From the NCBI RefSeq assembly GCF_964213995.1, contig NC_135818.1:53258001-53322000 (forward strand): 64,000 nucleotides of DNA. The letters are read 5' to 3'. Source of the stretch: Mustelus asterias. Taxonomy: Eukaryota. The position numbers and the translations under genes were made by a program. This document shows positions 1-64,000 of this stretch, one piece after another (within the stretch, counting starts at the first letter, position 1; each line of letters opens with the position of its first letter). The notes beneath the pieces are model-generated. The model did not search any database. It saw nothing but the letters and a program-made list of their open reading frames with translations, and was not told where the DNA came from.

Positions 1-253
1 ATCACCCATTACTGACCTAGGAAATGACAATAACCCAGCCCTCGACTTGCAAACTCCTCCTTACTAACATCAGGAGAGCTGTCCCCACAAACTCATAAAA
101 TAGCCTGACATTGCCATATTTGCAGAATCATACTTTACAGACAATGTCCCTGACAGCACCACCAAGTCCCCAGTTTGTCCTGTACCACCAAAGGTGGTGA
201 CTTTTGGACTGTGGGAGGAAACCGGAGCACCTGGAGGAAACCCACACAGACAT

Positions 254-681
254 AGAACATAGAACATAGAAAGCCACAGCACAAACAGGCCCTTCGGCCC
301 ACAAGTTGCGCCGATCACATCCCCACCTCTAGGCCTATCTATAGCCCTCAATCCCATTAAATCCCATGTACTCATCCAGAAGTCTCTTAAAAGACCCCAA
401 CGAGTTTGCCTCCACCACCACCGACGTCAGCCGATTCCACTCACCCACCACCCTCTGAGTGAAAAACTTACCCCTGACATCTCCTCTGTACCTACTCCCC
501 AGCACCTTAAACCTGTGTCCTCTCGTAGCAACCATTTCAGCCCTTGGAAATAGCCTCTGAGAGTCTACCCTATCCAGACCTCTCAACATCTTGTAAACCT
601 CTATCAGGTCACCTCTCATCCTTCGTCTCTCCAGGGAGAAGAGACCAAGCTCCCTCAACCTATCCTCATAAGGCATGCCCC
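254..681 (-). mobile_element. 5'-truncated CR1 LINE 3' end inserted in a V-SINE (205-740)
   Basis: ORF YEDRLRELGLFSLERRRMRGDLIEVYK...FFTQRVV..WN; (TTCTATG)n tail; the SINE sequence resumes after the insert. Confidence 0.9.
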
Positions 682-1411
682 CCATGGGGAGAACATGCAG
701 ACTCCGCGCAGACAGTGACGCAAGCCGGGAATCGAAGCTGGCTTGTGGTGACAAAAAGCTATATAGTCAAGAAAACATTGCCCTGGGAGTCGTCAACATT
801 GTTGATGGACCCCAATAAATCTTGTGGCATCAGGTCAAACATGGACAAGGAAACCCACTGATGATTACCATGTGCCGTGCCCCCTCAGCTGATGAAACAG
901 TACTCCTCCATCTTGAACATCACTTGGAGGAAGCACTGAGGATGTGCTCTGGGTGGAGGATTTCAATGTCCATCACCAAGAATGGCTCTTTAACACCACT
1001 AGTGACTGAGTTGGCCGAGTCCTAAAGACATACCTGCTACCCTGGGTCATGGTCAGGTGGTGAGAGCACCAACAAGAGGGAAAAACATACTTGAGCTCAT
1101 CCCATCTATCTGCCATAGCGGATGTATCTCCAGGACAATATTGGAAGGAGTGAGCACTGCACAGTCCTTGTCAAGACAAAGTCTATCTTTACCTTGAGGA
1201 TACTGTCCATCGTGTGGCACTACCACATGCTAAATGGGATAAATTTCAAACAATTCTGGAAATTCAAAACTGGGCATCTGTGAAGCACCGTGGGCCATGA
1301 AAAGCAGCAGAATTGTATACAGCCACAATCTGCAACATCATGGCCCAACATATTCCCCACTCTACCATTAAACCAGGGGATCAATCCTGATTCAACAAAG
1401 AGTGCAGGAGA

Positions 1412-1778
1412 GCATAGAATCATAAAATCCCTACCGTGCAAAAGGAGGCCATTTGGTCCATCGAGTCTGCACCGACTCTCCGAATGAGCATCTTACCCAG
1501 GCCCGAAGTCCCTCCACTACCCTATCCTTGTAACCCCATCCATATACCATGACTAATCCACTTAACCTACAGATCGTTAGACACTAAGGGACAATTTAGC
1601 ATGGCCAATCCATCGAACCTGCACATCTTTGGACTGTGGGAGGATCCAGAGGAGACCCACACAGACACGGGGAGAATGTGCAAACTCCACACAGACTGTC
1701 AACCATGGTAGGAATTGAACCCGGGTCCCTGATGCTGTGAGGCAACAGTGCTAACCACCGTGCTACCATGCTGCCCAC
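1412..1778 (-). mobile_element. tRNA-derived V-SINE (HE1-like)
   Basis: GGTAGCACGGTGGTTAGCACT head, GTGTGGAGTTTGCACATTCTCC V-domain, CR1-like tail. Confidence 0.85.
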
Positions 1779-2976
1779 ATGGCATGCCAGAAGCAACATC
1801 AGGCATACCTAAAAATGAGGAGTCAGCTTGGTGGAGCTATAACACATGACGACTTGCAAGCCAAACAAAGGAAGCAGCAAAGCAATATTTCTAAGCGATC
1901 CACATCCAATGGATCAGATCTAAGTTCTGCAGTCCTGCCACATTCAGTCATGAATGATGGTGGATGATTAAACAACCAACTGGAGGAGGAGGCTCCACAA
2001 ACATCCCTAATCAATGATAGGGTGCCCGGCACATTAGTGCAAAAATCAAGGCTGAAGTATTTGCAATCATCTTCAACCAGAAGTGCCGAGTTGATGATCT
2101 ATCTCTGCCTCCTGCTGAAGTCCCCAGCATCACTGATGCCAGTCTTCAGTCAATTCGATTCACTCCACGTGATATCAAGAAATGGCTGAAAGCACTGGAT
2201 ACAGCAAAGGCTATGAGTCCTGACAACTTTTCAGCAAAAGCACTGAATACGTGTGCTTCAGAACTAGCTGTGCCCCTAACCAAGCTGTTCCCCTAACCAA
2301 GCTGTTCCAGTACATCTACAACATTGGCATCTACCCAGCAATGTGAAAATTGCCCAGGAATGTCTTGTCCATAAGAAGCAGGATAAATCCAACCCAGCCA
2401 ATCAGTCTCCTCTCAATCATCAGCAAAATGATGGAAGACATTATCAAGCGGTACGTACTCAGCAGTAACTTGATCACTGACGGTCAGTTTGGGTTCTGCC
2501 AGGGCCGCTCAACTCCTGATCTCATTATAGCCTTGGTTCAAACATAGACACAAGAGCTGAACTCAACAGCTGAGATGAGAGTGACTGCCCTTGACATCAA
2601 GGCAGCCAGAGTGTGGCATTAAGAAGCTCTAGCAAAATTGCAGCTTTTGGATTCTTCTAATAGGAACTAATTAATGAAATATTGACTCACATGGTATGGG
2701 AAGAATTATAGATACATGGCAGGGCAGCTAAGAAAAGGCAGCAATTGGAAAAGGCTAATATTGAAAATAAGCGTCCAAGATTATGTGCAAAGATTGGGAA
2801 CAATGGTAAATAGAAGAAATGTGATTTTCTTCCTGAAACAATTTATAATAAAAATGCCATTAAATATCTTGCTGTTTATCAAATTGTTCTTTCAGCAACT
2901 TCAAAGTGTGTTTAATGGTCTTCTGCAATAGGACATCAGATTATTTGTTGCTAATTGATGTTGATGTTTTTTTCAG

Positions 2977-3111
2977 ATACAGTGCTTCGCAATATTATGA
3001 AAGCTTTCCAGAATTGAAAGCGGTGGTCAATCAGATCGCAAGTGGATATTTTTCTCCAAACCAACCGGAACTTTTCAGTGATATTCTGAATATGCTTTTT
3101 CACCATGACAG
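2977..3111 (+). CDS. PYGL: Glycogen phosphorylase, third-to-last coding exon ([45 protein letters not shown])
   Basis: Bounded by tttcag| and |gtaatt, 135 bp, phase 2/2. Matches the phosphorylase C-terminal region (PEL..V..QI..G.FSP..P.LF.DI.NML..HDR). The paralogue call (PYGL vs PYGB) is less certain than the family call. Confidence 0.9.
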
Positions 3112-3687
3112 GTAATTCCTTTTAAACATCATTAATGACATCTCTTTCCTGTCTGTTTCTCCCAAAAATGAAGACTCAATTCTATCTTCCCTCTTACTTT
3201 AGCAGTAACCATCTTCTCTTCACTAATTCCCAGTTATAGCAGCTCTTCTCTTGAAGAAAAGTACTTTACAGAGCTATGAGGAAAAGGGAGTTGGTTTAAT
3301 TGGGTAGTTCTTCAAAAAAGCCAGCAGATACACAATGGCCTTCTTCTGTGCTGTATCATTCTATATCCTATTATATGACACTCAAGATTGTGTTATAGCC
3401 TGAAACTGAATAAAGCATTACTTTGTGGATAATTTATAGTTTACTCACTACCTTACAATCTTCTGATAATTGATAATTAATGACAGGTTGAAGGCATAAG
3501 ACGAATTATAATTGAAACTTCAATTAAACAGTTGTTTCATATTCTACTTGGTTCAATATACTGCTTTTTGGACAAAGGAACCCTGAAATTCCTAGTAGCT
3601 GCAGCAGCACAGATAGGGCTAAACTTCCATCTGTTGACTGCCCCCAGTGCTGACTTGGTTGGATTTCCCAGTGTCAGAAAATTTCAC

Positions 3688-4454
3688 GGGGGCGATTCTC
3701 CCCCAAAAAAACTGTATGTCTAACAAGCGGGCAAATGGGAGCACTAAGTGGGCCACTGCGCATGTGCCAATTTGTCAATGGGGAGATCGGTGCATGCGCA
3801 CTGGCCTCACCATCGCCTTCCCCCAATCAACGACTTCCTGATCTCCCCCACCCTCCCTCCGGGCCAGACCCAATCGGAAGCCACAGGCCCCCAGTCGCGC
3901 TTCACCCCCCCCCCCCCTCCCCCTCCCCCTCCATGTACAGTCCCAATCGCCTCCTCCCTCCCTCTCCCATCGATCCCATTGCAGAGTGCGGTGGAACCCC
4001 CCCCCCCCCCATGACCACCAATCGGCCCCTACCCTCTGTGAGCCCACTCCCTGGCACTGCCAGGGTGCCTGGAGGGCAGTGCCAGTGCCCGTGCCCCTGA
4101 CCTCAATGGCCTCTGTCCCCACCAGTGGGGTGATCATGCCTTGTTCCTGTTGATGGGGACCACTGTAATCCCCGCTGGTGGGAACCTCTCCCAGCGGGCG
4201 GGGGGGGAGACACTAATGGGCCCGGAGACTACCATCTCAGGCTTGCTAATCATATTGAATTTGGGATTACAATATGGTAATCAGCCTCGCACCGACTTCC
4301 GGCGCAAGGCTGATTACGCCGAAAAACATTGCCTGGGAAACTTGCGATTAGCCGGACGCTGCTCGTGAGTCCCGCTACAGGTCCCATGCTGATTTCCCCC
4401 AGCCCGCTGTGCTACACGAGCAGCACAGCGGGCCGGGACGGGAGAATCATCCCC
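3688..4454. mobile_element. GC-rich non-autonomous DNA transposon with short TIRs (Harbinger-like)
   Basis: Ends GGGGGCGATTCTCCC ... GGGAGAATCATCCC(C); possible 3-bp TSD CAC. Confidence 0.65.
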
Positions 4455-4951
4455 ACATGTTTTGGAGTTCACCAATGTGGTTTTGGCAAAACTGTTGTAC
4501 CCATTCCAACGGGAGGAAGAATTTATTTTGTAGCTGCACCAGGCAAAGGGTTGGACAGCCTGATGTCTAAATTTTCAGCTTTGCTAGTGTTCGGAAAGTC
4601 AACATTTAAAAAGTTGCTGAGCTTCATGTCCACCAGGACTCAGCTCAGCAATTCACCGTATTCCTGATTTGGGAGTAAAGGCTCTTAGACCCTTATTGTG
4701 ACCTCAGCAGCTGTGCTTCAATAATGTTTCATTCAATAGTATCTTTGAAGAAGAGAGCATTTATAAGTAACAATCTTCGCCAAGTATTTGCAGAGCTTTA
4801 GAAGTGGGATGAAAAGAGTGTTCCTTGACACCCAGATTTCCTAATAATTGTTAAAGCTAAGCAATTTCAAGCCTGTAAAGTACAACTCTAATTTATAACA
4901 ACCTTTTGTTCTTATGTTTTAATGGTGTTTCAAATTATTATTCATGTCCAG

Positions 4952-5018
4952 GTTCAAAGTGTTTGCTGACTTTGAATCATATGTCCATACTCAAGAGAAA
5001 GTCAACCAGTTATACCAG
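4952..5018 (+). CDS. PYGL: Glycogen phosphorylase, penultimate exon (FKVFADFESYVHTQEKVNQLYQ)
   Basis: Bounded by gtccag| and |gtcaga, 67 bp. Phase-compatible with both neighbouring exons; FKVFAD motif. Confidence 0.92.
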
Positions 5019-6030
5019 GTCAGAATACTGTACTCCCGACACAATTGTTTATCTAAACCTTTACATTTAAAATGGATAAGCAGCTAAATATTCCAGAGCT
5101 ATCCTTAATATCAGTCTTTATATATAACAAATAATCTATTGTATGGCATTTAAAACTATCAATGTATTGTATGCTTTGATCACTGTGTTAAAAAAAATAC
5201 CTTGGATGGAGTAAAATACAAGGAAAATAGGTTGCAAGTCGGTAGAAAGCAAGTAATAAGTGGTCATAGATAGTGTGAAAGATGGAACAAGTGTGTAGAA
5301 TTTGATGGAGGCATGTCTACAATGAACAAGTTCCTATGCTTCCAATATGGCGAGAAGCAGTGTACATTTACTACAAAACTGAAATGTCCTACCCACTATT
5401 TCAGTACAGACAAAAAATAGACATCCAGGAGCCACATCCTTCTGTGGCTCCTAGGATCTGGGAGCATTGAAAGTGACTCAGTGTCTAGAGTCTGTAGTCA
5501 TTGGTATAGAACAAATACACCACAAATGTAGGCTTGCCCTTGTGAGATCATAAATGTGGCCTTGACTGCCAGTTTCAGGGTTTAGCATTTCTAAAGCCCA
5601 GAGAGTTAGTTGAGGGAAGAGGAAAAACTACTTACCTGCTGCCCCGTCCTCTTTAGATTTCTCCCAATCCAACCCGACTCCAAGACTCTCCAGTCTGAGG
5701 TGGATTCGGGAGTAAGCTCTGTTGTTCAATTTTTGAATTGTCAATATGTTTGAACAGCACATAGAAACACAAGGAGGAAGTTGAGATGAAAAGGCAGGAC
5801 ACCCTCTTTTATCCTCAATTCCCTTGCAATACTGTACATATAATTAGTAGATCCATTATGGGGAGGATGGCTTAATGGAGGTACAAAAATCCTCTGTCCT
5901 CTTTCCTTTCCACAAAACCTGAGAACTGAACTGTATCACCCAAAGGACTGATGTTTTCATATATCTTGATAATACATCCAACAGAAAAAAATGTGGCTTT
6001 TATGTTTTGTCTACCTGTACATTTTTACAG

Positions 6031-6186
6031 AACCCAAGAGAATGGACCAAAATAGTAATTAAAAACATTGCTTCTTCTGGGAAGTTCTCCAGCGATCGCG
6101 CTATTACCGAGTATGCCCGTGATATCTGGGGTGTTGAACCCAAAGCCTTGAAGATTCCTGCTCCTAACGATTCAAAGGATACCTAG
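6031..6186 (+). CDS. PYGL: Glycogen phosphorylase, last coding exon ([51 protein letters not shown])
   Basis: ttttacag| acceptor; [14 protein letters not shown] motif; TAG at 6184-6186. Confidence 0.92.
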
Positions 6187-6283
6187 AACACCAGCGTTAA
6201 GTTTTGAATACATTACTTTATACAATTATAGGCATGGAGGGGAAGTATGCAGCAGTTTGGCTGGCCTTTTTCAATTTCAATCA

Positions 6284-6289
6284 AATAAA
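6284..6289 (+). terminator. Candidate polyadenylation signal of the phosphorylase gene (a distal AATAAA also occurs at 7836-7841)
   Basis: AATAAA about 100 bp after the stop codon. Confidence 0.45.
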
Positions 6290-6654
6290 GCGTCTTAAGT
6301 TTAGAATTTAGTATTTTACAATGCCTAATATTGTTTGCGATTTACAGTTAAGTATTTGATAATTACAGGGCTTAATTTCTACAGAAATACTGTAGAGCAA
6401 ATGTTTTTGCCTATGCTTCTCATAAAAGCATATTCTATATTTTTATTAAATGCAGTTTAACTTTCAAAAGTAGAGAAGAGTTGATGTCCAACCACATTTT
6501 TACTTAAAAGAACAATGTTTTAATTTGCCAAGTCAATGCCATATTTTCATCACAAATAGATGGTTAACTAAAGCACAAGTATTTACAGTTCCAGGTGATT
6601 TTTCCAAGCTATAGATCCATGGATACCTAAATTATTTTATTTATTTGTTCAATC

Positions 6655-6948
6655 ACCATGGTGGCACAGTGGTTAGCACTACTGCCGCACAGCTCCAGGG
6701 AGCTGGATTCAATTCCGGCATTGGATGTCTGTGGGGAGTTTGCATGTTCTCTCTGTGGGTTTCCTCCGGGTGCTCCGGTTTCCTCCCACACTCCAAAGAT
6801 ATGTGAGTTAGGTTGATTGGCCATGATAAATTGCCCCTTAGTGTCAGGCGGATTAACCTGGATTATGAGGTTAGGGCCTGGTGGGATTGTTGTCGGTGCA
6901 GGCTCAATTGGCTGAATGGCCTCCTTCTGCACTGTAGGGATTCTATGA
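6655..6948 (+). mobile_element. V-SINE (HE1-like)
   Basis: Near-full-length copy ending GCACTGTAGGGATTCTATGA. Confidence 0.85.
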
Positions 6949-7849
6949 ATAAATGGAATCTGAGAGGTTGAGGTTATCATCCTTGCCTTGATAAAACAAT
7001 TTTCAATACTGCTGTATTGAAGGTATTTTCTGTCCTTGGTTTTTGAATTTCCTGTCATGAACAACAGATTTCTATGTTGACTTCTGCTCCAGAAGTGTTT
7101 ACAATCTTCTATATTGCTTACATTCTAAAAAGTCTATATTCAGTGGTCTACTTATTGAATCACTGTCCATGCTTCTGTTGCGAAGCACTCAGCTGTACAA
7201 CGTTCCCATTCAGGGGTAACAAATAGGTTGACAAAACCAGATTTACCATATTATCTGAATGTTTGTCCAGCATCATCAGGAATGAGTCATAATTTAAGAA
7301 TATTGATGCTTCCCATTCTCACCAAAAACTCCACACTCTAGTCTAACCCGTTCCCAGTGCCAGCTGCATGTTTTTTTCTGTCTTTTGTGGCTCAGTTGGT
7401 AGCGGTCTCACCTCTGAGTCACAAGGTTCAAGTCCCATTCCCAGGACTTGAGCAGAAAATTCAAGGCTGTTTACTACATCCTGACCCACAAAATTCTACC
7501 CCACCTTGGCACCTCCCCCACCCTACATCTCAGAGTTTGCATTTTCTGCCCTTTTGAGTCTTACTTGTTTAATTTTTCCCACCCATTCTGTACCAGCATC
7601 AGCAGCAACCAGTCAATCTTCAGCATCCAGAATTGAAAGTAGGGTCAGATGGCAGTCACGGGTTTATATATAAATACATACAGCCTCTAATAGAGGAACA
7701 GCTAACTTCTAAATGGGTTTGGCTTATAATAATGGAAGAGTTATGTATTTTGTTATTTTATGATGTGCAAAGTGGCAGCGAATTGATTGAATCTCACTGA
7801 AAACTGTATTCTATTTATTCATGTATTTCATGTAAAATAAATCTACATA

Positions 7850-9160
7850 AGTGCTCAGTTGCCCTCTTCTCACTGGGGTAATTATCAGTGTACAATGCAA
7901 AAGGACAGAGCACACACGTGGCAACACATGTGAAATCATCAGGAGAAATTTTCAATTTGCATCCAAAACAGACACACAAAATGGACAGTATTTTGGGCTA
8001 CAAAAGGACTCCAATGACCACAACCATTTTACTTTGTGCTACATGAGTCTCCAACTAATGGAAAGCACCAATTTCCTCTTAATGAGCCAACTGGTCTCTC
8101 AGAACTTTGCTTTTCACACAAAGGTTTCCAATCTTCACTCTTGAAGAATTTGCCTTGGAATTTACTCCCAAACAACTGTTTCACTTTCTCTTCAACAAGA
8201 ATCCAACTTTTGATGTTCCTCTCCCCTGGATCGCCATATGCATTCAAGCTTTGCCTTCCACATATACTCTCAGATTCTCAGCCAGACCAACAGACAATAC
8301 CTCTATGCAAATCCATTGTAAGGAGTCACCACACTTTGGCTGGCTCCTTGAATCTTCTGGCTATTTGCAAGACCATTTTTGTCTTGATTCTGCTCCTCGC
8401 AGCTTTCTCTTTTTAATTTGGAACCTTTTCATCTGCTCCTTACTTTAATTTCACTGAACAGGACCTTATTCAGATTCTCGTTCTTATTCCTTAAATTAAG
8501 TGTCTTCCTGACCTTTTTACCCCACTCCGTTTTTTTAGGACCGTCTCCTGTTCCTTTGGGAAATCTACTTTCTGCAATTCCTTCTGCCCAGTTCCTCCTC
8601 GCACCTGCTTCCAACTGAACTAAGCTAGTTTTCTGTTTCTCCCTAGCTCTCTGTTGGTTTCCTGTTGCTAGACAAAAGGACAGTTTTTCTACTTTTAGAA
8701 TCGTAAGTGTCATTAAAATACAGGTTTACAAACAAAGCTTCAGACTTGCTATCTCCCTCTGAGAAAACTCTAAACGAAACTGGACCCAGGCTTTGCCTTT
8801 TTAACCCATAAATAAGGGAAAGCCAACTAGAAATATATAGGAGTCCAAAGAAGTGCAGGTTAGGTGGATTGGCTATGCTTTAGTATCCAAAGATGTGTAG
8901 GTTAGGTGGATTGGCTATGCTAAGTTGCACCTTAGTGTCCAAAGATGTGTAGGTTAGGGGGATTAGATGAGTAAATACATGGGGTTACAAGAATAGGATA
9001 CTGTCAGAGAGTTGGTGAAAACTCGATGGGCTGAATGGCCTTCTGCACTGTAGGGATCTGATACTAAATAAAGAACATAAATTCAACAAAAGCTATATCT
9101 TGTTTTGAATACCCATAAATACGAATATAACTTACTCAAAACTATCTCTAGTTCCTAACA
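7850..9160 (-). mobile_element. Probable degenerate LTR related to the LTR at 26299-27490, with a V-SINE fragment at ~8840-9062
   Basis: Minus strand begins TGTTAGGAAC; 9080-9160 resembles 27400-27490. Confidence 0.4.
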
Positions 9161-9169
9161 ACATCTACT

Positions 9170-9827
9170 GCTTCCCTTCCTGATTGTCGTGATTGTTTAC
9201 TAAGTGCCCCGAAAATCGGGGCGAGGCTTATTACCATATTGAAATCTGAATTTCAGTATGTAGTGAGCCCGGGTCAGTAGTCCCTGGTTTTGCTAGTGTC
9301 ACAAACCACCCTGCCCCTGCTGGGAGAGGTTCCTACCAGTGGAGATTAAAGTTGGCCCCATTCAAGGGGGAACCAGATGTGATCACCCCGCTGGTGGGGA
9401 CAGAAGCCATTGAGGTCCCCCCAGGAGGTTGGGGACAAGGGGGATGCCCCTGGGGCAGTGCCCACCAGGCACACTGGCACAGCCCATTGAGCACTCGGCA
9501 GTACCAAGAGGGCAGGGCCAATCGGTAGTGCTGGTTGGGGGGGCGGGGGGGGAAACAGGGGTGGGCCGTTGTGCACTCTGCAATGGGATCAGCAGGAGAG
9601 GGAGGGCGGAGGCGATCCAGGCTGCACAGAGGGGGGTGATCAGGGCTGACCTCTCATGTGGGATTGGGACCTGCCTGCCCTTTACCAGGGTGAATCCCCC
9701 TGAAACATTCTGTGGAACACAGATGCCGGAGATTTGTGAAACTAAGTACACCTAAAAAACAGGTGGGAAAATATCCCGTTTTCTCAACTGTTGGACACTT
9801 GGGGTTTTTTTTGGAAGAATCACCCCC
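9170..9827. mobile_element. GC-rich TIR element, same family as 3688-4454
   Basis: Terminus TTTTTTGGAAGAATCACCCCC; internal similarity to the reverse complement of 4050-4200. Confidence 0.55.
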
Positions 9828-9839
9828 AATATCTTTTAT

Positions 9840-11950
9840 AGTTTTCAATATTTTCCATTTGACATATATGAAGCTAACTAGTCTATAATTTCCAGCTTTC
9901 TGTCTCCCTCCCTTTTTGAGTAAAGGAGTTATCATTTGTTATTTTTCAATCTAATGGAGGCCAGAATTCTCTGGCCGTTCACTGCCACTTGGCGCTCAGC
10001 CAAATCTCTGTTCACTGTAGCAGGACTGGAGAATCCAAGCTGTGGGTGAGGTCAGAGAATCCAGTTTCAAATCTTCCCTGAATCTAAGGAATTTTGGAAA
10101 ATTAAACCAATGCATCAACTATTTCAGTAGCCACTCCTTAAGACCCCACGAGGAAGTCCATCAGGACTTGAGTTTCGTGGCCCACAACTGCCAACACTTT
10201 GCTCAATACCACTTATTTCCATGGTGATTTAATTTTCCTGAGTCCTTCCTTCCATTTCCTGATTTACAGCTATTTCTGGAATGTTACTTGTACCCTCTAT
10301 GGTGAAGACTGATGCAAAATACTTGTTCACTTCATCTGCCATCTTACTTTCATTATTAATTTCCCAGACTCGCTTTCTATACGACAACATTCACTTTGTT
10401 AATTAATTCTTTTATTTAAATATTTATGGAAATTCCATAGAATCGCTCCAGTGCAGAGAGACCATTCAGCCCAACAAGTCTACAACAACTCTTGGAAAGA
10501 GCATCCCACCCAGGCCCTCCCCTCTGCCCTATCCCCGTAACCCTATGCATTTACCATAGCTAATCTACCAAATTTACACATCTTTGGACACGAAGGGCAA
10601 CTTAGCATGGCCAATGTTCCTAAGCTGCACATCTTTAAACTTCTACACCTACTATCCATCTTGATAATTCTAGTTGACTTTCACTTGTACATAATTAATC
10701 CCTCCTGATTAATAGTTTTGTCATTCTTTGCTGTTCATTATATTCTGTCCAATCTTTTAGCTAGCCATGAATGGTAGGTCCTCACATTGAAATTTTTCTT
10801 TCTCATTTTAACATTGTCTATTCTGTGCATTCTGAAATATCCCTTTAAATGTCTGCCACCGCATCCCTATCAAACTGTCTCTTAACCTCATTTGCCAGTT
10901 TGCTTTTGCTAGCTCTGCTTTCATGCCCTCATAATTGCCATTATTTTAGTTTAAAATATTAGTCTTAGACCCACTCCCTCAAACTGAAATGTAAAATTCA
11001 ATTGTATTATGATCCCTACTACCAAGGGGTGCCTTCACTATGAGGTCATTAATTAATTCTATCTCATGTCAAAATACCAAATCTAGTATAGGCAGCTCTC
11101 TGGTTAGCTCCAGAACATGCTGTTCCAAGAACCTATCCCAAAAGATTCTATGAACTCATCTACGCCACCTTTGCCCATCAGATTTTTCCAGTGCATGTGT
11201 GTAATAATTGCAGTTCACCGGTTAAATAAATAACATCTGCAATGTTTACTAACATTATTATAATAGAGGCTTGCAGCCTCATGGCTGAGAAGGATAATAG
11301 AATCCCTACAGTGCAGAAGGAGGCCATTCGGCCCATCGTGTCTGCACCAACCACAATCTCACCCAGGCCCTATTCCCTTAACCCACATATTTACCCTGCT
11401 AATCCCCTGACACTAGGGTCAACTTACCATGGCCAACCTAACCCGTACATCTTTGGACTGTGGGAGGAAACCAAAACAGAGGAAACCCACACAGACATGG
11501 GGAGAATGTGCAAACTCCACACAGACAGTCACCCGAAGCCAGAATTGAACCCGGATCCCTAGAGCTGTGAGGCAGCAGTGCTAACCACTGTGCTACCATG
11601 CTGCCCACATTCTGTTCTGGAACAGAAACCCAACTCACAAGGGTGATCCCCACGCTGCTCTCCAATTGGTACGCTGGGTCCTGTGACACTTTGCAGATGG
11701 ATCCTTAAAGGGACAATCACCACACCATGTAGATTAAAACCCCCCATGATTATCACTATATCTTTCTGACATGCTCCCATTATCTCTTCTATATTCCATC
11801 CTACCCTGTAGTTACAATTAAGGGGCATGTATACCACTCTCACAAGTGATTTCCTGCCTTTTTCACTTTTCATCTCAATCCAAACCACTTCTACATCCTG
11901 CTTTCCTGAACTTGGGTTATTCCTCTCTAATGTGCCAATGTTGATTGTCT
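9840..11950 (-). mobile_element. Old CR1 LINE fragments with V-SINE insertions (10436-10635, 11297-11607)
   Basis: ITPLLKKGGRQKAGNYRLVS (RT) and IIMGGFN (APE-like) remnants. Confidence 0.7.
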
Positions 11951-12954
11951 GAGTCAATGCAAGAATGGTAATTTGGCAAGACATTGGACAAAAGTCACGA
12001 GTATTGTGCATCTCCACAAGTTGTCATCTTCAGAAGAGGGGAAATAATTAGAAGGCAACCTAGATAATGGTCTTCCTAAAGCTCATTTTATATAATAATA
12101 TTGACTATTTACTGTGTGCCTACCCCAGTCCAACGCTGGCAACTCCACAATATAGACTGTAAAACTGAAATACAAAATTAATTTCATCTTCACTGCAACT
12201 GTTTTGGATACAAACTAGTTTTACATTAACAGTTAAGCAATTTTTCATGTCTCCTTAAACACTCTAATGAAATTTTAAAAAGATTTATCTCATGTAATTT
12301 TGGTCCCACTCCTATTTTGGAGTTTCTAGTATGATGTTCAAAATGAGGAATGAAACACATTTTCACATCAAGGATTCAAGCATGATCAGTTTTTGCCACA
12401 TGTGGTACAACATACTCACAGGTGTTCTGCCCAACAATGTGCCGGAATACAATCTTAGAGGAACTCCTCTACTTCACTACTGTGGATTTGCCACCCTTGT
12501 CAACAGATTCTTAATGGCTTCTCTAAATTGGTATTGCCAAATGGCAAACTTTACTGCAGATCTGTGCCTATGACCAAGAGTGTTACTATAGAAAATCATT
12601 GATAGAGAAGCTTTGACAAAAAGGCTTTTCATTCTGAGTCTGATCACGTTTAGTTCAGTGTCCAAAGATGAAAAACAATCAGTCTTGGACTGCACAGCTT
12701 CATGTTTACAGTATTATGATTTAAATTTCATATCAATAGCCATTGTAAACTATTGCAATAAACTATCAGATGAGAGAGAAATTATGCAGTAGATCTCCAG
12801 AAACAAAATGAATCCTGTTCACTGAAGTTAAATATTGCCCTTGCAGTTGCACTCACCAAAACACTTGATCAAGTGAGTATACTAACTCAAGCTGAATTGT
12901 TTTAGAATTGGAAGATAAACTATTGTTCTCCATATAAAACACTTCAAGAGCTGT

Positions 12955-12960
12955 TTTATT
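12955..12960 (-). terminator. Candidate polyadenylation signal of the ABHD12-family gene
   Basis: AATAAA on the minus strand about 110 bp after the TAA stop. Confidence 0.5.
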
Positions 12961-13071
12961 TAGATTTTAATGCAACAAATTACAGAATACAATTATTTAC
13001 AGCTAGTGAAACGAGCAGTCTCAGAATGTACAAAATAAATCTGTAATACATACAACAGAACTGTACTGTCA

Positions 13072-13114
13072 TTAGCAGTGCCCAAGTTCAATATCTGTGG
13101 TCTTGATAAAGTCT
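13072..13114 (-). CDS. ABHD12B: ABHD12-family lipase exon 13 (last; KDFIKTTDIELGHC*)
   Basis: Polypyrimidine acceptor ttttgcctttctcaatttcag|; phase 2 matches exon 12. Equivalent to the ABHD12 'REFL' terminal exon; followed by AATAAA. Confidence 0.75.
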
Positions 13115-13849
13115 CTGAAATTGAGAAAGGCAAAATCTAGTCATTCAAACACAATCTTTATAACATGGAGTTAATAATCTGGACAACTTTATAGAAAACC
13201 AAACTTTATATTGAATTCTATTCATTTAACTTTCTAGTATTGCAGTCACATCACACAGGAAACACATCTAGAGGATGTAGAATCTTATTTTCTATTTTGT
13301 GAGCTTTGCTGTTCATTATTCGGAGCTACATTTTAGGTTTTAAGGACCAATCAATAACAATTGCAGTCTAATCAATATCACACTCAGGTATCCCGTAAGT
13401 ACAGAATTGATTATGAATGGTATTGGCAGCCATAGCAAATTGATTTTTTTTCCACCCGATGGTATATTTGGATGGATGTTCAACCCAAAGACGCTTTTGG
13501 CAACAGCAGTCACCCAGTTCCTTAAACATACACTAAAGGCAGCATTCATAAATCCTGCTAGCAGCAAATCTAAAGCTATGGTTTGCTGTACTTGAAACAT
13601 ACTCCCATAATCACCTTTTCTGAACCTTATACACATCAGTTGTTTGAAGAATCTATTCTACTGTGGGGCAGATAGTTTAATATGATGGCTGGTCCCAGTG
13701 ATTACAGAAAAAGATCCACAATGGCAAGTACTAGAAGACGTGTGAGTTATACTTTCTGCAGTAGTGAAAAAATATCTACACAGGGAAGGAAGAATCCAAT
13801 GTTCAAAAATCTAATTACTGGAAAATTAAGCAACATCAGGTGTGGTTTT

Positions 13850-14785
13850 TCCACATCACCATGCCAGACGATCAATGCGGCAAGCTAGGAAAATGGTGTG
13901 CGAAGCTAAAAATCCGATTTGCACCCGGCACAAAACAGTTTCTGATCTCCCCCTTCTGAGTGACGTGAATCACTTCGCACCAAGAAAAGTAGCAAACTTA
14001 TTAGCTGAGATTCACTGAATTTCAATATTATTAGGGAGATTGGCCCATTTGCTTCCCCCCTCCCAATGCTTCCCACCTCTCCAGCAAGGCATCATGCAGG
14101 TACGAATCACTGGGCACACCGTTGTGGGGGGGGGGGCGGCGCGCTCAGAGGCCATCAAGGTTACTGGGTGGTCGGGGAGGGCATGATCAGACAGTGCCCA
14201 TCGGGTAGTGCCCAGACACCCAGACAGTGGACATCAGGCATCGCTGGCGTGCCAGGGCAGTGGGGGCAATGATAGGAGGGGGCTCTGCAGAAGGGTCATG
14301 CAGGGATGGATCGCGAAGGAGGTCATGACAGAGGGGAATGGGGGCATGTCAAGAGTGCAGATTGGGGGGGCGGGGGGGGGTGAGCATGAGTTCAGCTAGG
14401 TAACCCATTGAGAGAGCCCTGATGTCCCGATGTGGGCGACCCCACTGGGGGGGGGGGAGACATGCTGCCGATGAAAGGGGGAGAACATGCCGCTGATGAA
14501 AGGGGGTCCGATGTTGATAGAACGTGGGAGGGTCTCCCAATGCACTGAGAGATCAGGGTACCCTTGCGAAATGGCAGCCAAGCTCTCTGAAGCCAGTTCC
14601 ACCAAAGTGTTTACGCACCCCCCCTTCCTCCCCTCCGCCATACCAGCACCAAGCTCCCATCTCTTCAAAAAAGTGACTTGTGTCAAAAGATTGCGATACA
14701 GAGCGCACCTGAGCGACCCGGCGCAATTCACTCCATGTTTCTCACCGTTATAACACTTAGTAATCTTTTAGGAAATATCCGTCTT
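13850..14785. mobile_element. GC-rich element related to the Harbinger-like TIR family
   Basis: G-tract-rich body; terminal ACACTTAGTAATCTTTT resembles the ends of the other copies. Confidence 0.4.
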
Positions 14786-15654
14786 CATCTTTTAAGTTTA
14801 GGGGGAATTTGGGAGAAATTAACAAGGTAATATCTGAATTCTTTACGGCATTCATGTTAAGGAGTAAATTGGAATTAAGAGGAATAAACATTTTAAATAC
14901 GTATGCCGAAAGCTCCTAATGGTTAGTACATTATTATTCTGACTAAATGTTAACTCTGTTTCTCTCTCAGATAATGCCTGATCTGATCATCTTCAGCATT
15001 TTCTGTTTTCATTTCAGATTTCTGGTATCGGCGGGATTTTGCTTCTCCACCCTTCTACTTTGTTTGCCACAAGTCGATCCTCAGCACCATAGCTAAATAA
15101 AGCACCTGTTCTTTAATTTAAGTGCTCCTTTTGGAGATTAAGGCTAGCCAGGATGGATTTCTAAAGGTAGACTATGCTCGACTAATTGAATTCTTTGATG
15201 ACGCAACAGAGAAGGCTGATGAAGGGCATGCAATGGGTGTTTATATAGATTATAAGGCTAGTTAACAAAATATTGTAGACCAAGTGAATCGAGAAGCTTG
15301 GCATGTGGATTGAGTATGAACACCAAGAAGAGAAAAACAACGGTAGTCGGAAGGACTACATTAGAAGAAACAAAAGTGAACATTAAAATTAATAGTGCCA
15401 CACTGTAACAAGGAGGTAAAATGTGTCTACTTAGTACAAATAATAACAGAAGGTAACAGATGCAATGGCGAAATCAGACGGATAGAGATGGTCAGAAGTA
15501 ATTTCTTCATGATGAATGATGTGTTAACAAGAAAACTCAAGCATTTAATAAGGAAATGACTTCATGTGCTACATTCTATCCACTTTCCTGTACACCTCAA
15601 AACCTGGACAATAATATAGATTTGTGGAAGATGATGCATGCTTAAAATTTCATA

Positions 15655-15758
15655 ATGTGGAGATGCCGGCGTTGGACTGGGGTAAACACAGTAACAGTTT
15701 TAACAACACCAGGTTAAAGTCCAACAGGACTTTAACCTGATGTTGTTAAAACTGTTAC
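15655..15758. mobile_element. Fold-back mini-insertion from a Penelope-like element terminus
   Basis: Shares AGTTT(T)AACAACACCAGGTTAAAGTCCAACAGG with the element end at 47482 onward; 12-bp TSD TAAAATTTCATA (15643-15654 / 15759-15770). Confidence 0.75.
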
Positions 15759-16071
15759 TAAAATTTCATATACAGACCAGAAAACAAATGAAAACCAGAG
15801 GGTTGTGAATGCCCCAATATTGAATACATTTAAGGCCGGGATAGACAGATTTTTGGTCTCTCAGGGAATTAAGGGATATAGGGAGCAGGCAGGAAAATGG
15901 AGTTGAAGCCCAAGTTCAGCCATGATCGTGGAGCAGGCTTGATAGTTTGTGAGATCTACTCCTGCTCCTATTTCACATGTTCTTATAAATCTACCTTAAC
16001 TAACTCTGCTCCAAGGAGAACAATCACAGTTTCACTAATCATTGCCACAAAGATACTTCTTGAGAAATCAT

Positions 16072-16956
16072 GAGGGCAATTCTCCCGTCCCGCTGTGTTA
16101 ATTTTTTAGCGCAGCAGGCTGGGAGAATCGCGTCAGCTGATTCGCGGGATTCCCGCGAGCATTCTCCCAGGCCCGGATTTCTGGCAGAAATCGGCTGGGA
16201 GGCGGGGCTAGTTAAATAGTATTTAACATACTATTTAAATGCAATTAGCAGGCTCAGGACCGAATTCTCGGGCCTGCAAGCATCTCCCACCCCGCCAGGA
16301 GTATTTCACTCCAGCGGGGTTCAGACGAGCTCCCCACTTTTGGGGAACTAGTGGGACGACCTCGCTGGAGTGAAGGGGGGGCAATCGGGACCTCCGGGGG
16401 GGGGGGGGTGTCAGGCAGGCGGCGGGGCTAGTGCCCCCTGAGCATGGACACCCTGGCAGAGCTAGTCTGTGCCCCCTGGCACGGCAAAATGTGCCCATGC
16501 TCAGGGGACACCAAGGCACTGCCCATTGGGGAACAGGGCCTAAGGAGTGATCAGTAGGGGTGGGGGGGTCCCGCTGCCACTCTGCATTGGGATCCAGTCA
16601 GGGCACAAGGAAGGCCAACAATCAGAGCGGGCTAGGGGTGGGGGGTCATCACTGCTGTGGGGGTGGGGGGACCGCTGCAATCAGCACTGTGGAGGTCCCA
16701 GCTTGACCAGCGATCAAGCTGGCCAGCAGAGAGGGAGGCTGACAGTTCGGGGACACTGCACATGTGCAGAGGCCCGCTGGTTTCAGCCTCCCGGATGGGA
16801 ATAGGCCCCTTGCCCTGAAATCTAATGATATTCACACTGGTGACCTCTGCATTGCACAGAGTGTGGGAGATTTTAGTGTGAACCCCCATTGAAAAAAATA
16901 GCGTGAATTACTCCAGATTTCCCACAAATTAGAACTTTTTTGGGAGAATCCCAGTC
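16072..16956. mobile_element. GC-rich TIR element (Harbinger-like), opposite orientation to 3688-4454
   Basis: Ends GGGCAATTCTCCCGTCCCG ... TTTTTGGGAGAATCCCAGTC; possible TSD CAT. Confidence 0.6.
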
Positions 16957-17027
16957 CATATCTCAATATTAAGTTACACTATTTGATATCCTTATTTCCT
17001 GAATTAATGACTGAAGTAAAAGCTTAC

Positions 17028-17152
17028 TTTATTATATCTGGCAATTGTGGATCCTTATAAATGTAGTTATGCTTATATCCAAGAAATCCAGGAAATGCAA
17101 CAAACTTTACTTGTCTTCCCAATATCCGTGAATCCAGTAGACTTTCATAGAG
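17028..17152 (-). CDS. ABHD12B: ABHD12-family exon 12 (LYESLLDSRILGRQVKFVAFPGFLGYKHNYIYKDPQLPDIIK; catalytic His)
   Basis: cag|...|gtaagc; matches ABHD12 LGYRHKYIYKSPELP. Confidence 0.92.
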
Positions 17153-17946
17153 CTGTACAAATATATGGAAAAAAAACAAATGAATGAGACATTTGTAGAC
17201 TAAGTGATTTGAAAATGCTTTTCCAGTAAGCATTTGTTTATTTATTTATAAATCACTTATCAGGCCCATCCTTCTCTTTTTAATTTGTACTGTACTGGTA
17301 AAATAATAGAATTCACAATGTTCAACCATTATGGTCCCAATACATAATATCTGGGATGCAGGCAATGCTGTCAAACGCATGTTTATTGCCCAACTCTAGC
17401 TGCCCTGAGGTGGTGGTGGTGGATTTTGTCCTTGAACTACAGCAATCCCCGTGATGATGACTGTGCTCTTGCAATGGTGCCATGTAGGGAATTAAAATTC
17501 CAAATAATTTTGAGATGTTGTGAGAATATAAAATTGCTTTAAAAATACAAGTTTATCTTTTATGTGAAAGGATGAAACGGAGAGAGAATCTCATAGGGTG
17601 GTGTACAAGATAGTAAATACTACAGAAAGGATAAATCTGGAATATTACTTCAAATTACACCACAAATCATAGATTAAAAGTATTCAATTTCAAACTAGCT
17701 AAAGGTAAATTAAAGACACTCAAAAATAACCACAAATCTAACAAGTTTCTGGATAGGGTGGTTGAAATAAAAATCTTAATCATTTAGGAAATAAACCTAT
17801 GATGCGGAAATGCAATTTAATGATCGCCTTCATTGTTACCAATCTTGTGAATGTTGCTACTGGTTAGTAAATCACAAGTGTCAAAATAAACCCTAGCCTG
17901 CATTCTATGAATAACATAGTGAAAGAAGCAGTTACATCCAGTGTAC

Positions 17947-18025
17947 CTTTTTGCCCAACTCAAATGGTATGATGTTATCATCTTCAGCATGCAGAATCAA
18001 CACAGGAGTAGAAATTGACTGCAGA
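17947..18025 (-). CDS. ABHD12B: ABHD12-family exon 11 (LQSISTPVLILHAEDDNIIPFELGKK; catalytic Asp)
   Basis: tag|...|gtacac, 79 bp; LILHAEDD motif. Confidence 0.93.
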
Positions 18026-18705
18026 CTAAAGTGAAAAGATAAATTTGGCTAATTGAAATAAAGCAAAGAATACATTCATGCACAAATCAACACAAAATGT
18101 TCAATGTTGTAATATGGGCAATATGTAAACTCATACAAGTAGAGGGCTACAGAGCAAAGATGGATAAATGGAGTTGAGGTACAGATAAGTCATGAATTAA
18201 TTGAATGCTGGAACAGACTCAAGGGGCTGAATGGCCTACTTTGTTCCCAATATTCCTAAAATTAATGTGTAAAGAATCAATACATTAACTCATACAGAAC
18301 ACAAGGAATCTCTACATTACCAGAGACGTGTGGGTTTGGTTGATTGGCCATGCTAAATTACCCCTTAGTGTCAGGGGATTAGCAGGATAAAAATGTGGGG
18401 TTACAGGGGTAGGGCCTGGGTGGGAATGTGGTCAGTTAAGACTCGATGGGTCAAATGGCCTCCTTCTGCACTGTAGGGATTCTATGACTCCACAGATATG
18501 ATAGTCAAACAATCAATAAGCTTGCAACCATTTACTCCCGAGGCTAAGCCTTTTGCATCATGTTATCAGGCAGTACTTCCTAGTCAATAAATTCAATTAA
18601 ATCATAGAACAATACTGAAGGCCATTCAGCTCATTGCCCAAATGCCAGCTCTATGAAAGAACTAACTCATTTGACCCATTCTCTTGCCCCTTCACCATAT
18701 CCATA

Positions 18706-18955
18706 GGGCAGCACGGTGGCACACTGGTTAGCACTACTGCCTCACAGCGCCAGGGTTCAATTCCCAGCTAGGTCACTGTCTGCGGAGTCTGCATGTTCTC
18801 CCCGTGTCTGCATGGATTTCCTCCTGCAGTCTAAAAGGCGTGCTGGTTAGGTGGATTGGCCATGCTAAATTCTCCCTCAGTGTACCCGAACAGGCGCTGG
18901 AGTGTGGCGACTAGGGGATTTTCACAGTAACTCCATTGCAGTGTTAATATCAGCC
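18706..18955 (+). mobile_element. V-SINE subfamily with an alternative 3' tail (also 20866-21140 + and 37555-37850 -)
   Basis: HE1-like head and V-domain followed by GGAGTGTGGCGACTAGGGGATTTTCACAGTAAC... Confidence 0.75.
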
Positions 18956-19369
18956 ATATGAATGTTTCCTCTTCAAGTATTAATCCAATTCTCTTTTCAA
19001 AATTATTATTGAACTTGCTTCCCCCAACTATCAGTCAGTGTATCTAGATCATAACTTCTGTCGGGTAAAAGTTCATCTTTCTGGCCTCTGGCTCTCAATT
19101 TTCCTAACTCCTTTATGAATTCAAATTAAGTTTCCCCTTAACTTTCTCTGCTGTAAGAAAAACCCAGCTCCTCTCGGTCAACACGTTACTGAAGTCCCAC
19201 ATCCTTTATCATTTTAGTAAATATTCACCCAGTCCAATGATTTGACATCCTTAAAATATTAGGCCCAGAAATGGACACAGGAGTCCAGCAAAGCACAACC
19301 TCCTTGCTTTTGTATTATATGACTTTTTGTGATGTAATAGAGAAGTAAACATATTTCCCTGATGACTCA

Positions 19370-21190
19370 ATGGTGCAATTGTCCATTTTTTTTACTAAGT
19401 GTAGTGGCGGTGGTTCTGGCAGCACCATTATGTTGGTCAGAATGGCATGAACTCATGCTCGATTCCACACTTGGGGCCTCATTAACTAGACACGAGCAAG
19501 CATCTCTCTGAATCACCTGGCGAGTCAGGAGTTGATTCTTCCACCAACCGTCAGTGGGTTCAAAGGTCCGAGCGCCAGTCCAGCACTTTCAAATCACTCT
19601 CTCCAGCCCGCTTGTCTTCACGAGACTGTGCAAGATATCAGAAGGCAAAAGGCTAGCAGCCTCAAGAAGAAATCTGCACTATGTTTCAATCACCATGCCC
19701 TCGAGGCCTTGATTCAAGGTGTCCAGGCACAGAGGCATGTACACTACCCCATGGATGGCTCGAGAAAGCACAGCAACCTCACCTCTCCAGCGTGGCTGGC
19801 AAATGCACCAGAACAATCCGTGCAGGAAGCAGATGGAGGATCTCATCCACTTTGCCAGGTTAAGTCCTCTCTCAACTCCCTCCAGCATCAAACTCTAAGC
19901 ATGGCGTCATGTACTCAAACAGCAACTCTGTTCATAGATCTCACACATCTATTAGCTGGGGTTACACATCAACACTCATACTCTCACAGGCACTTTCACA
20001 TCATCACCATTCCATTTGTTATGCTGCTCACACTCCATCCTCTGGCCCTTCTGGGGAGAGCTCAACCCACAGGGGACATACGTTTCACCCAACCTCTGCT
20101 CCATCCATCTGATCACATGCCTTATCTTTTATCTTCATACAGGGCAAGCTGGCACATAACAAACATGAGCGAGCCTGGACTGGGAGAGGGACAGCAGCAA
20201 TCACTGCCCTCATGGAATTCGAGGAGACTGCAGCTGAGCTTGCTGGAGAGGACAAGGATTGCTCCTATGATGATGCGGAGATTGACTTCTCCCAACAACC
20301 TAGTACAAATCTCATCTCCATCACTTCCATCAAACCCTGAGAATCACAACGAGTCAAATGAGCTCTGAAGTAGCTTCAGCTCATCCACTAAAACTGTCAT
20401 TGATTGCTTGCAGGGACCAGTAGATCAAGGCCATCCATACAGCTGAGCAGAACATGTCCCTGAAGCACAACTGAAGATGAGGAGGCCCACAAAGAATTGT
20501 CACAGTGCTCACCTACACCTTTCACCAGCGCAGAGACACACACATTGGTGGGGTGGAGCTCTGTTAGTCTCAGGGTCAATTTTTGGAGAACACCTCACAG
20601 GCAGTCGGAGGCAGGGACAGCCCAGGTCTCCGGAATTTGGAGACAGACCAGTTGGAGACCAGAAACCTGCTCAGTCCCAATCAGATTATGAGTCTCTGGA
20701 AGTACCGCCAGCTCACTGGTGGAGATGTAATGACAGGTGGCCAACATCAGGCAGAGATTCGACAGTCATTCAAGAGGCTAGAGCGAACATTGGAGGAGTC
20801 CATTCACATTCTGTCTGATATCTTTAATATGTGAGCACCTCGAGGCCACCATGGGAAGGTTGGTGACATGGTGGCACAGTGGTTAGCACTGCTGCTTCAT
20901 AGTGCCAGGGACCCGGGTTCAATTCCTGGCTTGGGTCACTGTCTGTGTGGAGTTCGCATGTTCTCCCTGTGTCTGAGTGGGTTTCCTCCGGGTGCTCCAG
21001 TTTCCTCCCACATTCTGAAAGACGTGCTGGTTAGGTGCATTGACCCGAACAGGCACCTGACTGTGGCGACTAGGGGAATTTCACAGTAACTTCATTGCAA
21101 TGTTAATGTAAGCCTTACTTGTGACTAATAAATAAACTACTTTACTTTACCATGGAGACTTTGGTCCAGCCGGATTTTCACTCAGCCCTG
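19370..21190 (+). mobile_element. Harbinger/PIF transposon relic with a decayed, spliced Myb/SANT-like gene
   Basis: KKKSALCFNHHALEALIQGVQAQRH...AWL, then (frameshift) CRKQMEDLIHFAR, intron, GKLAHNKHERAWTGRG. Confidence 0.65.
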
Positions 21191-21964
21191 CCAGGCTCAA
21201 AGGATAAATATTGAAGTTTCAAAAACAGATTTAGAAGAACAACAACAGAAGAAGAAGAGGATACCTCAAGCTCTAAGCTCGATGAAGTCTGACCCCTTCC
21301 CACGCCTGTCCAGCACAAGTGAGTAGAGACACCCCTACAGGTCCCATAGATAAGTATAAGGAGTTAAAATCTATGTTTGCGAATACAAGATTTATAGGGG
21401 AATAGAAGCATTTACTTGTGATACAGTGTAAGAGAGTCAGTGTTGTAGCAGTACATTTTCCTAATAAAGATGTGATTTGATTTAAAGATAAAGTTTTTGT
21501 GTCGATCAATTAACTGGAGCAAGGATCTTGGTTAACACACCCTTTTCAAATAGTGGGGCTACATTAGCAACCCTCCAATCTGTAGGAACTGTTTCAGAGA
21601 TGGGAGAATTGGCCCAATGAGTAGCTGATCAATATAAATCAAGATGGCTCTGGTTCACTTGTAACTTTAGACAGGGCTTCGGACCCTCCTCTTTGGGGAG
21701 CTGAAAATTCATTTTCTGATTTCCATTCAGCAAATCTGGTAGGAAGGACAATGGAGAGGATAACAATGGGTTTAGAAGTAAATATCCTTATGATTGTTAA
21801 GTCCACAACCAAATCTGAACCTAAGCAGTAAATGAAGAAAAATAACAAAGATAACAGCGAAAAAGTGGCAGAAAGAGGGCATTATAGGCAACTAAGCATT
21901 GTAACTGTTATGGGTTACTTTGTTATCTACTCATTACACCATTATATCAAAAGTTGTTTCATCA

Positions 21965-22680
21965 CTATCATCGACTTCAGGAAGTATACTGGAGAACATG
22001 CCCCTGTCTACATCAATGGGGACCAAGTAGAAATGGTCGAGAGCTTCAAGTTTTTAGGTGTCCAGATCACCAACAACAACCTGTCCTGGTCCCTCCATGC
22101 TGACACTATAGTTGAGAAAGTCAACCAATGCTTCCACTTTCTCAGAAAACGAAGGAAATTTGGCATGTCCACTACCATTCTCACCAACTTTTACAGATGC
22201 ACCATGGAAAGCATTCTTTCTGGTTGTATCACAGCTAGGTATGGCTCCTGTTCTGTCCAAGACTGCAAGAAACTACATAGGATCATGAACAAAGCCCAGT
22301 CCATCACTCAAACAAGTCTCCCACCCATTGACACTGTCTACACTTCCCGCTGCCTTGGAAAAACAGCCAGCATAATTAAAGACCCCCTGCACCCCGGATA
22401 TACTCTCTTCCACCTTCTTCCATTGGGAAAAATATACAGAAGTCTGAGGACATCTACCAACCGACTCAAGAACAGCTTCTTCCCTGCTGCCATCAGACTT
22501 TTGAATGAACCTACTTCGCATTAAGTTGATCTTTCTCTGCACCCTAGCTATGACTGTAACACTCCATTCTGCACTCTCTCCTTTCCTTCTCTATGAATGG
22601 TATGCTTTGTCTATATAGCACATAAGAAACAATACTTCTCACTGTATACTAATACATGTGACAATAATAAATCAAATCAG
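21965..22680 (+). mobile_element. Rex1/Babar-type LINE 3' fragment
   Basis: IIDFRK...VESFKFLGVQIT...NFYRCT.ESILSGCITA.YG...RLKNSFFPAAIRLLN; tail TGTGACAATAATAAATCAAATC. Tail pieces also at ~41330-41380 and ~53265-53425. Confidence 0.85.
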
Positions 22681-22704
22681 TTAATAAAGTTGCATCTTAC
22701 TTAC

Positions 22705-22787
22705 TTTTCAACATTATCAAAGAAAATATTATTTTCTGTTATTGTATCCATAAAGAACCATTCAAATCCAGGGAAAAGTTTGTAGTA
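22705..22787 (-). CDS. ABHD12B: ABHD12-family exon 10 (YYKLFPGFEWFFMDTITENNIFFDNVE)
   Basis: cag|...|gtaagt, 83 bp; FPGF.WFF.D.I motif. Confidence 0.93.
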
Positions 22788-23966
22788 CTGTAGGAAGGAT
22801 AAACTGTTAGAATAGTAAAAGGGTACATGCCTTTGTTTTGTGTCTCAAATTGGTTCACTTGGTAGGTCCTACACAGCCGAGTTAAATATAGTTAGTTAAA
22901 GCCCGCACTAAAACTTGGACATCTAATTATGCTGATGCTCTGGTATGACATTGAGAAAATTCTTCTTCCATTCGCAAAGGTGCAAGGAAATTCCAAAATT
23001 TGATTTGCTTGAAATGGAGTTAGTTGGGGGGGAGGGTGCGTGAAGGTGGGATTGCCAGCACCTCATCAACATGACTAAGCGATTGGACTTCAGCAGTGTG
23101 CCTTAGCCCAAAACATTAGACGGTCACCACCCATTGCACATTTCCTCATATCAACCCCATGACATCTCAGTGAGAATGCCAATTCGATGGCATTACTGCG
23201 CTGAGTTCATACTTTCTAGGTTTGATTTAGAGTTGGCTGATATTCATAGAATCCCTACAGTGCAGAGGGATGCTATTTGGACCATCGAATCTGCACCAAC
23301 CACAATCCCACCCAGGCCCCATTCCCGTAACCCCACATATTTATCCTACTAATCCCCCTGACACTAAGGGGCAATTTAGACATGGCCAATCAACCTAATC
23401 TAATATTGCCCAAAATAATTTTGTTTAAAGCTCCATGGCTCTCAGAAAATAATCTCATCCCCTTGGACTGGGCTAGATTTAAACTGAAGGTGAAACCTGA
23501 TGCAGTATCAGTTGTGTTTTGAGACAATTGCAATTTTCCAATGTTGAAACGCTTTCTGGTTTCCTGAACCCAAATAAATAGTCAACTAAGAATAAGGGTG
23601 GGTACAGCAGTGTTGGAACTGGCAGGAGCTTACCCAGCCCACAGACTTGCTCAGTCTTTCACAAGTTGCAAAGGAGACACTAAAACATTAGTATCATTGA
23701 ATTCAGCTACAACATAAATCTTAGCATTGCTTCTAAAATGTTACACTTCAGAAACTGTTAATGCAGCAATGGATTCTTGGCAAAAGATATTCTCAACTGA
23801 AAGGTACAAAGATAGTAAAAATGAAATCAGAAGAAATGGTCAAAACTGGTAAAAAAAATTAAATACTTTCTCAGAAAACTAAGGAAATTTGGCATGTCCA
23901 CAATAATTGAATGTCTTTTTTCCACACTTTTGCAGAGGTATGGCACAAATAAACATTCCTACATAC

Positions 23967-24046
23967 CACAGCAAATGGGTGATGGGCCACTTCTTCTCGC
24001 ATTGAGGTAAATGGAGCTTCCAGTATAATAGCATCAGCTGGGCTTC
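23967..24046 (-). CDS. ABHD12B: ABHD12-family exon 9 (GSPADAIILEAPFTSMREEVAHHPFAV)
   Basis: tag|...|gtatgt, 80 bp; DA.ILE.PFT..REE...HPF motif. Confidence 0.93.
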
Positions 24047-24221
24047 CTACTTAATAAAACACAGATTTCCAATGGAATATTAAATTCAGTCTTCCATCCA
24101 TTTAGATTGAGAAAACATCTCCACTGTTGGCTCAATGAGTAACTCAGTGATACACATCAGAAAGTTTCCATTAAATTCCCAGCCTGTGTTGAGTTAACTG
24201 ATCTTAACCTGGATAACAGTA

Positions 24222-24345
24222 GAGTTCTGAGGAAAGGTCATTGACTTGATTAACTCTGTTTCTCTTTCCACAGATACTACCGGACCTGTTGAATATTTCC
24301 AGCATTTTCTTCTGTTATTTCAGATCTTCAGTATTTTATTTTTGC
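24222..24345 (+). mobile_element. Old Penelope-derived short element with a decayed hammerhead motif
   Basis: AGTT CTGAGGA A AGGTC ATT GACTT GA--TT AACT followed by the reverse complement of the 45396-45490 family sequence. Confidence 0.5.
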
Positions 24346-24707
24346 AGCAGCTGTTTATTCCTGTTTAAGGGAGGAGAAAGTCGAGTGGATTTCCTTCCTG
24401 ATCCAGTGATCCGTGCTAGAATGAGTGCATCTTAAGTAATGGCAACATTACACTATGGGTAAATAAACTGTTAGCATTGATCATCAATCAGACATCCACA
24501 GTAAGCACTGAGGTGAATTAGCTGAGGCGTGAAATCGTAGCCCATGAAGCCACTGCTATTTTTGGAAAGAGAGAGGAAGGAAGAAGCCTAACAGGGATAA
24601 AGATTTCTGATGTTTAACAAGTGCTTCATAATATTTGTGAAACCATTTGTTATCACGCGATTGAATAAGTGAAGATTACTGAGCTTTAGAAAATGTTATG
24701 CTTTTAC

Positions 24708-24745
24708 CTTTCTCATGTAGGATCCGTGCAGTGTTTGTAGCAACA
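24708..24745 (-). CDS. ABHD12B: ABHD12-family exon 8 (VATNTARILHEK)
   Basis: cag|...|gtaaaa, 38 bp; phases match both neighbours; VATN motif. Confidence 0.9.
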
Positions 24746-25309
24746 CTGTAAATGAAAAGGAAAATGTTTGTAAAGCATTATATTATCCTAGATTTGGTCA
24801 TTTCCATTTCCCGTGTTCCCATGGTCACAAAAATAAACGTCTGGCAGCAATACGCCTCGAAGTTATTTAGTGGATGGATTAATAGATAAAATCACCTATT
24901 TTCATCTCGAGATCTACACCCCTTTCTCACTGATTCTGAAAGAGCAAGTTTCACCTGCATCACTGTTCCTCAACATGCCTCCTAATAACCAAAGGAAGTG
25001 AATCTTTAAATTCTTCTAAAATAATCACCTCTCTAAGGGTTTCATATGTTTTGTCTATCTTTAACACCCATATCCAACTGTCAAAATTATTTTGCTTATC
25101 TAAAATTAAGAATCTACTGATGACCATGAAACCATTGTTGACTGTCGGAAAAACCTATCTGGTTCACTAATGTCCTTTAGGGAAGGAAATCTGCTGTCCT
25201 TATCTGGTCTGGCCTACACATGACTCTAAAACCACAGCAATGTGGTTGACCCTCTTGAAGATCTACTCCTCAAGCGACACCCATGTCCCACGAATGAATA
25301 AAAAAAACT

Positions 25310-27490
25310 CTCAAATTCAATACGAGTTTGTCCCGGCTGTTGTCTTGCATTTCAAAATTCCTGCCTGTATGTCTCAGGACCTCGTACACACTGAGGATAG
25401 CTTTCTTTACTACATCGTAATCTGCAGATACTTCTTCCAACAATGATGCATACACCTCACTAGCTCTACCTTCCAACCTACTTTGTAAAAGTAATGTCCA
25501 AATACCTTGAGGCAATTTCATCTGTTTAGTTACCTTTTCAAAAGAAATAAAGAATGTTTCCACATACTTTTCCTCAAATTTTGGAAGAGCTTTTACATAT
25601 TTAAATATTTCCCCACTAAGGTCTTGTCAACCTGCTCTAATGTCCCTGGTCTAACTGCCCGCATTTTAAATTGAAATTCACCTCTTTCTCCTTTTCTCTT
25701 TCTGCCATTGCTAATTTCTCCATTTCCAATTTTGGTTGAAAAGCTCACCCTCTTCCCTTTCTTTTTCCTGCATCTCTAGTTCAAGTTTTTTCATTTCTAT
25801 TTTTCTGACTTCTTCATTTCTAATTGCAATTGAATTTTAGCTAAATCAATTTCCTCACTTTTTGTAGAACTTGGTCCATCAGCAACCCTTGCAATTTTAA
25901 ATGTTTTGCTATACTTTCAATAATCTCAGTTTTCCTTACCCCTGCAGGTAATCCCAACTCCAATTTATCTGCCTATCCAGTTAATTGACTTGGTTATTTT
26001 TTGTAAACCAATTTGAGTTACATCTTCCATCTTTAGGAAAGTCTTAGCAATTTCCAATGCCATTTTGGATTCTAACCTGCACAATATATCTCATAATAAC
26101 TGCAATTCTTTTTTCAGAGCCTCCATTTACTCTTCAAGGATTCATAGATCCTACCATTTACTAATAAATCACAGACCAAATTTTACTATGCAGCAGTAAC
26201 TTGCTTTCTACTTTTTAAAAATTCCCAACAAATTATTACTAATCAGCATCCAATAACCCTTTCTCCACATTTTGAAATCCTGCAAAAGCCCCCAGTTTAG
26301 TTAGGATCTCAGTTGATTTTACAATTGTACAGGAAGATCCTAAAATGGAACCCTGGCTCAAAAGACCATAACTTTTATTTTTCTTTTACCAAACATGGAG
26401 GAACAGAGTCACAGGACTGCTTATTAGTATTAACAACAATAAATGAAAATGAAATATGAATTATAATACAATACTCCTTTACTCCTCCTTTAGCTTAACA
26501 ATTAAACACAGGCTTTAAGATTAATACAGATGACAAAGTACATTTGAAGCTACAATTGTCTAATTAGCACACAAAATTAGTGTTTGTGGATTCCTCCTCA
26601 GAATCTCTCCCTGATGATTGCCAAATGAGCGTGCCTAAACTCTACTCCCAATATATGCTTTAAAATCTTCTCTTGTGGCAATATATTCACTTAGCAGTTC
26701 ACATTTCAAAATACAGTCCACTTTTTCCAAAGGACCCTTTTGACCAGAGCTTCCATCCACTATGAGCAGTTACTCTGCACCAGGATTTTGGACCAACCCC
26801 TTTGGTTTTCTCTGCCTTGACTGGCTTTTATTGTTTCAAAGGACCACAGCCGCTTTAACTTTCAACTCCCAGATTCTTATCAGAATTACTTCAAACATAA
26901 CAGTTACCTCTGAAGATGTACTCCCCAATTTAAATCTAGTTAAATGTAACTGTCTCTTTAACTCAGAGCATTTGGTTCCCTCTTCCTTGAATTGTTCTGA
27001 ACCATATCTTAGTCTCTGGTCACTTAGGTTTTCTAAAATCTTCTTTCTGTCACAGTTCCCTGAGGGTCTGGACTGTCCCCAGTCCCTCTGGAGCTGGCTG
27101 TCTTGCATTTTACTCCATTATGCAGCTAATCCAGCTTCGAGCAGAGCTGGGAGCTGCCTTCTCACTCCCTTCCAGCCTCCAACTATCTGCAACTGCTGTT
27201 GGCTTTCAGCTAAAAAACTAAAGAACAAAGAAAGCTGTTTGCTTTACTTTACAGTTGCTAGTTGCTAAGCAACTATATTTCTCCACAATGTAGCTTTCTA
27301 AACACAATAGTGTCCCAGCTGGAATTGAAACTAACCCCCACACAGGCACATTTTTGTTCAGTGTGAAATGTAACTACACTCCTTTCCAGGCACAGAAACA
27401 TTAAATTAAACCTATCTAAAACTATACCTTATTTCTAATATTTACCCATACAAATAAAAATCTCTTAAAACTCCCTCTGATTTCCTAGCA
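25310..27490 (-). mobile_element. Truncated Gypsy (Gmr1-like) LTR retrotransposon: 5' LTR 27490-26299, tRNA-Pro PBS 26294-26277, decayed gag ~26060-25310
   Basis: LTR ends TGCTAGGA...TCCTAAC; PBS TGGGGGCTTTTGCAGGAT; gag FEKV..QM..P..IWTLLLQSRLEGRA.EVYASL.....DYDVVKKAIL..YE. Confidence 0.75.
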
Positions 27491-27911
27491 TTTCAAAGAG
27501 CATTTGTTAACCATATTTGATGAGTCACATGGATGCCAGGCAGGTGAAGCTGGCAGATTCTCTTCTATGATGGATGCTGAGTGAACCTGTTTCATTTTTT
27601 GAGAACTTGAGAGCTTTTATTAATTGCATATTAATTGTGTTTAATTGTATGCAGGTGATGGGCATTAACTGGGATTCATTTGTGCTCCTATAAATAGGAA
27701 TAGATTTAAAGTGCGGTGGCTAGGAGGTACATGTTTATAAATGTATCTCTGTAAAATAAAATTCAGCTTTCTGGAATAGAAACATTTTGATTGCACCCAA
27801 CTGGTGCTACCTCAATGAACAGATTGTACTGAACTCAGCTTCACAATTTTCTATGATGGGAATCAAACTTACTATTTCCAGGTTGTTAGTCTGGTCGTAC
27901 AATAAATACAA

Positions 27912-28230
27912 TCATAGAATCATAGAATCCCTACTGTGCAGGAGGCGGCCATTCAGCCCATCGAACCTGCACCAACAACAATCCCACCCAGGCCCTATCC
28001 ACCCGTAACCCCATGTATTTACCCTGTTAATCCCCCTGATACTAAGGGGCAATTTAGCACGGCCAATCAAACTAACCCGCACATCTTTGGAGTGTGGGAG
28101 GAAACCAGAGCACCTGGAGGAAACCCACACAGACATGGGGAGAACGTGCAAACTCCACACAGACGGAATTGAACCCGGGTCCTAGGCGCTGTGAGGCAAC
28201 AGTACTAACCACTGTGCCACCGTGCCGCCC
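27912..28230 (-). mobile_element. V-SINE (HE1-like)
   Basis: Full-length copy. Confidence 0.88.
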
Positions 28231-28539
28231 ATATATAATATATAATAGTACCATATATTAAAATTATGCAGGTATAGAGTTTTTAAATGTAGTATATATG
28301 CTGCCAAACTAATAGGATTTTTCTTCTTCTCCAACAATTGTGTTTACTGACAATCAGAATCTCTCATATAATAAAAAGGCTCAATACATACTGAAAGAGC
28401 TAAGTTTATGTCACTGCTATAAGTTTATCAAGAAATTGTTTGCAATCAATTCCCAAAACTGTAGATAGTCAGTATTTAATAATGTGCAGGAATATTATGA
28501 TGTCCTTCTGTATATGTGAAGAAGTCATTTAATACTTGC

Positions 28540-28669
28540 CCACTGCCGAGGGAGTGTCCCCATAAACACACACGGCTTCTCCTACTCCGAGCTCTGGTCC
28601 ACTCAAAAAGGTACAAAGAATCTGTGGTAATTCCTGCTTCACTAGGTTCACCAGTAGAATCTGCCCATC
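28540..28669 (-). CDS. ABHD12B: ABHD12-family exon 7 (GWADSTGEPSEAGITTDSLYLFEWTRARSRRSRVCLWGHSLGSG; nucleophile GHSLG)
   Basis: cag| acceptor, 130 bp, ending at a GC donor (|gcaagt); GXSXG lipase motif. Confidence 0.92.
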
Positions 28670-28907
28670 CTGATGCAGATTAAATCAATAGATTATTTTC
28701 TAGTAATGCTTTAAACAGTGTAATGCTGTCTTTACATATACAAAAATATTTTTTCATGCTGCTGTCCTTTATCACAAAGCTTTTGACAAGATTAAGCCTG
28801 CTCAGGATGGTATTGTTATAGCATATGATAAGTCACTACTGTAGTTAAATTCTGTATGCTTAAATGAGAGAGAAATCTTTCAAATCAATAAGAATTTTCA
28901 TTCTTAC

Positions 28908-28953
28908 CTCTATAGTCTAGAGCTAATACGTGGAACCCATGTGCACTCAGCAT
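28908..28953 (-). CDS. ABHD12B: ABHD12-family exon 6 (MLSAHGFHVLALDYR)
   Basis: tag|...|gtaaga, 46 bp; G.HV...DYRG motif. Confidence 0.92.
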
Positions 28954-30568
28954 CTACGGAAGAAGGAATCTTGTGGGTCTTCACTCAACCATAAACCCAA
29001 AATAATTTACAAATTAGATCTATTCATAACCATTTATCACATTGCATTTCATCATATTTGGTAGTTCCCATATTATTGTATGCACCTTAGTTGAAATGAT
29101 CCTATGTTGGAACTCTCTAAATACACTGTTAATGTTATTCTTCCATCAATCCACCAATGGGTATGCGCTAACAGAAAGAGAAAGGATTGCTTGGCACAGT
29201 TTTATTTCTTCTGCCCAAGGATTACTCTACACATCAAACACAAAAAATGTAGACTAAAATTCAATCCAAGACCATCCAACAACTTGCATTTATGAAGTGC
29301 TATTAATGTCAAAATAAAGTACTACAGTGTTTCACAGACACATAGACAAAAATTGATGCAAAGCCAAAAAATGAAATGTCACAAAGGATTACCAAAAACC
29401 TTGGTCAAGGAGGTAACGCTAAGGAGGGCATTAAATAGAAGCAGATGGAGGAGCTTCTGTAAAGAATTCCAGGGGATTGGGCCTTGGCAGCTGAGGGTAT
29501 GGCTGCAAATGACTCAATGAAGGGAGAGATTATGCCCAAGAGCTCATAGTGGGGAGTGCTAAAGAAACTGTGTGGCAGGAATAGGATGGTAAGGTTTAAG
29601 CACGAGGATGAAAATGGGAAGAGAGACAATGGAAGATGTGGAATTAACAATCACAGTGGGAATAGGTGAGCGGGATGTGATGTATCAATACAAGATTCAG
29701 TAGAGGACAAAAAATCTTTTATTTATTTATATAAAATATTAAATTTGCAGACACAAATAACAAATAAGGTTTTTGCAAGAACATTACAAGGGCTATGGCT
29801 GGATGGAAGTTTGATTAGATGGGTAAGTGGAAAGCAGCAGGGGCAGTTGAATGGATGGTCTCAATCTTCTTTGCAAGTCATCGCTGAGCTCCAAGCATTT
29901 GCTGGAGATATGAATAGAGAAGAGGTGAAGGGGTTTAAAATGATTTATAGTGAATAACATAAACCAATGTTATTTTTAATCTCCAAGATGATCCTGTAAT
30001 AGTGAGAAATTTTCACAGAAGAGACCGAGGTGTGATAGTGCTTGATGTGAACCAGCTAAATCTGGTGATGGATGACCAAGTCAATTGTACATCAGATATC
30101 ATCAGCCTGCATGCCTTGGATTTGAGGGAGCAAAAAAGGGTACCACACTTGGGAAAGGAACAGAATGGAATAGTGTAAAGTTTTTAATGAAGATAAATGA
30201 ATAAAAGATGGAGGTGAGGGAGCAGTTGAATAGACAGATAGCTACAAGTTATTGCATTGAGTGCAAAGCCAAAGGCGAGGCAATTCAGACAAGTACAGTT
30301 GTAAGTTACCTGAATCATGAAGACTCTCTCTTTCTAGCATTGCAACTATTAGGTTAAACAAACTCTTGTTAAATATTCTCAATAAATATCTCAACATTTT
30401 ATGTAATATGAACAGACCTACAAAACACTAGTTTTTAGCAATATATATTAAACTTTTAACAAGACAACTGTAAAGGTTAAAAGTATGCATTACATGGGAA
30501 AAAAAAATTTCTAGAGTTGATACAGAGCCTAAGAAAATATGCACTGATGAAAGCAAAATATTTTTTAC

Positions 30569-30599
30569 CTTTATCAGTTCAACTCTGTGTCCTACAGCT
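30569..30599 (-). CDS. ABHD12B: ABHD12-family exon 5 (AVGHRVELIK)
   Basis: tttag|...|gtaaaa, 31 bp; HRVEL.K motif. Confidence 0.9.
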
Positions 30600-30738
30600 C
30601 TAAATTTAATCAGCAAAATGTTTAATTACTACACAAGAAATATAACTGAAAACACAAATATGAGAGTCTATGAAATACTTGTAAACATGATACAGGTGAT
30701 ACTTTAATTATCATTTCTGCTTTTAAAAATGGCATCAC

Positions 30739-30858
30739 CTACTGCCTCCATTCCCATGAAGATAAATTATTACTGGATTATCATCTCCCAATGCAGCTTC
30801 ATACCACTGTTGGTCCTTCCCACTAGCTTCCTGCCACCTCTTGTCTGGTATAGTAAAC
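30739..30858 (-). CDS. ABHD12B: ABHD12-family exon 4 (FTIPDKRWQEASGKDQQWYEAALGDDNPVIIYLHGNGGSR)
   Basis: ctag|...|gtgatg, 120 bp; GKD..WYE.AL and YLHGN motifs. Confidence 0.94.
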
Positions 30859-31229
30859 CTAGAAAAAGGAGAGCAATTCAAACTGAAGGAAAAACATCTA
30901 ATTCTGCTAAAAATCAAATATCAATTACATCAATTAATGTTTTCTGTTGGACATAACTATTTTCCTTCTCCATTCTCATGATTGATTCTTCCTAGACAAA
31001 GTTTTTAAAGGGATAATGTAAGATAGAATAACTGCATCATGCGCTTTCAATTAAACACAGCACTTTTAACACAGCAAAACAGCCAAAAGATCTCCACAAA
31101 GTTGGAAGAGCTCAGAGACCAGGCAGAAATTGAGGGAAGTGATCAAATGCATAGCCAAATAGGCATGGTTTGAGAAAACATTTGAAGGTGGGCACAGACG
31201 TAGCAAAGCAGAGGCGATTGAAAGGGGAA

Positions 31230-31630
31230 TGCTTCATACTTCATGCGTTTTACAGGAGGTCCCATTTCTGCTCGCTGATCGCCTTGCAGTCCATTGTGTG
31301 TGAACATGGCATATACTTCCGCAACACGGCCCATATTGCCTTTGTGATCCCACGTGCCAACTTATAAGGTGAGTATAGCTCTAAATGTGTATTTGTGGGC
31401 TGCAAAATTAAGGCTGACACCTAATGTGAGTATATCTCCAAACATGCCTTTATTCGCTGAAAGATAGGGGGAGGGGGACAGGATGATTGACTCACACATC
31501 AAATATAGGCTTACATATACATTTTGGAGCCAAACAAATGGGGTCGTCTTATACACCAGGTTGACTTGTATGCCACAAGTTTGTGAAATCCATGTTGGTT
31601 GAACAGTAAAGTTCAAAGTCATCAGTATAC
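31230..31630 (-). mobile_element. Possible pogo/Tc2-type DNA transposon 5' fragment
   Basis: MGPPVKRMKYEA resembles a pogo transposase N-terminus; GTCTTATA-type subterminal motifs. Confidence 0.35.
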
Positions 31631-32391
31631 CAAAGGAACCTTACCCCATGTGTATGGATAACACAACCAAAAGCAACACAAGGACGAACAGGAGGGAGTC
31701 AAGGATGGAACCATGAAGAAAAGCCATTATAGACACCTGGACTACACTAGGATTAGGAGAGAAAGAAGGAATGGGAGAATGTATTTATATTGCACTTTTT
31801 ACAGCTCAGAATTTCCCAAGGTGCTTTACAGCCAATGACATCCTTTTGAAATGTAGTCATTGTTGTAAGGTTGGAAATGTGGCAGCAGATTTACACACAC
31901 CATGGTGAAATAAATACCAGATCATCTGGTTTTAGATGTTGCTCGAGAGAGAGGGAAGTGTTTTTTTTAATAAATCCTACAAGATGAAATCAGTTGCAAC
32001 TTGATTTCAGTTGTGGTTCATTAAGAAAGCAGCTTTTGTTTCATTAGATTTCCAATGGACGCTAAAGATTGCAAAGCGAGGAAGATTAAAAAGTTATCTT
32101 TGGCAACATTCTTCCCTAAACCAACAGCATCAAAATCAGATTAATAGATCATTCTTCTCAATGCCTCTTGGACCATCCTAAGTGAAAACATCTGCCACAT
32201 TCGCTTATGTAACAACCATCCGTACATTTTAAAGTAAACATATTTCTAAGAACAACGAATTAAGTGCTATACAAATGCAATTTTTTGTGCAATTTAAACA
32301 ATATTCCATGGTTTAAAGACAAGGTGATTTTGTTCGACAAGTACGCAGATCTATTAGATTTTTCTGAGAGACTTCAGTATTGGAAACTTAC

Positions 32392-32494
32392 CAAACCCCT
32401 ACTGTAATTCCTTCTTCAGGAGTGATATATAAATTTAGAGTGTGATTGAGTAAATAGTTTGCAGGCTCTTTAAAATCAATAAATGGCCGTCGCA
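32392..32494 (-). CDS. ABHD12B: ABHD12-family exon 3 ([35 protein letters not shown])
   Basis: ttacag|...|gtaagt, 103 bp; LNHT.N.Y..PEE..T.GVW motif with NHT sequon. Confidence 0.92.
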
Positions 32495-33269
32495 CTGTAA
32501 TAGAAAAAAATTAAATCTCAATGATAACGTAGAATTTTGTATATACCACTTTCTTTAATAATTCCATAGCCAACTTTATAAATAAGGAACATTGATATTT
32601 TCCTCATCACTAGCGTACAATGGTGGGCTAAATTGATATTCTGAATTTTTCGTTTAATTACCTTCATGAATTATAATCCTGAAAGTGGATAAAGCTGTAT
32701 AAACAGGTAAAATCTGTGACAGAATAGATGGTGCATGGTCTGTGGAAGTAAGTTACTTGGTGGATCTAATTACCTTTTTTCATTCAATGTTTTTAAAATG
32801 TCATGGAACAGGATTGGATAGTACGATAGGTCGTTTTTACTCCTGAGACCTGGATTCATAAATAAACCAAATTGTTCTAATACACATTCTAGGAAGCTGT
32901 ATGGTTTCAGGCTTTCTAAAATGAAAAGCAATTTCAACCCTGTTTCTTTATCACTTGGGGCTGACATGGACAAACAGGAAAATTCACACTGAGACTGAGT
33001 TCAGGATAGGTTGCTGGGCAAAGCAAAAGTGGTTTTACTCTGTTTCCCTCTCCACTGATGCTGCCAGACGGAATAGAATTTCAGGTCAATGATCTTTCTC
33101 GGAACTTTCATAACTCTGTGATTTCTCGCTTCACAGATACAGCCAGACATGCTAAGTATGTCCATTATATTTTATTTCAGATATCCAGGATCCCCAGTAT
33201 TTTGTTTCTTTTTGGTTACTCTGCACCTGGAATGTAGAATCCCTGACCTGGGGTGTTACACATTAACCT

Positions 33270-34150
33270 GTGCCCCTTATCCCATCTTCATGATTCAATC
33301 CACTGGTGTTCTCTCTTGTTGGTGATGGTCATTGCCTGGCATTTATCTGGCTGAATATTACTTGCCATTTATTCGCCAAACCCGACTCTTATCCAGGTCT
33401 TGCTGCACAAGGACACAGACTGCCTCAATGTCTGAGAAGTTGTGAATAGTGAAGAACATTACGCAATCATCAACAAACAACCCCATTTCTGAACGTATGA
33501 TGGAGGAAAGGTCATTGATGAAACAACTGAAAATGGCTGGGTTCTGCCGGGTCACTCAGCTCCTAACCTCATTACAACCTTCGTCCAAACATGGACAGAA
33601 GAGCTGGATTCAAGAGGTGAGGCGAGGGTGAATACCTTTGACCAGGTGTGGCATCCAGAAGCACGAGCAAAATTGAAGTCAGTTGAAATCAGCAGAAAGC
33701 TCTCCGTTGGTTGGAGTCATACCTGGCACAAAAAATGATAATTGTGGTAGCTGGGAGATTAATCATTTCAGTCCCACTGTATCACTGCAGGAGTTCCTCG
33801 CAGTAGTCCCAAGCATTTTCAGCTGTTCCAATTCCCCTGGAGATACAATGGTACTACATTGCTGAATCCCCCACCATTAATATCCTGGGGGTTATGAATG
33901 ATCAGAAACTGAACTAGACTTAGCCATATAAATACTGTGGCTACAAGAGATGAATGGCTGGGAATTCTGTGGCAGGTAATTCACATCCTGACTCCCCAGA
34001 GCCTGTCAGTTATCTACAAAGCACAAGTTAGAAGTGTGATGGAATATTCTCTATTTGCCTGGATCAGTGCAGATCGAACCTTGCCTGGAAGGATAAGGGG
34101 AGCACATGCATGGGAACACCACCATCTTTTTAAGCCATACACCATCCTAT
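33270..34150. mobile_element. LINE family 'B' fragments in inverted configuration (33270-33530 minus, 33535-34150 plus)
   Basis: FSCFINDL...GLFVDD on the minus strand; YKAQVRSVMEYS on the plus strand. Confidence 0.7.
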
Positions 34151-34238
34151 TTGCTTTGATTGTAGCTCTACAGTGATTTTTTACGCCAAGTACACCAAGG
34201 GCAGCACAGTGACAGAGTGGTTAGGACTGCTGCCTCAT

Positions 34239-36009
34239 AAAAAGTGGGGACAAAAGTGGGGAATTATGCTTAGAGCCCAAAGAAGTAGGGGAGATCCTAA
34301 ATGAATACTTTGCGTCCGTATTCACAAAGGAGAGGGATGTGATGACTGGGAGTGTCTCGGAGGGGACTGTTGACCCGTTAGAGAAAATCTCCATTACAAG
34401 GGAGGAAGTGTTAGGTTTTTTAGGGAATATAAAGACTGACAAATCCCCAGGGCCTGATGGAATCTATCCAAGGCTGCTCAGGGAGACGAGAGATGAAATC
34501 GCTGGGCCTCTGACGCAAATCTTTGTCTCGTCACTGGACACAGGTGAGATCCCAGAGGATTGGAGGATAGCTAATGTGGTCCCGTTATTTAAGAAGGGTA
34601 GGAAGGATAACCCGAGAAATTATAGGCCGGTGAGCTTGACGTCCGTGGTAGGGAAGTTGTTGGAGAGGATTCTTAGAGATAGGATGTATGCGCATTTAGA
34701 AAGGAATAAACTCATTAACGATAGTCAGGATGGTTTTGTGAGAGGGAGGTCATGCCTCACTAACCTGGTGGAGTTTTTTGAAGAAGTGACTAGAATGGTT
34801 GACGAGGGAAGGGCCGTGGATGTCGCCTATATGGACTTTAGTAAAGCATTTGACAAAGTCCCTCATGGTAGGTTGGTGCAAAAGGTTGGATCCCATGGGA
34901 TAAAGGGGGAGGTGGCTAGATGGGTGGAGAACTGGCTTGGTCACAGAAGACAGAGGGTGGTAGTGGAAGGGTCTTTTTCCGGCTGGATGCCTGTGACCAG
35001 TGGTGTTCCGCAGGGCTCTGTATTGGGACCTCTGCTGTTTGTGATTTATATAAACAATCTGGAAGAAGGTGTAACTGGGGTGATCAGTAAGTTTGCGGAC
35101 GACACCAAAATGGCTGGACTTGCAGATAGTGAGGAACATTGTCAGAGGCTACAGAAGGATATAGATAGGCTGGAAATTTGGGCAAAGAAATGGCAGATGG
35201 AGTTCAATCCAGATAAATGCGAAGTGATGCATTTTGGTAGAACTATCGTAGGGGGGAGCTATACGATAAATGGCAGAACCATAAAGGGTGTAGATACGCA
35301 GAGGGACCTGGGTGTGCAAGTCCACAGATCCTTGAAGGTGACGTCACAGGTGGAGAAGGTAGTGAATAAGGCATATGGCATGCTTGCCTTTATAGGATGG
35401 GGCATAGAGTATAAAAGTTGGGGTCTGATGTTGCAGTTGTATAGAACGTTGGTTCGGCCGCATTTGGAATACTGCATCCAGTTCTGGTCGCCACACTACC
35501 AGAAGGACGTGGAGGTTTTAGAGAGAGTGCAGAGGAGGTTTACCCGGATGTTGCCTGGTATGGAAGGGCTTAGTTATGAGGAGAGATTGGGTAAACTGGG
35601 GTTGTTCTCACTGGAAAGACGGAAGATGAGGGTATAAAGGTGTATAAAATTATGAAAGGCATAGATAGGGTGAACGGTGGGAAGCTTTTTCCCAGATCGG
35701 TGGTGACGTTCACGAGGGGTCATAGGTTCAAGGTGAGGGTGGTGGGGTGGGGGGGGGGAGGTTTTACACGTATATCAGAAGGACGTATTTTACACAGAGG
35801 GTGGTGGGGGCCTGGAATGCGCTGCCGGGCAAGGTGGTGGAGGCGGACACACTGGGAACATTTAAGACTTATCTAGATAGCCACATGAACGGAGTGGGAA
35901 TGGAGGGATACAAAAGAGTGGTCTAGTTTGGACCAGGGAGCGGCGCGGGCTTGGAGGGCCGAAGGGCCTGTTCCTGTGCTGTATTGTTCTTTGTTCTTTT
36001 GTTCTTTGT
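34239..36009 (+). mobile_element. Young 5'-truncated CR1 LINE with an open reverse transcriptase frame (34339-35637), inserted in a V-SINE
   Basis: 432-aa ORF with KSPGPDG, NYRPVSLTS, DFSKAFD, GVPQGSVLGP and FADD; (TTGTTCT)n tail. SINE head at 34199-34238, SINE body resumes at 36010-36290. Confidence 0.93.
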
Positions 36010-36971
36010 ATAGCGCCACGGACCCAGCCTTGAGTGACTATCTGTGTGGAGTTTGCACATTCTCCCCACGTCTGCATGGGTTTCCTCCCACAATCCAACA
36101 ATGTGCTGGTTAGATGATTGGCCATGTTAAATTGCCCCTTAGTGTCGCAAGGTGTGTAGGCTGGGAGGATGAACGGGATAAATGCATGGGGCTACGGGAT
36201 AGAGCGGGGGTTGGGCCTGAGTATGATGCTCAGAGAGTGGGTGCAAACTCGATGGGCCAAATGGCCCCCTTCTGCAGCGTAGGGATTCTATTATTCTAAC
36301 TGATGAGACTACTAATCCCCTAGATCTTCAGCTTCACCCTTAGTTATTTCTATATTATTCATGCGAGAATCAGCCATGCAGCTCTTTGAGTCGGATACAC
36401 TATTCAATTAGATCATGACAAACTTGTAACATCATACCATTTATCAGTATTAGGTCCACATCCCTTAACCAACAGAAATCTGTCGACCTTAGTTTCGAGA
36501 GCTCCAACTGTCCTGAGCACCCATTGCCTTTTGTGGAGAGAATTCCCAATTTCTACCAACTTGTGTGAAACTTTTATATACGACACTTCCAAGTATTAAT
36601 TAGCTCTCTCATAATAATGCACCTCAAAATGATTACCCAGCTCCAGAACAAATACTACCCATTATCATAAATAAATTTATTTTCAGCCCTTTAAATCTGA
36701 TCTAATTTTCCTGTCCTTGCTGAACTACTCCGCCTCCCACTTCCCCAAGTATTAAAGAATCTCATCCTCATGTTTAAATCCCATTATGGCCACTGGAACC
36801 CCCTCCAGTCCCTTCCATTCTTCACCTGGGGACATTTTGCTACACCACAGGGCACTATGTAAATACAGGTTTTGTATCAATGCATTCAGGAAAGGGACTG
36901 GAAAAACTAAATAGTGTGCTTAATTAATATTGTAAAAGAGTTACTACATATTTATAAAATTTTCTACTTAC

Positions 36972-37099
36972 AAAAATTAAGGTAAATAACTTTTGTCACT
37001 ACAATAGGACACATTTTGAAGGCGAACGGTATGGTCACGTAAATAATGACGAGCGTTAAAACAATCAACTTCAGTTCAGAGCCATGATTTCGGATTATC
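36972..37099 (-). CDS. ABHD12B: ABHD12-family exon 2 with transmembrane anchor (IIRNHGSELKLIVLTLVIIYVTIPFAFKMCPIVVTKVIYLNF)
   Basis: aacag|...|gtaagt, 128 bp; matches ABHD12 Y..IPF..K.CP....K.I.LNF. Confidence 0.9.
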
Positions 37100-39401
37100 C
37101 TGTTTTAAAAAGAAATCAACGTGTGAGCAATAGCATTGTCAATGGTACAGACTACTATTTTTTGGGGAATTGTACCATATTCATTTTAAAACAAATTGCC
37201 CGCTAAGTCAAGTAATGCTAATTTAAAAATGTAAATACTTACATCCTACCTTTACAAAAAAATGAACAGGAACATTTTCATATCAAAGCATGACATTTCA
37301 GCATAAAGGAAAAATCTTTCTGCAGAATTTATATTTTGCAATGTTATCAGTAGGCGTATTCATTGTATTGGCATTGACATGTATTAATAAAAATCACTTA
37401 AGTTGCTCATACTACAGGTAACACCTGAGATCGACTGTAACCCAAGAACTTTATCTTCATGTTCTGCGACTCAAATTGTTTTCTCTGGTCACAATGCAGA
37501 TTTGGAAAGGCTCTGCTGCCAGGTTTTTTTTCACAATTCATGTTTAAAGTTAAATTATTAGTGTCACAAGTAGGCTTACATTAACACTGCAGTGAAGTTA
37601 CTGTGAAAATCCCCTAGTCACCATACTCCGGCGTCTGTTCGGGTACATTGGAGGAGAATTTAGCATGGCCAACGCACCTAACCAGCATGTCTTTCGGACT
37701 GTGGGAGGAAACACGAGCACCTGGAGGAAACCCATGCAGACATGGGGAGAATGTGCAGATTCCCCACAGATAATGGCCCAAGACAGGAATCGAACACGAG
37801 TCCCTCGTGCTGTGAGGCAGCAGTGCTAACCACTCTGCTACTATGCCACCCACTGTGCATTGTACAAAAATTTCACATGTCACTGCTTCACTAAGATCCA
37901 ACTGCACGTACATGACCTGTTGACACCACCTGCAATTTGTGTTTGAGGCAAATAATGTTTTTCGACGCAGGATAAAACTTGTATTTGCAGCCAACACGCA
38001 ACTTTTTAGCTTAATTCAAATATTTGAACCAAACATTCTTGAAAAGCAGGATTTCGTCATTCCGTCAGTGGCGGATAATGTTACAGTGATCAAAGTCAAC
38101 GGTCTTTTAATGAGAGGATAGAGAGTTGAAAGCTCAGTTCAGGGTTTAATAGGGTTCTGAGGTTGTAAGTAGTCTGGACAATCGAAGACAGTGGTCAAAA
38201 AGGGGGTGCAGGTGGGGAATTTATGTTGGAGGACCAAAAGCACTTCTCACTGCTTAATGGAGGAAAATGCAGCTCACCCAGGACGGTACATTGGACACAG
38301 TCTGACAGCACTAGAGGCAGTGGAGGGATGAAGAAAGAGATATTCAATGTTCTCAGTGTATATGTGAAATGGACTGTTACACATGGAATATATACAGGCC
38401 TGGTTAACAAGAATATTAAGGGCATAGGTGCTGACTGCTGTGAACATGACATAAATATAGCCTGGTTACCAATCACTGACACATTATCAGTTTGTCTGAT
38501 ATGATAGGCCTGGAGACCAAGAACATTACACACACAGACTGGTAACTAGGGATAGTGGACAATATGTCAGATTATCAGAGACTTAGGGTGGTTGCAAGAG
38601 CTATCACCCAAATAGATTAGCAACTACAAACACATTGGTAATTGAAGATCTAATAGGCAGGCAGCACATTCCAAACCCATGACCACTACCATGTAAGGAA
38701 GACAAGGGAAGCAGTTATTTGGGAACACCATCAGCTGCAGGTTTCCTTCCAAGTCACTCATCGTCCTAACCTGGAAATATGGTGCTATTTTTTCACAGTT
38801 GCTGGGGCAAAATCCTGGAACTCCCTTCCTAACAGCATCGTGGGTGTGCCTACACCTTAGAAACTGCAGCTGTTCAAGAAGACAACTCACTACCTGCTTC
38901 TTAAGGACAACTAGAGATGGGCAATAAATGCTGGCCTAACCAACGATGCCAAAACATGCTGTAAAATTAATTTAAAAGGTGAACACATATCTAACAGTGG
39001 AACTGGTTACTGAGACCAGATCCCAGGGGTTGAATTTTCATCAGAATCTGAAATTCCACTTGCCCAATCATAACAACTGTAAGTGTCATTCATGCAAGCC
39101 AAGTTCCAAAAAAGGGAATCTTGACAAGCAATCACAACTGTTTTCTCTTGGTATTTTACCACAACAAAATACATGTACTGAAGTCAGGAGCCACAAATTC
39201 CAGTAACACTGCTTAAATTTTTAAATATTAAAAACCATTTATTAACAAAAGAAAACTTAAACATACAAGGTTACATTTACACAATTAAAATTAGTCTTAC
39301 AGAACATTGCCCCAAAAAATTCTTACTGGTTCGAACCACAAATAAACATCCGTTAGGCAACAGTACTTATGGAAACTAAATCTATAAAATTCCAGGAATA
39401 T

Positions 39402-39733
39402 TAGAATCATAGAAACCCTACAGTGCAGAAGGAGGCCATTCGGCCCATCGAGTCTGCACCGACTACAATCCCACCCAGGCCCTACCCCCACATATTTACC
39501 CACTAATCCCTCTAACCTACGCATCCCAGGACTCTAAGGGGCAATTTTTAACCTGGCCAATCAACCTAACCCACACATCTTTGGACTGTGGGAGGAAACC
39601 GGAGCACCCGGAGGAAACCCACGCAGACACGAGGAGAATGTGCAAACTCCACACAGTGACCCGAGCCGGGAATCGAACCCGGGACCCTGGAGCTGTGAAG
39701 CAGCAGTGCTAACCACTGTGCTACCGTGCCGCC
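39402..39733 (-). mobile_element. V-SINE (HE1-like), young CpG-retaining copy
   Basis: Full length; near-identical to 51035-51389. Confidence 0.9.
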
Positions 39734-40763
39734 ACAAGGCTGATATGGAAATCGAAGACTTTAAAACAACTTTGTTGGGCGTTGAATTCTCCCACAAATA
39801 CGTTATCAGTGCCAAATTATTTCAATTACAAGACATGTTGATTCACTGTGTACCTGGTACCATATGTGCATGGCACAATCTTTCAAATTGCTCAAATTCT
39901 TCAAAATCAACTTCAGGAGTTCCAAAAATTCCTCTTTTTTTTAAGCCCTTAATGTGTCAAAGGAAATGTAAAAGAAAATTCCATCCCAACCACACCGCCA
40001 TCTTTCTAAATAAGACATACACATGCTCAGCTGCATGCAACCATTATTGAACAGACTTTACTTATACTTCCCCTACAGAAATACAACAAAATGCTCAGTT
40101 TTTGCAAAATACTACAATAAATCTAACAGGCATTTAAAGGATTATGTTTTTTGCCTCGGGTATTTTTATCCATAATAGTGTGTTCACATTCAGAGTTTTC
40201 TTAGGTTGTTGGAGGTTTAACGTTTTTCCAATGATTTTGAAATAATCTTTATTATTGGAGGGTTCCTGAGGAATGTACATCAGTTATACTGGGTGAGTGG
40301 CTATAGAGAATGCATTGGGGTAGAGGTGCCAAGTGATGGCATGGGTGATCAGAGGGGGCATGGGTTAGTATGAGCATGGATGGGGGTTGAAGATTAGGGG
40401 GTCTTTAAACTGTTAGGAGCTTGGCTGCTGTATTGGTGAAACAAGGTTGACCTCTAACCAGCCAACCTCTGCACCCATTCCTCAACCTGAGCCCTGTGTG
40501 AAAAGAGAAATATGGGTCAGCTGTACAGGTTGCAAAGGGAGTAAGGGCACAGGTCGGTTATTCCCTGCCCAAGGCCTCAGGAATGACAGAGATGGAAACT
40601 CTGGAGGGCCAATGACCCAACATAATCGTTACTCCAATCTCTCTCACACCCAGACTGAGGCCTGGTCACAGTAGGTAACCTGGGTTTCCATGAGGGGATA
40701 CAGAGGCTGCTTGAGGATGTGGGCAAGGCCCAACTCCGCCAGGCTGGCCGCTGTTAAACTGAC

Positions 40764-40792
40764 CTGGTGGCCGCAAACCAGACCAAATCCAT
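40764..40792 (-). CDS. ABHD12B: Probable ABHD12-family coding exon 1 (MDLVWFAATR)
   Basis: ATG GAT TTG GTC TGG TTT GCG GCC ACC AG|gtcagt. Phase 2 matches exon 2. Lies about 100 bp downstream of a GC-box array in a CpG-rich patch. Confidence 0.7.
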
Positions 40793-40859
40793 CAACTCAG
40801 CCCCAGGGAGGAGGCAGCAGGAAAAACTGCAGCTTCAAACTCGAAGCAGAAACCTCAGC

Positions 40860-41162
40860 AACCGCGGCTCCGCCGCCTGCTCGCTAGACCCCGCCCACAA
40901 AGCTCAGGCCCCGCCCCTGACGCCCAGACCCCGCCCACCTGGTTCAAGCCCCGCCCCCGAATATAGACACCGCTCACCGAGTCCAATCTCCCGGCCCCTC
41001 TGGTGGCCCCTCTGCTGGAGCCACGTCCCCGCCCCCCTCCCCGGAGCCCAAACCCCGCCCCCGGAGTTACATCCCCGCCCCTCGGAGCCCAAACCCCGCC
41101 CCCGGAGCCCAGACCCCGCCCCGGGAACCCAGACCCCGCCCCCGGAGCCCAGACCCCGCCTC
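40860..41162 (-). promoter_or_regulatory. CpG-rich promoter with 11 GC boxes (GGCGGGG on the minus strand) in a ~20-bp tandem repeat
   Basis: CCCCGCC at 40889, 40909, 40929, 40949, 41027, 41053, 41073, 41094, 41114, 41134 and 41154. Confidence 0.7.
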
Positions 41163-42149
41163 GTGCTAATTTACCTCACAGCTCCACATTGGGCCTGGTA
41201 AACCCTGGACCACAAACCCTTCCTTTGGTCTGGGGACTTCCAGAATGTTTCTCAGTGAAGCTGCTGCTGTTTATTGTATTTGTCCCTGAGATGTGAGTGT
41301 TTCTGACTAGGCCAGCATTTATTTTCCATTCCCTTTTCACTGAATACTAATACATGTGACAATAAAAAATCAAATCAAAACCCTTTCAGCGGCTGGTGCT
41401 GAGCTGCGATTTTCAGTCATTACAGTCTCTGTGCTGTAGGTACACACACTATGCTGTTAGAGAAATCTATAATCTTGAGACAAAAATCAGTTTCAAGTCA
41501 GGACGATGTGTAGCTTGAAACACGCCGGTGGTGGTGTTCCTCTATCCTGGGTGTGGACGATGCTACTTGAGGAGCCTTGCTGAGCTGCTGCAATTCTCAC
41601 TGTAGATGATGCACACTGTAGATAATGCACACTGTGCATACGTGGTGAAAGGACTGAATAACTAAAGTGGTGGATGGGGTGTCAAATCAATCAGGCTACT
41701 TTGTCCTAGATGATGTTGAGCTTCTTGAGTGCTGTGAAGAGCAAGTGAAGAGCATTCCATCTCACTTCTGAATTATGCCTACTGGATGGCAGGCAGGATT
41801 TGGGAGTCAAGGGGTGAGTTACTATCTGCAGAATTCCCATCCTCTGACCTGCTCTTGTAGCTATAGAATTTGTAAAGTCGGTCCAGTTCAGTTTCTGGTT
41901 AATGTTAATGCCCGGGATGTTGTGGCAGGGGATTCAGTGATGCAAATGCCATTGAATGTGAAGGGAAGACATTTAGATTCCCTCTTGTTGGAGATGGACA
42001 TTGACTGGCTTTTGTGTGGTAAATGTATCTTTTTCTGGATCAGGAACTCAAGAGATCGAATGCTACAGGCTTGAAGTCAGTGCAAAGCAGATCTTTTCAG
42101 AGTGGGCAGGGCTGCAGTCTTACTTAAATTACAGAATCGCAGAATTGTT

Positions 42150-45100
42150 ACACTGCAGAAAGCGACCATTCAGCCCATTGTGTCTGCACTAACTCTCTGA
42201 ATGAATATTTCACCTAGTGCCATTCTCCTGCCTTGTCACCGTAACCCTGCACATTGTTTCTTTTCAAATAATCATTTAATTCCTTCTTGAATGCCTCGAT
42301 TGAACTTTCCTCCACCACACTCTCGGGCAGTGCATTCTAGAGCTTAACCTTTCACTGTGTGAAAAAGTTTTAGCTCATATCACTTTTGCTTCTTTTACCA
42401 ATTACCTTAATTCTGTGGTTCTCAATTCTCATGCCAGTGGGAAAGGTTTCTCACTCTCTACTCTGTCCAGGTTCTCATGATTTTGAATACTTCTATCCAA
42501 TCTCCTCTCCGGCTTCTTTTCTCTGCGGAAAAAAGTCCCAACTTCTCTAATTTATCTTCATAACTGAGGTTTCTCATCCCTGGAATCATTGTCGTCAATT
42601 TCTTCTGAACTCTCTCCAATGCCTTCACACCCTTCCTAAGATGTGGCACCCAGAACTGTGCGCAGCACTGCAGCTCACTAGTGTAAGGTAGTGTAGGGTA
42701 AATCATGATTGACTAATTTGATGGAACTCTTTGAAGATGTAACAAGCAAGGTGGATAATGGTGATCCTGTAGATGTAGTATATCTGGACTTCAGAAGACA
42801 TTTGATAAGGTGCTACACAAAAGATTAATGCACAAGGTTAGTTCACATGGGGTTAGGAGTAATTCATTAGCTTGGAGATAAATGGGTCTTTTTGGGTTGG
42901 CAAACCATAACTAGTGGGGTGCCACAGGGCTCGGTCCTCGGGCCCCAACTATTTACAATTCATATTAATGACTTGGATGCAGGGTTAGTAGGTACCATAG
43001 CCAAATTTGCAGGTGACACTAAAATAGGTGGGATAGTAAGTGAAAGAAGAAATTTACAAATGGATATTACAATTTACAAATGGTTAAGTGAATGGGGCAA
43101 AATTTGGCAATTGGAGTTTAAAGTGGATAAGTGTGAGGTTATCCATTTTGGTCAGAAAAATACGCAAAGGTAAATAATTATCTAAATGGAGAGAAGCTTC
43201 AGAATGCTTTGGTGCAGAGGGTTCTGGGTGTCCTTGTGCACAACTCACAGAAAATGAGTATGCAGGTACAGCAGTAATAAGGAAGGAGAATGGAATATTG
43301 GCATTTATTGCTAAAGGAATAGAACATAAAAGCAGTGAATTTCTGCTGCTATTGTACAAATCATTAATGAAACCGCACTTAGAATGTTGTGTACAGTTTT
43401 GGTCCCCATATTTGAGGAGGGATGTAGTTGCATTGGAGGTGGTTCAGAGGAGATTCACTGAATAGATTCCAGAACTGAGAAGTTTGTGTTATGAAGACAG
43501 ATTGGGCAGTTTAGCCCTATAAGCCCTGGAGTTTCGAAGGATGAGAGGAGATCTAATTGCAGTGTACAAGATGATAAGGGGGGATTGGCAGCGTAGACGT
43601 AGAGAGGATGTTTTCTCTTGTGGGGCAATCTAGAATGAAAGGTCATAGTTTTAGGATAAGGGGTAGCAGATTTAAAACAGAGATAAGGAGAAAGTATTTC
43701 TCTCAAAGGCGTGTGAGTCCGTGGAATTCAGTACCCCAGAGCGTGGTGGATGCCAGCACATTGGATAAATGTAAGGAAGAGGTGGACAGATTTTTAATTA
43801 GTAAGGGTTTCAAGGGCTATGGTGAACAGGCAGGTAATGGATTTGAGGCCAAAATTAGATCAGCCATGATAATATTAAATGGCGGAGCAGGCTCAAGGGG
43901 CTATTACCTACTCCTGCTCCTAGCTCTTATGGTATACTCCTTATGGTAATGTCTTATACAAGCTCAACATAACCCTCTTGCTCTTGTGCTTTATGCCCCT
44001 ATTAATAAAGCAAAGGATACTGTATGCTTTATTAACTACTCTCTAACTGTGTCCTGCTGCATTTAGTGACTTATGCACTCAGAATCAGTATGTTTAAAGT
44101 AGAGATTGACAGATTTCTAAATGATGTGCGGGTTAGGTTGATTGGCCAGGTTAAAAATTGCCCCTTAGAGTCCTGAGATGCGTAGGTTAGACGGATTAGC
44201 AGGTAAATATGTGGGGGTAGGGCCTGGGTGGGATTGTGGTCGATGCAGACTCGATGGGCCGAATGGCCTCCTTCTGCACTGTAGGGTTTCTATGATTTCT
44301 AAATGCCAATTATGTAAAGGGATATGAGATTAGTGTGGGAAAAAGGCATTGAAGTGGATGATTAGATATGGTCATCTTTATTGGCAGAGCTTGCTCAATG
44401 AGCTGAATAGCCTCCTATAATCCCATGTATCTCTGCTCCTGATCCTCTTTAGAATTTTACCCTTTATATTATACCATCTCCCCATGTTCTTCAAAATGTA
44501 TCACCTCATATTACTCCACATTGAACTTCATGTGCCATCTATCTGTCCATTCCACCAACTTGTCTATGTGATGATGCTGTGCCTTTAAGAAATGCATTTG
44601 TGTCATGTTTGTCATGTAGGATTGGTGTTAGCAGTCAGTTTTGTCAGTACCCAGCAGCCCATGTTGTTACTGCAGCAACATAATTGATCTTAATGGCTGG
44701 AATGTTTGTTTTAATCTGGATTAATGCAGGGTTGTTAGATCAGTGTTTTCCCCTGAGGTTTTTCAGAGTGGGGCTTGATTAGGTTGATTGGCAAGTAAGG
44801 TTATGTGACTGGGCAGCGCTAGACTCACAGAGAGAAATCCAGTTCAGTTGCTGTTTGGGATGTGTAAAGAGAGGAAGTAGCTCTCTGTCTGTCTCTTTCT
44901 CTCCCTGGATTTGGAGACCATTGCTACTATCCCTTTTATTCCATGAGCTGTAAGCTTGCTCATAAGTCTGCTGTACAGCATTGTATCAAATGCCTTTTAG
45001 AAGTCTACCTACACCACATTAACAGCATTGCCCTCATCAACCTTCTCTGTAATCTCTTTGAAAACTCCAAAAAGTTAGTTAAACTTAATTTGCCCTCAGG

Positions 45101-45170
45101 AAATCCATGCTGGTTCTCCTTAATTCGCCCACATTTGTCCATGTGACAATTAATTCCGTCCCAGATTACA
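42150..45170. mobile_element. Nested CR1 LINE fragments (plus-strand copy 42700-43930 within minus-strand remnants)
   Basis: GVPQGSVLGPQLF, FWVPHLRK.VKALERVQ and FKTEIRRKYFSQR remnants; V-SINE fragment at 44122-44300. Confidence 0.8.
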
Positions 45171-45395
45171 AAGTGAGAGTGAATTTAGATTAGATTGAAA
45201 TGAGCAGCAAGAGTGAAAATTGGAGGGTTAAATACATTGAGGTACTGCAGCATTATGTTGGCATTAATTTTAATGTAATTATATTTAGAGTAACCTACTC
45301 TAAATATATTATGATGATTGAAGTGAGCATACGCCCATTGCTATTTATTTTGCAGAATCCAGCAACAAGACGTAAATAATATGTATCCTTCAGAG

Positions 45396-45592
45396 TAAAA
45401 GCAAATTACTGCGGATGCTGGAATCTGAAACCAAAAGAGAAAATGCTGGAAAATCTCAGCAGGCCCGGCAGCATCTGTAAGGAGAGAAAAGAGCTGACGT
45501 TTCGAGTCCAGATGACCCTTTGTCAAAGCTTTGACACAGCTGGACTCAAAACATCAGCTCTTTTGTCTCCTTACAGATGCTGCCAGACCTGT
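45396..45592 (-). mobile_element. Short Penelope-type fold-back element carrying a hammerhead ribozyme motif
   Basis: 14-bp TSD TGTATCCTTCAGAG (45382-45395 / 45593-45606); inverted arm 45527-45590; sister copy at 49179-49301. Confidence 0.75.
45492..45530 (-). ncRNA. Minimal type I hammerhead ribozyme motif, U3-A8 variant
   Basis: Minus strand reads AGCU UUGACAA A GGGUC AUCUG GACUC GAAA CG UC AGCU. Confidence 0.65.
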
Positions 45593-45944
45593 TGTATCCT
45601 TCAGAGGTTCAGTACAGAAATAGTACATTTATATATTTAGGGTGTAACTTCACCCACTGCAGGCATACACTTGGAAAGTTACCCCTCAAGTATATTTGAG
45701 GAGGTGTTTCAATTATCACCTTTTTTGTTAATAAATTAAGTTTTTTTTAAAATACAACTATTAATCAGGCTTTGCAAGTTTTCATGGTTTGGTGTGCAAG
45801 TAAATGATTCTTCTGCCTGTTTTTTGAAAGATTAGAACCAAAGGATTCAAAATCAGTGGGCCTTGCACTGTTGTCAGATTTTAAACAATGCAAAACCTCC
45901 AGCTCCCAATCTATTGCACTAAATTTTCATGTCAGGGTCATCAA

Positions 45945-46320
45945 GGGGAGGTAATGGCCTAGTGTATTATCGCTAGACTATTTATCCAGAAACTCAGCTA
46001 ATGTTCTGGGGACATGGGTTTGAATTCCGCCACGGCAGATAATGGAATTTGGATTCAATAAAAATATCTGGAATTAAGAATCTACTGATGACCATGAAAC
46101 CATTGTCGATTGTCGGTTCACTAATGCCCTTTATGGAAGGAAATCTGCTGTCCTTACCTGGTTTGATCCACATGTGACTCCAGAGCCACAGTAATGTGGT
46201 TGATTCTCAATTGCTCTCTGAAATGGTCTAGCAAGCCACTCAGTTCAAGGGCAACTAGGGATGGACAATAAATGTTGGCCAGCCAGTGACGCCCATGTCC
46301 CATGAATGAATCAAACAAAA
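45945..46320 (+). mobile_element. MetaSINE-like tRNA SINE (partial copies at 25085-25310 and 57650-57875)
   Basis: Core resembling GGTTCACTAATGTCCTTTAGGGAAGGAAATCTGC...CCTTACCTGG; 3' tail shared with LINE family 'B'. Confidence 0.7.
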
Positions 46321-47481
46321 TGGTGTGGGATGTACAACCCCCTTCATTTCTGGTATTACTGTGGTATCCACCTCACTGGGAAAGCAGGAATTTTGGAGGG
46401 GCATCTTGCACTAAAGCTGACTAGGATGCTGTCCAAAGATGGGCAGAGATAATCAAATTCTGTACCATTCAAAGTTAACACCAAAGGCAATTGATTATTC
46501 CCAAAGACAATTGACCATAATTTTCAGATATATGCTTACAGCATACATGGTGGTTAGAATGTAGAATTCTTTACCACAAACTATTATTGAAACACAGGAA
46601 TTAGAAATCTGGCAAATGAATCATTTGTGGTCTCCATTACCACCTGAATCTTGGCCTGGCACACAACTTGCTTGTCATGCGCAATTGAGCACAAACTGTT
46701 GGGAAGCATCCATTCCCACCTTGAATGGCATTTGGCAGCATGGAGAAAATTCAGCCTATTTGCATACAGTGCAAGTCCAATAAACTGGCCTGTTTCTGTC
46801 ATGTAACCAAAGATATTAAGGGATGTAAGACAAAGACTATGGAGTTAGGTCACAGATAAGCCACAATCTCATTGAATGGCAGAACAAGCGTGAGACAGAA
46901 ACTCGTTAAGCCATCTTCGACAGCACCTACCCAAACCGCAACCTCTACCACTTAGAAGGCACAGGGTAGCAGATGCATGGGAACACCTCAACCTGCAAGT
47001 TCCCCTCCAAACTACACTCCAGCCTGATTTGGACTATATCGCTTTCCTCCACTGTCGTTGGGTCAAAATCTTGATAGGGGATCTCATAGAAACATATAAA
47101 ATCCTGATGGTACTGGACAGACTAGATGCGGGAAGAATGTTCCCGATGTTGGGGAAGTGCAGAACTAGGGGTCACACTCTAAGAATAAGGGGTAAGCCAT
47201 TCAGGATTGAGATGAGGAAGAGTTACTACCACAGAAAGCTGTTGGGCCAATTCGTTAGATATGTTCAAGAGGGAGCTGGACGTGGCCCTTGTGGCTAAAG
47301 AGATCAAGGGGTATGGAGAGAAAGTGGGAGTGGGATACTGAAAGTGCATGATCAACTATGATCATATTGAATGGTGGTAGAGGCTCGAAGGGCTGAATGG
47401 CCTACTCCTGAACCTATTTTCTATGTTTCTATGTCTATGTTTGAAACACCTTCCCCAGCAGCACTGTGGGTGTACCTTCAT

Positions 47482-48150
47482 AGTAAGAAGTTTAACAACA
47501 CCAGGTTAAAGTCCAACAGGTTTATTTGGTAGCAAAAGCCACACAAGCTTTCGGAGCTGCAAGCCCCTTCTTCAGGTGAGTGAGAATTCTGTTCACAAAC
47601 AGAGCATATAAAGACACAGACTCAATTTACATGAATAATGGTTGGAATGCGAATACTTACAACTAATCAAGTCTTTAAGAAACAAAACAACGTGAGTGGA
47701 GAGAGCATCAAAACAGGCTAAAAAGATGTGTATTGTCTCCAGACAAAACAGCCAGTGAAACTCTGTGGGGGTTACAGATAGTGTGACATGAACCCAATAT
47801 CGCAGTTGAGGCCGTCCTCGTGTGTGCGGAACTTGGCTATCAGTTTCTGCACAGTGACTCTGCGCCGTCGTGTGTCGCGAAGGCCGCCTTGGAGAACGCT
47901 TACCCGAATATCAGAGGCCGAATGCCCGTGACCGCTGAAGTGCTCCCCAACAGGAAGAGAACAGTCTTGCCTGGTGATTGTCGAGCGGTGTTCATTCATC
48001 CGTTGTCGCAGCGTCTGCATAGTTTCCCCAATGTACCATGCCTCGGGACATCCTTTCTTGCAGCGTATCAGGTAGACAACGTTGGCTGAGTTGCAAGAGT
48101 ATGTACCGTGTACCTGGTGGATGGTGTTCTCACGTGAGATGATGGCATCT
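47482..48150 (-). mobile_element. Penelope-like element 3' fragment (GIY-YIG endonuclease C-terminus plus pLTR)
   Basis: ANVVYLIRCKKGCPEAWYIGETMQTLRQRMNEHR...PVGEHF...GLN; 12-bp TSD GTGTACCTTCAT (47470-47481 / 48151-48162). Confidence 0.88.
47540..47582 (-). ncRNA. Minimal hammerhead ribozyme motif in the Penelope-like pLTR
   Basis: CAC CUGAAGA A GGGGC UUGCA GCUCC GAAA GC UU GUG. Confidence 0.7.
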
Positions 48151-48289
48151 GTGTACCTTCATGACATGGACTGTAACAGCTTAAGAAGGGCAATTATGGA
48201 TGGGCAATATGAGCGATATTCACCCATGAACAAAAAAACAAAAAAAGGCCTACTCTTATTCCTATGTTCCTATTCTATACCTGGTCCTC

Positions 48290-48600
48290 AATATTCCAGG
48301 AGGACAATGGAAACACTTTAAACCTCCCTGAAGTAATCAAACATCCCGCCAACTCATGGGAGTCCCTGTCTTACGACCGATGAAAATGGATGTTTATTTG
48401 AGAGACTTTATCGGGAATCCGTGGAGACGAAGTGCAGGTGTCAGAGAGAGCACAAAAATCTTCAAACACTTCATCTGCCAACACCACATGTGGCAGAGTC
48501 TGAAGATCATGCATTGGATTTATCAGCCATCCCAGAACCCATCAAACCAGAGTGGAAGCAAGACACCCTTGATCCTGAGAAACTCCCTAAGAAGAAGAAT
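48290..48600 (+). mobile_element. RTE-type LINE 3' end, degenerate
   Basis: NSWESLSYDR and TCGRV*RSCIGF.SH.RTH-like remnants; (AAG)n tail. Confidence 0.55.
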
Positions 48601-50129
48601 TCCAAACCAATTCCACTAAAGATGAAGGTAAACTGGAAACATGAACTGTAAGTGGTACCTCAAACCAGCTGCAAATGGTTTAGTTTGGTGATAATGTTTT
48701 CAATTTTTCAGGAGTGGATGAAGTTTGCAAGTTTTAAGTTCTGCATCAGTGTATTAAGTGGCAAACTTGCTAAAGGAACAATGTGTAATGTTGTAGTTTT
48801 GTAATGTTTGTAATGTTGTAGTTACACACATGGTGGTGCTGATGAGCTAAAATATAATAATTCTGTGACTACACGCCGTGCTCTATTCAAGGACGGTGCT
48901 AATTAGCAACCAGTTTAAATCACAATTGTCGAATCATTCTTCAGAAAGTCAGGTAACACTTTAATGTGATGAAATGAGGATCATAATTCTCGGCTCTGAA
49001 TTCAAGAGCTGGACTGTTAGTTTTTGGTGCCTTTAATTCTGTTGCTTTCTTGATAGAGTTTCAGGAACAGAAATAAAAAAGATTTCTTACAATCATTATT
49101 GATATTTTTTTTCTTAGCACCCTTTCCTCTCTCTTAGGTTAGCAACTCCTCGCTAGAGCACAGTTTTATGAGCACTGGAACCAAAAGAGAAAATGCTGGA
49201 TTATCTCAGCAGGTCTGGCAGCATCTATAAGGAGAGAAAAGAGCTGACGTTTTGAGTCCAGATGACCCTTTGTCAAAGCTGGCATCCGCAGTAATTTGCT
49301 TTAATGAACACTGGGCCTATTTCAACATTGACGACATTTACCTATCTGGCAATTATTTGTTTGAGTCTTCATGGTGAATTTTGATAGATCACTAGATGGC
49401 AGAAACATCACAGCGTAATGCAGTCCAAATGTCCAGAAGTGTGTTATTCCAGTAAAGGTTTGTCGTAAATACAAGAGTTCTGATCTAGTACCCCTCTGGA
49501 ACCCAAGGATGCTGTGAGTAATAAATCTAGACTAACCAGTCTATGATTTAATGTTTTGAGTAAGACAACCCTGAAATCCCTTATTTCCAGCTGTGTGTGC
49601 AGTTTCTCTGAGCGTTCTGCCAGTCTCCTGCCAGAGCTCCATTAGGAGAGTAACTAAATCCCAACAGAATTTGAGGGCCAATATATTTAAGCAGTTTTTC
49701 ATGTTCCTCCCTTCATAATTTCAGAAAGCTCATTTAATATGTTTATAATATATTTGCAAAATATTTATTTTAAAATATATTCTTCATTTTGAAGGTTTGG
49801 TCTCGAAATAAGACACCAGGGTGGGATGGTCATTTTTTTTGTCCAGTACAAAAACTTGGGAGCAGAAGACAAAGCATATTTATGTTGTGTTTGCATTGGC
49901 TGTCATACCCAGCAACTAAGAACATGGATGCTCTTCCCTAGAAAGAATAGCAGAATTTGGGATAATATCTGATACTAAACTTACAATAAGTCTTTTCCAA
50001 ATAACAATAGAAATGTTTACATTTATATCAGGTTTTTTTAAGTTTACCATCATAAAGTGAGCAAGAGTATCCAAGGCCCTGGTCTCTTTGTTCTGTATTA
50101 CCTACCGTGGACTCAAGAAATACACAAAG

Positions 50130-51995
50130 AAACAGCTGAAGGCACTGGATACTGCAATGGTTATGTTCCTTGTTAACATTCCAGCAATAGTCCTAAATAC
50201 TTGTGCTCCAGAACTTGCCACGTCCCTAGCAAAGCTGTTCCAGTACAACACTGGCATCTACCCAGCAATGTGGAAAATTGTATGTCCTGTACACAAGAAA
50301 CAGGACAAATCCAACCCAGCCAATTACTGTCCCATCAGTCTACTCTCGATCATCAGTAAAATGATGATCAACAGTGCTATCAAGCGACACTTACTCAGCA
50401 ATAACCTGCTCACGACGCTCAGTTTGGGTTCCGCCAGTGTCACTCAGCTCCTGATCTCATTACAGCCTTGGTTCAAACATGGACAAAAGAGCTGAATGCC
50501 AGCGATGAGGTGAGAATGACTGCCCTTGACATCAAGGCAGCATTTGACCGAGTGTAGCATCAAGGAGTCCTAGCAAAACTGGAGTCAAAGGGAATTGGGA
50601 GGAAAACACTCCACTGGTTGAAGTCATCCCTGGCACAAAAGAAGATGGCTCTGGTGGTTGGAGGTCAATCACCCCAGCTCCAGGACATCACTGTAGGAGT
50701 TCCTCAGGGGAGTGTCCTAGGCCCAACCATCTTCAGCTGTTTCATCAATGACCTTCCCTCTATCAACGTCAGAAGTGGGGATGTTCGCAGATGACTGTAC
50801 AATGTTCAGCACCATTCACAACTCCTCAGATACTGAAGCAATCCATGTCCAAAGGCAGCAAGACCTGGACAATATTGAGGCTTGGGCTGACAAGTGCCAG
50901 GTAATGACCATCTTCAACAAGAGAGGATCTAACCATCGCCCTTGACGTTCAGTGACATTACCATCACTGAATCCCCCACTATCAACATCTTGAGAGTTGC
51001 CATTGACCAGAAATTGAACTGGACTAGCTCTATAAGGCGGCACGGTAGCACAGTGGTTAGCACTGCTGCTTCACAGCTCCAGGGACCTGGGCTCGATTCC
51101 CGGCTTGGGTCACTGTCTGTGTGGAGTTTGCACATTCTCCTCGTGTCTGCATGGGTTTCCTCCAGGTGCTCCGGTTTCCTCCCACAGTCCAAAGATGTGC
51201 GGGTTAGGTTGATTGGCCATGCTAAAATTGCCCCTTAGTGTCCTGAGATGCATAGGTTAGAGGGATTAATGGGTAAAAAATGTAGGGATATGGGGGTAGG
51301 GCCTGGGTGGGATTGTGGTCGGTGCAGCCTCGATGGGCTGAATGGCCTCTTTCTGTACTGTAGGGTTTCTATGATTTCTATGATTTCTATAAATACTGTA
51401 GCTACCAGAGCAGGTGAAAGGCCAGGAATCCTGTGACAAGTAACTGACCATCTGACTCCCCAAAGCCTGTCCACCATCTACAAGGTACAAGGCAAGAGTG
51501 TAATGGAATACTCTGCACTTGCCTGGATGAGTACAACTCCAACAACACTCAAGAAGTTCAAGACCATCCAGAACAAAACAGTCCACTTAATTGCTGCCCC
51601 TTCCACAAACATGCAATCCCTCCACCACCGATGAACCACAGTGGCAGCCGTGTGTATCATCTACAAGATGCACTGTAGGAACTCACCAAGGTTCCTTAGG
51701 CAGCACCTTCCATACCCACGATCACTGCCACCTAGAAGGACACGAGTAGCAGATATCTGGGTACACCATCACCTGAAGGTTCCCCTCCAAGACACTCACC
51801 ATCCTGACTTGGAAATATATCATTGAGTCAAAAATCATGGAATTTCCTCCCTAACAGCACTGTGGGTGTACCTACACCTCAGGGACTGCAGTGGGTCAAG
51901 AAAACAGCTCACCACCACCTTCTGAAGGGCAACTGGGAAGGGCAATAAATGCTGCTCTAGCCAGCGACGCCCACATCTTGTAAATGAATTTAAAA
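50130..51995 (+). mobile_element. LINE family 'B' 3' half, interrupted by a full-length V-SINE (51035-51389)
   Basis: ALDIKAAFDRV*HQG, GVPQGSVLGP and MFADD motifs; tail GGGCAATAAATGCTG...GCCAGCGACGCCCACATC. Confidence 0.85.
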
Positions 51996-52921
51996 AATCA
52001 ATTATCTATCTTCCATAGAATCTTTATCCTTCTTCTAAGATACACACTACTGAAATTAGTTAACACTGAGTCATGTTCCTGGAAGGATAATTACCTAAAG
52101 AATGAACTCTATTTGCTGATGGATTACAATGTCTATTTTTATCAAGATCTCTCTTTAAAGTATTAACTCTTAAGTGGGGATATGAATCCCCTGGCAGCAA
52201 TGCCTGTGGACTTTATTCAAAGGGCCATTGTCTGTGAGCAAGTTATTCAACCATATGAATCTTCACAACCAATTTTGTCCTTACCAGATGTCCAAACACA
52301 CAGATGTCCAGTAGGGGTCACCGGATTGCAAACATGAGTGTGAATGCTGGCCAGCATTCCCCTATCTATAACAGGAATATGAGAACAATTGTAATAATTC
52401 TACTGCTATTCTAGCTAAAATATGCTAATTCAGCACAGGCCAGCAATTGAACCTGTGACCTTTTGGTGAACATGTCTTCATGTCACTCAGCCACCTAGGG
52501 AGTTAGTTCTTAAAATGTGTTATACTCACAGATACAGCAGGAATATATTTTATAACCGGAAGCACACAGACCCATTTTTTATTCATTCGTGTCATTGGCA
52601 AGGCCAGCATTTATTACCCATCCTTAATTGCCCTTGAGAAGGTGCGTTGAGCAGTCATCTCAAACCATTCATAATGCATGTGGTTTACCTACTCTCACTA
52701 CTGATAGGGAGGAAGTTCCAGGATTTTGGCCCAGTGATAGTGAAATATGGTAATATATTCCAAAGCCAGGATGGTGTGTGACAAGAGGGGACCTTGAAGA
52801 AGGTGGTATTCACTTTGCACACGTTGCCTTTGCCCCCCTAGGTGTTAGAGGCCATGGATTTGGGTGGTGCTGTTGAAAGTGCCTTAGAGAGTTTCTGTCG
52901 TGCATTTGTAGATAGACGTAG

Positions 52922-53245
52922 ACATAGACACCTACAATGCAGAAGGAGGCCATTCAGCCCATCGGGTCTGCACTGACCACAATCCCACCCAGGCCCTATC
53001 CCCATAACCTCTCGTGTTCACCCTGGCTGGTCCCCCTGACACTAAGGGGCAATTTAGCATGGCCAACCCACCTAACCTGCACATCTATGGACTGTGGGAG
53101 AAAACCAGAGCACCCGGAGGAAACCCACACAGACACAGGGAATATGTGCAAACTCCCCACAGACAATGACCCAAGCCGGGAATCAAACCTCGGTCCCTGG
53201 GTGCTGTGAGGCAGCAGTGCTAACCACTGTGCCACCGTGCCACCC
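52922..53245 (-). mobile_element. V-SINE (HE1-like) within minus-strand LINE 'B' remnants
   Basis: Head, V-domain and tail all recognisable. Confidence 0.85.
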
Positions 53246-53924
53246 CTGGATGGATGAATTTTAATGTTTTGATTTCATTTGATTTATTATTGTCACATGT
53301 ATTAGTATACACTGAAAAGTATTGTTTCTTGTGCACTATACAGACAAAGCATACTGCACATAAGGAAGGAAAGAGGGTGCAGAATGTAGTTTTACAGTCA
53401 TAGTTAGGGTGTAGAGACAGGTCAACTGGTTGATAAGATGCTTAACAAACGAGCTGATGTTGATCTTCTTGAGTGTTACTGGAGCTCCACTAATCCAAGC
53501 AGTGTAGGGTATTCCATCACATTCATCACCTTTACCTAGTGGATGGGAGGAAAGCTCAGGGGAATCAGGGGGCAAGTTACTTGCCACAATTCCCAGCGTC
53601 TGGTTCATTCAACGACCTGAATGCAGCTAAACTTGGGGTTGAGTTTTTTTAAAAATTTTTTGCAGATGGTCACTGCCTGACACGAATCTTACTTCCACTG
53701 CTCAGTCACAATCCTTTTGATTATATTTCCCGCAATAAACAAAAGAGGGCTGGGCAGTCGCTCCTGTGCTTGTTTCCTCACCATTCGGTGCCCGGGTCTG
53801 ACAGTCTGCAGAAGAGGCTTGGAATGGGGAGAAGGTGAAATGTTCAATAAAGCGAAAGCACTCGGCTGAAAGAGTCCATCTGGGAGAGTGTCACATGGTT
53901 CAGTGCTCAGCCCTGACCCCTTAC

Positions 53925-54190
53925 GTTTTAATGCGCAGAGGATGTTGCATTGAGGCAGGCGCCTCCTCTGTGACAGGAGCTGTTTGAAAAGCTGCAGTCC
54001 AGCAGCCGCGGGTGGCAGATCGCGGGAGGCACAGGCACAGGCAGCGGGAGTGAGAGCAGGTTCTCCTCTCCTTCGGCCGCTCTTGATGTCCCGGGGGGAT
54101 GAGCTCCTGCAGCATCGACATTCTCTGAGCTGCGGGGCGGCATCGCGGAGGCCGGGGAGCGGACTCAGATCCAGCAGCAGTCGGTAAGCC
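53925..54190. promoter_or_regulatory. CpG-rich putative first-exon/promoter region with splice donors on both strands
   Basis: Minus-strand donor AC|gtaagg (exon ends 53925); plus-strand donor TCG|gtaagc (exon ends 54183); locally high CpG; no recognisable repeat. Confidence 0.5.
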
Positions 54191-57100
54191 TCGTCTCAAC
54201 TGGCTGAATGAGATTCAAAGCTTGTGGGGCACACCATTGCCCCCTTGGAAGCAGCAAAGCTGCAGGAAGTGTGGAGTTACGGCTGGGTAGGGGTGACCCT
54301 CAAGGACATTGTCCTCTGTCACCTACAAAACATTTTGCTGCCGTAAAGTTGCTGACATGTTTTTTTTTTGGATAAATTTACTTTTTTTTATTGAACATTG
54401 TATTTACTTTTAGAAGAATCCCAGCCGTTTATGTGTGTGTGTGGATTAATTGTTCAGGGCTTTGGTGAATTTCTTGGTGAATTAGAAAGCTGGCTGGAAT
54501 TGGGATCTGAGTTTTGGGATGAGCCACTTTCCTGACTCTTCCATTGAGCTCCCCGAGCCGTTGAGATTCCTCCCTCCCCTTTCAGAATGAATCATCATGT
54601 ATGTGTGTGTGTGGGGGGCTGCTCCAAGGTTTGATGTTCACCAATGTCTTTGTGTGGCAAGCCTTCACATCTTGAATCAGGGACATACTATCAGGCAACA
54701 TCCATGCAGGTCACAAACAAGCAACGATTGTTTTTTTTGATCTGTGACCAATTTCAAATTCCACATTGTACACAGTAACGGCCAAGAGACTTGAACTAGT
54801 TCCTAATTTGTAATAGTTTATCATTTCGTCCTTGGCTGATGGGATTTACAAGTATTCGCTGAGCACACTGTTGCTTCGATCGTTATCCTGATGCTGGTAA
54901 TGCTAAAGATTATTTGCAGAATCTTCCAATAATGCTCTGACCAAGCGTGCCAACGTTAATTTAACCTTGCTTGTCTCTGTTTTACAAAATTAATTAATTT
55001 CTATTTTCTCCTGGTGATAAACCTTAAGTAACATGTTGCCCACTTCTTTAAAAAAAGATGTGGCTTACAGTCAAAGCCGGATTAAGAATTCTTGGCAGCC
55101 TGGACAGCAAGAATATTCAGGGCCCCTCTGCACCCACACAGTGAAAGCCACACCTGCCAAATCCACTAAAATACAGTGTAATAAAATGCATGAAGAAACA
55201 GGCTTGGCCAGTGCAATACATTTCTCACTGACCTCCCATATTCTATCCTTTATAAGCCTCATTTGGGTGTCCTTATTTGGACCAAATGCCATTCTCTTAT
55301 CACCCTGTGCTTGCTGACTACATTGGCTTCTTGTAAAATAAGGCCTTAATTTTTAAATCCTCATCCTTGTTTTCAAGTTCCTTCATGGCTTTATCCCTCT
55401 CTATCTGTATTGCCTCCTCCAGCCCTGCAATCCTGCAGGATATCCACTCTTTCAATTCTGGGGTCTCTGGAGCATCCCTGATTCTGAGCACTGCATCATT
55501 GCTGGCCATGCCTTTGGCTGCCCAGCTCCAAAGCTGTGGAATTCTCTCTGTAAACCTCACTATCTCCCTTGCTTTTCCCCTTCAAAACCTATTAATTTAA
55601 CCGAGCTCTAGGTTAATCTGTCCTAATAAGACTTTGGCCAGAATTTTCCAGCCCTTCTCGTCTGCATGATCTTCCGAGCTGCTAAAGTTGAACCCCCCCC
55701 CCTGCCGCAGTAGGTTCCCCAGCGGCAGGGCTGGTGAGCCATGCAAATTGCTATTGACTTTGGTGGGACTGGAAGCTCCCATCAGTGGTCAAGAGCTCGC
55801 TGCTATGCTTAGATGAAACTGATCTGGTGGCTGAATGCAGTTATCTCCTTTGTGGCAAGTTTTACTGGGGTTGAAGTTTTAGTTACGCTCCTTTACATGG
55901 AGTTCACAGGTGTGTATGTTGTTAATCTACCCTGTAGCTCTATCAAAATGATACTATTACTTTTCTAAATGACTCAATATTAAAATGCAGCAGGATCCTC
56001 TTTCAGCGATGAGAAACGTTTTGATGGATACAGTGGTGACATGTGAGCTTCAAGTCATTGGAGATTGTAATTGAAAAAAATATGATTCATTTAGTCTTTG
56101 GAACTCACCCTAAACAATAGTATAGAAATTGCAGAAGGAAGTCATTTCTCCCATTGCACTAGTGCTTTCCTGTATTGAATATATTAAATGAACTCAACTT
56201 ATTATTTTATAGTATCTACTTCAGTGACATCTTGTAACAATGCGCTCTATGGAGTTGGGGGCAGAGAGAAAAGCAGTTTTTCTTCTCATTGCCTCTTGAG
56301 CTAGAATGTATTCCTCATTGCTCCCATTATGGCAACCAATGGAAATAATCTCTCTTACCTCCTCAAAGCCATTCAAAATTTTGAAACTCTTTTGGAGCCA
56401 CCCTTTTCTGCAAAAGTTCCAGTATTGTGGACAATATTTATTCCTTAATATCACTAAAAATGAATCATTGTAATTTATCTCATTAATCTTTGTTGGTACA
56501 TTGTTTACAAATGTGTTGCCGCATTGCATTAACGTTGCAACAGCAACTTCCTTTCAAAAGTACTTCATTTGCTGTGAAGTGCTTTGGAGCATTGCAACAT
56601 CATCAAAGATGATATATAAAAATATTACAGATATATATATATATATATATTATTCTTTGCTTCACTTTTTGAGAAAGCTTTATAGCTGGGAACATTTAGT
56701 TTCCAGTCTTGCCCTGGACAAAGCCAACAACAATATGCATTTATGTATCCATTCTAATTAATTCCTCTATTATTTAGAATGCTTTGCAAGTTTGCATATA
56801 AACCAGTAATTCTGGCTCAAACGTACTTCACAGTAATATTTCCCTTCCATTTATTTGGTCAAAATTGCCCTTTTGCCTATATCCATCCCCAAGCTTAATA
56901 TTTTGGCCTACACAGCTTTTTAGTAAACTTATTCTTAGCCCTCCTGTCCATGCCGTTAAGGTTTGTCTTCTTAGTTAAAAAGATTTCCTCACTGCTCTGT
57001 ACTCTCTCTCGTCTCTATGAGGACATTGTTACTTGTTTGCTACTTCCTAATTATTCATTTTACATTGGGAACATAATGCGATTGATGGGGAGCAGTAGTA

Positions 57101-60100
57101 CATGGTTGCATCTGATTACACAGTGTATTATGTACTGTTCAATTGTTCAAAATGCCCAAAGTAAAATTTCAAATATGTAAATGGAAATCATTGGTTATTT
57201 ACGAACTAACCACAGTACTCTCTCCCTGTTGCATCACTTTCCTCTCTGAGGAGGCAACTAATAGTTGAGTCATGCCTTTCTTCATGGATGCATCACCGTT
57301 GCTTCATATTAACTATCAAGAGCTGCCTTTACACAGGACCAAATGTCACCCACTAAATATTTCCTTTCCTGAGACCTATTGCTTCTTTGCCGTTTGATGC
57401 TGTACTTGATTAAGCGCCTTGTCTCGGAAATCACAGAAGGAGAATACTTTCATATGGTGGAGGCAGGCACTGGAACTTGGTAAACATGAACATTAAGATG
57501 TCACTGGGAGGCTATCTCTAATTTATTTTGACTCAAATGTTTCTACTTTAAATGGAACTCGAGGTCTAAAGCATAGCTTTTAATCAATTTTCTTAATGCC
57601 ACTCAAGATCGATCCATTTCTGCATTGATTTATTTTCTGAAATATTAATGACTGATTCACTAATGCCCTTAATGAATCTGCCGTCTTCATCTGATCTGGC
57701 CTACATGTGAGTCCAGACCCACAGCAATGTGGTTGGCTCTTAATTGCCCTCTGCAATGGTGTGGCAAGCAACTCCAAACCCCATGGCCTGGCAAGTCACT
57801 CAGTTCAAGGGCAATTAGAAACAGACAACAAATACTGGTCTTTCCGTCAACACCATATCCCATGAAAGAAAAAAAGTCCACGTTGGAAAAACTCGGCTCC
57901 CCCTTGCTGCTAATTGAGGTGTTCAAGTGAGCAGTTAATACCTAGGTGGGAAGTCCGAAAAGCAAACTCTCTTGGGTCGCTTGTATGTTTCCGGTGGGGT
58001 GGGGTTGTAAGGGGCAGCCCCACATTCAAAGGCACTCTGTCTGATCGAGAGACCTGCCATTTTGAAGGGTTGGGGAGACTGCTGATAGATTGCCCCTCTG
58101 CCCTTGCTGCCTAGCCCCCATCTCTGCAGCCCCCATCCTGCCATCACTCATCTGTGCTGGCATCCTACAGTGTGGGTGAGTCTGGTACTGACAGCAGCCA
58201 CCACCTCTCCAGTGGCATTCCCAAGCAATGAAGAACTGCCAACCTCTTGTGGCAGCTCTCAGTGGGTGCGACCTCTGTGTATGGGGTCCTTGATCCCAGG
58301 CATGGCCTGCCACTGCCCAGTTAAGTTGGGCAGGCCATCCCAAAAAGAGGTGATGTGGCTGTTCTTGCCAACTGTCCATCCAGAGGGTAAGACCCCCATT
58401 GCCTACCTTGAATACCGCACTCAATGTTTCGGCTTGCATAAGTGGTCTAGTCGTTGTCGACATACAACAAACTTCAGCGTACTGCCACTTTAGGGGTGGA
58501 GGGCTAGAAAAAATGAAACTAGCTTTTATACTTGCAGATGTTTAGGTGGATTCTGGGAGAATGGAATCATTAATTTGTTCCCAGTGCTACACAGATAATC
58601 CAATTTGCCTATACTGGTTGCAGGATCATAGACCCATTGAAAACTGCAGAAGGCTCAAACAATCATTTATTTGAGAGACTGCCGCTCCCTGCTCTTGCTG
58701 CCTAGCCCCCATCTCTGCAGCTCCCATCCTGCTATCACTCATCTGTGCTGGCATCCTAGGGTGTGTGTCTCTCGATCAGACAGTTTGAAAGAGGGGCTGC
58801 CCCTTACAACCCGCACCCCACCAAAAACGTAAATCAGTTAACTTTTGCTTCAGCTATTTCAATGCGGTAATTAATTGCTTTCTAGTAGAATCTGGGCCAC
58901 GCAAGCCGTATGCATCACAATTAACTAAAAGACCTGACCAAAGCTGACCTGAAATTGGGTTTTGGACCTCGTTCCAATAATTTGGGTGAGCTGCTGATGC
59001 ATGTTGCACTTTCTCTGGTGGCTCTCACATTCCAGTTCATAAATTTCAGACTGCTTGCCGCGCAGTAGCTCTCAGGTAAGAGGAGGGAGGGAGGGGGAGA
59101 GATAGGTGTGCTGTAGAGTAGGGAGGAGAGCTCCTGCTCATGTCAATTTTAATTTCTTAGAAACTTACCTGTTTAGTGGCAGCCCCTTGCTCGGCCGCAT
59201 CCATGCTGGGAAAACCTACACTTGCAGCCTGCTTTATCCAGGGTAGCCCACGGTTTCTTCCAGGTGCTCCGGTTTCCTCCCACATTCCAAAGATGTGCGG
59301 GTTAGGTTGATTGGCCATGATTAAATTGCCCCTTAGTGTCCTGAGATGTGTAGGTTAGAGGGATTAGTGGGTAAAATATGTAGGGATATGGGGGTAGGGC
59401 CTGGGTGGGATTGTGGTTGGTGCAGACTCGATGGGCCGAATGGCCTCTTTCTGTACTGTAGGGTTTCTATGATTTCTATGATTTCAAACTCTCAGAGGTG
59501 TCCTACAACAAGCACACATAAGGTACCTCTTTAGCATATACAAGGCACCAGACATTGAAAGCCTGTCCAAGGTCAGTAATACATTGAACGTTTTTCACGT
59601 ATCCTTAGGTGCACGCTCCAGACCTGCAAAACCTGTTGGACTTTAACCTGGTGTTATGAGACTTCTTACTGTGCCCACTCCAGTCCAACACTGGCATTTC
59701 CACATCATGTTAAATTGATCACTTTTTTCACCTCTGATTTACAAAAACAACCAGTTGACCAATTTCAACCCTGCAGCCTCTGGGCACCAAATTATGTCAG
59801 GTAGTCTGCTGTTTGAAAAATCTGGGAGACGTAACAACTTTGAATTGCTGCCCAGCGAAATTACAATTTCAAAGAGTTGTTTGACAGTCCAAAGTGTTAT
59901 AAAGAAAAGATCCGTGCATCACTGAGCATGTTTCTGTAATGCTGGTTAAAGGCAACCCAGGACCTAAAATACTCCGATGCTTCCATTTAAAAAAAAAATA
60001 CCTCTTGCGTTTAATTACAAATAAGAAGTGATCCTCATTTTATGTTTTACGGAAAAAAGACCTGGGAGCAATCCTAGTTTTCTAGCCATTTTAGCCAGAA

Positions 60101-60757
60101 ACAGCATGTCATCACTTGACAACAAAAGGTTGCTAACAACCTCTCCTGTGTAGTTACTGCCTGCTGTTTGGTAGGTGAAAACATCAATGATGAAACTCCA
60201 CTTCCCTGTGGAGACAGAATAATAAAAATAAATTGATTGATAAATTAACTAGAAGCTAGTTAACGATGTGTATTATATATTAAACACAAATTATGCGAAG
60301 CCCAGAGTTTTTTTTTGCAACGAATTAAACCAAACTGCCACAGTCTCTTGTTTAAACCCATCTGTTGGTAACCTGCCTGGATCAGGGGGCCATTTTCATT
60401 TTGATTGTGGAGCTGCAGGTGGAGTGAACCAGTGCAATAAATCAAAGCTTCATTGTTTGGCATAATAATGGATGTCAGGATAATCACATTTTTTTTTAAA
60501 GCTGTGACTGCCCAAGCAAAACAGACTTTTAAAACGGCCTCAGTTAGTCATTGCTAATGGCATCAAGTCACTGCTTTCAGAATTTTAACCCGTTAATAAT
60601 TTTTCTTGTCTCTTACGTTGTGTTCAAAATGGTCAAAATCTGGTTTGCACACTCTCACTGTAAATAAACCGGTTTATGCATGTTGATGGGGAAGATTTAC
60701 GTATCTTTTCATATCACCATCATCATCACCATTACCAGACTCGAAATGACTAAGACT

Positions 60758-61450
60758 AGGTGTGGCTCAGTGTGCCACTGAGGAGTTCTAAGGCTGTAGG
60801 TTCAAGTCTGACTCCAGAGACCTGAGCAAAAAGTTCTGAGCTGACACTCCAATACAGTATTGCGAGCAAGCTGCACTGTCAAAGGTCCTGCTTTTCAGAT
60901 GCAACCTTAAACCAAGGCCCCAAGGGGACGGCACGGTGGCACAGTGGTTAGCACTGCTACCTCACAGCGCCAGGGACTCTGGTACAATTCCAGCCTCAAG
61001 TGACTGTCTGTGTGGAGTTTGTACTTTCCCCCCGTGTCTATTTGGATTTCCTCCGGGTGCTCCAGTTTCCTCCCACAGTCCAAAGATGTGCAAGTTAGGT
61101 GGATTGGCCATGCTAAATTGCCGCGTAGTGTCAGGGGGACTAGCAGGGTAAATCCGTGGAGTAATGGGAATAGGGTCTGGGTGGGATTGTTGTCGGTGCA
61201 GACTCGATGGACCAAATTGCCTCTTTCTGCATTGTAAGAATTCTATAATTTGGTGATTCCATCTGCTTTCCAAGATGGAGGTAAAAGATCTCAAGGTACT
61301 GTTTCGAAGAAGAGTAGGGGAGTTATCCCTGATTTCCTCATCAATATTTATCTCTTACCCAGCAACACAAAAATGGATTACCTGGTCCTTATCACATTGC
61401 TTACAGTCCTCAGTTTGTAAAAGGTGCTATAAAATTTCAAATCTTTCTTT
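60758..61450 (+). mobile_element. DeuSINE (SacSINE1-like) interrupted by a V-SINE (60925-61247)
   Basis: tRNA-like head; Deu-domain-like GTAAAAGATC...GAAGAAGAGTAGGGGAGTTATCCC...AATATTTATC; AAAGGTGCTATA tail. Confidence 0.65.
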
Positions 61451-61901
61451 TAAATGCGACAGTTTTGTGCTGAAATCTTTGGTCTGTAAGGATAACCTGA
61501 GGCTATTGTATGTTCAGGCATCAACTGGAAGTACGTGTCCATGCGGTTTGTTTTAGAAAAAAATAAATTTGCAAAATATGCACTTTGTGTCATTGCTGTA
61601 ATGTAAGACTCTGGTTTTTGAATAGATAGAATGAGAATAAAGTAAAACGTGCTACTTTTGTTCTCTGAATAAATTGGAACTGGTGCAAAAAGGTTGACTG
61701 CAAAATTGGACAGGGTCTGAAAGTGGGCACAGATATTGCAGTGCATAATTTACCTGCGCGGTTGCTTCCACTGCAGTTAATTTGCCTGATAACTGTAAGC
61801 AACCAGTGTTAAAACCTGGATGCAGTGCCACATTGACCTTACAGATATGGCAAGGTCATTGGATCCATCCACAAATTCCATGTCCTGTTAACTGTTCCAC
61901 T

Positions 61902-62667
61902 AGCGCCCTGGGTGGATATGGCCTCTTGCTAAGAGTCTTCCACCTCTCCTTCTCCCTCTTCCAGCAGCTGTTCCTGCTCTGTGTCACCTTTGCTCATTCT
62001 CTCTGCCATGCTCTAATCCAAACACAATACAAACTATTGCACACATATCAGGATTAAATGGTTTGTGCAGCTCGCTGGAAATCAGGACCAAGTCCCACAC
62101 CATTTGCCACAGGATACTAGGCATTGACATCAAGTTACGCTCTGTATTGTAGCACAGCAGCGGGATGTCGGGAGTGGAATCCCTTTCAGTTGGGGTAAAT
62201 CTCAGGGTTAGTGTGCAGCACCCACAAAACGACATCTGCATTGTCAATGGTACCATGGCCATGGGGAAGCCTGTAATCCTCACAAAGCCATGTGCTTGCC
62301 CTCGATGCATTAAAGTTCATGGCCATGGTTACTTTCACACCCACAGGCAGTGCCATTCTCACCCTGCTCTGAGACCATAAAGATGGAAGATTTCAGTGAT
62401 AATCTCATTAGTGGAACAAGAATACCCGACTGTTCCTTACTCAGGAAGGAAAATTGCCCCCGAGCGCCCTGGGTGGATATGGCCCCTTGCTAAGAGTCTT
62501 CCACCTCTCCTTCTTTTTCCAGCAGCTGTTCCTGCTCTGTGTCACCTTTGCTCATTCTCCCTGCCATGCTCTAATCCAAACACAATACAAACTATTGCAC
62601 ACATATCGGGATTAAATGGTTTGTGCAGCTCGCTGGAAATCAGGACCAAGTCCCACACCATTTGCCA
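61902..62667 (+). repeat. ~205-bp direct duplication (61902-62109 and 62463-62667)
   Basis: Near-identical AGCGCCCTGGGTGGATATGG...CCCACACCATTTGCCA in both copies. Confidence 0.9.
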
Positions 62668-62700
62668 TAGCACCCCCTTCAACAACTTTAAGCAACTCTG
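62165..62700 (-). pseudogene. Harbinger DDE transposase relic
   Basis: PYPPR, RMALPVGVKVTMAMNFNA, and GFVRITGFP..GTID...V.......PEIYPN*KGFHS, with frameshifts and a stop. Confidence 0.7.
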
Positions 62701-64000
62701 AAAAGCACTAAATGCTTCTACAATGGCCACTAGAAACCAGCTAACAACTTACCTGTAAGTGGTTGATGGTCCCTTTAAATAGTGCCAGTGAAGAACATTT
62801 CAGCCATGGAAGCCTGATTTCAAGGTGTTATCTTAATTTTCAAGTGTCAGCATATTTCAAAGAAATTATAGTCTCCAACGAATGCATAGTGAGTGTCTGT
62901 TTTAAAATACTAGTGGTCATTTTGCCTCCAGTATTGTTTAAACTAACTCTCTGTGGCAATGGTATGCAAAGATTTGTTTTCATAACTAGCTTGTTAATTG
63001 ATTAGTTTTGAATCTGTAAAGACAGTAAATCAACCATCTTTACTGTGTAATTTTATATATGCTTATAGACTATTTCTAGTCTTGTGATCACTGCTATTGA
63101 TAGTGGTGGATCCTGACAAAGGAACTTTTTGTGAACAAATTGCTTTTAACATTTGATAGTTTAATGATTAGGTCCATTCATAGACACAGAATGATAAAGC
63201 ACAGAGGCTATTTGGTTCATTGTGCCTGTACCAGCTCTGTGGAAGAGCTATCCAATTAATCCCACTCCCCTGCTCTTTCCCTATGGCTCTGCATTTATTA
63301 ATGCTGATTCAAGCCAAGTGGTTCTGCCATTTATGTCTGTTCTTGAATTCAGTTTTCAGTCTTCCATGAATTCGTTATGGCTACTGGTCGAAAACACAAA
63401 ATTATCCGTAGTTTAGTGCTAAATTTTGCATCTTACTTTGAGGCCAATGGATGTCCATTTTGAAAAAACTTGACAGTTTCACTGGCAGTGTAGTGGGTGT
63501 TCCACTGAGGCTAATAGCTTCATGAGATGATAAGAGAAGTGTTTGAGAGGTGAGCTTATAGAAGTAAATAAGGTCACCTCTCAAACACTTCTCAACAGAA
63601 CCGGAATATCCCAGCACAAACAAGGACTGAAGACTTTGGCCAAAAAGCTTAATACAAAGAGTGACCATAACATGAAATGTGATTCTTATACAGGGCATTG
63701 GCTGCAAATATAATGGAATCATTTAAGAAACCATTGTATGGACATTGGGGGATTTTAGGGTCTTCAGGGCAAGTTATTAGTCTTGACTAAAGAGAGCTTT
63801 ACATTTATGGCCAACAGATGCTTTGGGACCTTTGTTGCTGATAATTTGTTGGGAAAAAGATAATATTTAAATAAAAATAGACACACAAAAACATATAGCT
63901 TATAAAATGGAAATTCTAAGCAAATACTTTAGAGCCTTGTATCTCCTTTCTGCCTAAGCTTCTTTTAAGCAATTATACTTTTGCTAAGGCGATTAATAGA

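Follow-up and report, generated by a model that had tools for sequence, protein, structure and literature searches.

Hammerhead ribozymes in which the core pair C3-G8 is replaced by U3-A8 are already published, including in Penelope elements of Schistosoma. The Cercyon Penelope-like elements (PLEs) of S. mansoni carry about 1,300 minimal hammerheads with this replacement (Cervera and de la Pena 2014, PMC4209133), and the same report describes minimal hammerheads in the Xena, Poseidon and Neptune elements of fishes, the coelacanth and Xenopus, with low activity as dimers. Activity in vitro is also stated for natural hammerheads in which C3-G8 covaries to U3-A8 (Perreault et al. 2011, PMC3088659). 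In the anole element PAc, a Poseidon of Anolis carolinensis, the ribozyme is dispensable for insertion in vitro (Frangieh et al. 2024, PMC11167929).

The repeat described here, at 45396-45592 of a 64-kb window (the whole stretch of DNA that was analysed), is very probably a truncated fold-back copy of a PLE pLTR, predicted to be inert, from a younger subfamily whose U3-A8 core is likely to be a compensated change in the master element. The subfamily is one more natural case of the variant, with a dated C3-G8 sister in the same genome. As in Cercyon, the ribozyme is a minimal type I form in the pLTR with an extra base before helix II, G10.1-C11.1, a palindromic 15.2-16.2 and U3-A8, and its copies are mostly single and truncated, with pairs on opposite strands. 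Unlike Cercyon, it resides in a vertebrate-sized genome and in a probable Neptune-type element, has a 5-bp helix II and is accompanied by a C3-G8 sister from which the change can be dated; its exact matches number about 2,840, compared with the roughly 1,300 hits of the Cercyon report. The architecture, the location and the thousands of dispersed copies are shared with Xena, Poseidon and Neptune, for which U3-A8 is not given in the text consulted of PMC4209133, although its supplements may do so.

Several features are probably shared with PAc: a tail delimited by two internal sites of RT initiation, a template that is mainly uncut RNA (in PAc, in vitro), and a ribozyme placed at the pLTR-ORF junction. 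PAc is, however, C3-G8 and its ORF starts in helix II, and the element here has a zinc-finger-like linker of a kind absent from Penelope/Poseidon (PMC8557442). In the portions consulted of Perreault et al., the natural U3-A8 cases are not presented as motifs of a pLTR without helix III. Animal non-LTR retrozymes (bioRxiv 10.64898/2026.07.22.740005) are also hammerhead-bearing, pLTR-related sequences, but they are tandem, whereas the copies here are single or inverted and have the same sequence as the end of a coding element. No prior report of shark-type PLE hammerheads was found among the papers that our search listed; Lunse et al. (RNA Biol), the work on 3-8 exchange and the supplements of PMC4209133 may list U3-A8 cases from fishes or sharks.

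The fold-back element and its neighbours

The element is flanked by an exact direct repeat of 14 bp on the plus strand, at 45382-45395 and 45593-45606, which is the target-site duplication (TSD) that an earlier note on this DNA had reported; none of 2,000 random 35-nt window pairs at the same spacing exceeded 11 bp. Arm 1 (45396-45530, minus strand) corresponds to the terminal 135 nt of the pLTR; it opens with the first base of helix I and closes with the tail, and it differs from the subfamily majority at only two of 135 places (98.5% alike), with its CpGs intact. Its final 35 nt or so (45396-45430) are an optional tail, since copies of the family commonly have their 3' end either before it (about +100 to +106) or after it (+135), and a tail of this kind is described as an element feature in PMC8557442 and PMC11167929.

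The hammerhead motif occupies 45492-45530 of the minus strand. Read from 45530 to 45492, the letters are exactly those previously claimed: helix I AGCU (45530-45527, pairing with AGCU at 45495-45492), the core UUGACAA with U3 at 45526 and A8 at 45521, an extra A, helix II GGGUC/GACUC (45518-45514 with 45508-45504), GAAA (45503-45500), then CG, UC and the closing AGCU. A palindromic ACGU spans 45500-45497, and the predicted cut site is between 45496 and 45495. The motif has the core 3-U-G-A-N-8-A, G12-A13-A14-A15.1, U16.1-H17 and a Watson-Crick 3-8 pair (U3-A8), together with helices I and II, the extra base before helix II, G10.1-C11.1 and the palindromic helix III stub of the minimal form, so its assignment to the Penelope-type minimal type I hammerheads holds. 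At E≤5, an Rfam scan of the window recovered none of the hammerhead families, its only matches being to miRNAs, driven by hairpins and below their gathering scores; since the scan also misses a canonical C3-G8 motif at 47579, the Rfam hammerhead models do not cover minimal forms.

Arm 2 (45527-45592, plus strand) is an inverted, shorter copy of the pLTR (66-68 nt) that has the central AGCT in common with arm 1, and in which CpG changes and the loss of 6 nt spanning the core and helix II have disrupted the ribozyme. The two arms of the fold-back extend over 58 nt and are 88% complementary. Helices I and II have predicted pair probabilities of 0.84 and 0.97 when the 135-nt arm is free, and of 0.0 in the whole fold-back (-109.3 kcal/mol, z -14). 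As the focal copy has no upstream TATA-like box, it would be transcribed only by read-through, and arm 2 would then pair with arm 1; the copy is therefore predicted by folding to be locked in a hairpin and inert. Dimer folding with ViennaRNA gave an alternative duplex rather than a double hammerhead; the ACGU stub by itself gives -3.1 kcal/mol. As a separate observation, the two arms differ although they lie inside one perfect TSD: in arm 2 both CpGs of the ribozyme have become CA and six bases are missing, a contrast to arm 1 that could come from different templates, error-prone synthesis of the second arm or hairpin-biased repair.

A sister copy of the same subfamily is present at 49175-49302 (minus strand), consisting of a pLTR part (49175-49280) and a 21-nt inverted tail piece (49282-49302). 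The earlier note was correct that its motif at 49242-49280 has the same UUGACAA core, with U3-A8, but overlooked a change of G12 to A at 49253, by which GAAA reads AAAA. G12 is the general base of hammerheads, and with its loss this copy would be dead.

Between these two copies, at 47479-48158 (minus strand), is a 3' fragment of a second, different Penelope-like family, which served as the outgroup. It contains a GIY-YIG frame (48158-47775), a TATA-like box 31 nt before helix I and, at 47579-47541, a minimal hammerhead of the canonical C3-G8 form that has an AGCU palindrome. A fold-back of this second family's tail is found at 15655-15754, and its hairpin accounts for a sub-threshold Rfam match to mir-3015. 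Older relatives of the focal repeat end or its 3' region, 70-76% alike, are seen at 24254-24325, 14945-15044 and 33124-33204. Two plus-strand frames in the window, one of 470 aa with an RVT_1 domain (34225-35637) and one of 230 aa with a Pfam ALKBH8_N match (21832-22524), are likely LINE remnants.

The Penelope-like element behind the repeat

The 135 bases are the pLTR end of a Penelope-like retrotransposon that codes for an RT and a GIY-YIG endonuclease separated by a linker of Neptune type. In longer copies the repeat is preceded by a pyrimidine-rich 3' region and, before that, by the endonuclease frame, which is seen upstream on the same strand in loci L002, L022 and L025 (Pfam GIY-YIG, E 4.5e-4, below the curated cut-off). 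Among the 20 fetched loci with the longest endonuclease-bearing frames, 19 have the U3-A8 end downstream. The longest frame, of 556 aa, includes YIDD, a CX5CxxC linker and the endonuclease; the RT was identified from motifs read by eye, as Pfam did not name an RT domain and a PDB sequence search gave 0 matches. The order is that of endonuclease-positive PLEs, a single ORF upstream of the repeat with the RT followed by a C-terminal GIY-YIG domain. A CX2-5CxxC linker between RT and endonuclease marks Neptune and Nematis and is absent from Penelope and Poseidon (PMC8557442), and by this linker, which Nematis also has, the element is probably of Neptune type.

Among 30 loci retrieved through the 5' portion of the ORF, four also have the motif upstream of it; L171, L173 and L174 are examples, and at L173 it is present at both ends, 3,427 nt apart. 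Between the ribozyme and the ORF, L171 (1060-1300) and L173 (926-1170) each have several motifs of a pyrimidine run plus CAG that resemble splice acceptors. An inverted pLTR with a tail has been described for Penelope-like elements (PMC8557442), and here inverted, 5'-truncated copies with the optional tail of 30-40 nt form fold-backs in 12 of 30 loci picked on the tail; inverted 5' copies occur in long copies as well. The 3' ends fall into two clusters some 35 nt apart, one at about +100 to +106, the other at +135. No intact full-length frame was present among the 150 endonuclease candidates scored, out of 49,823, and with this and a non-CpG divergence of 2.5-4.7% the description of the element as recently mobile applies only loosely.

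The earlier note had proposed a separate non-autonomous family, a reading that gives way to the pLTR of an element coding for both enzymes. In one form of that reading the short elements would propagate themselves, like retrozymes or SINEs, using a Penelope-like enzyme. Short copies with a sharp 5' boundary are indeed the largest class (13 of 30 loci) and number thousands genome-wide, and animal retrozymes have been reported as non-autonomous pLTR derivatives (bioRxiv 10.64898/2026.07.22.740005, in the part consulted). Yet the short copies are 93-97% like the end of the ORF-bearing copies, with no diagnostic bases seen, and they have no upstream TATA-like box; an ORF-bearing long copy (L153/L172) has the same first base as they do, and the fold-back junctions vary from copy to copy. 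A retrozyme or other non-autonomous family would form head-to-tail arrays and have a distinct sequence, whereas no such arrays were seen in 60 loci, one of which has a local duplication of 39 nt, and the same end is carried by 19 of the 20 endonuclease loci. A self-propagating short family is thus very improbable, and this reading is not needed beside that of truncated copies of the coding element.

Positions 3 and 8 in two subfamilies

The 3.68-Gb genome was searched with a 33-place hammerhead pattern left open at positions 3, 7 and 8, counting exact matches only, so that all counts are lower bounds. There were 4,120 matches and 0 for the reversed control, so the focal motif is not a chance resemblance. 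Their core states are U3-A8 in 2,840, C3-G8 in 898, U3-G8 in 86 and, by subtraction, C3-A8 in 296, whereas independence of the two positions would give 2227, 285, 699 and 909. A DNA search with the focal element favoured copies with its rare GGCCCGG variant and was left out of the counts; the 34-base tail motif alone has 8,437 genome matches. When copies of the younger type were picked on the tail or the ORF and not on the core, 115 of 121 were U3-A8. The core is fixed as U3-A8 in one subfamily, and the genome-wide tabulation that had been proposed as a check therefore bore out a family-level state: changes at 3 and 8 are correlated, and the consensus of the younger subfamily is not CUGANGA.

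The U3-A8 and C3-G8 subfamilies differ at 15 of 101 places, 13 of them besides positions 3 and 8, including places in loop II, the tail and the cleavage triplet, which is GUC in the former and GUU in the latter. Non-CpG divergence from the subfamily's own majority is 2.5% (32/1279, 20 copies) for U3-A8 and 4.7% (78/1659, 26 copies) for C3-G8, both samples having been chosen by the same pattern; the U3-A8 subfamily is the younger. In fetched loci of the distant Penelope-like family, 34 of 39 copies are C3-G8 and none has A8. The lower divergence and the state of the distant family together make U3-A8 the likely derived form, and with the U3-A8 subfamily younger than its sister, the 3-8 covariation amounts to one event in this genome.

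The mismatched classes look like decay, at the level of single-site decay. On the younger background there are 48 copies with C3-A8 and, by hand count, about 43 with U3-G8, each 1.5-1.7% of 2,840, and the remaining 248 C3-A8 copies, which lack this background, appear to fit CpG loss at positions 7-8 in the older sister. No amplified C3-A8 or U3-G8 intermediate was found, there being no shared subfamily among the copies read (20 of 48 and 14 of 86). The proportion of copies running upstream of helix I is three of 20 for C3-A8 on the younger background, compared with eight of 14 for U3-G8 and 11 of 30 for unselected copies, all small numbers.

Selection for catalysis had previously been suggested because two copies share the variant core, but that sharing reflects common descent, and inserted cores decay as fast as sequence elsewhere: individual core bases have changed in 2.5-8% of copies, compared with the non-CpG mean of 4.7%, and G12, which is in a CpG, in 26%. 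Inserted copies thus show no selection, the core decaying like its flanks as expected for dead insertions. The lineage of the master element would have changed both bases once, and U3-A8 is likely a compensated change that kept the core pair there. G8 lies in a CpG of the C3-G8 sister and is a likely hot spot. Support for selection on the pair is indirect: between the masters neither the rest of the core nor any of the ten helix II bases has changed, the pair is restored, and the same pair arose elsewhere.

It is also conceivable that the younger subfamily carries only a dead relic of a ribozyme, in which C3U and G8A are two neutral transitions fixed in a master that had ceased to depend on cleavage. 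That G8 sits in a CpG in the older sister fits such a history, as does the derivation of copies from uncut RNA; in the anole element, mutation of the ribozyme does not prevent insertion in vitro and RNA-seq yielded no reads ending at the cut site (PMC11167929, as far as consulted), and a single covariation event beside 13 other differences in 101 nt leaves room for drift of two transitions. The remaining core and the ten helix II bases are nevertheless the same in both subfamilies, and the two changes restore a Watson-Crick pair, while helix I gains U-A for U-G, the triplet becomes GUC and neither mismatched state has been amplified. U3-A8 moreover recurs in Schistosoma PLEs and in other natural hammerheads, where it is stated to be active in vitro (PMC4209133 and PMC3088659, in the parts consulted). 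We therefore regard a relic as unlikely and a compensated change in the master as the better account.

At about 80.4-84.4 Mb of C15 (loci L147-L167) there is a cluster of duplicated segments, 96-99% identical, that contain a copy of the focal element. Five loci show a change of A9 to G. The cluster reflects segmental or tandem duplication of the host DNA and not transposition.

Where copies begin, and a proposed transcript start

Of 30 copies picked on the tail, 13 begin within -3 to +4 of the first base of helix I, 11 extend upstream and six begin inside the next 35 bases. Exact matches to +1..+27 number 4,221 genome-wide, and the exact six upstream bases are present in only 1,392 of these, a figure somewhat lowered by mutation within the six bases. 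The long ORF-bearing copy L153/L172 begins at the same base as the short ones, and in five runs of assembled contigs, related contigs have loose ends at the same +1 boundary in each. A TATA-like box is located at -30 in all six younger copies where it was found and at -30 to -32 in six older copies, in which the spacer has diverged. In the distant family, 15 of 39 copies have such a box between -31 and -35 (in 11 of the 15 it is at -31), and one branch has none. From the copy ends and the TATA-like motif only, we infer that transcription is likely to start where helix I begins, some 30 nt downstream of the box.

Copies that begin at the cut site are rare. Only 202 of the 8,437 tail matches lack C17. 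Of these, 30 were read; six have their first base at the cut site, and each of the six is at an inverted junction with microhomology from AGCT. Apart from fold-back junctions there is no pile-up of copies starting there, in a test that misses copies whose flanking base happens to be C. This rarity suggests that the RNA that is copied is mostly uncut.

These observations suggest a mechanism, put forward tentatively, in which the ribozyme would be the first 39 bases of a capped transcript started from the TATA box at -30. Cutting would then strip off the cap, so that the ribozyme would work as an off-switch and not in excision. Reverse transcription likely begins 100 or 135 nt further down, at either of two sites. 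From a start within the 5' repeat it would continue until the RNA ended, and the copies of 100-135 nt would be run-off products on uncut RNA that thereby mark the start site in DNA. The joining at the palindromic AGCT of two such products, or of one that folds back, would give the inverted structure. The ribozyme would cut only slowly, as a dimer or with the element's protein, and the copied RNAs would have been mostly uncut. If the ribozyme does stand at the transcript start and copying is confined to uncut RNA, it would serve to limit the element's RNA or to set its timing, and the U3-A8 and C3-G8 sisters would offer a natural pair for testing selection.

The geometry of a start at helix I may be a new lead: no earlier report of the TATA/helix I arrangement was found in a literature search, although Lunse et al. 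or the supplements of PMC4209133 may contain it. The Penelope element of D. virilis has a TATA-less internal promoter, and a putative TATA box has been noted in a rotifer pLTR (PMC3846280).

The sharp 5' boundary might instead mark a 3' splice site, in which a pyrimidine run leads up to AG at +1/+2, or a stop caused by self-priming on the AGCT palindrome; we hold this to be possible but doubtful. A pyrimidine run does precede the AG, the end of a D. virilis intron maps to the 5' end of helix I (PMC4209133, in the portion consulted), and palindromes at inverted junctions have elsewhere been read as self-priming (PMC3846280). On the other side, the AG is kept in the copies, 49 alignments beginning at +1 and 13 at +3, and no upstream exon is common to them. 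Copies without a fold-back begin at the same base as well, and in the distant family short copies begin near helix I where no AGCT palindrome is present.
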